This document shows, piece after piece, positions 1-41,485 of a stretch of 41,485 bases of DNA; the first letter of the stretch is position 1, and the number at the start of each line of letters is the position of its first letter. The translations under genes were made by a program, and so were the position numbers. The notes below the pieces were generated by a model that was not told where the DNA came from, did not search any database, and saw only the letters and a list, made by a program, of their open reading frames with translations. The DNA is taken from UHGV virus genome UHGV-0203597. One strand, given 5' to 3'. The DNA is from a virus.

Positions 1-36
1 GTGGATTGGTGCTGTTTTTCCATGATAGGGGTAATT

Positions 37-417
37 ATGAGAAAAGTATTTTTGATTTTTGGATTTATGCTTCTCGTTGGATGCCAGTCAGCTGCACAGT
101 TTGAAAGAAATATGCTTACGTGGCGCGGGCAGAGTATAGACGCAATGGTTCAGCAGTGGGGGTATCCTCAGGGAGAGCTTACATCTCCAGATGGAAACAG
201 AGTGTATGTTTACTCAAGCTCTGGTAGTTATAACGTACCACAAACCACAACGTATAATACTACGTCTAATCTAATTGGTAATACTATATATTCAAACACA
301 TACGCAACAACTGATGGCGGTTATACACTCCATTTCAGTTGCTCTGTTTACGTTGAGTTTGGTGCTGATAAGATTATTAAAAATGTTACATGGCGCGGTA
401 ATAATTGCGTTGCGTGA
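37..417 (+). CDS. Putative lipoprotein (moron; candidate superinfection-exclusion or lysogenic-conversion protein)
   Basis: ATG at 37 with AGGGG 6 nt upstream; signal peptide MRKVFLIFGFMLLVGC with lipobox LVGC; Ser/Thr/Tyr/Asn-rich mature part; AT-rich; no TTACC-N5-GGTAA site upstream; followed by hairpin terminator. Confidence 0.6.
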   Translation: MRKVFLIFGFMLLVGCQSAAQFERNMLTWRGQSIDAMVQQWGYPQGELTSPDGNRVYVYSSSGSYNVPQTTTYNTTSNLIGNTIYSNTYATTDGGYTLHFSCSVYVEFGADKIIKNVTWRGNNCVA

Positions 418-425
418 CATGTCAC
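414..425. repeat. 12-bp perfect palindrome GTGACATGTCAC, copy 1 of 3
   Basis: Overlaps the TGA stop of the lipoprotein gene; identical 12-mer at 22054-22065 and 24541-24552. Confidence 0.5.
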
Positions 426-426
426 A

Positions 427-450
427 GGCCGCTTTCGCGGCCTTGTTTTT
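427..450. terminator. Rho-independent terminator hairpin GGCCGC-TTTC-GCGGCC plus T-tract
   Basis: Perfect 6-bp GC stem, 4-nt loop, then TTGTTTTT on + strand; lies between convergent genes; same 18-mer repeated at 3783-3800. Confidence 0.6.
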
Positions 451-610
451 AACGAATGCCACCGCCACCCGGGCGGGAATCCGCAGAACGCCCACCGCAG
501 CGGGAGCCGTCAGCGGCAGTATCGCTGTCGTGCTGACAACGACCGGCAAAGGCCTGAGTTGAAGCTACCAGAGACAACAAAACGAACAGTGCAGCAAATG
601 CTTTTTTCAT
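449..610 (-). CDS. Small secreted peptide (53 aa, SPase I-type signal, two Cys in mature part)
   Basis: ATG at 610; MKKAFAALFVLLSLVASTQAFA then GRCQHDSDTAADGSRCGG...; last gene of the minus-strand operon after the YafO-like gene; weak RBS. Confidence 0.35.
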   Translation of the reverse strand: MKKAFAALFVLLSLVASTQAFAGRCQHDSDTAADGSRCGGRSADSRPGGGGIR

Positions 611-691
611 TGTGAAATTTCCATCTATAAACCACCTCAATGTGGCGTCAATGAGTGTAGCACTGACTTTTGTTTCGTCCATAAAAAACTA

Positions 692-1204
692 CTATGCAGG
701 CTTTTTGGATTTGTACGAATAATCCCACGGATAAACATTTCTACTAAGTGGAGCTGTATTCGTTCGTTCATGAAATAATTTTGTGAAATTCAATACGGAA
801 TCCATCCAAACTTTTGCGTTAGCTTTGGTGTGTGCGGGCGGGTCCCAATAAGCTAGTAAGGCTGCATCTCTTATTTCATTGACTGCATATATGAGATATG
901 CGTTACTGGTTGGTTTTGGCCTGTAATTTCCTTGTTCATCAATCAATCCATATGACCACTCATCCCAACACTGTTCAGTACATGAGTATGAATATGATGC
1001 ATATTCACCAATATTGACATGAACCTTTCTGAGATGGAAGCCTAATACTTCGTCTGGTCTTTCAAAAAGAGTATCTTTTCCCAGATCAGGATGATGACCA
1101 TGACGCCAGTGTTGTTTAAAAGCATCTTTTAGCGAAATCAGAAAGTCATCAGTTTTAAACTCACCAGTAGGTATAACCTTCCCGCTATACTCACTCAAAA
1201 ACAT
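692..1204 (-). CDS. YafO-family toxin-like protein (paralog 1)
   Basis: 170 aa; motifs HWRHGHHPDLGKDTLF, RKVHVNIG, YLIY, AALLAYWDPPAH recalled as matching E. coli YafO (RDGxLPDxFGRD, VAHIHL, LVYC, AWLLIAILKPEPH); 14-nt overlap with upstream gene. Confidence 0.5.
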   Translation of the reverse strand: MFLSEYSGKVIPTGEFKTDDFLISLKDAFKQHWRHGHHPDLGKDTLFERPDEVLGFHLRKVHVNIGEYASYSYSCTEQCWDEWSYGLIDEQGNYRPKPTSNAYLIYAVNEIRDAALLAYWDPPAHTKANAKVWMDSVLNFTKLFHERTNTAPLSRNVYPWDYSYKSKKPA

Positions 1205-1517
1205 CGAATTCCTCTTCCTTCATATGCGTTTCTAATGAGTTAAGCTGGCGGAAAGATATCTCTTTTGATTCTGCAGATGAGAGCTTTTTTATCCGCTTTA
1301 TATTCTTTGTGATAGGAATAGACATTGTATGCACATCAGCGGATGCTCTTGGCTTTGTGCTGATAAAAATATGGCGCAATGCCGCATTTTCACTATTGAA
1401 CGAGCCAATAGCTGATTTACGTGCTACAACCTTACCAGTAAAAATACGACTCTTGCTACGCTTTGCATGAGTTCCGCTTCTTACCGGACCTCTCATCACG
1501 AATCCAAGTTTTGTCAT
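1191..1517 (-). CDS. Small basic protein, putative cognate partner/antitoxin of YafO-like paralog 1 (no family recognised)
   Basis: 108 aa, Lys/Arg-rich with acidic C-terminus EEEFDVFE; GGAGA RBS; overlaps toxin-like gene. Confidence 0.4.
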   Translation of the reverse strand: MTKLGFVMRGPVRSGTHAKRSKSRIFTGKVVARKSAIGSFNSENAALRHIFISTKPRASADVHTMSIPITKNIKRIKKLSSAESKEISFRQLNSLETHMKEEEFDVFE

Positions 1518-1559
1518 CTTTAATCTCCGGTAAGTTACAGGTATAAAATAAAAACAGGT

Positions 1560-1574
1560 TTACCTTTAAGGTAA
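1560..1574. promoter_or_regulatory. TTACC-N5-GGTAA operator-like palindrome
   Basis: ttacctttaaggtaa, 43 nt upstream of the minus-strand ATG at 1517. Confidence 0.45.
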
Positions 1575-1640
1575 TATTACGCGAATCTACATCACATCGC
1601 CAATGATTATTTTAAAGGCACATCCCTGTGCCGCCGCTCG

Positions 1641-2336
1641 TCAGAAGAACCCTGCCTTGTCGTTGATGTACTCCGCGTGGGTCTGGATATCACGCAGGCA
1701 TTTGCTCACACCGACGATGTAGCAGAACATGGTGGTCAGCTCCGCCGCCGCGCCCGATACGTCGTGCCCGTCTTCCTGTAACTGGTTCAGCAGATTCATC
1801 AGCAGTGAGTTCTCCGTCAGGCCGAGAACACCAGACGGCGAGTGAATCAAACTGCGGTAGCCGGGCTTCAGTGGGGCGCTGTAGGTTTTGTTCTCTATCT
1901 TCATTGCCTGCATCACTGCTGATGCTGTGGCGTTGGCTACCTGGTCGGCAACCATCTTTATGCGTTCTTCCTGCGGGAGCGAGTTTTTAATGTAACTTCC
2001 GGTGCGGCGGATCTGAGGAAGAACCTCACCTGTAACCCATTTACGAAAGCGGTAGGGGATAGTGCCTGGTGTCACTGCGTCGCGGCAGCGGAGGATCAGT
2101 GTGTAGAGGCCTGACTCGGAGATGATGATCGATTCTTGCTCACCGCCAGGGGTGTCGGTTGAAGCGACGCCCTTCTCATCATCATCAAGTTTTCGAACAG
2201 CATCTCGATGGTTTGCTATGCCTATAGCCCGACAAACATCTGAAGCGATAAACCATGGCTCACCATTTATGACGATTACTCGTATATCGGCTTGGGATTC
2301 GAAAGAAAAAATGGACGTGCTTTTTGTAGCTGTCAT
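1641..2336 (-). CDS. BRO-N domain antirepressor-like protein with Ant-type C-terminal domain
   Basis: 231 aa; N-terminal motif PWFIASDVCRAIGI typical of BRO-N; C-terminal ~70 aa paralogous to the small protein at 3805-4062. Confidence 0.75.
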   Translation of the reverse strand: MTATKSTSIFSFESQADIRVIVINGEPWFIASDVCRAIGIANHRDAVRKLDDDEKGVASTDTPGGEQESIIISESGLYTLILRCRDAVTPGTIPYRFRKWVTGEVLPQIRRTGSYIKNSLPQEERIKMVADQVANATASAVMQAMKIENKTYSAPLKPGYRSLIHSPSGVLGLTENSLLMNLLNQLQEDGHDVSGAAAELTTMFCYIVGVSKCLRDIQTHAEYINDKAGFF

Positions 2337-2605
2337 AGTGGTTACCTTTTAGTCTGGTTAATCACCACTACCGACGCCAATCGGTTGGTGGTGAACTGTG
2401 CAGGGTTGGCGTAACCGGCTAAAAGGACCCGGCGCACCTTTCGGTGCCCCCACACAGCCCACCATAATACGAATGTGGCCGTGCTATACGCATAAAAAAA
2501 CCGCTTGCGCGGTGAATGCGCCTTTTAGTAATCCGGAACGCCAATCCCGGCACTGGATTTTGCCAGTGCCCGATTACTATGGCACAAGAGGAGTGCAATG
2601 TAAAT

Positions 2606-2620
2606 TTACCGCAAAGGTAA
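2606..2620. promoter_or_regulatory. TTACC-N5-GGTAA operator-like palindrome
   Basis: ttaccgcaaaggtaa in the 420-bp divergent intergenic region between the BRO-N gene and 2758-3285. Confidence 0.45.
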
Positions 2621-2730
2621 TGATAAATGCATAACTCACGTCATTTCAACCCTATGTGGTTTGATTGATCCCATTTCAGAAAATACCTGCCTATTTTTTT
2701 GCCAGTGAGCGTATACTTTCGATAGAATGT

Positions 2731-2745
2731 TTACCCTAAAGGTAG
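2731..2745. promoter_or_regulatory. TTACC-N5-GGTAg operator-like site (one mismatch)
   Basis: ttaccctaaaggtag, 13 nt upstream of the ATG at 2758. Confidence 0.35.
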
Positions 2746-2757
2746 TTGGGGGTGCCC

Positions 2758-3285
2758 ATGAACACGAAGAGAGTTACAGCGATGAGGCATAGACGCTTTG
2801 CCTTGAAAAGGCCTGAAAAAGAAAAAGAGCAAGAGATGGTGATTGAAGCAGCCGCTTATGCTGCAGCTATGGCAACTGCTGATGCGATTAGAAATTATGA
2901 AGAAGAGGATAATAAAAATTCCTATCGCATTTACTTATATGAGAGCCGTCACAGTGTTACAGACCATGAAGCATGCCTAAAAAAACAAGGGGAAGTATTC
3001 CACTGCAACCTTGCTGAGTACATTAGGAATGAAATGGAAAGGAATTTGGCTTTATCTCATTTTGGATACAAGAGTCAGGAAAGTGGTTTCGCTGGCTTTA
3101 AGGATAAAATTAACGAAAGGTGGCAACGTTTATACAAGCCACTTCAAGTTGATGAGAAAACTCATCAACTTGTTATGCATGAGGTCCCAAAGATGTCCGT
3201 AGAGAAATCCCATGCAATCTCGCGCAGGATGTTTGCACGCACTGCTGAAGACATGGCTCAGGAGCTCTACGACGATGCCGAATAA
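2758..3285 (+). CDS. Hypothetical charged helical protein, putative partner of YafO-like paralog 2
   Basis: 176 aa from ATG 2758 (alternative 2746); acidic C-terminus ELYDDAE; stop overlaps start of downstream toxin-like gene; unrelated to the 108-aa partner. Confidence 0.4.
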   Translation: MNTKRVTAMRHRRFALKRPEKEKEQEMVIEAAAYAAAMATADAIRNYEEEDNKNSYRIYLYESRHSVTDHEACLKKQGEVFHCNLAEYIRNEMERNLALSHFGYKSQESGFAGFKDKINERWQRLYKPLQVDEKTHQLVMHEVPKMSVEKSHAISRRMFARTAEDMAQELYDDAE

Positions 3286-3781
3286 ATTCCAGGGGTTGGT
3301 TCACCCTGGAATTTTTGGGAAGGACCCTGAGCTAATACCTATCAAAAACGCGTTCATAGATCACTGGCGCTACGGTCATCATAAGGATTTCGGAAAGGAC
3401 ACTCTGTTTCGAGATCCACCGAAAGAGATGCTGGAATATCACATACGCCACGTTCACTTAAACATCGGAAACTATACTGACAAGTTTGGTGAGAGCGGTA
3501 CGGAACAATGCTGGAAAAACTGGGCGTCTGGGAAGAAAGACAAGACCACTAACAAGCATAAAAAGATCCCAACCAGTGACGTGTATGTGATTTATCTGGT
3601 CACATCTGAACGCCATGCCTTCCTTCTGGATTATTGGGATGAACCAGCGCATAAGACAGTAGAAATTGACGAGCAGAAGCAAAAATTAGTTGTCGAGTGT
3701 GACAGAATTTTGCGGCTGAAAAAGTTAGAATCCATGCCGCGCGATGCAAGTTTGTGGGACCCAGAATTTTACGACTGTTAA
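3275..3781 (+). CDS. YafO-family toxin-like protein (paralog 2)
   Basis: 168 aa from MPNKF; motifs HWRYGHHKDFGKDTLF, RHVHLNIG, YVIY, AFLLDYWDEPAH align with paralog 1. Confidence 0.5.
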   Translation: MPNKFQGLVHPGIFGKDPELIPIKNAFIDHWRYGHHKDFGKDTLFRDPPKEMLEYHIRHVHLNIGNYTDKFGESGTEQCWKNWASGKKDKTTNKHKKIPTSDVYVIYLVTSERHAFLLDYWDEPAHKTVEIDEQKQKLVVECDRILRLKKLESMPRDASLWDPEFYDC

Positions 3782-3782
3782 T

Positions 3783-3808
3783 GGCCGCTTTCGCGGCCTT
3801 TTCTTTAT
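3783..3808. terminator. Bidirectional terminator hairpin GGCCGC-TTTC-GCGGCC plus T-tract (second copy)
   Basis: Same 18-mer as 427-444; between convergent genes ending at 3781 and 3805. Confidence 0.6.
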
Positions 3809-4062
3809 GTGGTTTGTTTTCGTAATTGTTCGGCACAATAGTCGAGATGTGTTTGCAGATCCTGCATAGACATCTGTGAGCTGGTGACGTAGTTAATCAG
3901 TGCAGTCAGTTCGGCAAGTGGGCCATCGACATTAAATCCATCCTTATCGAGATCCCGGAGTAATTTCATCAAGTGCGATCCCTCCACCAGTGACCTGACG
4001 CCTCCCGGCGTGTGAATCCTTTCGGTAAATCCGTCTTCCAGTGGATAGTGATACTGCTGCAT
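3805..4062 (-). CDS. Small Ant C-terminal-domain-like protein; candidate SOS-inducible antirepressor
   Basis: 85 aa from ATG 4062 (GGAGAAG RBS); paralogous to the C-terminus of the BRO-N protein; LexA box about 20 nt upstream. Confidence 0.5.
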   Translation of the reverse strand: MQQYHYPLEDGFTERIHTPGGVRSLVEGSHLMKLLRDLDKDGFNVDGPLAELTALINYVTSSQMSMQDLQTHLDYCAEQLRKQTT

Positions 4063-4081
4063 CTTATCTTCTCCATGCAAT

Positions 4082-4101
4082 AACTGTATATTTATACAGT
4101 A
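4082..4101. promoter_or_regulatory. LexA (SOS) box
   Basis: aaCTGTatatttatACAGta; minus-strand reading TACTGTATAAATATACAGTT matches consensus TACTGTATATATATACAGTA at 18/20. Confidence 0.6.
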
Positions 4102-4138
4102 GCAAATAATTTGTTTGCTATCCAGCACGTTTTGCAAA

Positions 4139-4153
4139 TTACCTGAAAGGTAA
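4139..4153. promoter_or_regulatory. TTACC-N5-GGTAA operator-like palindrome
   Basis: ttacctgaaaggtaa, identical to the site at 25529; between the LexA-box gene (minus) and the tailspike (plus). Confidence 0.45.
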
Positions 4154-4257
4154 TATCTATTCGTATTTACAGCCTTTCTATCCATATGTGGTTTTCCAGG
4201 TAATAGAATAACCAGATATGCGGCGCAACGGGTGCTGCGACTATCTGGAGATTTAAC

Positions 4258-6909
4258 ATGACGGTCTCAACCGAAGTTGACCACAACGAATACACCGGTA
4301 ACGGAGCTACGACATCATTTCCGTATACCTTCCGTATTTTCAAAAAATCCGACCTGGTTGTTCAGGTGTCTGACCTGAACGGGAACGTAACAGAATTGGT
4401 TCTGGATACTGACTACACAGTAACCAATGCTGGAGGATATAATGGCGGTAATGTAATTCTGTCGAAGGCGTTGGCTAACGGTTATCATATTTCTATATCA
4501 CGAGAGCTCCCGGTTACGCAGGATACTGATTTGCGTAATCAGGGTAAGTTCTTCGCTGAGGTACATGAAGACGCGTTCGATAAACTGACAATGCTTATTC
4601 AAAAGTGTTTTTCATGGATGAGGTTAGCACTTATAAAACCAAGCATTCTGGCTAACTATTATGATGCAAAAAATAATAAGATATCAAATCTAGCAAATGC
4701 CACTGACAGAAACGATGCTGTCAATAAAGGTTATGTTGATGATCTTTTTACTGGAGGTGTAACGCCTACACCTAACAGCGCTAAAAACGATATTTTTACA
4801 AATCACCAAAGAAAGATTGTAGCTACGATGCCGCTTCTTTTTCCTGAATATGATGCGATTATGGCTGCTAACCCGTCAGCAACTTATATGTATCCTCAAG
4901 GATTCTGCGTTAGCGAAGATTTGATATACATCACTTATCCATTTGAGCCTAAACAGACGAATAATGTCGTCGCAGTATTTAACATATCTGGTATTTATCA
5001 AGGTTATTTCTATGTTCAGGCTGGCGGCCCAGGCTTCGCTGCTGAAGGAATCGTGGTTACGTCAGACTATGGCCCCAAAAAAATGTTTGTTGGTCACACA
5101 AACGGAATACTGCGTGAATTTAATATGGAGGGGGCATTATACGGAAGCAATCTGCCTCTTGTACAAAACCATGATGTTGGATTATTCAACCAGTTCAGCT
5201 ACAGAAGAGGTATATGGCTCGTTGAGCAGAATGCGCCAGAAGTAGGACAGAAAATCACAAGAACTGTACTTGCAGTGTTCGACAGTGGTTTCAATCGCCT
5301 GTCAACTATAACGCTGCCGTTACATGATGTTGGGTATGTAACTAAAAGCACCTCACCTTATGCGCCTTATTTCAACAAGCGTCAGGGTATTGCGGTAGGT
5401 GATAACTACTTTGTCTGCGGCTATGGCGGCTTCATAGCTGATGGGGCAGGAAGCGCAGGATATAACGAATATCAGGGCAGCAAAGTTTTTAACCCTGACG
5501 GTACAAAGCGAACTGAATCAATGCTTCATCCTCAGGCCATGATGGATTTAATGAAAGCCGCAGGATTGAACGTCACTCGCATAGAAAATGAAGGCGTTTG
5601 TGTTTCTCAGGATGGAAAATCCATTTATTCACTTTACATTCATCAGGAAAGAACTGGCTCTGAACCTTACAATTCAGGTTTGGTTATTTTCGAAGATTTC
5701 TCCACTGATAAAGATGCTATCGATTTTACACCTGCATCCAGGCTTTACCGCGGATTTGATATCGATCACGCGAGCATTGGGGTATATCCCCGTAGTGCGA
5801 AGGGGATTGTTAACCCTGTAGATGGTACGTTGTTCACTAACATGACTGAAATTCTTCGCTATATGCAGGAGATGAGTCAGAAGGCATTTAATTTTTACAC
5901 AGGGACTGTCAGCATTGCTGATATATCTGGCGTGGCAATCCCTTCCAGCACATATGTTGAAATACTGAATGCGAATAATCAGACTTTTATAGTCAACTAT
6001 TATTCATCTGATAGTGGCATTAGTTATTTGGTTGCAACTAATCCTTCTGGTGACTTTGTATTTGTGCGCCAGCGACCGGCACAGTGGGCATCTAACTTAA
6101 CCATTCAGCAAAACGCAGATCCTGATACAAACCAATTAAACCGCATCACTGCATCATCATATGCCGGTGCAACTACAAACTCTCAGAAAATATTGGTCCT
6201 TGACCAGCAGGCTACAGCTAGCGCAAATAGCTTGGTATTGGGCGGTAGTTCTTCTGTGTTTAGGTCTGCCACCACGGTGGATATTGCATGCAACAGCGAC
6301 CCGACAGCATTGGGAGGAACCATACGCTGGCGGTTTTATGATACAGGTCTTCGCCCGTTTGCTGACAATACCTATAATTTTGGTCAGGCATCGTTTCGTA
6401 TTAAAGACGCCTACTTTGCAAATGCCCCAACCGTTTCATCAGATGCCACGCTGAAAACCAATCCCGAGGCAATATCAGATTTAAGTGAAATGCTTTCTTC
6501 TGATAGAGACAGCATTCTTGATGCCTGGGGCGATATTTCTGTTGTGGCGTATCGATGGCTCGACGCTATATCCATGAAGGGCGATGGTGCCAGATGGCAT
6601 TTTGGCGTCATGGCTCAGCAGGTAAGGGATGTATTCTTGGCGCACGGAATTGATGGAACCAGATTTGGCCTTCTTTGCTATGACGAGTGGGATGATATTT
6701 TTGAGCCGGTAATCGCGACTAAAGAGATTACCGATACGTCTGGTGAGTTGGTCACCGTCGAATATGACACCGGAGAACAGAGGCTGGTTAAAAAAGCGGG
6801 TAGTTCATGGGGTATACGGCCTGACCAGTGCGCTTGGCTTGAGGCTGCATATCAGCGCCGTCGATGCGATCGTATTGAAGAGCGACTCGAACTATTGGAA
6901 TCAAAATAA
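4258..6909 (+). CDS. Tailspike / tail fibre with T7 gp17-like N-terminal domain and C-terminal S74 intramolecular chaperone
   Basis: 883 aa; N-terminus resembles T7-type fibre anchor; C-terminus has RWHFGVMAQQV and GLLCYDEWDD recalled as S74 auto-processing chaperone motifs; central domain unassigned. Confidence 0.8.
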   Translation: MTVSTEVDHNEYTGNGATTSFPYTFRIFKKSDLVVQVSDLNGNVTELVLDTDYTVTNAGGYNGGNVILSKALANGYHISISRELPVTQDTDLRNQGKFFAEVHEDAFDKLTMLIQKCFSWMRLALIKPSILANYYDAKNNKISNLANATDRNDAVNKGYVDDLFTGGVTPTPNSAKNDIFTNHQRKIVATMPLLFPEYDAIMAANPSATYMYPQGFCVSEDLIYITYPFEPKQTNNVVAVFNISGIYQGYFYVQAGGPGFAAEGIVVTSDYGPKKMFVGHTNGILREFNMEGALYGSNLPLVQNHDVGLFNQFSYRRGIWLVEQNAPEVGQKITRTVLAVFDSGFNRLSTITLPLHDVGYVTKSTSPYAPYFNKRQGIAVGDNYFVCGYGGFIADGAGSAGYNEYQGSKVFNPDGTKRTESMLHPQAMMDLMKAAGLNVTRIENEGVCVSQDGKSIYSLYIHQERTGSEPYNSGLVIFEDFSTDKDAIDFTPASRLYRGFDIDHASIGVYPRSAKGIVNPVDGTLFTNMTEILRYMQEMSQKAFNFYTGTVSIADISGVAIPSSTYVEILNANNQTFIVNYYSSDSGISYLVATNPSGDFVFVRQRPAQWASNLTIQQNADPDTNQLNRITASSYAGATTNSQKILVLDQQATASANSLVLGGSSSVFRSATTVDIACNSDPTALGGTIRWRFYDTGLRPFADNTYNFGQASFRIKDAYFANAPTVSSDATLKTNPEAISDLSEMLSSDRDSILDAWGDISVVAYRWLDAISMKGDGARWHFGVMAQQVRDVFLAHGIDGTRFGLLCYDEWDDIFEPVIATKEITDTSGELVTVEYDTGEQRLVKKAGSSWGIRPDQCAWLEAAYQRRRCDRIEERLELLESK

Positions 6910-6997
6910 GACCAAATTTAGGTAATTATTATCCGTAAATGGTTTATTGTGTATGATGGACCTCATCTTCTAAGGGGGTTTTTATGCACAATAAACG

Positions 6998-7408
6998 GTG
7001 GTTACCATGAATGGCACGGTTACGGCGGATTCACTGAATCAAGGGTTAAGCTTGGGTGCGCTGGCCTCTGTCGTCTACGGCGTTCCGCCAGAGGTGGCTC
7101 TCGGTGCTCTGGCTGGTGCGGTAATATTTGTTACCTCTGCTGTAGAGTATCCTGTTCGTCGTCGTGTACTCTTGTCGATACTCAGCTTTCTTTGTGGTCT
7201 TCTCTTTTACAAACCAACAACATCAATTCTTATCGGAATAGCCAGCATGATACCTACCATCACGCAGGACTCTTTCGAGAAAGGGATTGTTTTCTCTGCT
7301 GGCGCATTCGTGTCAGCAATTGTCGCAGTGCGAATTGGTATATGGCTCTATCACCGTTCTGATAATCCACGCCAGTTAATTCCTGGGAGAAAAGGCGATG
7401 GTAACTAA
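6998..7408 (+). CDS. Multi-pass membrane protein, holin-like (about 4 TM segments)
   Basis: 136 aa hydrophobic; directly upstream of second holin-like gene and endolysin; start ambiguous (6998 or 7007). Confidence 0.45.
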   Translation: MVTMNGTVTADSLNQGLSLGALASVVYGVPPEVALGALAGAVIFVTSAVEYPVRRRVLLSILSFLCGLLFYKPTTSILIGIASMIPTITQDSFEKGIVFSAGAFVSAIVAVRIGIWLYHRSDNPRQLIPGRKGDGN

Positions 7409-7706
7409 TGAGCTTGTTTTGCTTATCACCAATGCAATTATTTGTACTGGCATAGCAATTCGCGTTGTCACATTCCGGCGTAACGGCTCTCAACATCGAA
7501 GATGGGGAGGGTGGCTTGCTTATTTCCTTATTGTTGCTGCGGCCAGTATTCCTGTTCGTGTCGCCTATGCAATCTGGTTACGTACGCCAATGGCTGTGGA
7601 TTTATCTGAGGTCATTATCAACGCTGTCATGCTTGCCGCGGTTATTAAAACACGCGGTAACGTTGTTCAGATTTTCAAAACATCGAGGTCTAAACATGGA
7701 GATTAA
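7398..7706 (+). CDS. Holin-like membrane protein (about 3 TM segments, charged C-terminus)
   Basis: 102 aa; overlaps endolysin start by 11 nt. Confidence 0.5.
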
Positions 7707-8325
7707 ACAATTCCAGCGAGCTGCTGGTATTAGCGAGGCTCTGGCCGCACGCTGGTTCTCGCATATAACTTCTGCGATGAAAGAGTTTGGTATCAGAAAA
7801 CCCGAAGATCAGGCAATGTTTATTGCTCAGGTCGGGCATGAGTCTGGTGGCTTCACCAGGTTGCAGGAGAATTTCAATTACAGCGTCACCGGACTGGCTA
7901 ACTTCGTTCGTGCCGGTCGTCTTACTCAGGGACAGGCTAACGCATTGGGTCGTCGTGCAGGCGAGCCACCATTGCCACCTGAGCGCCAGCGTGCGATTGC
8001 CAATCTGGTGTACAGCAAACGCATGGGGAACAATGCCTCTGGTGATGGCTGGAATTACCGTGGCCGCGGACTTATCCAGATTACCGGTTTGAATAACTAT
8101 CGTGATTGCGGAAACGGCCTGAAAGTGGACCTGCTGGAGAATCCTGAACTGTTGGCGCAGGACGAATACGCGGCTCGTAGCGCGGCGTGGTTCTTCTCCA
8201 GCAAAGGTTGCATGAAGTATACCGGCGATATTGCACGTGTAACTCTGATTATCAATGGTGGCAGGAATGGCATCGACGACCGGCGCGTGCGGTACATCAC
8301 TGCCAGTAAGGTGCTGGCGGTATGA
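7696..8325 (+). CDS. Endolysin, glycoside hydrolase family 19 (chitinase-like) type
   Basis: 210 aa from MEIKQ; motifs [12 protein letters not shown] and [12 protein letters not shown]; no N-terminal SAR segment. Confidence 0.8.
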
Positions 8326-8819
8326 TCTGGGCATTCGCAAAAGCATACCGGAAACAGTTGGTTGTCATGGCGATGCTTGCTGTTCTGGTCATATCAGGAG
8401 TTGTTGCCTGGAATGTGCATGGCAGCCGCCAGTACGATGCCGGGTATGCTCAGGCGAAGGAAGATCAGAAACAGGCTGATGATAAGTTAAGGTCACAGCG
8501 TGAGCAGGAGAAAACACAAATTGAACGTGAAGCACAATCCCGTATCGATGCGGCGCGTGCTGATGCTGAGTATGCTAATTCCGCTGCTGACAGCATGCGC
8601 GCCGAGCTTGACAAAACCAGGCGGCTCGCCGAACACTATACCGGATCTTTCCCCCCTGGCACGCCAGCCAGCAAGGTCATCGGTGTGCTCGCCGACATGC
8701 TTGAAGAAAGCAACCGAGTTTACAACGCAACAGCAGCTGAGGCTGAAAAGTATCGTATCGCAGGGGAATTCTGCGAGCAGCAATACGATTCACTGAAGAA
8801 GCAAAAATCGTGGCACTGA
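8322..8819 (+). CDS. Rz-like inner-membrane spanin
   Basis: 165 aa; N-terminal TM, coiled-coil-like periplasmic part; follows endolysin with ATGA overlap. Confidence 0.6.
8548..8796 (+). CDS. Rz1-like outer-membrane lipoprotein spanin embedded in +1 frame of Rz
   Basis: [17 protein letters not shown] with lipobox LTAC; Pro-rich mature part; entirely inside the Rz gene. Confidence 0.45.
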   Translation: MRRVLMLSMLIPLLTACAPSLTKPGGSPNTIPDLSPLARQPARSSVCSPTCLKKATEFTTQQQLRLKSIVSQGNSASSNTIH

Positions 8820-8969
8820 TTTCCGGTGACGGTATATAAAACGGTACGGTGAAAATCATGTTACAGAAAGTTGTTACCAGTCAATTGGTTATGCATGCCG
8901 TAAATAATTGAGTGGGAATGATTAACAGCTAACTCATAGCAACTCATTCCTATTCAGATACTAATTTAA

Positions 8970-9000
8970 CCCTCTGTTTTTACAGAGGGTTTTTGTTTTT
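8970..9000 (+). terminator. Rho-independent terminator at the end of the tailspike-lysis unit
   Basis: ccctctg-ttttta-cagaggg followed by tttttgttttt. Confidence 0.7.
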
Positions 9001-9056
9001 ATGTATTCATTTCTATTCACTCTACACCATATTTTTCGTCGGTACAGGTGACGGTA

Positions 9057-9071
9057 TTACCTTAAAGGTAT
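9057..9071. promoter_or_regulatory. TTACC-N5-GGTAt operator-like site upstream of int
   Basis: ttaccttaaaggtat, 43 nt upstream of the int start. Confidence 0.35.
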
Positions 9072-9113
9072 ACTCTCATACCGTCATGAAAATGGTTTCT
9101 ATACGGGTGAATT

Positions 9114-10370
9114 GTGCTTACCGATACAAAATTAAAAAACCTCAAGCCGCAGGACAAACTGTACAAGGTCTCCGATCGTGACGGGCTGTATGTAGCTGTG
9201 CTTACGTCAGGCACGGTCTCGTTTCGCTATGACTACCGTATCAACGGTCGCCGCGAAACACTGGTAATCGGGCAGTATGGGCGTGACGGTATCAGCCTGG
9301 CAGAAGCGCGAGAAGAACTGATTGCTGCAAAGAAGCTGCTTAAAGCAGGCCAGTCACCGGCTGCGGCTAAACGTGACGGTATTAAAAAGATTCGTGGTGC
9401 CGAGACGTTTGCGGTACATACCGACAGTTATATGAAACACGTCATCCTGGCTGACAGTACCCGCGCAATGAAGCAGGCGGTGATCGACCGTGACATACTT
9501 CCGGTTCTTGGCAACAAAATGATGGCTGAAATTACCACATCAATGGTTCGTGATTTGTGTGACCGGATTGTCGAACGCGGTGGTCGGGCAACAGCAGTAC
9601 AGGCCAGGGAGATCATCAGCAGCGTATACCGTCACGCCAATGACCGTGGTCATGGTTTGTTTAATCCTGCGGCTGACATTAAACCTTCGTCTATCGCCAT
9701 ATTTAAACCACGAGAGCGAACACTGACACCAGAAGAAATTGGTCTGTTCTTCCGCACGCTGGATGCCATTGGTGCTATGGGCACTATGAAAATGGCTTTA
9801 AAGCTGGTGCTTATCACCATGGTTCGTAAGGGAGAATTCACCAATGCAACGTGGGATGAAATAGATTTTAAAAAATGGACATGGACAATTCCTTCAGACC
9901 GCATGAAGGGAAGTCGGGCGCACGTTATTTACCTGCCTAAACAGGCACAGGATATATTAGTCGGGTTGCAGATGTGCGCTGGTGGAAGTGAATATCTGGT
10001 TCCTGGTCGTTACAATTTCCGGAAGCCATTATCTAATGCCGCGCTGAACTCTCTGATCGACAGAACGGTGAAAATAATAAATGAAGATGGTGAGCATATT
10101 CAGGATTTTACTGTACATGATATGCGCCGTACAGCCAGTACATTGTTGCATGAGGCTGGTTATCCTTCAGACTGGATTGAAAAGGCTCTGGCACACGAGC
10201 AGAAAGGTGTGCGCGCCGTATATAACAAAGCGGAATACGCCAGACAGCGCGCCTACATGTTGCAGCAGTGGGCCGATATGATTGATTCCTGGATTAACGG
10301 GGAGCATACGGATCTGATTCCGTTCTCCCCGTCGAAGTTTGAGAAGTGGATGGAAGACAGTAATAAATAA
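9114..10370 (+). CDS. int: Tyrosine integrase (P4-like, N-terminal arm-binding domain)
   Basis: 418 aa, GTG start; N-terminal LTDTKLKNLKP...DGLYV; C-terminal catalytic region with HDMRRTASTLL and terminal Tyr region. Confidence 0.9.
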   Translation: MLTDTKLKNLKPQDKLYKVSDRDGLYVAVLTSGTVSFRYDYRINGRRETLVIGQYGRDGISLAEAREELIAAKKLLKAGQSPAAAKRDGIKKIRGAETFAVHTDSYMKHVILADSTRAMKQAVIDRDILPVLGNKMMAEITTSMVRDLCDRIVERGGRATAVQAREIISSVYRHANDRGHGLFNPAADIKPSSIAIFKPRERTLTPEEIGLFFRTLDAIGAMGTMKMALKLVLITMVRKGEFTNATWDEIDFKKWTWTIPSDRMKGSRAHVIYLPKQAQDILVGLQMCAGGSEYLVPGRYNFRKPLSNAALNSLIDRTVKIINEDGEHIQDFTVHDMRRTASTLLHEAGYPSDWIEKALAHEQKGVRAVYNKAEYARQRAYMLQQWADMIDSWINGEHTDLIPFSPSKFEKWMEDSNK

Positions 10371-10372
10371 TT

Positions 10373-11032
10373 CTATCCTTCCTGGACTTTGGTAAGCGTC
10401 AGATTTCCGCAGAACACTGCGCCGGTGTCGATGTACATTTGGTTTGCATACACCAGTGGGTGATGTGCTGGCGTATGACCGAAGATGAACAAATCGGCAC
10501 CGGTTATCTCCGAGACAATACCGTCCTGCGCGTCGCTAACCCGCTCACGATTCCATATCACCATTTCTTCCGGTACTGGCTTATCGAATGCGTATTCGTT
10601 GTGCGGGTAGTCTGCGTGGCAGATGACGACCTTCTTATTGCCGGTAACCAGTTCGATAATCATCGGGAGGTTGGTAACCTTTGGCAGAAGGTATTTGAGT
10701 TGCACATCCTGCTCAGAATCAAGTTGGTGCCACCATCCACCGCCGTTTGACATCCAATGTCCGAAACTTCCGCCGTTGACCAGTGCATCCAGCATCATCT
10801 GCTCATGGTTGCCACGAACAGCTCGGAACCACGGCATAGTAATCAAATCCAGGCATTCGACGTTTTCAGCGCCGCGGTCAACAAGGTCACCAACGGAAAT
10901 AAGCAAATCGCGCGCCGGGTCGAATGAAACTTTGTCGAGTTCGTTCATCAGCAGCGTGTAGCACCCATGCAGATCGCCGACGACGAAGATATTGCACCAG
11001 TCAGCGCCATTGATGCGTTGATATAGGTTCAT
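10373..11032 (-). CDS. Ser/Thr protein phosphatase (PPP / lambda-phosphatase-like)
   Basis: 220 aa from MNLYQRI; motifs VVGDLHG, GDLVDRG, GNHE. Confidence 0.85.
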
Positions 11033-11679
11033 GCTGCACGCTCCCGCCCCTGGTTGTCTGTTGGTGACAGCGGAGCATTGCTGAATGCATTTGTTAATCC
11101 GCCGATATCCAACGCGTATCCAGGGTGTAGTTGCACTGCCGGGTCTTCGCACTGATTACCCCAAACATCGAAGCCATGAGACGTCTGGCGGGCGAACAGT
11201 TCAATGCGAGAAACATCGCCTAATAATTGCACAAGTTTTTCACGAACGATATCTGGCTTTCTTGAATGCTCAAGCCGCGGTGCGGTAAATGACTGAACGA
11301 TCCCTGCATTAATGCGCGTAGGTAGTTTTCCCTTTACCGCAAACAGGCAATCTTCACTATTGGCGCGAGTCATGTGTCCCATACCCATAACCAGTTTATC
11401 TGGTTGTCGACTACCACATTTTATCCACGTGAAGCCCTTCATCGTCATCAGACGGAATCCCCAGGCTTCAACAACTTTTAGTGCTTCGAGTGGTTGTGTT
11501 GGCACCCACCACATGGCCAACAGACAGTTTTCATCGGCCAAATCCCACACAGGAAGGCGGCAGATATCCAGCACACTCATAACCGGATATTTAAAACCGG
11601 CACCGCGATTACCATCTGCGGCTTTGTCCCGGTATACCCAGGGTGGATCTGCATAGATTAGTGTGTATTTCTTAGTCAT
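11029..11679 (-). CDS. DNA N6-adenine methyltransferase, MT-A70-like (no restriction partner present)
   Basis: 216 aa from [14 protein letters not shown]; DPPW catalytic motif; 4-nt overlap with phosphatase start. Confidence 0.8.
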
Positions 11680-11971
11680 AAACCACCCCACAACATCCTA
11701 TGCCGCTATAGTCGCCACGGCGAAGGCCGTTACCTTTTGTGATACATTGGTCCCTGCGAACCGCGATCCTTGCACGTTCAACATCACCAGAAGCAACATC
11801 CATACACTGAAGCCAAAGGTGAGCGGCAATGCGGAATTGCCCTTTTTTCTCTCTTTCAATCGCGCGTTTTTCGATCTCTATCGCCGCAGGAGTAACGGCG
11901 ACAATCTTTGACGGACTGCGCATTGAAACCTTATTCATGTGATATTTTTCAAGTCGGCTTAACTTTCTCAC
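11672..11971 (-). CDS. PerC-like putative transcriptional regulator (start uncertain)
   Basis: Pattern GQFRIAAHLWLQC...RARIAVRRDQC recalled as PerC-like; candidate starts GTG 11971, ATG 11938, ATG 11923. Confidence 0.35.
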   Translation of the reverse strand: MRKLSRLEKYHMNKVSMRSPSKIVAVTPAAIEIEKRAIEREKKGQFRIAAHLWLQCMDVASGDVERARIAVRRDQCITKGNGLRRGDYSGIGCCGVVYD

Positions 11972-12080
11972 TTAATCCAACCCTCTCTGAAAATTAATGC
12001 CAGCAGATAAAGCCATGCTGAAACAGAGGCCAGGAATAAGTACCATCCTGACCATTTGCTCCAGTGCCTTAGCAGCGCAC

Positions 12081-12329
12081 TCATGCAGCGTTGCTCACGG
12101 GACGATATACACGTTGCTGAACAGGAGGCTTTTTACCCTGGAACTCTGCCGGGCTTGCTGCCTGACGTTCATCAAGCCAACGCTCAACTTCATCACGGTT
12201 CCATGCGCAGCGTTTATCGGTGATATACCAGCGTTTAGGAAATTCCCCTGCGCGCTCCATACGGTCGATAGTGCTCCATGACAGTGGCACCACCGCCAGG
12301 AGTTCTTTCTTACCTAATGCACCTTTCAT
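12081..12329 (-). CDS. AlpA-family excisionase / DNA-binding regulator
   Basis: 82 aa; LLAVVPLSWSTIDRMERAGEFPKR...WNRDEVERWL resembles AlpA/Xis winged HTH; AGAGAGG RBS. Confidence 0.6.
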   Translation of the reverse strand: MKGALGKKELLAVVPLSWSTIDRMERAGEFPKRWYITDKRCAWNRDEVERWLDERQAASPAEFQGKKPPVQQRVYRPVSNAA

Positions 12330-12378
12330 GAATACCTCTCTTGGTTGCAGTGCGGCGCACGTGGCGCCGCGGTGGTGG

Positions 12379-13320
12379 TTACATAGATGTTTCGTTTAAT
12401 TCTTCCCGACGAACGCTGTAAACGTCGGTTGCTTTTGCCAGCAGTTCGTCATCATCTGAAAGTTTTTGTGCAATGTATTTGTAAGCCTTATCCAGTTCGG
12501 AGACAGTGCTGTAATTCATCGCTGCGCTGGTAAAGGCCATCAGCATTTCTTCTGGATCACGGCTGTCCGATTTACGCGTTTGCTCATCAGGCTTTTTCGC
12601 TGGTTTAGCGTTGATCAGACTGTTCATTCCCGCAGCAGTGGTCGTTTGCGGAGTAATGTCTCGCTCAACGCGCGGTGCCGTTTCCTGTAATTCGTCTGGG
12701 GTGTAGACGCCCATGATTACGTCAGGACAGTGCAGGCGAGACCAGCGTTTTGTCGCAAGGTATGCGAGTTGTTGTTTCGGATCACTGGCCCAAAGTGTGG
12801 AGTTTCTTACCTGTGCTTGAGACAGCATTAACTCAAGCACTCGAGGTTGATCCTCGCCCTTCATGGTTGCCCATACGCGAACACCGCAGCCTTCTTCGTC
12901 TTTTAGAGTCCAGCCTGGTGCGATATATGGATTGCCGTTTTTGGATGTTTTCTCAACAAACTTACCGATCACGCGTTCCCACGGCCCGAACCACTCGTAG
13001 TTGATGCGATCTTTTGTTGGCGACATCGTTGAGATAACTGCGTTTACTAATTGGGCTTCATAACCTAGCGTGCCGTTCACAACATGGGTTTTCTGAGCCA
13101 CGGCAAACGGGTTCATTCCCCACTGCGCAGCCTGCATTGCCACGGCCATGCAATCAGCTGGTTTCCCGGCGAGGTGCGCCGGTACCGTTACGCGGCTTTG
13201 CGCCATTACCTCGGCGAATTTCATCAGTTGGTTCAAGCCGTCTGGGCTGAAAATAGTTGCAGCAGTTCCAGCGATTGCTGTGTCTACTGGTGCGTTGATG
13301 TTTGCGATGTCGTTGCTCAT
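12379..13320 (-). CDS. Single-strand annealing recombinase (RecT/Red-beta superfamily)
   Basis: 314 aa from MSNDIANI; motif similarities to Bet/RecT (AQWGMNP, WASDPKQQLAYLATKRW); start overlaps exonuclease stop. Confidence 0.65.
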   Translation of the reverse strand: MSNDIANINAPVDTAIAGTAATIFSPDGLNQLMKFAEVMAQSRVTVPAHLAGKPADCMAVAMQAAQWGMNPFAVAQKTHVVNGTLGYEAQLVNAVISTMSPTKDRINYEWFGPWERVIGKFVEKTSKNGNPYIAPGWTLKDEEGCGVRVWATMKGEDQPRVLELMLSQAQVRNSTLWASDPKQQLAYLATKRWSRLHCPDVIMGVYTPDELQETAPRVERDITPQTTTAAGMNSLINAKPAKKPDEQTRKSDSRDPEEMLMAFTSAAMNYSTVSELDKAYKYIAQKLSDDDELLAKATDVYSVRREELNETSM

Positions 13321-14138
13321 ATGTACATATCCTGTTTGCGTGCCCACTCAGGGCGTTTAATGATTTCCACACCGCCCCATTCATCATTGATGCGGCATTC
13401 GTGATAGGTATTCAGATCCCGGCGGAACAGAGCGTGCCCGGCATCGACATCCTGCGCATCCAGCTCGAACACGCGTACCGGATACCGACCACAATCAATG
13501 CTTTCGCTCACGGCAAGAAAGAAAAAACCATGCGGCTGACCAGTAACCCTCATTGCGCCTTCGCGGTACATTGCGTCCTGCACGTGGTAGCGGAATTCCT
13601 CGATGTGGCGTGCAAAACGGTCCATATCTGCAACCTTTTTCACGTCGACGATCACGTTGTGCTCGTTCAGCCATTTGTCTGGACGAATTCGGCACAACTC
13701 CCCCGTCTCTTCATCGTTCCAGTACATTGATGCTTCGCAGTAACCAGGTGCTTCCAGCATCCAGCGTGCCGCCGGGTGAGCCATTGCGCTATCACGCATC
13801 AGCTCCAGTTTCCGCCACTGCTCGGCATCAAGTACCGTAATCCCCATATCCGCCACATCACGAAGAAATTCCTCTTCGTCAGCTTTACCTTGTTTCGTCC
13901 GACGATCGAATTTCGGTGAAACAATGAAGCGTTTGTCGAACTCTCCAGGCTCCAGAAGCAGACAGTGCAATGCGGTTCCCATATCCAGTGCAGACTTTTT
14001 CTCTTCGTCTTCTGGTGCTGCCTGAACCCATTTAAGAAGCGCCGGATTCTTGGCAACCATGTCCAGTTGCGACTTACTCACGCCGTCACCGGCGTGGTAG
14101 TCTTCGTTGCTGATGTCGAAATAAATTCCCGGTTTCAT
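13317..14138 (-). CDS. Putative recombination exonuclease, PD-(D/E)XK type (RecE-like)
   Basis: 273 aa; nuclease-like motif IVDVKK; paired upstream of the annealing protein. Confidence 0.55.
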   Translation of the reverse strand: MKPGIYFDISNEDYHAGDGVSKSQLDMVAKNPALLKWVQAAPEDEEKKSALDMGTALHCLLLEPGEFDKRFIVSPKFDRRTKQGKADEEEFLRDVADMGITVLDAEQWRKLELMRDSAMAHPAARWMLEAPGYCEASMYWNDEETGELCRIRPDKWLNEHNVIVDVKKVADMDRFARHIEEFRYHVQDAMYREGAMRVTGQPHGFFFLAVSESIDCGRYPVRVFELDAQDVDAGHALFRRDLNTYHECRINDEWGGVEIIKRPEWARKQDMYI

Positions 14139-14434
14139 GCCGCGTCCCTCTGCCCATCAAGCTGATCAGCCAGATCCCAGCGGGCGATAATTGCCATTGC
14201 CTCGCGCCGGTAGGCATCCATTAGTTCTTCGAACTCAGGGCTGTCTTTAGCGGCCTCCAGTACTTCCTGGCGAACGCCTTTAACTGTTACAACGTCGAAA
14301 GTTGATGCCAGTTGATGAAGCCGGATACTCTCAATCAGTTCAACTTGTCGGTCATATAGCTGTTCTGACAGACGGTAGTCCTTGTCGAATGCCAGCATGA
14401 TTTTTTGAAGATTTTTCTGCTGATTAACGTTCAT
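14135..14434 (-). CDS. Hypothetical early protein
   Basis: 99 aa from MNVNQQ; GGAGGG RBS; in leftward early operon. Confidence 0.45.
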   Translation of the reverse strand: MNVNQQKNLQKIMLAFDKDYRLSEQLYDRQVELIESIRLHQLASTFDVVTVKGVRQEVLEAAKDSPEFEELMDAYRREAMAIIARWDLADQLDGQRDAA

Positions 14435-14436
14435 TA

Positions 14437-14589
14437 TCAGCCCTCCCATATCTCGTTATCGTTGGCCACATCGCGAGCTTCTTTGCTGACGAAAGCCCAC
14501 TTAATGCCTTCCTGTAAGGTGCGGAACTTCCAGCTCATGAATCCGCATGCAGTAACGCAGTACCAACCGTTGATGATTTTCCACTGCAT
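14437..14589 (-). CDS. Small ORF (50 aa), first gene of leftward operon; function unknown
   Basis: MQWKIINGWYCVTACGF...; GAGG about 10 nt upstream; stop overlaps next start; below ORF-track length cut-off. Confidence 0.3.
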   Translation of the reverse strand: MQWKIINGWYCVTACGFMSWKFRTLQEGIKWAFVSKEARDVANDNEIWEG

Positions 14590-14608
14590 AACTTGTTACC
14601 TCGGTCTG

Positions 14609-14623
14609 TTACCGTTGAGGTAA
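14609..14623. promoter_or_regulatory. TTACC-N5-GGTAA operator-like palindrome (left operator region)
   Basis: ttaccgttgaggtaa. Confidence 0.5.
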
Positions 14624-14670
14624 TAATTATGCGTATATGGTTTGATGTCAATAGATATGAGTTAAAAAAA

Positions 14671-14685
14671 TTACCCGTTAGGTAA
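14671..14685. promoter_or_regulatory. TTACC-N5-GGTAA operator-like palindrome (left operator region)
   Basis: ttacccgttaggtaa. Confidence 0.5.
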
Positions 14686-14704
14686 TCGAATAGGCAATAA
14701 AAAA

Positions 14705-14720
14705 GCCGCCATAAGGCGGC
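14705..14720 (-). terminator. Terminator hairpin downstream of the repressor gene
   Basis: gccgcc-ataa-ggcggc flanked by A/T tracts; T-tract follows on the minus strand. Confidence 0.6.
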
Positions 14721-14742
14721 TTACTTACTGAAAAATATGGTT

Positions 14743-15327
14743 TTATTGTTTGTTTTTTTCGTTCTGGTTGATGACAAATTCAATGTAACTTTCGATCTTT
14801 GCTTTCTCGGTTTCGGGTAACAATGCGTAGCGTGAGCGGTCATAGTTGATAGTCGCAGGGTCGTGCGGGTGAATCAGTAGTTCATATCCGTGACGCCCGA
14901 ATGCGGATGCAACATTCTCCAGGGTGGAAATGGAAACGCTGACCTCATTGTTTAACAGGCGGCTGATTGTCACCTGGGCGACGCCGGATGCGCGGTGAAG
15001 TTTTCCCTGAGTTGAAAGGTCGCGGCTTTCACTCATCCAGCGTTCCAGGTTGTGAGCTGCCAGCTGACCAATGTCGCTTGGGCCGACAGGCTGAAAACCT
15101 TCCTGAGAAAGCGAGCGATCGATATCAAGCCAGTTACGGGGTTTATTGGCGGCAGCTTCAATTTTTCGCGCAACCTGGTCGCCGATAACCTTCTTGCCAA
15201 GAGCCCAGCGGTTTACCAGATTTGCCTGAGTTCCAAGTTTTTCTGCCATCCGCGTCTGAACACCATTGAATTCACGGTCGATCAAGTCGTTGAGATTTTG
15301 CCTGCGGACGTCCTGGATACTTTTCAT
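14743..15327 (-). CDS. Prophage repressor, two HTH domains, no LexA-like autocleavage domain
   Basis: 194 aa; HTH-like segments near residues 25-45 and 105-130; no Ala-Gly/Ser-Lys protease module; flanked by operator palindromes on both sides. Confidence 0.6.
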   Translation of the reverse strand: MKSIQDVRRQNLNDLIDREFNGVQTRMAEKLGTQANLVNRWALGKKVIGDQVARKIEAAANKPRNWLDIDRSLSQEGFQPVGPSDIGQLAAHNLERWMSESRDLSTQGKLHRASGVAQVTISRLLNNEVSVSISTLENVASAFGRHGYELLIHPHDPATINYDRSRYALLPETEKAKIESYIEFVINQNEKNKQ

Positions 15328-15382
15328 TTTCTGGAAAATCGCCTCATATATGAATCAGTAGATGATTCAATTTAAAGCAATA

Positions 15383-15397
15383 TTACCCAACAGGTAA
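15383..15397. promoter_or_regulatory. TTACC-N5-GGTAA operator-like palindrome (right operator region)
   Basis: ttacccaacaggtaa between divergent repressor and cro-like genes. Confidence 0.5.
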
Positions 15398-15430
15398 ATG
15401 CACCCCATAGGTAACTATCCTTGATTTTTG

Positions 15431-15445
15431 TTACCTTATGGGTGA
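15431..15445. promoter_or_regulatory. TTACC-N5-GGTgA operator-like site (right operator region)
   Basis: ttaccttatgggtga, one mismatch. Confidence 0.4.
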
Positions 15446-15481
15446 ATATTTATTATCTGAAATAAATATCAGGCAATAGCT

Positions 15482-15712
15482 ATGAGCGATAACGGACATT
15501 TCGATTTCAAAAAGCACTGGCTTGCACTTACTCCGGATGAGCGTGAAGCCTTCGCACAGGAAGCCGGAACGACGAGTCACTATATCCAGACTCACTTAAC
15601 AGGTAAGCGCAAAATGCCAGGTAAGGTATTGATGAATGGGCTTTTTAAAGCATGTAAAACAAGACAATGGCTGCGCTCAAAAGCGGAACTGGCATACTTC
15701 TTCTACTCATGA
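15482..15712 (+). CDS. Cro/CII-position small HTH regulator
   Basis: 76 aa; divergent from repressor; HTH-like EAFAQEAGTTSHYIQTHLTGKRK. Confidence 0.5.
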   Translation: MSDNGHFDFKKHWLALTPDEREAFAQEAGTTSHYIQTHLTGKRKMPGKVLMNGLFKACKTRQWLRSKAELAYFFYS

Positions 15713-15734
15713 TATCTGGCAACAACCCTCTGTA

Positions 15735-15758
15735 GACCGCCATCCGGCGGTCTTTTCA
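15735..15758 (+). terminator. Terminator after cro-like gene
   Basis: gaccgcc-atcc-ggcggtc then tttt. Confidence 0.6.
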
Positions 15759-15767
15759 TATCTATTC

Positions 15768-15782
15768 GTACCTCAAAGGTAA
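15768..15782. promoter_or_regulatory. gTACC-N5-GGTAA operator-like site
   Basis: gtacctcaaaggtaa just after the cro terminator. Confidence 0.35.
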
Positions 15783-15862
15783 TAAAAAACCAAATCCGGT
15801 TGATCTTTTTTTTGTGTCAGCACAAAATAACCGTAATCCCAATACTAATAACAGGGCTTACC

Positions 15863-16063
15863 ATGGAAATCATTACACGTATTGATGCCGCAAAGCGCGG
15901 ACTTAAACGCTACTACACCGGAAAACCATGTAAGCACGGACATGACAGTGAACGCTGGGTTTACAACGGACACTGTGTTGAGTGCACCATGGAGTCAAAC
16001 CGTCGCATCAGGGCAGAGATTAAGCAGATCATGATTAATTCCTCCCCACAACATTCAAGCTGA
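15863..16063 (+). CDS. Small Cys/His-rich (zinc-finger-like) protein
   Basis: 66 aa from MEIITR; C-x3-H-x-H ... H-C-x2-C spacing; occupies the cII position. Confidence 0.4.
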   Translation: MEIITRIDAAKRGLKRYYTGKPCKHGHDSERWVYNGHCVECTMESNRRIRAEIKQIMINSSPQHSS

Positions 16064-16078
16064 TAGCGGAGATTAATC

Positions 16079-16888
16079 ATGAGCAGACATGCAACAGATT
16101 GGGCTTGGGAGACAGATCCAGGTAGCTCATCATTAAAGCTCATACTGCTCTCGATGGCTGACAGAGCCGATGAATATAACCTCTGCTACCCCAGCATAGA
16201 ACGCCTCGTTAAAGACACTTGCCTGAATAAAAAAACCGTGCAGGCCGGGCTTATATCGCTCATGAAAATGGGGATTATTTCAGATACCGGAGAGAGAAAG
16301 GGAGCGACAAAAAGAGTGCGGGTTTTCTCTCTTAATATAACCAAAAACGGGAACATTAAAGGCAACCGGGAGGGGGGCAATGAACCCGAAAACGGGAATA
16401 TACCCGAAAACGGGAATATACCCAAAAACGGGAATATACCCAAAAACGGGATGTTGAATGATCCCAAAAACGGGATCCAGAACCAGTCATATAACCAGTC
16501 ATTTAACCAAGAGAGGGAGAGCAGGACAAAAAGCGGGGATTCTGTGCCTCATGACCCCGGAGCAAACAACGCCGTGATGAATAACTTTGTTCCTCCTGGT
16601 GGGCCAGGGCAATTAGGCAAATTTGTCATGCATGAACAATGGCAGCCATCAGATGACTTTCTTCGGAAAAGCTCATTGCAGGGGATCTACCTGGACAGTC
16701 TGCCAACGGCACAGGAACTTGCAGAGTTCAGAATTTACTGGATGGCTGAGGGTAAGGCATACCATCAGGCACAGTGGGAGCAGAAGCTGGCAAGGCGGCT
16801 GCAGATTAGCAGACAGAAGCAATCAACATTACCTGATAACAACGTTCCGCACTGGAACAGCCCTGAAGCATGGGAGGATTTCTTGTGA
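16079..16888 (+). CDS. Replication initiator (lambda O-like role) with N-terminal HTH domain and internal iterons
   Basis: 269 aa; N-terminal winged-HTH-like segment; internal ENGNIP peptide repeats from DNA iterons; translationally coupled to P-like gene. Confidence 0.6.
   Translation: MSRHATDWAWETDPGSSSLKLILLSMADRADEYNLCYPSIERLVKDTCLNKKTVQAGLISLMKMGIISDTGERKGATKRVRVFSLNITKNGNIKGNREGGNEPENGNIPENGNIPKNGNIPKNGMLNDPKNGIQNQSYNQSFNQERESRTKSGDSVPHDPGANNAVMNNFVPPGGPGQLGKFVMHEQWQPSDDFLRKSSLQGIYLDSLPTAQELAEFRIYWMAEGKAYHQAQWEQKLARRLQISRQKQSTLPDNNVPHWNSPEAWEDFL
16385..16474 (+). repeat. Iterons: five copies of CCC(G/A)AAAACGGG, four at 18-bp spacing (putative origin)
   Basis: Copies at 16385, 16403, 16421, 16439, 16463; each is an internal palindrome; followed by aaccagtcat x2. 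Confidence 0.6.
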
Positions 16889-17670
16889 ACAACGTTTTTA
16901 CCGCGATACAAAACCGTGACGGAGAAGCCCTTTCTCGCATGTCAGGTTATGAGCATCAGTACGTCAACAATGACAATGTGGTGAACATGTCAGCAGAGAG
17001 GCTTGTTGATGCCCTTTTTAAACAGCTGAAACAACTGTTTCCGGCGGCAGTGGTAACCAACCTGAAGACGCCAGAGCAGGAAGTTGCTGCAAAACAGCAG
17101 TGGATTGCTGCGTTTGCCGAAGGGGGGATCCGAACCCGTGAACAGGTTTCTGCTGGTATGCGCCACGCCCGCGCCAGTGAATCTCCGTTCTGGCCGTCGC
17201 CAGGGCAATTTATCAAGTGGTGTAAAGACAGCAAGATGGTTCTTGGCGTCACCATTGACGATGTGATGGCGGAGTTTCACCGGTACAGCAAGGAAAAAAG
17301 TTTATATCCTGGTGGTCCCGAAAGATTCCCGTGGCGGCATCCGGTTATGTACTGGGTCGTATGTGATACCCGCCGTGCAATGTATCAGCGCCAGCTTAGC
17401 GAGATTGAGGTTGAGAAACACGCGCGCAGGCTGCTTGATGATTGGGCGAAAAAGGTGGCTTCCGGACAGCAGATACCCGATCCGGTGATCAGCATACAGG
17501 CAAAGCCAGAACCCATGAGTACGCCTCCGGACACAGGGAGAGACGTTTACCATCCACCAGGGCGAAGTTTCGGGTGTATGCCTAACGCCGCTACCCTGGG
17601 GGGAATAACACCGGCGCAGTGGCTGATGGAGGAATACAGGCGGGGAAAGGCGGCAGGATTTATCAAGTAA
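16885..17670 (+). CDS. Lambda P-like replication protein (helicase loader)
   Basis: GTG start overlapping initiator stop; extended similarity to recalled lambda P (SPFWPSPGQF vs RPFLPSPGQF; LYPGGPERFPW vs LYPDAESYPW). Confidence 0.8.
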   Translation: MNNVFTAIQNRDGEALSRMSGYEHQYVNNDNVVNMSAERLVDALFKQLKQLFPAAVVTNLKTPEQEVAAKQQWIAAFAEGGIRTREQVSAGMRHARASESPFWPSPGQFIKWCKDSKMVLGVTIDDVMAEFHRYSKEKSLYPGGPERFPWRHPVMYWVVCDTRRAMYQRQLSEIEVEKHARRLLDDWAKKVASGQQIPDPVISIQAKPEPMSTPPDTGRDVYHPPGRSFGCMPNAATLGGITPAQWLMEEYRRGKAAGFIK

Positions 17671-17707
17671 TACCAGCGCGATAGCGCATTTTTTTACGCC
17701 TCGACAA

Positions 17708-17722
17708 TTACCTGTTAGGTAA
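17708..17722. promoter_or_regulatory. TTACC-N5-GGTAA operator-like palindrome
   Basis: ttacctgttaggtaa. Confidence 0.45.
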
Positions 17723-17769
17723 TAAAATATTCTAAAATCTATTGATTTCGTGTCTTATGTGGTTTTTAA

Positions 17770-17784
17770 TTACCTCAGGGGTAA
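17770..17784. promoter_or_regulatory. TTACC-N5-GGTAA operator-like palindrome overlapping the RBS of 17788
   Basis: ttacctcaggggtaa ends 3 nt before the ATG. Confidence 0.45.
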
Positions 17785-17787
17785 ATC

Positions 17788-18141
17788 ATGAGAAAACAGA
17801 TACAGGCTCTTGGTCGACTCAAAACAGGCCAGATGAACAAAACAGAATCTGCGTATTGCCAGCACCTTGAGCTTCGTAAACGTGCAGGGGAAATCGCCTG
17901 GTATCGATTCGAGGGTATCAAGCTACGGTTAGCTGACAACTGCTTCCTGACTGTAGATTTTGCCGTGATGTTGGCTGACGGGCAGTTGGTGATGGTGGAC
18001 GTTAAGGGAAGTAAGTCAGTCTTTACTGACGATGCGAGAGTCAAGATGAAGGTTGCGGCAGACAGCTATCCGTTTGTCTTTCAGGTTGCTTATCCAAAAC
18101 CTAAAAAGCTCGGTGGTGGATGGGAGGTTGAGGAACTATGA
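17788..18141 (+). CDS. Putative PD-(D/E)XK nuclease (DUF1064-like), possible junction resolvase
   Basis: 117 aa; TVDFAV...VMVDVKG fits D...(D/E)xK; family recalled from memory. Confidence 0.4.
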   Translation: MRKQIQALGRLKTGQMNKTESAYCQHLELRKRAGEIAWYRFEGIKLRLADNCFLTVDFAVMLADGQLVMVDVKGSKSVFTDDARVKMKVAADSYPFVFQVAYPKPKKLGGGWEVEEL

Positions 18142-18746
18142 GCGAGAAGCCCAATGCTGCGGGATTGATTGTATCCGGTGATAAAAACCCGAATTGGAAG
18201 GGTGGGAAAATCGAAAAGGTTTGCTCCGTATGTGGCAGGCAATATCAGGTTAAGCGAGCCAACTCATCTTCAAGGTTCTGCTCACTTCAGTGTGTAGGAA
18301 TTTCACAGCGAGGCAAGACGGTAAATCGGGAACTAAAGCGAGTATTAAAAATATGCTGCGTATGCGGATCTTCGTTCTCCGTTTTCTTGAGTCATGAGAA
18401 GCGTCATAAATGCTGCTCGAAACAGTGTTCCAACATAATGCGTTCTTCTCTGATGAAGGGGGAAGGAAATCCAAACTGGTCTGGTGGATTATCGAGATTG
18501 CCGTATCCGTGGGATTTCCGAGAAACGAGCAAGAGGGTTATTGAGCGAGATGGTTTTACTTGTCAGAACCCAGGTTGTGATGGAACAGACAAAAGGCTAA
18601 CAACTCATCACATCAATTACGACAAGCAAGATTGTCGTCAGGAGAACCTTATTTGCCTTTGTTCGAGCTGTAACTCGAAGGCTAATTTCGGTCGGCATAA
18701 GTGGCAAAAGTTTTATGAATCACTGATGAAAAATAGATCGGCATGA
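18138..18746 (+). CDS. HNH homing endonuclease
   Basis: 202 aa; repeated NPNWKGG/NPNWSGG motifs; HNH core HHINYDKQDCRQENLICLCSSCN; AT-rich relative to neighbours. Confidence 0.8.
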   Translation: MSEKPNAAGLIVSGDKNPNWKGGKIEKVCSVCGRQYQVKRANSSSRFCSLQCVGISQRGKTVNRELKRVLKICCVCGSSFSVFLSHEKRHKCCSKQCSNIMRSSLMKGEGNPNWSGGLSRLPYPWDFRETSKRVIERDGFTCQNPGCDGTDKRLTTHHINYDKQDCRQENLICLCSSCNSKANFGRHKWQKFYESLMKNRSA

Positions 18747-18807
18747 ATCGACGATCTTTTTAGTTATCAATGTAATCAATAAGTTATGTGGATAAGCGAG
18801 GGTAAAG

Positions 18808-19245
18808 ATGGAAAGTAATATCAAAGGGTTAGTTTCCGCCGGGCATGAGATGGCTTCGGAACTGAAAGCAGAATGTGGTGCCGTTGATATGCGCAGTGTG
18901 GCAAAGCTGATCAGCGATTTGGCAACGCAGCTGGAAGTGCAACTGGTGCGTGCTAATGCGCTGGCTGCGGAGAATGCGCTGGCTCGTAAAGCAGTTCAGG
19001 CATTTTGCGATGTTGTTGGCGACAGCACCGAGGTTATCTGCGAGGAGATTGGGCGAGATGGCGTTCTGGTTATTTTGGAGGCAATGAAGGCAACAGGAAA
19101 TATGCCAGCCACCGATGCTTTCCTGTCTGAAGTGCGGGCGCAGGGGGTAGAGATGATGCGCGAACATCCATCAATCAAACTTTGTTCTTTGACGCACATA
19201 TGTGATGAGTTAGCCGCCCAGCTTCGCAAAGGAGGCAACCAGTGA
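18808..19245 (+). CDS. Hypothetical protein
   Basis: 145 aa; complete ORF with RBS; possible Ea22-like (low confidence). Confidence 0.4.
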   Translation: MESNIKGLVSAGHEMASELKAECGAVDMRSVAKLISDLATQLEVQLVRANALAAENALARKAVQAFCDVVGDSTEVICEEIGRDGVLVILEAMKATGNMPATDAFLSEVRAQGVEMMREHPSIKLCSLTHICDELAAQLRKGGNQ

Positions 19246-19466
19246 GCGGAAAAAGAATGACTAACAGAGAGCTTGTCGATGCCGCGATTAAGCTTGCTGG
19301 TGATTTTTATTCAATGATGGGGTACACGCATCGCCCAGGCTTCAAATATTGGGAGTCTCCTCACCCGCAAGAGCAACTGGTATTTCAAATGGCCTGCCGT
19401 GCTTTTGAGGTTATTCGCGGTTCTGATGTGATGGACGCCGTTGCCGACTTGGAGGATGAAGAGTGA
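19242..19466 (+). CDS. Hypothetical protein
   Basis: 74 aa; translationally coupled to neighbours. Confidence 0.4.
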   Translation: MSGKRMTNRELVDAAIKLAGDFYSMMGYTHRPGFKYWESPHPQEQLVFQMACRAFEVIRGSDVMDAVADLEDEE

Positions 19467-19822
19467 GCGAGATTAATTATCAGGAAGGGCATGAAAAGGC
19501 AGGGCAGGCAAAACCAGTGGCATGGCGATATCGCTACGTGAAAAAAGGCGTTACAGACTTTCAGGGGAAGCAGTGGGTTGGTGACTGGAAATATGTACCG
19601 ACAAAAGAGGATTGCAACGACAGACCGAACTATGAAATTCAGGCGTTATTCACTGCCCCGCCTGTGCCACTGACACCAGAAGGATTGATTAAAGCAGTGC
19701 GTTTCTATGAACAGGTAAAGCGTGAGAATCCGCCAGTCGAAACCGGAGCATGGAAAGACGCTGTTGACTGGGTGCTCAAAGAGGCTTGCCAGTCTGTAAA
19801 CATTGGCATCAAAGGAGAGTGA
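19463..19822 (+). CDS. Hypothetical protein
   Basis: 119 aa; coupled. Confidence 0.4.
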   Translation: MSEINYQEGHEKAGQAKPVAWRYRYVKKGVTDFQGKQWVGDWKYVPTKEDCNDRPNYEIQALFTAPPVPLTPEGLIKAVRFYEQVKRENPPVETGAWKDAVDWVLKEACQSVNIGIKGE

Positions 19823-19825
19823 GAA

Positions 19826-20316
19826 TGCAAATTTCACCGGTTACTCTTCGTGTTGCGAAGGCGTTTATATCCAGACATCACCGACACAATAACCCCCCGG
19901 TGGGGCATAAATTCAGCATTGGTCTGAGAAATGATGCCGGAGAATTGATAGGTGTGGCGACAGCCGGTCGACCTGTTGCACGACATTTGGATGATGGATT
20001 AACGCTTGAAGTAAATCGCACATGTACCACAGGAGAACGCAACGCTAACAGCGCGCTTTATGGTGCTGTCTGGCGGGCAGCAAAAGCTATGGGTTATCAA
20101 CGTTGTATTACGTACACCCGGGCAGATGAATCAGGAGCATCTCTTCGCGCAGCTGGTTTTGTTCGTGTGAAAGAGCTTCCTCCAAGAAAAAGCTGGGCGG
20201 AATCAAGCGTCGCCCTGCGGAGTAAACGCGATCCAGTCGGAAACGGTGGTGTTCCTCGTGTGCTCTGGGAAATCAGGATAATGAGTACCACTGGTATTCG
20301 CATCAAAGGAGAGTGA
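19826..20316 (+). CDS. Hypothetical protein, possibly acetyltransferase-like fold
   Basis: 163 aa from MQISPV; AAAGGAG RBS; pattern LIGVATAGRP...TYTRADESGASLRAAGF reminiscent of an acyl-CoA N-acyltransferase core (uncertain). Confidence 0.4.
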
Positions 20317-20317
20317 T

Positions 20318-20581
20318 ATGGCAACTTTGACAAAAAAAGAACGGGCATGGTTGAACGAATTACAGGACGTTCTTGATCGCTGCCCATCACCGAAAAAAAT
20401 TGGTTTTTACACCATTGGCGATAAAAGCATTTACCTGTATGACCTGCGCCGCATGGATGAAATCATGGAGGCTCTTGATAATCGTTCGTCGATGGATTGG
20501 TGTGTTGCTGTCCATGATATGAATGCCGGATTTGATGAAAGGATTTTGTTCCCCTCATCAGTTGAAAGCACTGCGGGTTAA
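20318..20581 (+). CDS. Hypothetical protein
   Basis: 87 aa. Confidence 0.4.
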   Translation: MATLTKKERAWLNELQDVLDRCPSPKKIGFYTIGDKSIYLYDLRRMDEIMEALDNRSSMDWCVAVHDMNAGFDERILFPSSVESTAG

Positions 20582-20591
20582 GGAGTAACAC

Positions 20592-21374
20592 ATGACCACT
20601 ATTACCAAAGAACGTATTGAATTGTTCATTAAAAATCCGCTTGAAAACGGGCTTACCCGTGGTGAACAAATGGAACTGGCACGGATTGCGCTGGCATCAC
20701 TGGAAGCAGAACCAGTTGCTTATATTTTCAAACATCCGGCCGGGAAATTATTCTGGGCTTTAACGGATGAAAGCAATAAAGAGCAACCGGACGTTATTCC
20801 TGTTTATGCTGACTCACCTGCGCCGGTTGTGCCGGATGAAATAGACGTAAACGATGTACCAAGGGCGGTGACATATTTCAAGACACACAGAGATTGTTAC
20901 GCAGATGGCTGGAACGCCTGCCGCGCCGCCATGCTTCAGTCCGGAAACTTTCGGGAAAATAAGAATTCGTCAACCAATAATTTTCGGGAAATCGCGGAAA
21001 CGTCAACCAACTATCCGGTAATTCCGGATGGTTTATCCACGGTATGCGCTGAGGCTTATCAGGTTGTAGGAGTTATGGCAGATGCGCTTGGTGTATTCGG
21101 TGATGCAGCAGTACAGAAAGTTCTGGATAACCTGTCACAGCAAAAACTTGTTCACAGAGATGTGCTGCCGTTCTCGCTTCCGGTAACTCCGGATGGTTGG
21201 ATAAGCTGTAGTGATCGAATGCCGAACGACGCGCAGTGGTGCGTAGTGAACACAGAATACGGGTATTACGTGCAATGCTGGTCTGAAGGTCAAGGGTGGC
21301 TTGGTGATGATATCAGCATCCCTAAATGCGATGTAATCAATTGGATGCCTCTACCAGAACCGCCGCAGGGGTGA
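20592..21374 (+). CDS. DUF551-like C-terminal domain protein
   Basis: 260 aa; C-terminal WISCSDRMP...WCVVNTEYGYYVQCW...WMPLPEPP; internal direct repeat 20949-21010. Confidence 0.5.
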   Translation: MTTITKERIELFIKNPLENGLTRGEQMELARIALASLEAEPVAYIFKHPAGKLFWALTDESNKEQPDVIPVYADSPAPVVPDEIDVNDVPRAVTYFKTHRDCYADGWNACRAAMLQSGNFRENKNSSTNNFREIAETSTNYPVIPDGLSTVCAEAYQVVGVMADALGVFGDAAVQKVLDNLSQQKLVHRDVLPFSLPVTPDGWISCSDRMPNDAQWCVVNTEYGYYVQCWSEGQGWLGDDISIPKCDVINWMPLPEPPQG

Positions 21375-21440
21375 AATGATGCTTGGCCTGAAGTATTTTA
21401 TGTAATTGGTATTGCTATATTTTTATCTGGGGATAAACGA

Positions 21441-21683
21441 ATGTTCTCTCTGATTCAACGTGGTCAGATATACACCGATAGCGCTGGCTATCCAGTAAAA
21501 ATCATTCGTAGTACTGATCACTCAGTATTCTTCAAGAGGATGGATGGCTATCCTGGAAGAGTGTGCATCAGAAAATTCAATAATTTATTCGAACACATTG
21601 ATCACAGAGAATATCACCAGATCCTGGCTGAAACAGAACAGGAGAACCATCTGAAAAAATTACGTGCTATGCAAAGGAGATAA
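21441..21683 (+). CDS. Hypothetical protein
   Basis: 80 aa. Confidence 0.4.
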   Translation: MFSLIQRGQIYTDSAGYPVKIIRSTDHSVFFKRMDGYPGRVCIRKFNNLFEHIDHREYHQILAETEQENHLKKLRAMQRR

Positions 21684-21718
21684 ACCGGTAAATGTGTTCG
21701 CGATAAAGGTAAATATTG

Positions 21719-22057
21719 ATGGCTAAATCAGCAGCAGAGCGCAAAGCCGCTCAGAGAGCCAGACAAGCTGCATCTGGTGTGCGTAAGCTGGAAATTGTGC
21801 TTGATGCTCAGGAAATTGAAATGCTGGAGCGTAACTGTGCCACGCGTCGCCCCGGGCGTGCGCCTTACGAATTTGGTGAGTATATAGCGTTACTGATCCG
21901 CCAGGATGATGCACGCGTGCGCGGGCGTATAAAATCGATCAGCAGAAAACGTTGCGGTAAGTGCGGCGAGAGAGTTCCAGTTAATTCATGCCCGTGTAAT
22001 GGTGACTCGCAATGCTGGGTGACCAAAGGCTGGCATGAAACGAAATTAATAGTGTGA
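21719..22057 (+). CDS. Putative regulator with basic N-terminus and C-terminal Cys cluster (candidate late-gene regulator)
   Basis: 112 aa; CGKCGERVPVNSCPCNGDSQC; close upstream of the late operon; stop lies in GTGACATGTCAC. Confidence 0.4.
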   Translation: MAKSAAERKAAQRARQAASGVRKLEIVLDAQEIEMLERNCATRRPGRAPYEFGEYIALLIRQDDARVRGRIKSISRKRCGKCGERVPVNSCPCNGDSQCWVTKGWHETKLIV

Positions 22058-22065
22058 CATGTCAC
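22054..22065. repeat. 12-bp palindrome GTGACATGTCAC, copy 2 of 3
   Basis: Overlaps stop of 21719-22057 and the start region of the next ORF. Confidence 0.5.
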
Positions 22066-22074
22066 GAAGGTGTT

Positions 22075-22287
22075 ATGCCAAAAATACGCTACGACCTTGA
22101 AGATATGAGAGATAACTCAGCAAATTTTCCGAAAGAGGTTAAATTTCTCATGAATAAGTATGGTTGCGCCAGGAGGGATATAGTTATCGACAGTCAGCAC
22201 CCTTGCGGCGAGGATGTAATTTTCATTCGCGGTAAATGGGAATGGTATCTTGACGAGAGTTTTTACGATGAATTTGATGGACTTTGA
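22075..22287 (+). CDS. Hypothetical protein
   Basis: 70 aa from MPKIRYDL (alternative GTG 22054); GAAGGTG RBS. Confidence 0.35.
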   Translation: MPKIRYDLEDMRDNSANFPKEVKFLMNKYGCARRDIVIDSQHPCGEDVIFIRGKWEWYLDESFYDEFDGL

Positions 22288-22292
22288 ATACT

Positions 22293-22319
22293 GCCGCCAA
22301 CTATGGCGGCTTTATTTTG
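22293..22319 (+). terminator. Terminator preceding the terminase operon
   Basis: gccgcc-aactat-ggcggc followed by tttattttg. Confidence 0.6.
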
Positions 22320-22329
22320 CATGGTACTA

Positions 22330-22344
22330 TTACCACAACGGTAA
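22330..22344. promoter_or_regulatory. TTACC-N5-GGTAA operator-like palindrome upstream of terminase
   Basis: ttaccacaacggtaa 18 nt before terS ATG; second imperfect copy at 22348-22362. Confidence 0.45.
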
Positions 22345-22361
22345 CTATTACCACGGTGGTT

Positions 22362-22994
22362 ATGATGCCTGCTGAACCTAAAACCTATAAACGTAAATCA
22401 ACGCAATTTAAGCCACTAACAGCAATGCAGGAGGCTTATTGCCAGTCATACATCAAAACGCCTGAAAACCAGACTCAGGCAGCGATTAACGCAGGATTCT
22501 CCCCAAATACAGCGGCAGTTAAAGCAAGTGTCATGATGCGCGATGAACGCATTCAAAAACGGATTGCCGAGTTGATGGAGGAGCGCAACAAACGAATGCG
22601 CGTCAGTGCTGATTACGTTCTCATGCGCCTGGTGGAGATCGACCAGATGGACGTGCTGGATATACTGAACGATGACGGCGGGATGAAGCCGATCGCTGAA
22701 TGGCCGAAGGTCTGGCGTACCTCTCTCAGTGCTATGGATATCGCTACCATCAAGACAACCCAGGCTTCCCTGCAAAAAGAGAATGGCGAGGCGGATCTCT
22801 CTGTTGAGGATGTCGAGCATATCCTGAAGAAGGTGAAATGGCCTGACAAGGTGAAGAACCTTGAGCTGATTGGTAAGCATGTTGATGTCAACGCATTCAA
22901 AGAACGTCTGGATGTTAATGTGAATGTGACAATTGCTGATCGCATAGCAGCAGCCAGGAAGCGACTCAAAGAACGTCAGGATGGTAATCAGTGA
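22362..22994 (+). CDS. Terminase small subunit
   Basis: 210 aa from MMPAEP; position before large terminase with 4-nt overlap; N-terminal DNA-binding-like region. Confidence 0.6.
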   Translation: MMPAEPKTYKRKSTQFKPLTAMQEAYCQSYIKTPENQTQAAINAGFSPNTAAVKASVMMRDERIQKRIAELMEERNKRMRVSADYVLMRLVEIDQMDVLDILNDDGGMKPIAEWPKVWRTSLSAMDIATIKTTQASLQKENGEADLSVEDVEHILKKVKWPDKVKNLELIGKHVDVNAFKERLDVNVNVTIADRIAAARKRLKERQDGNQ

Positions 22995-24466
22995 CAGATA
23001 CAGCGTTATCTCCTGAAGAGCAGTTAATCGAGGATATTGCAGGGTTCACTCACGATCCGCTTGGCTATGCCCTCTATGCGTTCCCGTGGGGGGAAGATGG
23101 GACTGAACTGGCACATGCCACCGGTCCACGTCAGTGGCAGGCTGATGCGTTCCGAGAGATACGTGATCACCTGCAGAATCCAGAGACGCGCTATCAGCCG
23201 CTTATGCTGGCACGCGCTTCGGGTCACGGTATTGGTAAATCCGCATTCATCTCAATGCTGATCAACTGGGGCATGTCCACTTGCGAGGATTGTAAGGTTG
23301 TGGTGACCGCCAACACCGACAACCAGCTACGAACGAAGACCTGGCCGGAAATTATCAAGTGGTCGAACCTTGCTATCACGAAAGACTGGTTTACCTGTAC
23401 CGCTACCGCGATGTACAGCAATGATCCTGGACACGACAAGCGGTGGCGAGCTGACGCAATACCCTGGTCTGAGCACAACACTGAGGCATTCGCCGGACTA
23501 CACAACGAGCGCAAACGCATCATCGTGGTATTCGATGAAGCGTCGAACATTGCGGATCTGGTGTGGGAAGTTGCCGAGGGTGCGCTAACGGACGAAGACA
23601 CTGAGATTATCTGGGTGGCGTTCGGAAACCCGACGCGTAATACCGGACGTTTCCGCGAATGTTTCCGCAAATATAAACACCGCTGGAAAACTGCGCAGAT
23701 TGACAGCCGGACGGTGGAAGGCACCAACAAACAGCAGTTGCAGAAATGGGTTGATGACTACGGGGAAGACAGCGACTTCGTTAAAATCCGTGTGCGCGGC
23801 ATATTCCCGGATGCATCTGAATTGCAGTTTATCCCTACCGGACTTACTGACGAGGCAATGAAACGGGTGGTCACCGCTGCGCAGGTTGCACATGCTCCGG
23901 TGATAATCGGCGTTGACCCGGCATACTCAGGCGTTGATGACGCTGTGATATACCTGCGGCAGGGGCTGCACAGTAAGGTGCTGTGGACTGGCAACAAGAC
24001 CACTGACGATCTGATTATGGCGAAGCGTATCGCTGACTTTGAAGACCAGTACCAGGCTGACGCAGTGTTCATCGACTTCGGTTACGGAACTGGTCTGAAG
24101 TCAATCGGTGACGGCTGGGGTCGTACATGGCAACTTGTTCCGTTCGGTGGCGCGTCTACTGACCCGCAGATGCTCAACAAGCGTGGGGAGATGTTCAACT
24201 CATGTAAGACATGGCTGAGGCTGGGCGGCATGCTGGATGACCAGGAAACTGCAGACGACCTGTCGGCGGCAGAGTACAAAGTTCGAGTGGACGGTAAAAT
24301 CGTTATCGAACCGAAGGAAGATATCAAAGAGCGACTTGGGCGTTCGCCGGGTAAAGGCGATGCGCTGCTGCTGACGTTTGCTTTCCCGGTGTCGAAGCGC
24401 CTGCGACTTCCCTGGCAGCAGAACCAGCAAGGCAAGGCCATCACAGATTATGACCCGTATGCTTAA
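22991..24466 (+). CDS. Terminase large subunit
   Basis: 491 aa; Walker A-like ASGHGIGKS; nuclease-domain acidic motifs (VIIGVDPA, AVFIDFGYG). Confidence 0.85.
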   Translation: MTDTALSPEEQLIEDIAGFTHDPLGYALYAFPWGEDGTELAHATGPRQWQADAFREIRDHLQNPETRYQPLMLARASGHGIGKSAFISMLINWGMSTCEDCKVVVTANTDNQLRTKTWPEIIKWSNLAITKDWFTCTATAMYSNDPGHDKRWRADAIPWSEHNTEAFAGLHNERKRIIVVFDEASNIADLVWEVAEGALTDEDTEIIWVAFGNPTRNTGRFRECFRKYKHRWKTAQIDSRTVEGTNKQQLQKWVDDYGEDSDFVKIRVRGIFPDASELQFIPTGLTDEAMKRVVTAAQVAHAPVIIGVDPAYSGVDDAVIYLRQGLHSKVLWTGNKTTDDLIMAKRIADFEDQYQADAVFIDFGYGTGLKSIGDGWGRTWQLVPFGGASTDPQMLNKRGEMFNSCKTWLRLGGMLDDQETADDLSAAEYKVRVDGKIVIEPKEDIKERLGRSPGKGDALLLTFAFPVSKRLRLPWQQNQQGKAITDYDPYA

Positions 24467-24523
24467 TCCGCTGGTGGGGATAATGTCGTTGATATCCTCT
24501 GATGAGGATAAAACAAAGCCAGC

Positions 24524-24931
24524 TCATCGGCTGGCTGTTTGTGACATGTCACTGTGTTGTTGCTCGCTTAACTTCTGCTTCAGCAAGTAACCTTCAAGCA
24601 TCCAGATTTTGTTTACAGCATTCTGCCGGGCAATCTTCCGACCAATTTCTGCATCAAAATTTTCCGGACTTGCACAGGCACTCTCTCCGGTGACAGTGAA
24701 GCCATTCTTCAGCACCAGTACGCAGAAAGTGAGAAGGTGCAGAGCATCAGGGGTGGCTTCGACATAAGGCTCCGGATTATAAATAAGGTCATCTTCTTTA
24801 GCCTGGTGATCACCCTGCGCAGCAGTGAAAAAATGCTCACTGCAAATGAGGCCTTCAATTTTCTCAGGTGTTACACGCGGTGCCGTTTTGCCTTTCTCAA
24901 CGATTTCTTTTTCGATTTGCTGGTCGTTCAT
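24524..24931 (-). CDS. Hypothetical protein, antisense to the late operon, downstream of tRNA
   Basis: 135 aa; AAGGTGAG RBS; same strand as tRNA; family not recognised. Confidence 0.5.
   Translation of the reverse strand: MNDQQIEKEIVEKGKTAPRVTPEKIEGLICSEHFFTAAQGDHQAKEDDLIYNPEPYVEATPDALHLLTFCVLVLKNGFTVTGESACASPENFDAEIGRKIARQNAVNKIWMLEGYLLKQKLSEQQHSDMSQTASR
24541..24552. repeat. 12-bp palindrome GTGACATGTCAC, copy 3 of 3
   Basis: Inside the last codons of the minus-strand gene; adjacent to hairpin gccagc-tcatcg-gctggc. Confidence 0.5.
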
Positions 24932-24942
24932 AATCTCACCTT

Positions 24943-24966
24943 AAAAAAATGCCCGGCGAACCGGGC
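24943..24966 (-). terminator. Minus-strand terminator hairpin between tRNA and the 135-aa gene
   Basis: gcccgg-cgaa-ccgggc with T-tract on the minus strand, only about 12 nt upstream of the 135-aa gene ATG. Confidence 0.45.
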
Positions 24967-25052
24967 GAACTGGAAGCAATGAGTTATGCCTTCCGTGGCT
25001 GTACTGGTTTACAGCATGAAGTCATCGCAATGGCGTCCTGCTGTAAAAAGGG

Positions 25053-25095
25053 CGGTGATAGTCCTTCAAGGGAAACCATCACCGCCAAGCCCCTG
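25053..25095 (-). terminator. Long imperfect hairpin terminator directly 3' of the tRNA
   Basis: ggcggtgat...atcaccgcc stem followed on the minus strand by CTTTTT. Confidence 0.45.
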
Positions 25096-25129
25096 GAACT
25101 TCTGGCATCACGGTCCTTAGGCGTGATTC

Positions 25130-25206
25130 TGGCGTGGCATGCAGGATTCGAACCTGCGACCAACCGCTTAGAAGGCGGTTGCTCTGTCCAACTGAGCTAA
25201 TGCCAC
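25130..25206 (-). tRNA. tRNA-Arg (anticodon UCU), phage-encoded variant
   Basis: 77 nt GTGGCATTAGCTCAGTTGGACAGAGCAACCGCCTTCTAAGCGGTTGGTCGCAGGTTCGAATCCTGCATGCCACGCCA; full cloverleaf with 7-bp acceptor stem, GTTCGAATC T-loop, encoded CCA; D and T arms match recalled E. coli argU, acceptor and anticodon stems differ. Confidence 0.85.
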
Positions 25207-25528
25207 AACGCTGAGAGCACTTAGCCTGTTAAGGCGCCACACTTTGTCGCGGCTCCATAAATGCTCTCATCGTTGTACCCTCGTCTCTTCCGAGGCGTCA
25301 CACCGAATCGCCGGGATGGTGAATCCCCGTGCGCGGAATAAAACCGCTCGACTTGCACATTCCGGCTACCTGGTTCGTTTGCCCGAGCAAGGGAGGGTGC
25401 CCCTTAAACGTATCCAGACCGCTATCGGCGCATGTGCCATACGCCGTACTGCTCAAAATAAAAGCTCACTCCACCTGTTCAATTTAACGACAATCCAGTC
25501 AGGTTAGTAACCGGAATGAACTCTTTGG

Positions 25529-25543
25529 TTACCTGAAAGGTAA
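25529..25543. promoter_or_regulatory. TTACC-N5-GGTAA operator-like palindrome upstream of portal operon
   Basis: ttacctgaaaggtaa, identical to 4139-4153. Confidence 0.45.
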
Positions 25544-25633
25544 TAATTTGTGCGTTAAATGTCAACTATCTACGATAAATAAATCATATGTGGTTAAATT
25601 GGTAATAATTTAATTGCGTACGGAGTCATTGAT

Positions 25634-25840
25634 ATGTGCATGGGTAGCTCACCATCAGTGCCTGCAACACCAGAAGTTCAGGCAGCACCACAGGAGCAGG
25701 ATGCCGCCGTTGTTGATGCCCGCGACGAAGAAACACGTCGCCGTCGCGCTGCTGCTGGTCGTAGTTCTACGCTGCTTACCGGTTCTCAGGGCGACACATC
25801 AACCGCTAATACCAGCGGTAAAACGCTGCTTGGTCAGTAA
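25634..25840 (+). CDS. Small hypothetical protein upstream of portal
   Basis: 68 aa; GGAG RBS; the initiation context ggagtcattga is repeated before the portal ATG. Confidence 0.35.
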   Translation: MCMGSSPSVPATPEVQAAPQEQDAAVVDARDEETRRRRAAAGRSSTLLTGSQGDTSTANTSGKTLLGQ

Positions 25841-25854
25841 CCGGAGTCATTGAA

Positions 25855-27534
25855 ATGGCGGAAACAACTAAAGAGCGATTGAACAAACAGTTCGCACAAC
25901 TTGAAAGCGAGCGTCAGTCGTTCGAGCCGCACTGGCGCGAGTTGAGTGATTACATCAACCCGCGTGGTTCCCGCTTTCTGACTTCTGAGGCCAACCGTAA
26001 CGATCGGCGCAATACACGCATTATTGATTCGACCGGGACTATGGCGGCGCGCACTCTCGCCAGCGGCATGATGTCAGGCATCACAAGCCCCGCGCGTCCG
26101 TGGTTTCGCCTGGCTACGCCAGATCCTGAAATGATGGATTATGGCCCTGTTAAGTTGTGGCTTGAGGCGGTGCAGAACCGCATGAACGATATGTTCAATA
26201 AGTCGAATCTCTATCAGTCTCTGCCGCAGTTATACGGAAGCCTCGGCACATACAGCACTGGTGCAATGGCAGTGCTGGAGGATGACGAGGACATCATTCG
26301 CACAATGCCATTCCCGATAGGCAGTTACTACCTGGCTAACTCACCTCGTGGCAGTGTGGACACCTGTTTTCGCAAGTTCTCTATGACTGTTCGTCAGCTT
26401 GTTCAGGAGTTCGGGCTAAATAACGTCAGCGAATCCGTAAAAAGCATGTGGGAAAGCGGCACCTACGAGAAGTGGATTGAAGTGATGCATTCGGTTTACC
26501 CGAACATTGACCGCGATACATCGAAGCTGGATAGCAAGAACAAGCCATTCAAATCGGTTTATTACGAGGTTGGTGGCGATAACGACAAGTTGTTGCGTGA
26601 GTCCGGATTCGATGAGTTTCCAATTATGGCTCCGCGCTGGGAAGTTAACGGCGAAGATGTTTATGGATCATCATGCCCGGGTATGCTGGCGCTTGGACCT
26701 GTTAAGGCATTGCAGCTTCTCCAGAAGCGCAAGTCGCAGTTGATTGATAAAGCCACCAATCCGCCGATGGTTGCTCCGACTTCCCTCAAGAATCAGCGTG
26801 CCTCCCTTCTTCCTGGCGACATCACGTATATCGATCAGATTACTGGTCAGGATGGTTTCAGGCCTGCTTATCTGGTTAACCCCAGTACAGCAGATTTGGT
26901 GGCAGACATTCAGGACACCCGTCAAATCATTAACAGCGCCTACTTTGTCGATCTGTTCATGATGTTGCAGAACATCAATACCCGCTCGATGCCTGTTGAA
27001 GCGGTGATCGAAATGAAAGAAGAAAAACTTCTGATGTTGGGGCCGGTTCTGGAGCGTCTGAACGACGAATGTCTTAATCCTCTCATTGACCGCGCTTTCT
27101 CGATGATGGTGCGTAAAAACATGCTGCCGCCACCGCCTGACGCGATGGAAGGCATGCCCCTGAAGGTCGAATACATTTCCGTCATGGCTCAGGCGCAGAA
27201 GTCTATCGGCCTGTCCAGTCTGGCGTCCACGGTTAACTTCATTGGTCAACTTGCGCAAGCGAAACCAGAAGCTCTCGACAAACTCAATGTTGATCAGGCG
27301 ATCGATGCATTCGCTGATATGTCCGGAGTGTCTCCAACCGTCATTGTTCCGCAGGAACAGGTTGAGCAGGCTCGCCAGCAACGGGCACAGCAGCAACAGC
27401 AGCAACAAATGATGGCGATGGGAATGGCGGCGGCACAGGGCGCCAAGACGCTAAGCGAAGCTAAAACTTCGGATCCGAGTGTTTTGTCAGCTATGGCGAA
27501 TGCAGTTAGTGGTCAGGGTGGGCAATCACAATGA
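25855..27534 (+). CDS. Portal protein
   Basis: 559 aa; position after terminase and before scaffold/capsid; acidic Q-rich C-terminus. Confidence 0.7.
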   Translation: MAETTKERLNKQFAQLESERQSFEPHWRELSDYINPRGSRFLTSEANRNDRRNTRIIDSTGTMAARTLASGMMSGITSPARPWFRLATPDPEMMDYGPVKLWLEAVQNRMNDMFNKSNLYQSLPQLYGSLGTYSTGAMAVLEDDEDIIRTMPFPIGSYYLANSPRGSVDTCFRKFSMTVRQLVQEFGLNNVSESVKSMWESGTYEKWIEVMHSVYPNIDRDTSKLDSKNKPFKSVYYEVGGDNDKLLRESGFDEFPIMAPRWEVNGEDVYGSSCPGMLALGPVKALQLLQKRKSQLIDKATNPPMVAPTSLKNQRASLLPGDITYIDQITGQDGFRPAYLVNPSTADLVADIQDTRQIINSAYFVDLFMMLQNINTRSMPVEAVIEMKEEKLLMLGPVLERLNDECLNPLIDRAFSMMVRKNMLPPPPDAMEGMPLKVEYISVMAQAQKSIGLSSLASTVNFIGQLAQAKPEALDKLNVDQAIDAFADMSGVSPTVIVPQEQVEQARQQRAQQQQQQQMMAMGMAAAQGAKTLSEAKTSDPSVLSAMANAVSGQGGQSQ

Positions 27535-27827
27535 CAGATTACGAAGACGATCAACTGAAAGAAGAAAACGCCCGTAAGCAACGTGACATGGCGCAGCGTG
27601 AAATTGATGACATTCGCTTTGTCATGAGCAGTGAACAAGGGCGTCGCGTTGTCTGGTCGGTGCTGGAGAAAGGCCGTGTGTTTTCCGCTATCTCACCGAT
27701 GGACGCTATGGCAATGGCATTTAATGAGGGGCAACGCAATCTGGCGCTGGAACTGTTTCAGCGCGTTATGGCGCATTGCCCTGAACAGTATTTGAAGATG
27801 GCCAAAGAGGCCAGTGAACAGGAGTGA
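27531..27827 (+). CDS. Hypothetical head-assembly protein
   Basis: 98 aa; coupled between portal and scaffold. Confidence 0.4.
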   Translation: MTDYEDDQLKEENARKQRDMAQREIDDIRFVMSSEQGRRVVWSVLEKGRVFSAISPMDAMAMAFNEGQRNLALELFQRVMAHCPEQYLKMAKEASEQE

Positions 27828-28525
27828 TCATGAATTTATTTGAGCGTTTGCTGTATAGCCGTCTTTGCAATGAGCAACCAGTCGATGGTGGAGCAGCTCC
27901 GGCTGCGTCAGAACCGTCAGCTCCTGCAGGTGATAACCCTGCTCCAGTTGGTGATCCATCACAACAGGAAGGTGATAAGCCACAACCTGTTGCTGATGGC
28001 GATAAACCTGCTGATGACAAAAAGCCTGAAAACGATAAGCAGGATGAAAAAAAGGACGGCGATAAACCAGAGGGTGCGCCTGAGAAGTACGAGTTTCAGG
28101 CTGCCGAAGGCGTAGAGCTGGATACAGAAGCGTTGAAGGAATTCGAGCCGGTGGCGCGAGAACTAAACCTGACCAACGAGCAAGCGCAAAAGCTGGTTGA
28201 TGCTTATCCGAAGATTCTGGCAGGTGTTCAGCAGCGCCAGGCAGAAGCCTGGCAGAAAACAACCGAGCAGTGGGCTGCGGATGTAAAAGCCGACAAAGAA
28301 ATCGGTGGCGACAAGTTGATTTCTAACCTTAGCGCCGCACAGCGTGCGCTTGACCAGTTCGGGACACCTGAACTCAAAGAATATCTGAACACCTCCGGGC
28401 TGGGTAATCACCCTGATCTGGTCAAAACGTTCGTGAAAATCGGAAAGGCGATGTCTGAAGATGGCATGGTCACCGGTGGTAATGAAGGCCAGCGTAGTGC
28501 GGCCGAAGTGCTCTATGGCAAATAA
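27824..28525 (+). CDS. Scaffolding protein
   Basis: 233 aa; acidic, Pro/Ala/Lys-rich low-complexity N-terminus then helical C-terminus; directly upstream of capsid. Confidence 0.5.
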   Translation: MIMNLFERLLYSRLCNEQPVDGGAAPAASEPSAPAGDNPAPVGDPSQQEGDKPQPVADGDKPADDKKPENDKQDEKKDGDKPEGAPEKYEFQAAEGVELDTEALKEFEPVARELNLTNEQAQKLVDAYPKILAGVQQRQAEAWQKTTEQWAADVKADKEIGGDKLISNLSAAQRALDQFGTPELKEYLNTSGLGNHPDLVKTFVKIGKAMSEDGMVTGGNEGQRSAAEVLYGK

Positions 28526-28539
28526 GAGAGGAAATGACA

Positions 28540-29526
28540 ATGGCTGTTAAAGGCTTAACTGCGCTAACGCTGGCTGACTGGGGTAAGCGCGTCGATCCAA
28601 ACGGGAAAGTCGATAAGATTATCGAGCTTCTCGGTCAAACTAACCCGATCCTTCAGGATATGCCTTTTGTCGAAGGGAACCTTCCTACCGGACACCGAAC
28701 CACCATTCGTTCTGGTTTACCTTCAGCTACCTGGCGTTTGCTGAACTATGGCGTACAGCCAAGCAAATCAACCACAGTGCAGGTAACCGATTCCGTTGGC
28801 ATGCTGGAAACCTATGCTGAAGTCGATAAGTCACTGGCTGATCTGAACGGTAATACTGCCGAATTCCGCCTGTCTGAAGACCGCGCATTTATTGAAGCGA
28901 TGAATCAGCAGATGGCGCAGACACTGTTTTATGGTGATTCCAGCGTTAACCCTCAGCAGTTTATGGGACTGTCCTCCCGCTATTCCAGCCTGTCTGCGGG
29001 TAATGCTCAGAACATCATTGATGCTGGTGGCACGGGTACAGATAACACCTCAATCTGGTTAGTGGTGTGGGGCGAAAACACCGTGCATGGCATCTTCCCG
29101 AAAGGGCAGAAGGCTGGCATCCAGATGGAAGATAAAGGCCAGGTGACACTGGAAGATGCTAATGGCGGCAAGTACGAAGGCTACCGTACCCATTACAAAT
29201 GGGACAACGGACTTGCTCTGCGTGACTGGCGTTATGTTGTTCGCATTGCAAACATCGATGTCAGCAATCTTTCAGAACCATCCTCTGCCGCAAATATTGC
29301 GAAGTTGATGGTTAAAGCACTACATCGCATTCCAAACCGTGGCATGGGCCGCCCGGTGTTCTACATGAACCGCACTGTAGGCCAGGCTCTTGATCTGCAG
29401 TCTCTGGAGAAAACATCTCTGGCTATCAGCGTAAAAGAGACAGAAGGCGAGTGGTGGACTTCATTCCGTGGTGTACCAATCCGTGAAACTGATGCGCTTC
29501 TGGAAACAGAAGCCCGCGTGGTGTAA
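28540..29526 (+). CDS. Major capsid protein
   Basis: About 329 aa (ATG 28540 with AGAGAGG at 8 nt; alternative 28534); position and size typical of HK97-fold coat proteins. Confidence 0.7.
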   Translation: MAVKGLTALTLADWGKRVDPNGKVDKIIELLGQTNPILQDMPFVEGNLPTGHRTTIRSGLPSATWRLLNYGVQPSKSTTVQVTDSVGMLETYAEVDKSLADLNGNTAEFRLSEDRAFIEAMNQQMAQTLFYGDSSVNPQQFMGLSSRYSSLSAGNAQNIIDAGGTGTDNTSIWLVVWGENTVHGIFPKGQKAGIQMEDKGQVTLEDANGGKYEGYRTHYKWDNGLALRDWRYVVRIANIDVSNLSEPSSAANIAKLMVKALHRIPNRGMGRPVFYMNRTVGQALDLQSLEKTSLAISVKETEGEWWTSFRGVPIRETDALLETEARVV

Positions 29527-29577
29527 CGCCTGTTATTAACCTGTGGGTCGTAACAGACCCACTAATGGAGAAAGAAG

Positions 29578-30015
29578 ATGATCACCGACAAACTGTTGAT
29601 GTTCTCCGAAGCTCAGGCGGTTACGAATACCGCGGCTTCTACTGACGTAATCGATCTCGGTCCAATTGACGGAAAACGTCGTGATATCGGCGTGGGTTAC
29701 CCGCTTGAGTTTTGGGCGCTGGTTAACGCAGCCGCCGCGGCAAGCGGTGATGCAACTGTAAACATCCAGTTGCAGACGAGTGAGAATAACAGCTCATGGA
29801 CCACTATTTATGATAGTGGCGCACTGGCAAAGACCGCCCTGACAGCAGGTAAACGAGTTGTTTCTGCAAAGGTGCCTGCCGGTGTTCAGCGATATCTGCG
29901 TGTTAACTACTCCGTCGCAACTGGCCCACTAACGGCTGGCAAATTCACTGCGGGTATCAGTCTGGATGTTGATGCCAATACGCCGTACCCGATCCGCTCA
30001 AAAGTAACTGGTTAA
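29578..30015 (+). CDS. Hypothetical structural protein (possible capsid decoration)
   Basis: 145 aa; Ala/Thr-rich; immediately after capsid. Confidence 0.4.
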   Translation: MITDKLLMFSEAQAVTNTAASTDVIDLGPIDGKRRDIGVGYPLEFWALVNAAAAASGDATVNIQLQTSENNSSWTTIYDSGALAKTALTAGKRVVSAKVPAGVQRYLRVNYSVATGPLTAGKFTAGISLDVDANTPYPIRSKVTG

Positions 30016-30025
30016 GGTGATATCG

Positions 30026-30361
30026 ATGTCAGGTGAGAAACCAAGATACCGCGTTCTGCGCCTCTCTCATATCCATAACACTCTGTGGCCGGAGGGGGCA
30101 GAAATCGAATACGAAGGTGAGCCTGGTAGCGCACTGGAACCTGTTAACGATGCAGCCAGACAGGCAAAAGCAAAAGTTGCAGGAAAGGTGTCAATGGCAG
30201 CAACCAGCACCAAAATCATCAACGATGTGTCAGATGATGGTGAACTGGATAAGCTCCGTGAAGAGTACGAATTGCTCTTTAACGAGAAGCCACACCATAA
30301 CGCCAAAGCCGAAACGCTACGCGAGAAGATCGCAGATAAGCGTAAAGAACTGGGCGTGTAA
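30026..30361 (+). CDS. Hypothetical protein
   Basis: 111 aa from ATG 30026 (alternative GTG 30017). Confidence 0.4.
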   Translation: MSGEKPRYRVLRLSHIHNTLWPEGAEIEYEGEPGSALEPVNDAARQAKAKVAGKVSMAATSTKIINDVSDDGELDKLREEYELLFNEKPHHNAKAETLREKIADKRKELGV

Positions 30362-30417
30362 GCCTCGCGAATCAGACAAGGGGCTTCGGCCCCTTTATTG
30401 CAGGAGTATAGAAACTT

Positions 30418-31023
30418 ATGGCCTCTGTAGTAGAGATCTGCAATCGTGCGCTGTCCAATATTGGCAACAGCCGCAGCATTAACAGCCTGACGGAAGCCAG
30501 CAAGGAAGCGGGGGAATGTTCGCTGCACTTTGAGGCCTGCCGTGATGCTGTGCTTTCTGATTTTGACTGGAACTTTGCTACCAAACGCGTGGCGCTTGCA
30601 GATACGAGCAATCCACCGCCTGACTGGGAATATGCGTACCAGTACCCGTCAGATTGTCTGCGCATTACTGAAATTATGCTTCCTGGTGTACGCAATCCAA
30701 CAGCAGCAATGCGCGTTCAGTACGAAGTTGGTGCAGACACCAACGGAACAGGAAAATTGATCTACACAGACCAGCCGCAGGCATGGCTCAAGTATGTCTC
30801 TCGCGTTTCAGATGTAAACATGTTTGATGCCATTTTTATGGAGGCGCTGGCCTGGCGTCTTGCGGCAGCCATTAACATGGCGCTGACTGGGAATGCGGAT
30901 CTCGGTACATTTGCTCTCAATATGTACAATCGCGTGATTCTTAGTGCTGGCTCGCATAGCCAGAATGAATCACAGGAACCACAGCCACCGGTTGACGAGT
31001 TTACCATTGCGAGGTTGTCCTGA
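30418..31023 (+). CDS. Tail tubular protein A / adaptor-like (T7 gp11 position)
   Basis: 201 aa; N-terminal pattern VVEICNRALSNIG resembles adaptor/gp11-like starts; gene order. Confidence 0.45.
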   Translation: MASVVEICNRALSNIGNSRSINSLTEASKEAGECSLHFEACRDAVLSDFDWNFATKRVALADTSNPPPDWEYAYQYPSDCLRITEIMLPGVRNPTAAMRVQYEVGADTNGTGKLIYTDQPQAWLKYVSRVSDVNMFDAIFMEALAWRLAAAINMALTGNADLGTFALNMYNRVILSAGSHSQNESQEPQPPVDEFTIARLS

Positions 31024-33494
31024 TGGCTATCAGTTGGATCCAGCCCAGCTTTGCCGGTGGTGAGATTGGACCGTCGTTGTACGGGCGTATTGACATGGCG
31101 AAGTACCAGGTGGCATTGCGCAAGTGCGATAACTTTATCGTGCGGCAGTATGGCGGCGTTGAGAATCGACCAGGTACGCGTTTTGTCGGTGCCGCCAAAT
31201 ACCCAAATCGGAAATGCCGCCTGATCCCGTTCCAGTTCTCGACGGTTCAGACCTATGCTCTGGAGTTCGGACACCAGTACATGCGCGTTATCAAAGATGG
31301 TGCGTTGGTGCTGAACAGCAGCAATGTTATTTATGAAATTGCCACGCCATATACTGAAGCCGATCTGTTCCGAATTAAATTCACGCAAAGCGCCGACGTG
31401 CTTACGCTTGTTCATCCGGCATACCCGCCGAAAGAGTTGCGTCGCTATGCGCATGACAACTGGCAACTGGTTGATGTGGTAACGAAGAACGGACCATTTG
31501 AAGATATCAATATTGACGAGTCAGTGACGGTTTATGCCAGCGCCAGCACCGGGACAATTACGTTAACGGCAAGCGCCTCTATTTTTGGCGCGGAGCAGGT
31601 AGGCAAATTGTTCTATCTGGAACAGCCTGCAGTGGATTCTGTGCCGGTATGGGAAACCAGTAAGAGTACGTCAATTGGCGATATTCGCCGTGCAGACAGT
31701 AACTACTATCGCGCCGTTACAGTAGGCAAAACAGGCACTTTGCGCCCTTCGCATACAGAAGGCACATCATGGGATGGCTGGGGCGGATCCGGTGATGATG
31801 ATACCGGCATTGAGTGGGAGTATCTGCACAGTGGTTTTGGCATTGCCCGTATCTCTGCTGCAAATGGAACTACTGCAACTGCCGAGGTGATTTCCTATAT
31901 CCCTTCGCAGGTAGTTGGCGAGGATAATGCCAGCTATAAATGGGCTAAATATGCCTGGAACAGTGTTAATGGTTATCCTGGCACTGTTGTTTATTATCAA
32001 CAACGTCTTTACTTCGCCGCATCGACTGCGTTTCCTCAGACTATCTGGGCCAGCCGTACCGGGGATTATAAGGATTTTGGCAAAAGCAATCCTACGCAGG
32101 ATGACGACAGAATTATCTACACCTATGCCGGGCGTCAGGTTAATGAGATCCGCCACCTGATTGATGTTGGTTCGCTGGTGGCGCTGACTTCCGGAGGTGA
32201 GTACGTCATCACTGGCGACCAGAACAAAGTGCTTACCCCATCATCATTTGCATTCAGCTCTCAGGGATCAAATGGCTCGAGCAATGTCCCACCAATTGCC
32301 GTGGCGAATATTGCTCTGTTCGTCCAAGAGAAAGGCAGTGTTGTCCGTGATCTGGCCTACTCATTCGATGTTGACGGCTATCAGGGGAACGACCTGACCA
32401 TCCTTGCCAATCATCTTTTTCAGAAGCACAGCATTGTTGACTGGTGCTTCTCGATAGTCCCTTACTCCAGCGCCTTCTGCATTCGTGATGACGGTAAATT
32501 ACTGGTGATGACCTATTTGCGTGATCAGCAGGTTTTTGCATGGGCACCACAATCCAGTACCGGAAAATATGAAAGCACATGCAGTATCAGCGAAGGAAAT
32601 GAAGATGCGGTGTATTTCGTCGTTAACCGAACCGTTAACGGGCAAACAGTGAGATACATCGAGCGACTGTCCAGCCGTTTATTTACCAGCGATGAAGATG
32701 CTTTCTTTGTTGATTCTGGCCTTAGCTATGATGGAAGAAATACGTCTGACAGAACGATGATCATCACTGGTGGTTCTGGCGAATGGGATTACCGCGAGGA
32801 ATATACAATCAGTGTTTCTGGTGGTGCGTACTTCACCAGTAGTGATATCGGTGCCCAACTACAGTTCCCTTATACCGGAACTGATCCTGATACTGGCGAT
32901 GAAGTGTCAAAAGAATTACGTTGCGACATTATTTCTGTAACCAGCAATACCGCTGTAGTGGTTCGTGCTAACAGGAACGTCCCGCCATCCCTCAGGAATG
33001 TGGCCACCACGAACTGGCAGATGGCGCGCCGGACATTTGGAGGCCTGTCTCATCTTGAAGGCCAGACCGTAAACATTCTCTCTGATGCGAACGTGGAACC
33101 ACAGAAAGTGGTTTCCGGAGGTGCCGTCACGCTGGAATCTCCGGGGGCTGTAGTGCACATCGGCCTGCCAATAACTGCTGAATTCGAAACACTGGATATC
33201 AACATTAACGGACAGGAAACGCTGCTGGACAAAAAACAGGTGATCCCCTCCGTTACTCTGGTTGTGAATGCCAGTCGCGGCATCTGGGCGACTACGCCCG
33301 GCGGTAAATGGTACGAATATCCACAGCGTGAATTCGAGTTCTACGATGATCCTGTTGATGATGCTACCGGAAAAGTAGAAGTGAAACTGGACAGTAACTG
33401 GGGCAAAAACGGACGTGTAAAAATCCGTCAGCTTGATCCGTTGCCGCTGTCTGTTCTTGCCGTTATTCCTCGCCTTACTGTTGGGGGATTCTGA
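31023..33494 (+). CDS. Tail tubular protein B / nozzle-like (T7 gp12 position)
   Basis: 823 aa; N-terminal pattern and gene order; overlapping start/stop with neighbours. Confidence 0.5.
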   Translation: MAISWIQPSFAGGEIGPSLYGRIDMAKYQVALRKCDNFIVRQYGGVENRPGTRFVGAAKYPNRKCRLIPFQFSTVQTYALEFGHQYMRVIKDGALVLNSSNVIYEIATPYTEADLFRIKFTQSADVLTLVHPAYPPKELRRYAHDNWQLVDVVTKNGPFEDINIDESVTVYASASTGTITLTASASIFGAEQVGKLFYLEQPAVDSVPVWETSKSTSIGDIRRADSNYYRAVTVGKTGTLRPSHTEGTSWDGWGGSGDDDTGIEWEYLHSGFGIARISAANGTTATAEVISYIPSQVVGEDNASYKWAKYAWNSVNGYPGTVVYYQQRLYFAASTAFPQTIWASRTGDYKDFGKSNPTQDDDRIIYTYAGRQVNEIRHLIDVGSLVALTSGGEYVITGDQNKVLTPSSFAFSSQGSNGSSNVPPIAVANIALFVQEKGSVVRDLAYSFDVDGYQGNDLTILANHLFQKHSIVDWCFSIVPYSSAFCIRDDGKLLVMTYLRDQQVFAWAPQSSTGKYESTCSISEGNEDAVYFVVNRTVNGQTVRYIERLSSRLFTSDEDAFFVDSGLSYDGRNTSDRTMIITGGSGEWDYREEYTISVSGGAYFTSSDIGAQLQFPYTGTDPDTGDEVSKELRCDIISVTSNTAVVVRANRNVPPSLRNVATTNWQMARRTFGGLSHLEGQTVNILSDANVEPQKVVSGGAVTLESPGAVVHIGLPITAEFETLDININGQETLLDKKQVIPSVTLVVNASRGIWATTPGGKWYEYPQREFEFYDDPVDDATGKVEVKLDSNWGKNGRVKIRQLDPLPLSVLAVIPRLTVGGF

Positions 33495-33958
33495 TGATCG
33501 ATGTTCAAATTATTCCCGCAACCGAAGAGCATCTTCAGATGATTTTGCCGGATGTTCGTCAGGCTGATATTGACGAACTGTATGCGGTATCACTGATGAC
33601 TACCGAAGATGCGCTGCGTGTTGGTCTGCGTACTGCGACTATGGCCTGGTCAGGATTTGCGAACGGAGAACTGGTAACCATGTTTGGCGTATCTCCGGCG
33701 TCAATGATCGGTGGCAATGGTACGCCATGGCTGGTAGGAACCAGCCGTATTGAAAAATATCAGAAGACATTTCTTCGCCACTGCCGCCCTGTATTGCAGC
33801 AGATGCTGGCAGTTTATCCGCGTCTGGAAAACTACGTCGACGAGCGAAACCATGTTGCCAAAGCATGGCTCCACTGGCTTGGATTCAGGCTTGAAGAAGC
33901 CGCGCCTTATGGTGCTCTTGGTCTTAATTTCCACAGATTTCACATGGAGAGAAAATAA
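33494..33958 (+). CDS. Internal virion protein (T7 gp13 position)
   Basis: 154 aa; TGATG coupling. Confidence 0.4.
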   Translation: MIDVQIIPATEEHLQMILPDVRQADIDELYAVSLMTTEDALRVGLRTATMAWSGFANGELVTMFGVSPASMIGGNGTPWLVGTSRIEKYQKTFLRHCRPVLQQMLAVYPRLENYVDERNHVAKAWLHWLGFRLEEAAPYGALGLNFHRFHMERK

Positions 33959-34497
33959 TGTGTAACCCAGCCATCGCTTTGGTTGCCGTCACAGTGGCAT
34001 CCACAGCCGCGTCAATGTACAGCCAGAGCAAGCAGGCAAAATACCAGTCAGCCATAGCTGATCGGAATGCTGAAATTGCTGAAGCTCAGGCACAGGATTC
34101 AATCAATCGTGGGAATATTGAAGCGGATCAGCGTCGTCGTGAAATGCGTCAACGCTCAGGCACTGCGGCGGCCACTATGGGGGCTACCGGTGCGGAATTA
34201 AGTAGCGGAACAGCTCTTGACGTTTTTGCGGATAATGCTCAGTTCGGCGCTCTTGATGCGTTAACGACAGTGAATAATGCTCAGCGTGAGGCATATGGGT
34301 ATCAGGTTCAGGGAATGAATGCTCAGGCACAGGGGGCTGCTGCTCAGTCGGCTGCTAAATCATCGATGACCAGCACTTTGTTAACAGCACCACTAAAAGC
34401 ATACGGTGCATACCAGATGGGCGGAGGAACGTGGAGCCCATTCTCTCAGAAGGCTGCGCCGATTTCTGCTGCTGTTGGCACTCCAACCGGTCGATAA
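33958..34497 (+). CDS. Internal virion / ejection protein (T7 gp14 position)
   Basis: 179 aa; N-terminal hydrophobic segment, Ala/Gln-rich. Confidence 0.45.
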   Translation: MCNPAIALVAVTVASTAASMYSQSKQAKYQSAIADRNAEIAEAQAQDSINRGNIEADQRRREMRQRSGTAAATMGATGAELSSGTALDVFADNAQFGALDALTTVNNAQREAYGYQVQGMNAQAQGAAAQSAAKSSMTSTLLTAPLKAYGAYQMGGGTWSPFSQKAAPISAAVGTPTGR

Positions 34498-34509
34498 GGG
34501 GATAATAAG

Positions 34510-37023
34510 ATGCCAGTTGTACCAACAACATCGGGCCGTCAGGTTCAGAGCAGAGGGATTTCGACGCAGGGATTCTCATCGTTTCAGACGCCAAATGTCG
34601 GTGATGTACTTGGCGATGTTGCAGAGCAATATGCAGGTATTATTGCGCAGGCAAAACAGCGTGCGAATGTTGCTATGGCTCAGGATGCTTCTCTTAGCTT
34701 AAGCCAGATAAGCAGCGATCTGCTGAATAACCCTGAAACAGGTTTGCTTAACCTGAAAGGGAAAAATGCTATTGGAAAAGGTCAGGAGTATACGCAGCAG
34801 TTTGATGCCCAGGTCGAGCAACTGGCTATGTCGCTGCCGGATGAACAGGCTCGTAATGCTTTCATGCAGCAGGCGCAGCAGCAGCGCATTCAGTTCACTA
34901 CGCAGGCCGGGCGGCACGAGATAGGGCAAATAAATGCCTACGAAGAAGGCCAGTTTCAGGCGACGCTGCTGAACAATGGTAAAAATGCCGCAGCATTGTA
35001 TGGCGACAACGCCGCATACGTATTGGCTAATAAGCAAACTTTCCAGCAAATTGAGGATTACGGCATTGCGCATGGCTGGAGCGACGAGCAAATCCAGGCC
35101 AAGAAAATCGAGTTTAAAGAGAAGGTTGCTGATGCAGCATTGTCCCAGTGGTCGGCAAACAATGCGACCGCATTCATCCAAAGTAATGGCGAGTTAAGTG
35201 ATACTGCTGCTGGAGCTAGCCGTGCTGTAGCAGATAGTGATTCTTCCGAGCGTGCCCGTGGCATACGCAACAATAACCCAGGAAATCTCGAATACAGCAA
35301 AACCAATCCGTGGGTAGGCCAGACCGGTGATGATGGTCGATTTGCTAAATTCGAAACACCTGAACACGGGATTCGTGCATTAGGGCGGAACCTGATGTCG
35401 TATCAGAGGCAGGGTATTGATACCGTCAGCGAGATAATTAATCGCTGGGCACCGCCTACTGATAAAAATGACACTATGTCGTATATCAAAGCAGTGTGCG
35501 AACAACTTGGCGTTTCTGCTGATGAGCCTCTCGATGCATCTAATCCTGATACCCTGAAGGCGCTTTGTGCAGCCATTATCCATCATGAGAACGGTAGCCA
35601 GCCATACAGTGATCAGCTGTTAAGTGCTGGTGTCAGTGCAGCACTTGGTTTATCAACAATTCCAACCAACACCAAACGCTATACCGGTAATGCAGCATTC
35701 GATGCGGCATCTCCTGAGGCGCAGGCAAGTTTTATGCGACAGGCGGATCAACTGCGTCGGCAGCAGCAGGCTGAATATAAAACGATGATTGACAGCCAAG
35801 TTCGCGATGCGACAGCTGCGTATATGCGTGGCGTTGAATTTCCTAACCCACCTGGTGAGGCTGATTTTATTGCAGCTTATGGAGTCAGAGAAGGAAACCT
35901 GCGATATACCGAGTTCAGAAATACGCAAATCGCCGGACAGTATATAGGCTCTTTCCGCAACATGCCGACAAGCAGCATTACAGCATATGTTGAGCAATTA
36001 CGCCCGGATACTGGTGAGACAGGGGAGGGTTATGCGGCACGAGCCGCTCTTTATGACAACGTTGTGTCGGCTGCAAGTCAGGTGATAAAGCAGCGACAGG
36101 CTGATCCTGTACAGTTCTCTCTTGCCGCCGGACAGGCAAAGCCTATCGACATGAGCAATAAGGATAACTTTGGACAGAGCGTTGCCTTGCGTGCTGCTCA
36201 GGTCAGTGACCTTGCTAAGTCATATGGCACTCCACTGACGTTCTTTTCCAAAGACGAGGCCAATCAGATCGGTGTTTTCTTTCGTAATGCGCCCGTTTCC
36301 CAACAGGCAGCATATCTCGATACCATCAGGCAGAGCACTGGTGGTGGGCAGGTGTATATGTCAGCACTACAGCAGATCAGTGCCAACGCTCCATCTGCTG
36401 CCGTTGCCGGGATACTGATGGATAAGCCAGGTGGTATTTTGGCAGAAAAAAACTGGTTTAATCCGGATGTTTCCGTGTCTCCTGAAACCGCTGCGCAGAC
36501 AATTCTTGCTGGCGCGGCGGCTCGTAAAGGTACTGATGACGCGAAAGGTATTCCGATGCCTAAAGATGCTGATCTTCGCCTTGAGTTTTCTGACATGGTG
36601 AAGGATGCATTTGCTGGTGATGCTCAGGGGGCATCAATGGCATACGAGATCGCAAAGGACTATTACGCTGGTGTGATGGCGAAAAAAGGCGTGGTATCAG
36701 GCGAAATTGACAATGATATCTGGAAACAGGCTGTTAACGTAGCTACAGGTGGCGTGCATGACTATAACGGAATGGGGAATGTTCTTTTGCCTTGGGGAAT
36801 GTCTGCAGAGCAATTCGATAAGCAGGTTAATCAGGTTTGGAATGAACAAGTTGTTGGCACAGGGATAAAAACACCGCCTGGTCAGTATGGTTTGCAAAGT
36901 TACGGCGATAGTCAGTACCTGGTGAAACTTGGTACTGGTTATCTGCTAAAAGATGATGGTTCTCCCGTTGTTCTTGATCTGACACAGAAGCGTCAGAGAT
37001 TCTCCGGAGATATTCCGCAATGA
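34510..37023 (+). CDS. Internal virion / ejection protein (T7 gp15 position) with possible cell-wall hydrolase segment
   Basis: 837 aa; segment GIRNNNPGNLEYSKTNPWVGQ...RFAKFETPEHGIRA looks like a conserved enzymatic motif (unverified). Confidence 0.5.
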   Translation: MPVVPTTSGRQVQSRGISTQGFSSFQTPNVGDVLGDVAEQYAGIIAQAKQRANVAMAQDASLSLSQISSDLLNNPETGLLNLKGKNAIGKGQEYTQQFDAQVEQLAMSLPDEQARNAFMQQAQQQRIQFTTQAGRHEIGQINAYEEGQFQATLLNNGKNAAALYGDNAAYVLANKQTFQQIEDYGIAHGWSDEQIQAKKIEFKEKVADAALSQWSANNATAFIQSNGELSDTAAGASRAVADSDSSERARGIRNNNPGNLEYSKTNPWVGQTGDDGRFAKFETPEHGIRALGRNLMSYQRQGIDTVSEIINRWAPPTDKNDTMSYIKAVCEQLGVSADEPLDASNPDTLKALCAAIIHHENGSQPYSDQLLSAGVSAALGLSTIPTNTKRYTGNAAFDAASPEAQASFMRQADQLRRQQQAEYKTMIDSQVRDATAAYMRGVEFPNPPGEADFIAAYGVREGNLRYTEFRNTQIAGQYIGSFRNMPTSSITAYVEQLRPDTGETGEGYAARAALYDNVVSAASQVIKQRQADPVQFSLAAGQAKPIDMSNKDNFGQSVALRAAQVSDLAKSYGTPLTFFSKDEANQIGVFFRNAPVSQQAAYLDTIRQSTGGGQVYMSALQQISANAPSAAVAGILMDKPGGILAEKNWFNPDVSVSPETAAQTILAGAAARKGTDDAKGIPMPKDADLRLEFSDMVKDAFAGDAQGASMAYEIAKDYYAGVMAKKGVVSGEIDNDIWKQAVNVATGGVHDYNGMGNVLLPWGMSAEQFDKQVNQVWNEQVVGTGIKTPPGQYGLQSYGDSQYLVKLGTGYLLKDDGSPVVLDLTQKRQRFSGDIPQ

Positions 37024-38822
37024 GTTACTTTGGCCTTAATCCAGTAAACCAGAATCAGCAGCTTGACGAAGCAGCATCAAATCCAGCTGGCTTTAACAGC
37101 GATGTTGGTTTTTTCGACAATGCTGTAGGAGCGGCATTGTCTGGTTTGTACTCCGGGCTGGTGGCAAAGCCAGATCAGTTGCTCTGGGCAGGGATGGATA
37201 AAATCGTATCCCCGATTGCTCAGTTTGTTAACGAAAACACCTCGCTCAATGACACTTCAGTTTCATACATTGCCGAGCAGAGAAAACTAGCAGAGCAGCA
37301 GGTTAAGCGGCTGACGCCTGATGCCGCGACAACCGGAACCGCCGGGCAGGTTCTTTATGGGTTGTTCGATATGGGCGGGCAGGCTGTTGTCGGTACAACG
37401 CTCGGTGGTCCTGTCGGAGGTGCAGCGGCGGTAACTTCGCTACAGGGTTTTTCTGAGTTTGAACGGCTGACAGCACAGGGTGTTGATTTCAGGACGGCGC
37501 AGGAAGCGGGATTAGTGCAGGGCATTACTGCTGGTGCCGGAACACTGATCCCTATGAGCCTCGGGTTACGTGCTGGTGGTGCGCTGGCGGAAGGTGTGGC
37601 GGCTCAGCTTGCGCGGACGGGTGAGAGTTCAGTGCGACGCGCCGCAGCAACAGCAGTACGTGCAACGCCAGATATTGCCTATGCCGCAGGTACAAATATT
37701 GCGTTCGGTATGGCACAGCGTGGGCTTACTGCAAAAACGCTTCGTGATGGTGGCTATAGCGAAATGGCTAACCAGTATGATGTGTTGGATCGACAGGCAA
37801 TTGCTATTGATGCTGTTCTTGGGGTGGCGTTTGGTGGTGTCGGCAGATTTATTAACTCTCGCGGCGAGTCTACAAGCGCACCAAATTTTTCACAAGTTGA
37901 TGTTGATGCTGCACTGGCGGCGAATGCCGCTCATCATGCTGAAATTGATATTGCGCCCGGCGTGCCGATCAACGTGCTTTCGCGCAATTCTCACATTCAG
38001 GCTCTGCGAAAAGCTATGTCTGATGTTAGCCAAGGGAGACCTGTAGACGTTGCCAGCATTGTTGAGTCTGCATCTTTCAGTGAAATTCCTGGGCGCAAGA
38101 GTCTGCTGTCTCAGGCAGTTAATGAGGCTCTGTCATCTGTAGATGATGGAGTAACGGCGCGCTCTATAGAAAATCGGTTGCTTGAAGAACAGGCCGCGCA
38201 GCTTTTGCCGCGTGGAGATAGACAGGTTTACCAGTCTGAAATCGCTAATAGCCAACGAATTATTGAAAATCTCACTGAACAGCGTGCACAAATTCTTGCA
38301 GAAGATCCAACCGGTAGCGGTAAAGCTTTGTCTCGTGCTCGATCAGATAAACAGGCCAGACTTCGCGATATTGATCAACGAATCCGGCAGGCACAAGAAC
38401 GCCTGGAATTTTCCCGTAACGCGTTGGCACCGCACGAGCCTGGCGGTCAGTTTTTTGAAGCTCGAGCAGAACTGGCTCGGAGACAGCAGGCAGAAAGTGA
38501 ACTTAATGCTCAGGCTGTTTCATTCTATAAAACAGCAGAGGTCAGGACGCCAGACGAAGTAGCTCCTTTTGAGCCTGATAAAATATTGCAACAGGCAGAA
38601 CAAAAAATGATGGCGGATCAGGCGGGAGATATTGATCTGCGCATAGCTGAAGACTCGCTGCTTGAATCACCTGACATGATAATCACCGTGCTGGATGATG
38701 ATGGTAATCCACAATCGCGCAGCGCGCGTGAAGTACTGGATGAAGCGAACAGGGAAAGTGAGCAGGCAATACAGGATTCAAGCCTGTTTGATGTAGCTGT
38801 GGCGTGTTTCTTGAGAGGTTAA
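37020..38822 (+). CDS. Internal virion / ejection protein (T7 gp16 position, part 1)
   Basis: 600 aa; ATGA coupling; Gly/Ala-rich N-terminal region. Confidence 0.45.
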   Translation: MSYFGLNPVNQNQQLDEAASNPAGFNSDVGFFDNAVGAALSGLYSGLVAKPDQLLWAGMDKIVSPIAQFVNENTSLNDTSVSYIAEQRKLAEQQVKRLTPDAATTGTAGQVLYGLFDMGGQAVVGTTLGGPVGGAAAVTSLQGFSEFERLTAQGVDFRTAQEAGLVQGITAGAGTLIPMSLGLRAGGALAEGVAAQLARTGESSVRRAAATAVRATPDIAYAAGTNIAFGMAQRGLTAKTLRDGGYSEMANQYDVLDRQAIAIDAVLGVAFGGVGRFINSRGESTSAPNFSQVDVDAALAANAAHHAEIDIAPGVPINVLSRNSHIQALRKAMSDVSQGRPVDVASIVESASFSEIPGRKSLLSQAVNEALSSVDDGVTARSIENRLLEEQAAQLLPRGDRQVYQSEIANSQRIIENLTEQRAQILAEDPTGSGKALSRARSDKQARLRDIDQRIRQAQERLEFSRNALAPHEPGGQFFEARAELARRQQAESELNAQAVSFYKTAEVRTPDEVAPFEPDKILQQAEQKMMADQAGDIDLRIAEDSLLESPDMIITVLDDDGNPQSRSAREVLDEANRESEQAIQDSSLFDVAVACFLRG

Positions 38823-38827
38823 ATTAA

Positions 38828-41302
38828 ATGAGACAGGAATGTATACAAGCGGTCCAGCAGGCGGCGCAGCGCACGTTAACGGCGCGAGAAATACAGAACA
38901 TTGAAGACCGCATTTATCGAAATATGCGCTCCATTGCTCGTGATGACCCGATGTCGTGGAGACAACTTTCCGAATCAGAGCGGCTATATCGTGCAGCACA
39001 ATTGGCATCTGAAGAATTACAGCGAGAAGCGGCATTAAAGAAACGTCGTGTGGCCCTCACTATAGCCGCACGTCAGAGATTGGATAAATTTATCAATAGC
39101 TATCAAGGGGCTGATGGGAAACTTGGCGCTCTTAACCGTACTATTGCTTTTAATGCAGACGGTAAATCGAATTTCCTCTCTGTTGAGTCCAGAACAAAAG
39201 CCACTCGTGATTATGCATTGAGTCAATTGCAAGAGGCATTTGAAGCAGTTGATCCTCGCTTTTTTGGCCTGTTTGAAGATGAAGCTGGCGTGCGTGACCT
39301 GGTATATGAAATGCGAGGGCAAAATACTGGCAATGCTAAAGCAAGAAAAGGTGCTAAGGCGTGGAGAGAAGTTACAGAGCTGCTGCGCCGCCGGTTTAAT
39401 GATGCTGGTGGGGACATTGGCTATCTCGAAAACTGGGGGATCCCTCAACATCATTCTATGGAAAAGGTTGGGGCGGTATCAAAGGATAAGTGGGTTGGCG
39501 ATGTTATAGGTAAGCTGGATCGCAAATATTATACCCGAGCCGATGGACAACTGATGAACGATGCCGAGTTGTCTGCATTTCTTGGAGAGGCTTATAACAC
39601 GATAGCTACTGGTGGGCTGAATAAGCTTACTGATACCGGAATGCGAATTTCCGGCGCACGTGCTAACCGTGGTAATGCATCACGACAGATACATTTCAAA
39701 AATGCAGATTCCTATCTCCAATATCAACAACTTTATGGTGATCGCTCTCTATGGGAAATCATGGTCGGTCACCTGGAAGGTATCAGTAAAGATATTGCTC
39801 TGGTGGAAACATATGGTCCAAACCCCGATCATGTTTTCCGCTCCCTTCTTGATCAGGTTAAGGCAGAAACGGCAACAGCTAACCCTAGTAAAACCGGTAA
39901 AGTCGAGCGGCTGGCGAACAACACAGAGAATCTGTACAACTTTATTTCCGGAAAGACACAGCCTGTAGCGAATCCGCACATCGCGCGATGGTCTGACAAT
40001 ATCCGCAACTGGCTGGTTGCCAGCAGACTCGGATCCGCGTTGCTGTCATCGTTCTCTGATCTTGGAACCATGTATCTGTCTGCGAAGGTTACCAACCTTC
40101 CAATGAACCAGTTATTCCGCAACCAGCTTGAAGCTATGGACCCAACGAACCGTACAGAACTTGCGCGGGCGCGCCGCGCTGGTCTGGCGATGGAATCTCT
40201 ACTTGGCAGCGTTAACCGCTGGGCGATGGATAATATGGGGCCGTCAGTGTCTCGTTGGGCGGCAACGGCGGTAATGCGTGCCAGTGGGCTTACAGCATGG
40301 TCAGATGCGCACAAGCGCGCCTATGGCGTAACCATGATGGGAAGCCTGGGAGAAGTAGTGTCACGGACACCAGACCTTCGTAGCCTCGATGACTCTGATT
40401 TTCGTATCCTGAAAAGCAAAGGGATTACTGACACAGACTGGAGCGTATGGAAGCTGGCGCAACAGGAGGACTGGGGGAACGGTAATAATACGATGCTGAC
40501 ACCGGAAAGCATTATGCGTATCCCTGATTCAGCAGTTAAACATCTTGGTGAGCCTGAACGCGTGAAATTTGAGGCAATGCGTAAACTGCTCGGTGCCGTA
40601 ACTGAAGAAGTTGATATGGCTGTTATTACACCGGGAGCACGTGAGCAACTGATAACCGGTTCTGGTATTCAGCGTGGAACATGGAAAGGTGAATTAACGA
40701 GAAGTGTTTTCCTGTTTAAATCGTTCCCTATCTCGGTGGTTATGCGTCACTGGCATAGAGCTATGGGGATGTCGTCTGCTGGTGGGCGTGCGGCATATAT
40801 AGCAACGTTTTTAGCAAGCACAACCATGCTTGGTGCTCTTTCCATGCAGATTACTGATCTTATTAATGGGAGAAATCCAAAGGAAATGACCGGTGACCAC
40901 ATGGTTAAATTCTGGATAAATGCATTTTTAAAAGGTGGTGGGGCAGGGTTGTACGGTGATTTTCTCTTCTCTGACCACACTAGGTACGGGAGCGGCGCGC
41001 TGGCGTCGATGCTTGGCCCGGTAGCTGGTCTGGTTGATGACGTAGTGAAGATAGCTCAGGGCATACCTCTAAATGCTGTGGAAGGGAAGAATGAGCAGAC
41101 TGGTGGTGATCTGGTCAAGCTGGGGAAAGGTCTGATGCCAGGTGCGAATCTCTGGTACTTGAAGGCGGCTCTCGATCACATGATCTTTAACCAGATGCAG
41201 GAGTATTTTTCACCAGGCTATTTGCGTAAAATGGAGCAACGTTCGAAGAAAGAGTTTAACCAGACATACTGGTGGCGACCACAGGATGTCACTCCGCAAT
41301 AA
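38828..41302 (+). CDS. Internal virion / ejection protein (T7 gp16 position, part 2)
   Basis: 824 aa; GAGAGG RBS; last large structural gene before the accessory island. Confidence 0.45.
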   Translation: MRQECIQAVQQAAQRTLTAREIQNIEDRIYRNMRSIARDDPMSWRQLSESERLYRAAQLASEELQREAALKKRRVALTIAARQRLDKFINSYQGADGKLGALNRTIAFNADGKSNFLSVESRTKATRDYALSQLQEAFEAVDPRFFGLFEDEAGVRDLVYEMRGQNTGNAKARKGAKAWREVTELLRRRFNDAGGDIGYLENWGIPQHHSMEKVGAVSKDKWVGDVIGKLDRKYYTRADGQLMNDAELSAFLGEAYNTIATGGLNKLTDTGMRISGARANRGNASRQIHFKNADSYLQYQQLYGDRSLWEIMVGHLEGISKDIALVETYGPNPDHVFRSLLDQVKAETATANPSKTGKVERLANNTENLYNFISGKTQPVANPHIARWSDNIRNWLVASRLGSALLSSFSDLGTMYLSAKVTNLPMNQLFRNQLEAMDPTNRTELARARRAGLAMESLLGSVNRWAMDNMGPSVSRWAATAVMRASGLTAWSDAHKRAYGVTMMGSLGEVVSRTPDLRSLDDSDFRILKSKGITDTDWSVWKLAQQEDWGNGNNTMLTPESIMRIPDSAVKHLGEPERVKFEAMRKLLGAVTEEVDMAVITPGAREQLITGSGIQRGTWKGELTRSVFLFKSFPISVVMRHWHRAMGMSSAGGRAAYIATFLASTTMLGALSMQITDLINGRNPKEMTGDHMVKFWINAFLKGGGAGLYGDFLFSDHTRYGSGALASMLGPVAGLVDDVVKIAQGIPLNAVEGKNEQTGGDLVKLGKGLMPGANLWYLKAALDHMIFNQMQEYFSPGYLRKMEQRSKKEFNQTYWWRPQDVTPQ

Positions 41303-41312
41303 AAGGAGATAT

Positions 41313-41438
41313 GATGGTTCAAATAACTTTTATTGTACTAATATGTGCAGCGTTTTTATGCTATTCATACATTTTGATAAAAATGGGTTTCAATTGGAAT
41401 CTCTGTTGCGTGCAGCGGCATGGTTCGGCTTTGTAGTA
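41313..41438 (+). CDS. Small single-pass membrane protein (41 aa)
   Basis: AAGGAG RBS; MMVQITFIVLICAAFLCYSYILIK...; AT-rich; below ORF-track cut-off. Confidence 0.3.
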
Positions 41439-41485
41439 TTCGGAATTGTATTGTTCGGAAGAATAATAAAATAACTAGTTAATTT

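Follow-up and report, generated by a model that had tools for sequence, protein, structure and literature searches.

The locus analyzed here raises the question of what a short tandem direct repeat, kept in frame, is doing inside an early gene of a prophage. The window (the whole stretch of DNA that was analyzed, 41,485 nt) carries this repeat in the gene of a DUF551 domain-containing protein, and the original prediction considered that it could be a protein-binding or packaging-related site embedded in coding sequence, or just a recent slippage duplication. The reading that we favor, and that we consider reasonably probable, is that the repeat is a conserved 22-residue spacer (NFRExxxSSTN, twice) within a junction cassette that joins exchangeable modules of mosaic prophage early proteins.

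The pattern TTTCGGGAAA-N10-GTCAACCAA has two sites in the whole window, 20949-20977 and 20982-21010, and no third site was found in it even when 3 mismatches were allowed. The start-to-start offset is 33 nt, so that the true unit is 33 nt, or 11 codons; the repeat had been described as one of 29 bp, which is correct for the length of the matched block but not for the period. The two units correspond to residues 119-140 of the 260-aa ORF 20592-21374, with GGA before the AAC of unit 1 and TAT after the AAC that ends unit 2. The units and their arms are the following:

20946..20978, + strand: repeat unit 1, 11 codons, NFRENKNSSTN (AAC TTT CGG GAA AAT AAG AAT TCG TCA ACC AAT)
20979..21011, + strand: repeat unit 2, 11 codons, NFREIAETSTN (AAT TTT CGG GAA ATC GCG GAA ACG TCA ACC AAC)
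20949..20958 in unit 1 and 20982-20991 in unit 2, + strand: 5' arm TTTCGGGAAA, a quasi-palindrome (8 of 10), exact in both units
20968..20977 in unit 1 and 21001-21010 in unit 2, + strand: 3' arm CGTCAACCAA, exact in both units

Aligned in register, the units share 24/32 nt (75%); seven of the 8 mismatches fall within the 12 nt of the four central codons and the other one is at the terminal codon. Each arm is therefore present twice, 33 bp (~3 helical turns) apart. A self-match of at least 24/32 at offsets of 12-60 is expected 0.01 times per window (100 Markov-1 simulations), and the arm pattern also has an expectation of 0.01 matches (100 shuffles). The self-match scan with these settings gave two results only, this repeat and an 18-bp repeat array at 16384-16451, whereas 20946-21011 is missing from the output of Tandem Repeats Finder at score 30, because the centres of the units have diverged. 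The in-frame tandem repeat inside the DUF551 gene is thus real, and the coordinates and the NFRE…STN peptide initially given for it were right.

The protein that contains the repeat can be described by two features:

20592..21374, + strand: mosaic prophage early protein, 260 aa, annotated 'DUF551 domain-containing protein' (ORF list)
21195..21368, + strand: DUF551 domain, C-terminal, residues 202-259 (Pfam profile match)

The match to DUF551 (PF04448) covers profile positions 1-68 of 68 with 42.3 bits for a cut-off of 22, which places the protein in this family. Its relatives are named Eaa, EaA or Ea22, and an annotated CDS 100% identical to the gene is present in E. coli Nord58 and B19695, where it belongs to a prophage adjoining guaA. 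The protein matches, piecewise, 15 different PHROG families, all of them of unknown function, and no function is known for any of its modules. The family is best read as a combinatorial mosaic that comprises the Eaa, Ea22-variant and DUF551 proteins of enterobacterial prophages.

The position of the repeat in this mosaic was established by blastn of window positions 20300-21700 against 120 viral contigs, all of them chosen for carrying the unit. Among the 122 HSPs that span the repeat, 103 start at 20892-20927, 11 at 20940-20981 and 8 at 20298-20675; their ends are equally confined, with 104 at 21018-21035, 15 at 21006-21011 and 3 at 20976-20981. Coverage reaches 117-121 of the 120 unit-selected loci inside the segment so delimited versus 0-10 outside it, and falls to 0 at 21050. 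The resulting junction cassette, the other islands common to the contigs, and a direct repeat found in the same gene are listed below:

20892..21035, + strand: junction cassette, …DGWNACRAAMLQSG - unit 1 - unit 2 - YPVIPDG… (blastn HSP limits)
20664-20723: further short island common to the contigs (…LARIALASLEAEP…)
21168-21240: further short island common to the contigs (…PVTPDGWISCSxRMP…)
21324-21400: further short island common to the contigs (…WMPLPEPP, stop)
21014..21033, + strand: 20-nt direct repeat TCCGGTAAyTCCGGATGGTT, copy 1 (…PVIPDG…), 95% identical to copy 2
21179-21198: 20-nt direct repeat TCCGGTAAyTCCGGATGGTT, copy 2 (…PVTPDGW…), from a repeat search

According to blastn the sequence between the shared islands is unrelated among contigs, and the cassette is an island of ~110-140 nt that is often the sole DNA common to genes with unrelated flanks. 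The protein alignment of the homologues gives the same picture, with alternative modules placed between fixed short motifs. At least 7 types of module come after the linker, i.e. PVIPSEVLSAIL…, PVIPDGLSTVCAEAY… (the one in this window), PVTPDGWISCSE (DUF551 directly), PVTPALLPGGF, PVIPDGYALVP, CWCHTCRPV (Lar-like) and CPKCGGRG, and several module types are found upstream of it. A library-wide phmmer search with a 30-aa linker query recovered 93 clusters at 50% identity (a 45-aa linker query returned 2 fragments only); on 92 cluster representatives Pfam recognized DUF551 in 45, Lar_restr_allev in 3, Ead_Ea22 in 1 and no domain in the rest. Among the homologues and cluster representatives, and in qualitative terms, one upstream module is joined to various downstream modules and vice versa; the four-gamete test on fine upstream and downstream classes gave 1 quartet only. 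As judged by alignment, homology between relatives is shown to start and stop at the edges of the cassette, with unrelated flanks in many genes. Two attributes of a boundary sequence were thus found, DNA conserved amid unrelated flanks and a location at a module or domain boundary. In addition, the 20-nt direct repeats bracket the 165-nt middle module of the DUF551 gene, and many relatives pass straight from the linker to PVTPDGWISCSE without this module; in their sequence, these relatives look exactly like the product that an exchange between the two 20-nt copies would leave.

These observations suggest a mechanism in which the peptide encoded by the cassette would serve as a flexible interdomain linker, while the DNA of the cassette and of the PV(I/T)PDGW block would act as in-frame patches of homology. 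At these patches, single-strand-annealing recombinases of the phage or the recombination machinery of the host may swap, insert or delete modules with the reading frame kept, and the 10-nt arms may occasionally mispair to give variants with one or three units. In the B19695 prophage, whose gene is identical to that of the window, the annotation lists a RecT and a YqaJ-type exonuclease, although the upstream region of the window is not colinear with B19695.

The conservation of the arms at synonymous sites is the property that any explanation has to face. It was measured as the synonymous differences among codon pairs that are identical in amino acid. For 13 sequences, 11 of which had been found at protein level, the difference was 2.4% in the arms, 36% in the centres, 22% in the unit edges and 39% in the flanks; for 49 distinct cassettes collected with a degenerate scan that is blind to synonymous sites, the corresponding values were 1.9%, 17%, 13% and 18%. 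Overall, the arms differ by 1.9-2.7% and the adjacent codons by 17-40%. In the 240 units of the degenerate scan, phenylalanine was always TTT and glutamate always GAA (240/240 each), serine was always TCA, threonine was ACC in 239/240 and arginine CGG in 234/240; the third position of codon 8, a codon that the search pattern left unconstrained, was G in 239/240. Conservation along the cassette shows no codon periodicity, and tblastn and blastn retrieved the same phage records (138 and 139, respectively). The centres behave otherwise, with AAT and AAC in a ratio of ~50:50, which is ordinary synonymous polymorphism and for this reason suggests that they are old and unconstrained rather than positively selected. 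The invariance of the arms beside hypervariable centres is a real anomaly, and its cause was not found.

This kind of conservation is shared by another block of the gene. The codons at the start of DUF551 (PVTPDGWISCSERM; CCG GTA ACT CCG GAT GGT TGG ATA AGC TGT AGT GAG CGA ATG) are equally invariant as DNA, in contrast to the LARIALASLEAEP and WMPLPEPP islands, which have normal synonymous variation. Together, the arms and the DUF551 start indicate that the conservation of the internal junction blocks extends to the DNA and is not merely that of the protein. Two simple explanations fall short of this. A pure flexible linker is insufficient because even the four-fold degenerate sites of the arms are invariant, in contrast to the variable codons next to them. 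A pure recombination anchor is insufficient as well, given that crossover in the inner arms is not frequent, as follows from the tight linkage between the alleles of the two centres, and that recombination alone does not cause a loss of diversity.

A first alternative is that TTTCGGGAAA and CGTCAACCAA form a cis-acting nucleic-acid element, either bound by a protein of the phage or of the host or acting as a signal at the RNA level, with the peptide being secondary; we consider it unlikely, though still worth weighing. A comparably low probability is assigned to its broader version, in which the four arms would be an element that spread in frame through the early genes of enterobacterial prophages and was selected as DNA or RNA, the centres and the linker being by-products; the arms might then be where a recombination function that swaps domains in frame recognizes or anneals the DNA, or where a regulatory protein or RNA binds. 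Besides the low synonymous difference (1.9-2.4% versus 17-39% in centres and flanks), the near-fixed TTT, GAA, TCA and ACC codons and the lack of codon periodicity, this alternative draws on the Stx2a allele, whose identity is 92% in nucleotides and 77% in amino acids, so that essentially all its changes are nonsynonymous. It also draws on Symbiopectobacterium, where AAMLQSGN just upstream carries 5 synonymous changes in 8 codons and the arms are nevertheless identical, on the quasi-palindromic nature of TTTCGGGAAA, and on a weak excess of decamers within 1 mismatch of TTTCGGGAAA, 11 in the window for 2.9 expected.

Nonetheless, no candidate binder of such an element was found. The immunity operators of the phage have a different motif, the inverted repeats ACCCnAnAGGTAA, and none of the 11 TTTCGGGAAA-like decamers forms these operators, so that the arms were discarded as CI/Cro operators. 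Comparison with shuffled controls gave no signal of RNA structure in the repeat region (z = -0.20 for the + strand, +0.69 for the - strand), and Rfam returned no family for it, with a single sub-threshold chance match located outside the repeat. A scan for promoters and terminators yielded a single weak match, promoter-like and antisense, TTGACG-18-AATTAT (21006-20977, 9 of 12), and it was rejected in view of a density below chance and a -10 that lies in the less conserved edge of the unit. By eye, no convincing match was seen to the consensus sequences of IHF, the lambda Int arm site, shufflon sfx, the attC core, sigma-E or CodY. Moreover, the cassette is always in frame within ORFs and never intergenic, and the equal invariance of the DUF551-start block suggests a feature that junction blocks have in general and not the mark of a specific site. 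Concerning the embedded nucleic-acid site that had been put forward, the synonymous constraint on the arms speaks for it, but the search for a binder, an RNA structure or an overlapping ORF gave none.

Two other candidates were examined for this segment. A +1-frame ORF (20905-21021, 38 aa, with basic FGK…RQP repeats), which could reflect dual coding or a +1 frameshift at UUU-CGG, was dropped given that its ATG at 20905 is not conserved and that variant codons put stops into frames +1 and +2; across 126 nt, the number of contexts in which an alternative frame is open is 0-36 of 58, so that none stays open beyond the units. Adenine mutagenesis of the AAY-rich centre by a diversity-generating retroelement was likewise rejected, since AAY codons in the flanks are conserved and since the repeats adjoin each other and are much too short.

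Returning to the preferred reading, a spacer between exchangeable modules, the properties of the peptide are those of a linker in all but one aspect. The NFRE…STN peptide has a GRAVY of -1.68 and 82% of its residues are polar, charged, Gly or Pro. AlphaFold2 was run with two inputs, a mosaic alignment of 121 sequences and an alignment of 27 sequences of the same architecture; in both runs a helix ends at AAMLQ (residue 116), residues 117-146/149 are coil with a pLDDT of 25-38, and the next helices begin from residue 147/150. Given that both models are of low confidence overall (mean pLDDT 43-47), they hint that linker residues 119-140 may be disordered. Polar composition and coil, as expected of a flexible linker, are therefore present, whereas free drift of the sequence is not: the arms are fixed, invariant at the three codon positions, and only the centres of the units drift.

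The same peptide could instead be a short linear motif, present twice and bound by a partner of the host or the phage, in which FRE and SSTN would provide the scaffold and the central residues would set the specificity; this seems to us improbable, somewhat more so than a nucleic-acid element. Over the 92 cluster representatives there is almost no variation in F-R-E and S-S-T-N but much at positions 5-7, exactly two units are strongly preferred (88/92), and nonsynonymous changes dominate in the centres, all of which would suit a motif. However, a peptide motif leaves the invariance of the arms at synonymous sites unexplained, and the ordinary synonymous polymorphism of the centres gives them an old and unconstrained look. 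Replacements in the arms, when present, are radical (F to C, E to K/G/I), no known motif was matched and the sequence search of the PDB gave no solved homologue. PADLOC found nothing.

The third alternative, a recent duplication by replication slippage without significance, is extremely improbable in view of the age and distribution of the cassette. It could account for the tandem in-frame arrangement and for the exact 10-nt arms, but 8/32 positions already differ between the units of the window, and 7 of these 8 are within the central 12 nt. The diverged pair is present in the same order in 99/120 of the best protein homologues; in 2/120 a point change in an arm leaves one unit detectable by the regular expression, and 19/120 have no linker segment and continue with another module after AAMLQ. 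The conservation of the repeat in relatives, proposed at the outset as a check, is thus confirmed by these homologues and by the clusters mentioned above. Absence of the repeat from otherwise identical relatives, named at the outset as the refuting observation, was not seen: the three closest genomes (99.9-100% identity) keep both units, and no single-unit form was found among close relatives with otherwise identical genes.

The distribution is broad. A 108-nt cassette was found in 1117/5426 complete E. coli genomes (about a fifth), at 2337 places, 108 of them on plasmids, with a median of 2 copies and a maximum of 7 per positive genome; 139 records of phages of Escherichia, Shigella and Salmonella contain it too, among them those of Stx1 and Stx2 phages, P7, POCJ13 and SEN22. 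When one genome per species was scanned for the exact pattern, 9 loci were obtained, of which two are real, both from Symbiopectobacterium, where the cassette is the only segment with detectable similarity; the 7 single matches in unrelated MAGs were discarded as being at chance level (with 19 specified bases, ~4 would be expected in 596 Gb). Thus the two diverged units occur in hundreds of relatives, another genus included, and each unit type has its own allele series: NKN, NKD, NKG, NSI, NAN, NEN, ISN and others at the centre of unit 1, and IA, IS, IP, TS, NA and others at that of unit 2. These alleles are tightly linked as haplotypes, with 1 four-gamete quartet only. From these sequence comparisons, the cassette is shown to be inherited as a two-unit haplotype that is old, not recent. 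Slippage or unequal exchange does happen within the cassette family: one locus (L025) carries an exact 33-nt triplication of the unit, a genuine recent event, and three others (L032, L045, L072) are single-unit forms whose junctions lie within the arms. Such one- and three-unit forms are rare and were seen only in contexts other than those of the close relatives of the window.

The remaining alternative, that terminase recognizes or cuts the DNA at the repeat (a pac/cos site), is suggested by its neighborhood in the window and can scarcely be sustained. The gene lies in the early region, with the replication genes on one side and the small terminase gene on the other; upstream of it is an 87-aa ORF, and downstream are DUF4222, a putative regulator and a 77-aa ORF. 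The terminase gene is located as follows:

22284-22994: small terminase gene, Terminase_2 (Pfam profile match)

In the window, 1.27 kb and three ORFs thus separate the repeat from this gene, which lies downstream. In other phages the cassette is far from, or unrelated to, the terminase genes: in P7 it is within the C1-controlled accessory operon (upf89.5), in Stx phages it is in the exo-xis region beside the antirepressor, xis and int genes and 3-7 kb from the end of the record, and in the P22-like SEN22 and in PhiR5_1 it is immediately upstream of int. Some of the cassette-bearing genes are annotated Ea22 or EaA. The terminases of these phages are unrelated to each other, single E. coli genomes have as many as 7 cassettes, and in headful phages (P22, SPP1, P1) the pac sites that are known are located inside the small-terminase or pacA gene or adjoin it, all of which disagrees with the packaging function that had been envisaged.

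The anatomy of the cassette, read as a spacer at a site of module exchange, fits published models. In an established model, phage mosaicism arises by homologous exchange at boundary sequences that are short and conserved (PMC3233612), and Rad52-like phage recombinases allow exchange on short and diverged homologies, small gene fragments being exchanged more often than whole modules (PMC3945230). The boundary or linker sequences of the modular-exchange model for lambdoid phages are those of Susskind & Botstein and of Clark et al. 2001, as presented in PMC3233612 and PMC3945230. Like these sequences, the cassette is a short DNA conserved between unrelated neighbors at module boundaries, in temperate enterobacterial phages with Rad52-like recombinases. 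In contrast to the classical cases, which are intergenic or at gene ends, it is intragenic, it is placed at domain boundaries and it is translated in frame; it also differs in its two-unit repeat with invariant arms and hypervariable centres, and in the lack of frequent crossover at the inner arms.

Closer to the gene itself, the ea22 genes of Stx phages are mosaic and DUF551 is a portable C-terminal domain (PMC10834534). The gene of the window resembles the Ea22/Eaa proteins of lambda and Stx phages in its location after an ead/Ea22-like gene, in its mosaic nature and in its portable DUF551 (PMC10834534). That work, however, deals with domain blocks and one shared 16-residue segment, and not with an NFRE…STN cassette or with conservation at the nucleotide level (PMC10834534); the Ea22 protein of lambda has no DUF551. 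In the literature that was searched, no description of the NFRE…STN two-unit cassette was found.

Flexible interdomain linkers of bacterial multidomain proteins, e.g. Q-linkers, typically drift freely in sequence and length. The cassette is similar to them in that it encodes ~20 residues that are polar or charged (N, S, T, E, R), are located between independent modules and have no predicted regular structure; it is dissimilar in that its sub-motifs are fixed to the nucleotide and its copy number is almost always two. In the shufflon of R64 and in the invertible tail-fibre segments of Gin/Cin, site-specific recombination at inverted repeats shuffles the C-terminal portion of the protein. As in these systems, short repeated DNA sites within a coding region are associated with alternative C-terminal modules joined in frame, but the repeats of the cassette are direct, no dedicated recombinase gene adjoins it and there are no alternative silent cassettes at each locus; by eye only, its sequence is dissimilar to sfx, gix and cix.

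For this particular gene the significance of these results is minor, i.e. a candidate packaging or regulatory site is removed, and the repeat is recognized as inherited rather than recent. The cassette is ordinary in kind; the nucleotide invariance of its arms is the anomaly, and this contrast between invariant arms and hypervariable centres could inform whether phage mosaicism is sequence-targeted or only selection-filtered. More generally, this very common intragenic junction, often present in several copies per genome, illustrates how accessory proteins of prophages are built from interchangeable domains, and some of the partner domains (Lar-like, MazZ/DUF550-like) are tied to anti-restriction.

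The PVxPD motif opens every module of the 260-aa DUF551 protein, and at the nucleotide level it is represented by direct repeats within the gene, two of which flank the 165-nt middle module on both sides.

Copies of the PVxPD-encoding repeat
20823-20838: third, weaker copy, encoding PVVPDE
21014-21033 and 21179-21198: two direct copies of a 20-nt sequence (95% identity) that codes for PV(I/T)PDG

Other modules are joined to the two-unit linker of this protein elsewhere. Lar-type restriction-alleviation zinc-ribbon domains are fused to it in 3 of the 92 representatives of the protein clusters that carry it, and DUF550/MazZ-like dATP/dGTP pyrophosphohydrolase domains are present in related proteins; these partners hint that the mosaic family may serve as a reservoir of modules for anti-restriction or counter-defence (PMC10834534). 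The linker-Lar arrangement was seen in the proteins P0163, P0181 and others, and at loci of viral contigs such as L072 and others. In the viral contig L025 three units are found (at about 6050-6150), the second unit being duplicated exactly (33 nt). The first arm there has lost 1 nt, which disrupts the upstream frame, and this gene copy looks like one that is decaying or has been restarted.

The cassette is also covered by a second reading frame, in which the repeat encodes basic FGK(I/S)R(I/K)RQP units and whose TAA stop codon falls within CCGGTAATTCC. Among the relatives neither its start nor its openness is kept.

Reading frame over the cassette
20905-21021: 38-aa ORF in the +1 frame, with nearly the same extent as the conserved cassette

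Several features of the surrounding window were also recorded.

Neighbouring genes and signals
19786-20316: Mom-like DNA-modification protein (PHROG 1384, E = 3e-42)
22291-22310: terminator-like G+C-rich hairpin GCCGCCAACTATGGCGGC, followed by TTTATTTT
25130-25206 (- strand): tRNA-Arg with anticodon TCT, flanked by the large terminase gene and the portal gene

The Mom-like gene overlaps the end of an ORF at 19463-19822, and its product scored 21.3 bits against the Pfam Mom profile, under the 27.1-bit cut-off. In the related prophage of E. coli B19695 its position is taken by an ead/Ea22-like gene, and therefore the neighbourhood is itself mosaic. The tRNA is annotated in that genome too. The small-terminase ORF is annotated from a TTG at 22284, and its first 30 nt contain the hairpin.

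Other repeated sequences
15385-15447: ACCCnAnAGGTAA / TTACCTnnnGGGT, present in both inverted and direct orientation in a divergent intergenic region
16384-16451: 18-bp tandem unit ACCCAAAAACGGGAATAT, 3.8 copies, 98% matches
16481-16509: 12-bp unit, 2.4 copies, downstream of the 18-bp array
4020, 7273, 14811, 15328, 22125, 29094, 38410 and 39945: examples of TTTCGGGAAA-like decamers

Both tandem arrays (16384-16509) are contained in a replication-initiator-like ORF (16079-16888), whose counterpart in the related genome is annotated as "DnaT-like ssDNA-binding domain"; they look like origin iterons. The intergenic copies, placed between a repressor-like gene (14743-15327, - strand) and the next + strand gene, are probably immunity operators. 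Decamers with at most one mismatch to TTTCGGGAAA occur 11 times in the window (2.9 expected), a number reached in 0 of 100 shuffles, and one of them is located directly upstream of the start of the repressor-like gene.

Follow-up and report, generated by a model that had tools for sequence, protein, structure and literature searches.

The minus-strand insert between the terL and gp3/portal genes of the virus analysed here appears to be a leftward, self-contained accessory cassette in a temperate podovirus of the phiV10/epsilon15 type (Uetakevirus). We give this reading a probability of roughly 0.7, a figure that covers the identity and architecture of the cassette and does not extend to the mechanism of its leader RNA. 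The insert occupies positions 24467-25633 of the window, by which we mean the whole stretch of 41,485 nt taken from genome UHGV-0203597. Along the minus strand, the proposed order would be a sigma-70-like promoter with a consensus -35 hexamer and a -10 hexamer lying within an operator motif, a leader RNA, tRNA-Arg(UCU), two terminators (T1 and T2), a cargo slot and a bidirectional terminator (Table 1). The 427 bp from the tRNA to gp3 are thus occupied by a conserved structured RNA together with the promoter-like site and the operator motif. A preliminary description of the insert had recognized the tRNA, the terminators and the gene correctly, but it missed the leader RNA, the Acb4 family to which the gene belongs, the likely promoter of the cassette and the prior annotation of the tRNA. 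At the distal end, the stop codon of the Acb4-family ORF sits within the loop of the bidirectional hairpin; the same hairpin is labelled as a rho-independent terminator in the phiV10 record.

Table 1. Features of the cassette and of the genes on either side of it (positions in the window)
Feature	Position	Strand	Details	Evidence
terL	22991..24466	+		homology to phiV10 p02
Bidirectional terminator hairpin	24517..24536	both	common to cassette and terL	terminator scan
Acb4-family (PF13876) gene	24524..24931	-	135 aa	Pfam, phmmer, AlphaFold2, Foldseek
Shine-Dalgarno of Acb4-family gene	24942..24935	-	AAGGTGAG	
Intrinsic terminator T2	24943..24966	-	6 G-C pairs, U7; abuts Shine-Dalgarno directly	scan and fold
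Intrinsic terminator T1	25045..25086	-	14-bp stem, 8-nt loop, U5	scan and fold
tRNA-Arg(UCU)	25130..25206	-	anticodon tct, phage type, CCA encoded	ARAGORN, Rfam
Structured pseudoknotted leader RNA	25207..25448	-	~245 nt; fused to tRNA 5' end	conservation, covariation
Operator-like palindrome	25529..25543	both	TTACC-N5-GGTAA; overlaps proposed -10	
-35 hexamer of putative leftward cassette promoter	25560..25565	-	TTGACA; perfect match	comparative alignment
gp3 gene	25634..25840	+		
Portal gene	25855..27534	+		PF12236 match

The putative leftward promoter, with TTGACA followed after 17 nt by TACCTT (25542..25537, minus strand), was recognized solely through comparative alignment, in which it is kept in most of 12 diverse Uetakevirus-like loci, and its position is inferred rather than mapped. 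A sigma-70 scan of 24300-25900 returned no site with at least 9/12 matches, and the leftward promoter was missed because its -10 hexamer matches the consensus at only 3/6 positions. The palindrome occurs at ten sites in the window (1560, 2606, 4139, 14609, 14671, 15383, 17708, 17770, 22330 and 25529) and corresponds to a site annotated 'repressor, lysogeny' in epsilon15; next to the operators at 2606, 4139 and 17708, the same TATGTGGTT motif follows on the plus strand. Judged from these elements, transcription of the cassette probably starts at a repressor-controlled promoter of its own. This would make it a separate transcription unit, off in the lysogen and on early after infection or induction. 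Alternatively, or in addition, the palindrome at 25529 could act on a rightward gp3/portal promoter. Of the earlier label 'antisense insert', the strand was right, but the notion of a merely antisense element probably does not hold, since the promoter and operator motif point to independent transcription.

ARAGORN detected only one tRNA in the window, and the Rfam tRNA model agreed (RF00005, 73.3 bits; gathering score 29), so that the complete cloverleaf and encoded CCA proposed previously for a tRNA-Arg(UCU) were upheld. Alignment with argU of strain K-12 showed 64/77 identical positions and, as had also been claimed, differences in the stems. These are compensatory, with paired swaps at 2:71, 4:69 and 6:67 of the acceptor stem and two swapped base pairs in the anticodon stem; one D-loop and two variable-loop bases differ as well. 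The anticodon loop CUUCUAA, A20 and the terminal CCA are all identical to those of argU. A20 and C35 are identity elements of ArgRS, and the phage tRNA carries both, together with the host-like anticodon loop and 3' CCA. It resides inside the free-phage genomes of phiV10, O157 typing phages 9 and 10, SPN9TCW and SPC32H. Copies of at least 95% identity were found in 505 E. coli records only, the best match in every other record being the core argU gene at 85.9%. The tRNA is nearly invariant (at most 8 differences, mostly at most 5), whereas its flanks diverge to similarity ratios of ~0.5-0.7. The free-phage location, this conservation against diverged flanks and the rarity in E. coli rule out attachment-site or recombination debris, and the tRNA is phage-specific as first supposed. 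The tRNA itself is not new: it is annotated in the GenBank records of O157 typing phages 9 and 10, phiv142-3, SPN9TCW and SPC32H. It is unannotated in those of phiV10, TL-2011b, ZX5 and PAS61, and the phiV10 record has a likely spurious CDS, PhiV10p04, at this place on the opposite strand.

The ORFs of the window use AGA and AGG at 7.4 and 4.9 per 1000 codons respectively, compared with roughly 2 and 1-2 per 1000 in E. coli according to established codon tables. From terL to position 30015, a span that takes in the six ORFs after it, AGA codons hardly occur, so the tRNA is not needed for the most highly expressed proteins. From codon usage, it is plausible that the tRNA supplies AGA decoding, in which case it would supplement the decoding of AGA-rich early and distal late phage genes. 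A quite unlikely alternative is that it mainly replaces host tRNA-Arg(UCU) destroyed by an anticodon nuclease, with the altered stems conferring resistance. Phage tRNAs that rescue cleavage by PARIS or retron effectors are a documented principle, the stems differ from argU by compensatory swaps with the identity-relevant A20 and the anticodon retained, and the tRNA sits in a slot with counter-defence genes. This idea is weakened because the 7-nt anticodon loop, the usual nuclease determinant, is the same as that of the host. Furthermore, the analysis turned up no defence nuclease with specificity for tRNA-Arg(UCU), many cassette variants have no tRNA, and the elevated AGA usage is a simpler reason for its presence.

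The terminator scan recovered the two hairpin terminators reported after the tRNA, with the hairpins at 25086..25051 (T1) and 24966..24951 (T2), and folding gave the predicted structure for each. In the interval from T1 to the ATG of the 135-aa ORF the sigma-70 scan found no promoter-like site with at least 9/12 matches, which counts toward a need for read-through of T1 and T2. The distance from the U-tract of T2 to this ATG is 11 nt, close to the ~12 nt given earlier, and contains the Shine-Dalgarno sequence AAGGUGAG. This module (T2 hairpin, U7, AAGGTGAGATT, ATG) is kept before different cargo genes, and a compensatory variant of the T2 stem, GCCCACTTCGGTGGGC, was also found among related loci.

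The ORF belongs to the Acb4 family of anti-CBASS sponges (PF13876). It matched the Pfam profile 'Phage_gp49_66' over its full length (positions 1-82/82) with an E value of 3.2e-34 and 117.7 bits against a cut-off of 27, and the best 120 of 8000 listed relatives all carry PF13876. A phmmer search matched Acb4 itself (PDB 9e4w) with an E value of 0.004. An AlphaFold2 model (pLDDT 87.4) gave chains of 9e4w as Foldseek matches 1-13 in the PDB, all with probability 1.0 and target-normalised TM-scores of 0.57-0.71. Orthologues of phiV10 and epsilon15 from the same locus are among the 1,331 homologues in Table S3 of the Acb4 paper (Chang et al., PMC11722364), which described SPO1 Acb4 as a tetrameric 3'3'-cGAMP sponge and found that all eight homologues tested bound cGAMP and that homologues differ in specificity. 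Family members are ~123-124 aa long, and the window copy is 12 aa longer at the C-terminus because the usual stop codon TAA reads CAA here. We checked the pocket residues of SPO1 Acb4 (K36, F48, E49, V56, Y57, F62, N63, I66 and T70) in the phmmer alignment. F48, F62 and I66 are kept as F78, F92 and I96, whereas K36, E49, Y57 and T70 are replaced by D62, T79, A87 and I100 respectively, V56 by C and N63 by D. Since several pocket residues differ, the exact ligand is uncertain, and the product is best described as a predicted cyclic-dinucleotide sponge that, on the strength of its family membership, would sequester CBASS cyclic dinucleotides.

In Uetakevirus-like loci, four types of cargo occur in the slot that separates terL from the leader, whether or not the leader is followed by the tRNA: an Acb4-like gene, a Tad2-like gene (PF11195, E = 4e-26), a gene of the 140-aa family phrog_4846, or a membrane/coiled-coil gene of phrog_4780. 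The junction of T2 and the Shine-Dalgarno sequence is the same in front of every type. Thus the slot is an exchangeable cargo site, in which at least two variants of counter-defence sponge gene are found. T2 and the cargo are still present in epsilon15 and L125-type phages, where the tRNA is gone and no more than the first ~50 nt of the leader is left, showing that the leader is dispensable for retention of the cargo. The fixed series of leader RNA, tRNA, terminator and Shine-Dalgarno sequence offers a practical handle for new anti-defence genes, and the phrog_4846 and phrog_4780 families are candidates reached in this way.

The tRNA and the sponge gene are of known kinds and by themselves would make an ordinary locus. 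The leader, in turn, is a widespread, hitherto undescribed RNA family that heads repressor-controlled early transcription units. Its relatives were searched and aligned using nhmmer and MAFFT, giving a 21-sequence alignment of 238 positions, and a conservation block at ~25203-25450 was seen in 105 distinct sequences. RNAalifold predicted 45 pairs, 16 of them with compensatory changes. With the CACC/GGUG pseudoknot included there were 49 pairs, 98.2% of the alignment cells were paired and 17 pairs had changed on both sides; none of 500 shuffles scored as high and slid controls reached 31-45%. The many conserved G-U pairs assign the RNA to the minus strand. It contains invariant sequence such as GAAUGUGCAAG, with two invariant stretches of 11 nt. 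The tip of the last helix is hypervariable, the base of that helix uses the first three nucleotides of the tRNA, and lambdoid copies begin with a strong 9-bp hairpin.

It is highly improbable that this block is instead a DNA-level site or a plus-strand protein gene (ORF 25244..25507, 87 aa), even though several GenBank records place hypothetical CDSs over it and an open frame spans the element in 11/21 family members. The variable columns are spread over the three phases as 26, 21 and 19, with no 3-nt periodicity, on which ground a coding reading was rejected, and indels are not multiples of three. Read from the opposite strand, the conserved G-U pairs would turn into A-C mismatches, and the orientation of the element tracks the direction of transcription in all three contexts in which it occurs. 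Compensatory pairs in excess of the controls, strand-specific G-U pairs and the lack of a coding signal together identify a structured non-coding RNA.

Searches for a known counterpart of this RNA gave nothing. Rfam 15 had no match on the minus strand over 25207-25448 even at E <= 10; the window at gathering thresholds, and 24400-25900 at E <= 10, yielded only the tRNA in the cassette stretch; and eight related loci had no match for the leader or for an alternative 3' domain. A full-text literature search for the leader core sequences returned nothing relevant, and literature searches covering the tRNA of phiV10/epsilon15, the ban operon of P1 and leader RNAs of lambdoid phages brought up no description of it. 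Prophage Pas sRNAs proved unrelated. Among temperate enterobacterial phages the leader is widespread, with copies in lambdoid prophages, P1/P7 and Uetakeviruses; it is present in 1840/5426 E. coli genomes, in Stenotrophomonas phages and in an Azonexus genome. A strongly constrained RNA carried by P1, P7 and roughly one in three complete E. coli genomes is thus without an Rfam family.

Among the 152 loci examined, 146 have a single match to the leader and six a double one. The tRNA-Arg starts at exactly the same leader junction in 31 loci, no tRNA is adjacent in 116, and in P1/P7-like loci a tRNA(CAU) lies 15 nt 5' of the leader. An S24 (cI/LexA-like) repressor gene is located just upstream on the same strand in 83/152. 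In phage mEp460, two TTGC-N7-GCAA operators 60-100 nt upstream of the leader have a matching counterpart between cI and cro. The P7 leader is part of the ban operon, annotated as being under control of the C1 operator Op(ban). In both P1 and P7 the leader is followed by ban, and in lambdoid prophages it heads early-left operons. The genes downstream vary (ban, yfdP and acb4), and in mEp460 ~320 nt of untranslated sequence separate the leader from yfdP. In three annotated examples of these prophage operons (mEp460, cdtI and Stx2a_1447), the place usually taken by N carries no annotated N gene.

Our preferred guess for the function, a tentative one, is that the leader acts in cis to allow read-through of T1 and T2, carrying RNA polymerase or the transcript past both terminators so that the cargo is expressed. 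In lambdoid early-left operons it would likewise get past downstream terminators, a role analogous to that of the non-homologous HK022 put RNA. Across contexts, the leader has no excess of terminator-like sites downstream of it (43/97, compared with 58/97 upstream and 57/97 on the opposite strand), counts that are neither support for antitermination nor evidence against it. RNase P cleavage at the 5' end of the tRNA would part the leader from the tRNA, and since the tRNA is fused to a non-tRNA structured RNA, its processing would define the end of that RNA.

Such a cut is central to a second reading, somewhat more doubtful, in which the leader is a trans-acting stable RNA that is released at the tRNA junction, acts on a host factor or defence system as its decoy or sponge, and shares one early counter-defence programme with the sponge proteins. 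The discrete, ornate fold with its pseudoknot and two invariant stretches, the hypervariable tip and the neighbouring counter-defence cargo are consistent with this, as is a function evidently independent of the downstream gene. In addition, tRNAs adjoin the leader in two independent ways (tRNA-Arg 3' and tRNA(CAU) 5') and would define its ends, although the 116 copies with no adjacent tRNA have nothing of the kind to set them. The reading also has no known target, and the longest complementarity of the variable tip to the rest of the window, 11 nt, falls within the range of shuffled sequences (8-13 nt). It is unlikely that the leader is a passive 5' element, either a decay stabiliser or a Rho insulator, with no modification of RNA polymerase. 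The lambdoid copies, with the 9-bp hairpin first, do start 60-100 nt past the operators, and long untranslated stretches come after them, as before yfdP. However, invariant single-stranded segments and a covarying pseudoknot exceed the needs of a stabilising hairpin, and so does a conservation that reaches from phages of E. coli to those of Stenotrophomonas and to an Azonexus genome.

Read-through by the cis-acting leader, the reading we prefer, and an early counter-defence RNA would each make the leader the first recognized example of a novel class of regulatory RNA in phages, with put-like read-through replacing N in lambdoid phages that lack it in the former case, a possibility that we advance with considerable reserve. 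If the leader controls early transcription, it would explain early-left expression in a large group of lambdoid phages that have no N at the usual place.

The cassette resembles known systems in several of its parts. The ORF product shares a full-length Pfam match and a common fold with the founding member of the family, Acb4 of Bacillus phage SPO1 (PDB 9E4W), but identity is only 22-26%, the ORF has a ~55-aa N-terminal extension in addition to the C-terminal one, and other residues stand in place of K36 and E49, which read guanine, and of Y57 and T70, which contact phosphate. For Thoeris anti-defence 2 (Tad2) and 'moron' hotspots, the nearest parallel is a related locus (L064) with the same slot, leader, tRNA and T2 junction and a Tad2-like instead of an Acb4-like gene; the window has no Tad2 gene, and that locus illustrates the usage of the slot, not the role of the copy in the window. 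Phage tRNA genes with co-transcribed stable RNAs, such as tRNA1-3 in the P1 ban operon, likewise place tRNAs in a phage operon, and the T4 tRNA cluster includes the stable RNAs C and D. Compared with P1 tRNA1-3 and the T4 cluster, the present locus has a single tRNA, linked to a specific leader RNA family and a counter-defence cargo slot. The HK022 put RNA (putL/putR) is a cis-acting processive antiterminator, and the lambdoid leader copies are similarly positioned, shortly past the operators behind the repressor gene, where the early-left genes begin, and with no N annotated there; in the window, too, terminators separate the leader from the first gene. However, homology to put was rejected. 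A search of HK022 bases 22000-33500 with nhmmer at maximum sensitivity gave a best match of 16 nt (E = 0.17), with no sequence similarity around putL/putR, and the architectures differ. The put RNA is ~70 nt long with two stem-loops and is present in two copies, downstream of PL and PR, whereas the leader has ~245 nt, at least six helices, a pseudoknot and one copy per phage.

The preliminary description of the insert between terminase and portal had reported an antisense tRNA-Arg(UCU), two hairpin terminators after it (T1 and T2) and a 135-aa gene close behind the second. All of these parts were recovered, so everything described there is present, although a conserved RNA between the tRNA and gp3 had been missed. 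The region was 96–97% identical to phiV10, O157 typing phages 9 and 10, TL-2011b and other Uetakeviruses, with epsilon15, SPN1S and Klebsiella relatives as more distant matches.

Features of the leftward cassette and its flanks (window coordinates)
Feature	Position	Strand	Remarks
Large terminase gene terL	22991-24466	+	equivalent to PhiV10p02
Bidirectional terminator	24536-24517		common to 135-aa ORF and terL
Acb4-like ORF, 135 aa	24931-24524	-	PF13876 'Phage_gp49_66' full length, E = 3e-34
T2	24966-24951	-	6-bp all-G-C hairpin + U7
T1	25086-25051	-	14-bp hairpin + U5
tRNA-Arg(tct)	25130-25206	-	ARAGORN, sole tRNA in window; Rfam 73.3 bits
-35-like TTGACA (perfect)	25565-25560	-	upstream of leader; followed by 17 nt and TACCTT
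gp3 gene, small	25634-25840	+
Portal gene	25855-27534	+	PF12236

ARAGORN and Rfam agreed on the tRNA, and alignment with K-12 argU showed an encoded CCA and diverged stems. It was not identical to the host gene: 64 of 77 positions matched, and the acceptor and anticodon stems differed by three and two compensatory base-pair swaps, respectively; the remaining differences were a single base of the D loop and two of the variable loop. The T arm, the anticodon loop, A20 and the CCA were unchanged. Copies at ≥95% identity occurred in 505 E. coli records, the best match in all others being core argU (85.9%), and several GenBank records of relatives already annotate tRNA-Arg. Thus the tRNA is phage-specific as proposed, and neither new nor debris. 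In the phiV10 record (DQ126339, 2152-2403 and 2333-2409) the tRNA is unannotated and a probably spurious hypothetical CDS, PhiV10p04, lies opposite it; the annotation is also absent from the TL-2011b, ZX5 and PAS61 records. Across the 31 loci with the tRNA 3′ of the leader RNA, it showed at most eight differences, usually no more than five, mostly in the D loop or as G-U pairs arising in the acceptor stem, whereas the adjoining leader dropped to similarity ratios of ~0.5–0.7; the tRNA is therefore under purifying selection.

As to the suggested AGA/AGG decoding, the window's ORFs contained 7.4 AGA and 4.9 AGG per 1000 codons, several-fold above the E. coli averages of standard codon tables. 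Almost no AGA was found in terS, terL or the six ORFs after them (window 22284-30015; zero AGA and at most one AGG per annotated gene); the codon was concentrated in early and distal late genes, the last three large late genes having 4–10 each. Supplementing these codons is thus a reasonable function for the tRNA. That it replaces a host tRNA cut by an anticodon nuclease is speculation, against which stands an anticodon loop identical to the host's.

The 427-bp stretch that separates the tRNA from gp3 was 75–82% conserved across Klebsiella, Salmonella and lambdoid E. coli phages, and as far afield as Stenotrophomonas phages; the conserved block spans ~25203-25450, and a core-pattern search matched at least 120 viral contigs. 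The minus-strand fold of this leader RNA comprises a 9-bp hairpin at the 5′ end, a long-range helix around a variable arm, a pseudoknot in which the helix loop CACC pairs with GGUG downstream, a hairpin whose loop is GAAGAGA, and a long helix at the 3′ end, hypervariable at its tip. When 21 diverse members were aligned with MAFFT, 98.2% of cells were paired and 17 of the 49 pairs had changed on both sides; none of 500 shuffles reached any pairing measure, and slid partners gave 31–45% paired. Within the pseudoknot a C-G pair has become A-U in three sequences, itself a compensatory change. On the plus strand the many conserved G-U pairs would turn into A-C mismatches, which places the RNA on the tRNA's strand. 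No codon periodicity was seen in leader substitutions, Rfam 15 gave no match to the stretch at E ≤ 10, and full-text literature searches with the core sequences found nothing relevant.

The two long invariant stretches (window ~25354-25364 and 25429-25439, minus strand), UAUGGCACAUG topping the 5′ hairpin and GAAUGUGCAAG at a junction, contain the complementary hexamers GCACAU and AUGUGC, which may form an alternative or tertiary pairing; covariation is uninformative here because neither stretch varies. In some members of the family (L023, L024 and L055) the long 3′ helix is replaced by an unrelated conserved domain of ~110 nt (...GCUUAGCGGGACUGGAAGAGUUACCACUUGGAGACGGUCC...), likewise without an Rfam match.

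The leader was found in 152 loci by nhmmer and in 1840 of 5426 complete E. coli genomes by blastn, and its core 18-mer in genomes of 27 species, mostly Enterobacteriaceae plus Azonexus. It occurs in three contexts, always oriented with the transcription of its neighbours. In Uetakeviruses, tRNA-Arg begins at exactly the same junction in 31 loci, and RNase P would separate the two RNAs. The second context is lambdoid prophages (mEp460, cdtI, PhiR63_1, Stx2a/2c phages and an O26 prophage), where annotated examples have the order repressor, terminator and operators, RNA, yfdP, yfdQ and the remaining early-left genes, with no N gene annotated at the leader position. In 83 loci the leader is closely preceded, on its own strand, by an S24 cI-like repressor gene, and mEp460 has two TTGC-N7-GCAA operators 60–100 nt upstream of the leader, matching one in the cI-cro region. 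In the third context, P1/P7, the RNA's 5′ two-thirds lie 15 nt after tRNA-Ile and ahead of ban, within an operon that the P7 record places under the C1 operator Op(ban). The leader therefore belongs to repressor-controlled transcription units in lambdoid phages and P1/P7, and probably in the window; such units would be expected to become active soon after infection or induction. Separately, Rfam detected a C4 antisense RNA (77.7 bits) with adjoining isrK (72.3 bits) at window 2384-2569 (minus strand), a P1/P7-type immI antisense module also present in mEp460 (locus L128, 706-894); c4-type RNAs thus occur in all three leader-carrying groups (P1/P7, mEp460-like and Uetakevirus).

A putative cassette promoter lies upstream of the leader, its TACCTT (-10) within a TTACC-N5-GGTAA palindrome, an arrangement conserved in relatives. 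The palindrome, present ten times in the window (1560, 2606, 4139, 14609, 14671, 15383, 17708, 17770, 22330 and 25529), is the same as the repressor-binding site annotated in epsilon15 and is presumably the repressor's operator. A second motif, (C)TATGTGGTT, follows the palindromes at 2606, 4139, 17708 and 25529 by 30–45 nt on the plus strand, which suggests a common class of rightward promoters, one of them upstream of the gp3/portal genes.

The 135-aa protein is a member of the PF13876 family, shown in 2024 to be Acb4 anti-CBASS sponges (PMC11722364); SPO1 Acb4 is a tetramer sequestering 3′3′-cGAMP, each of the eight homologues assayed bound cGAMP, and the Gram-negative phage proteins among them bound c-di-AMP too (PMC11722364). 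Table S3 of that paper includes phiV10, epsilon15 and Sf6 proteins. Our protein matched the Acb4 crystal structure at the sequence level (E = 0.004), and the top 13 PDB matches of its AlphaFold2 model (pLDDT 87.4) were chains of 9e4w. Of the pocket residues, F48, F62 and I66 are kept; those that read guanine (K36, E49) and those that contact phosphate (Y57, T70) are replaced. Sponge activity would be expected from family membership, with ligand preference uncertain. The usual TAA stop, found in phiV10 and epsilon15, reads CAA in the window (24557-24562, plus strand GTTGTT versus GTTATT in phiV10). The protein therefore gains 12 aa over its relatives, and its reading frame now stops within the loop of the bidirectional terminator.

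Among loci sharing the portal/terL frame (tblastn and ORF analysis), what lies between the leader and terL varies, whether or not the tRNA is there. In place of the Acb4-like gene, this position holds a Tad2-like protein in L064 (PF11195, E = 4e-26) and, in L090/L007 and L017/L084, the 140-aa family phrog_4846 or membrane-plus-coiled-coil proteins of 200–300 aa (phrog_4780); sometimes it is almost empty. Since the junction of T2 hairpin, U7, AAGGTGAGATT and ATG is kept while the gene after it changes, a stem variant being compensatory, this is an exchangeable cargo slot; two occupants belong to known immune-signal sponge families, and phrog_4846 and phrog_4780 are candidates for counter-defence or exclusion functions. 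A known phage tRNA beside a known sponge-family member is ordinary; the value lies in a fixed regulatory module followed by a defined slot, in which at least two kinds of counter-defence sponge gene are found, and in a widespread, strongly constrained structured RNA whose function is directly testable.

We tentatively favour, at a probability of roughly 0.3, that the leader acts in cis and lets transcription pass T1 and T2 to reach the cargo gene. The promoter scan found no promoter-like site between T1 and the cargo ATG, and T2 is kept right against the Shine–Dalgarno sequence of interchangeable cargo, AAGGUGAGAUU-AUG directly abutting its U-tract in the window. However, terminators after the leader are no commoner than expected, and the leader is largely deleted in epsilon15-type phages that retain cargo. 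These phages look like products of a deletion between T1-like and leader-arm-like stretches, removing most of the leader and the tRNA; the upper part of T1 (GGUUUCCCUUGAAGGAC; window 25051-25086) is similar to the leader's variable arm in L029 and L001 (GGGUUCCCUUGAUGCUAC). A trans-acting early RNA is a possible but doubtful alternative, and a passive stabiliser or Rho insulator is unlikely. Against cis read-through, the leader is also single-copy in each phage and not homologous to put, the cis-acting antiterminator RNA of HK022; in its favour, the lambdoid leader sits where N/nutL or HK022 putL would be.
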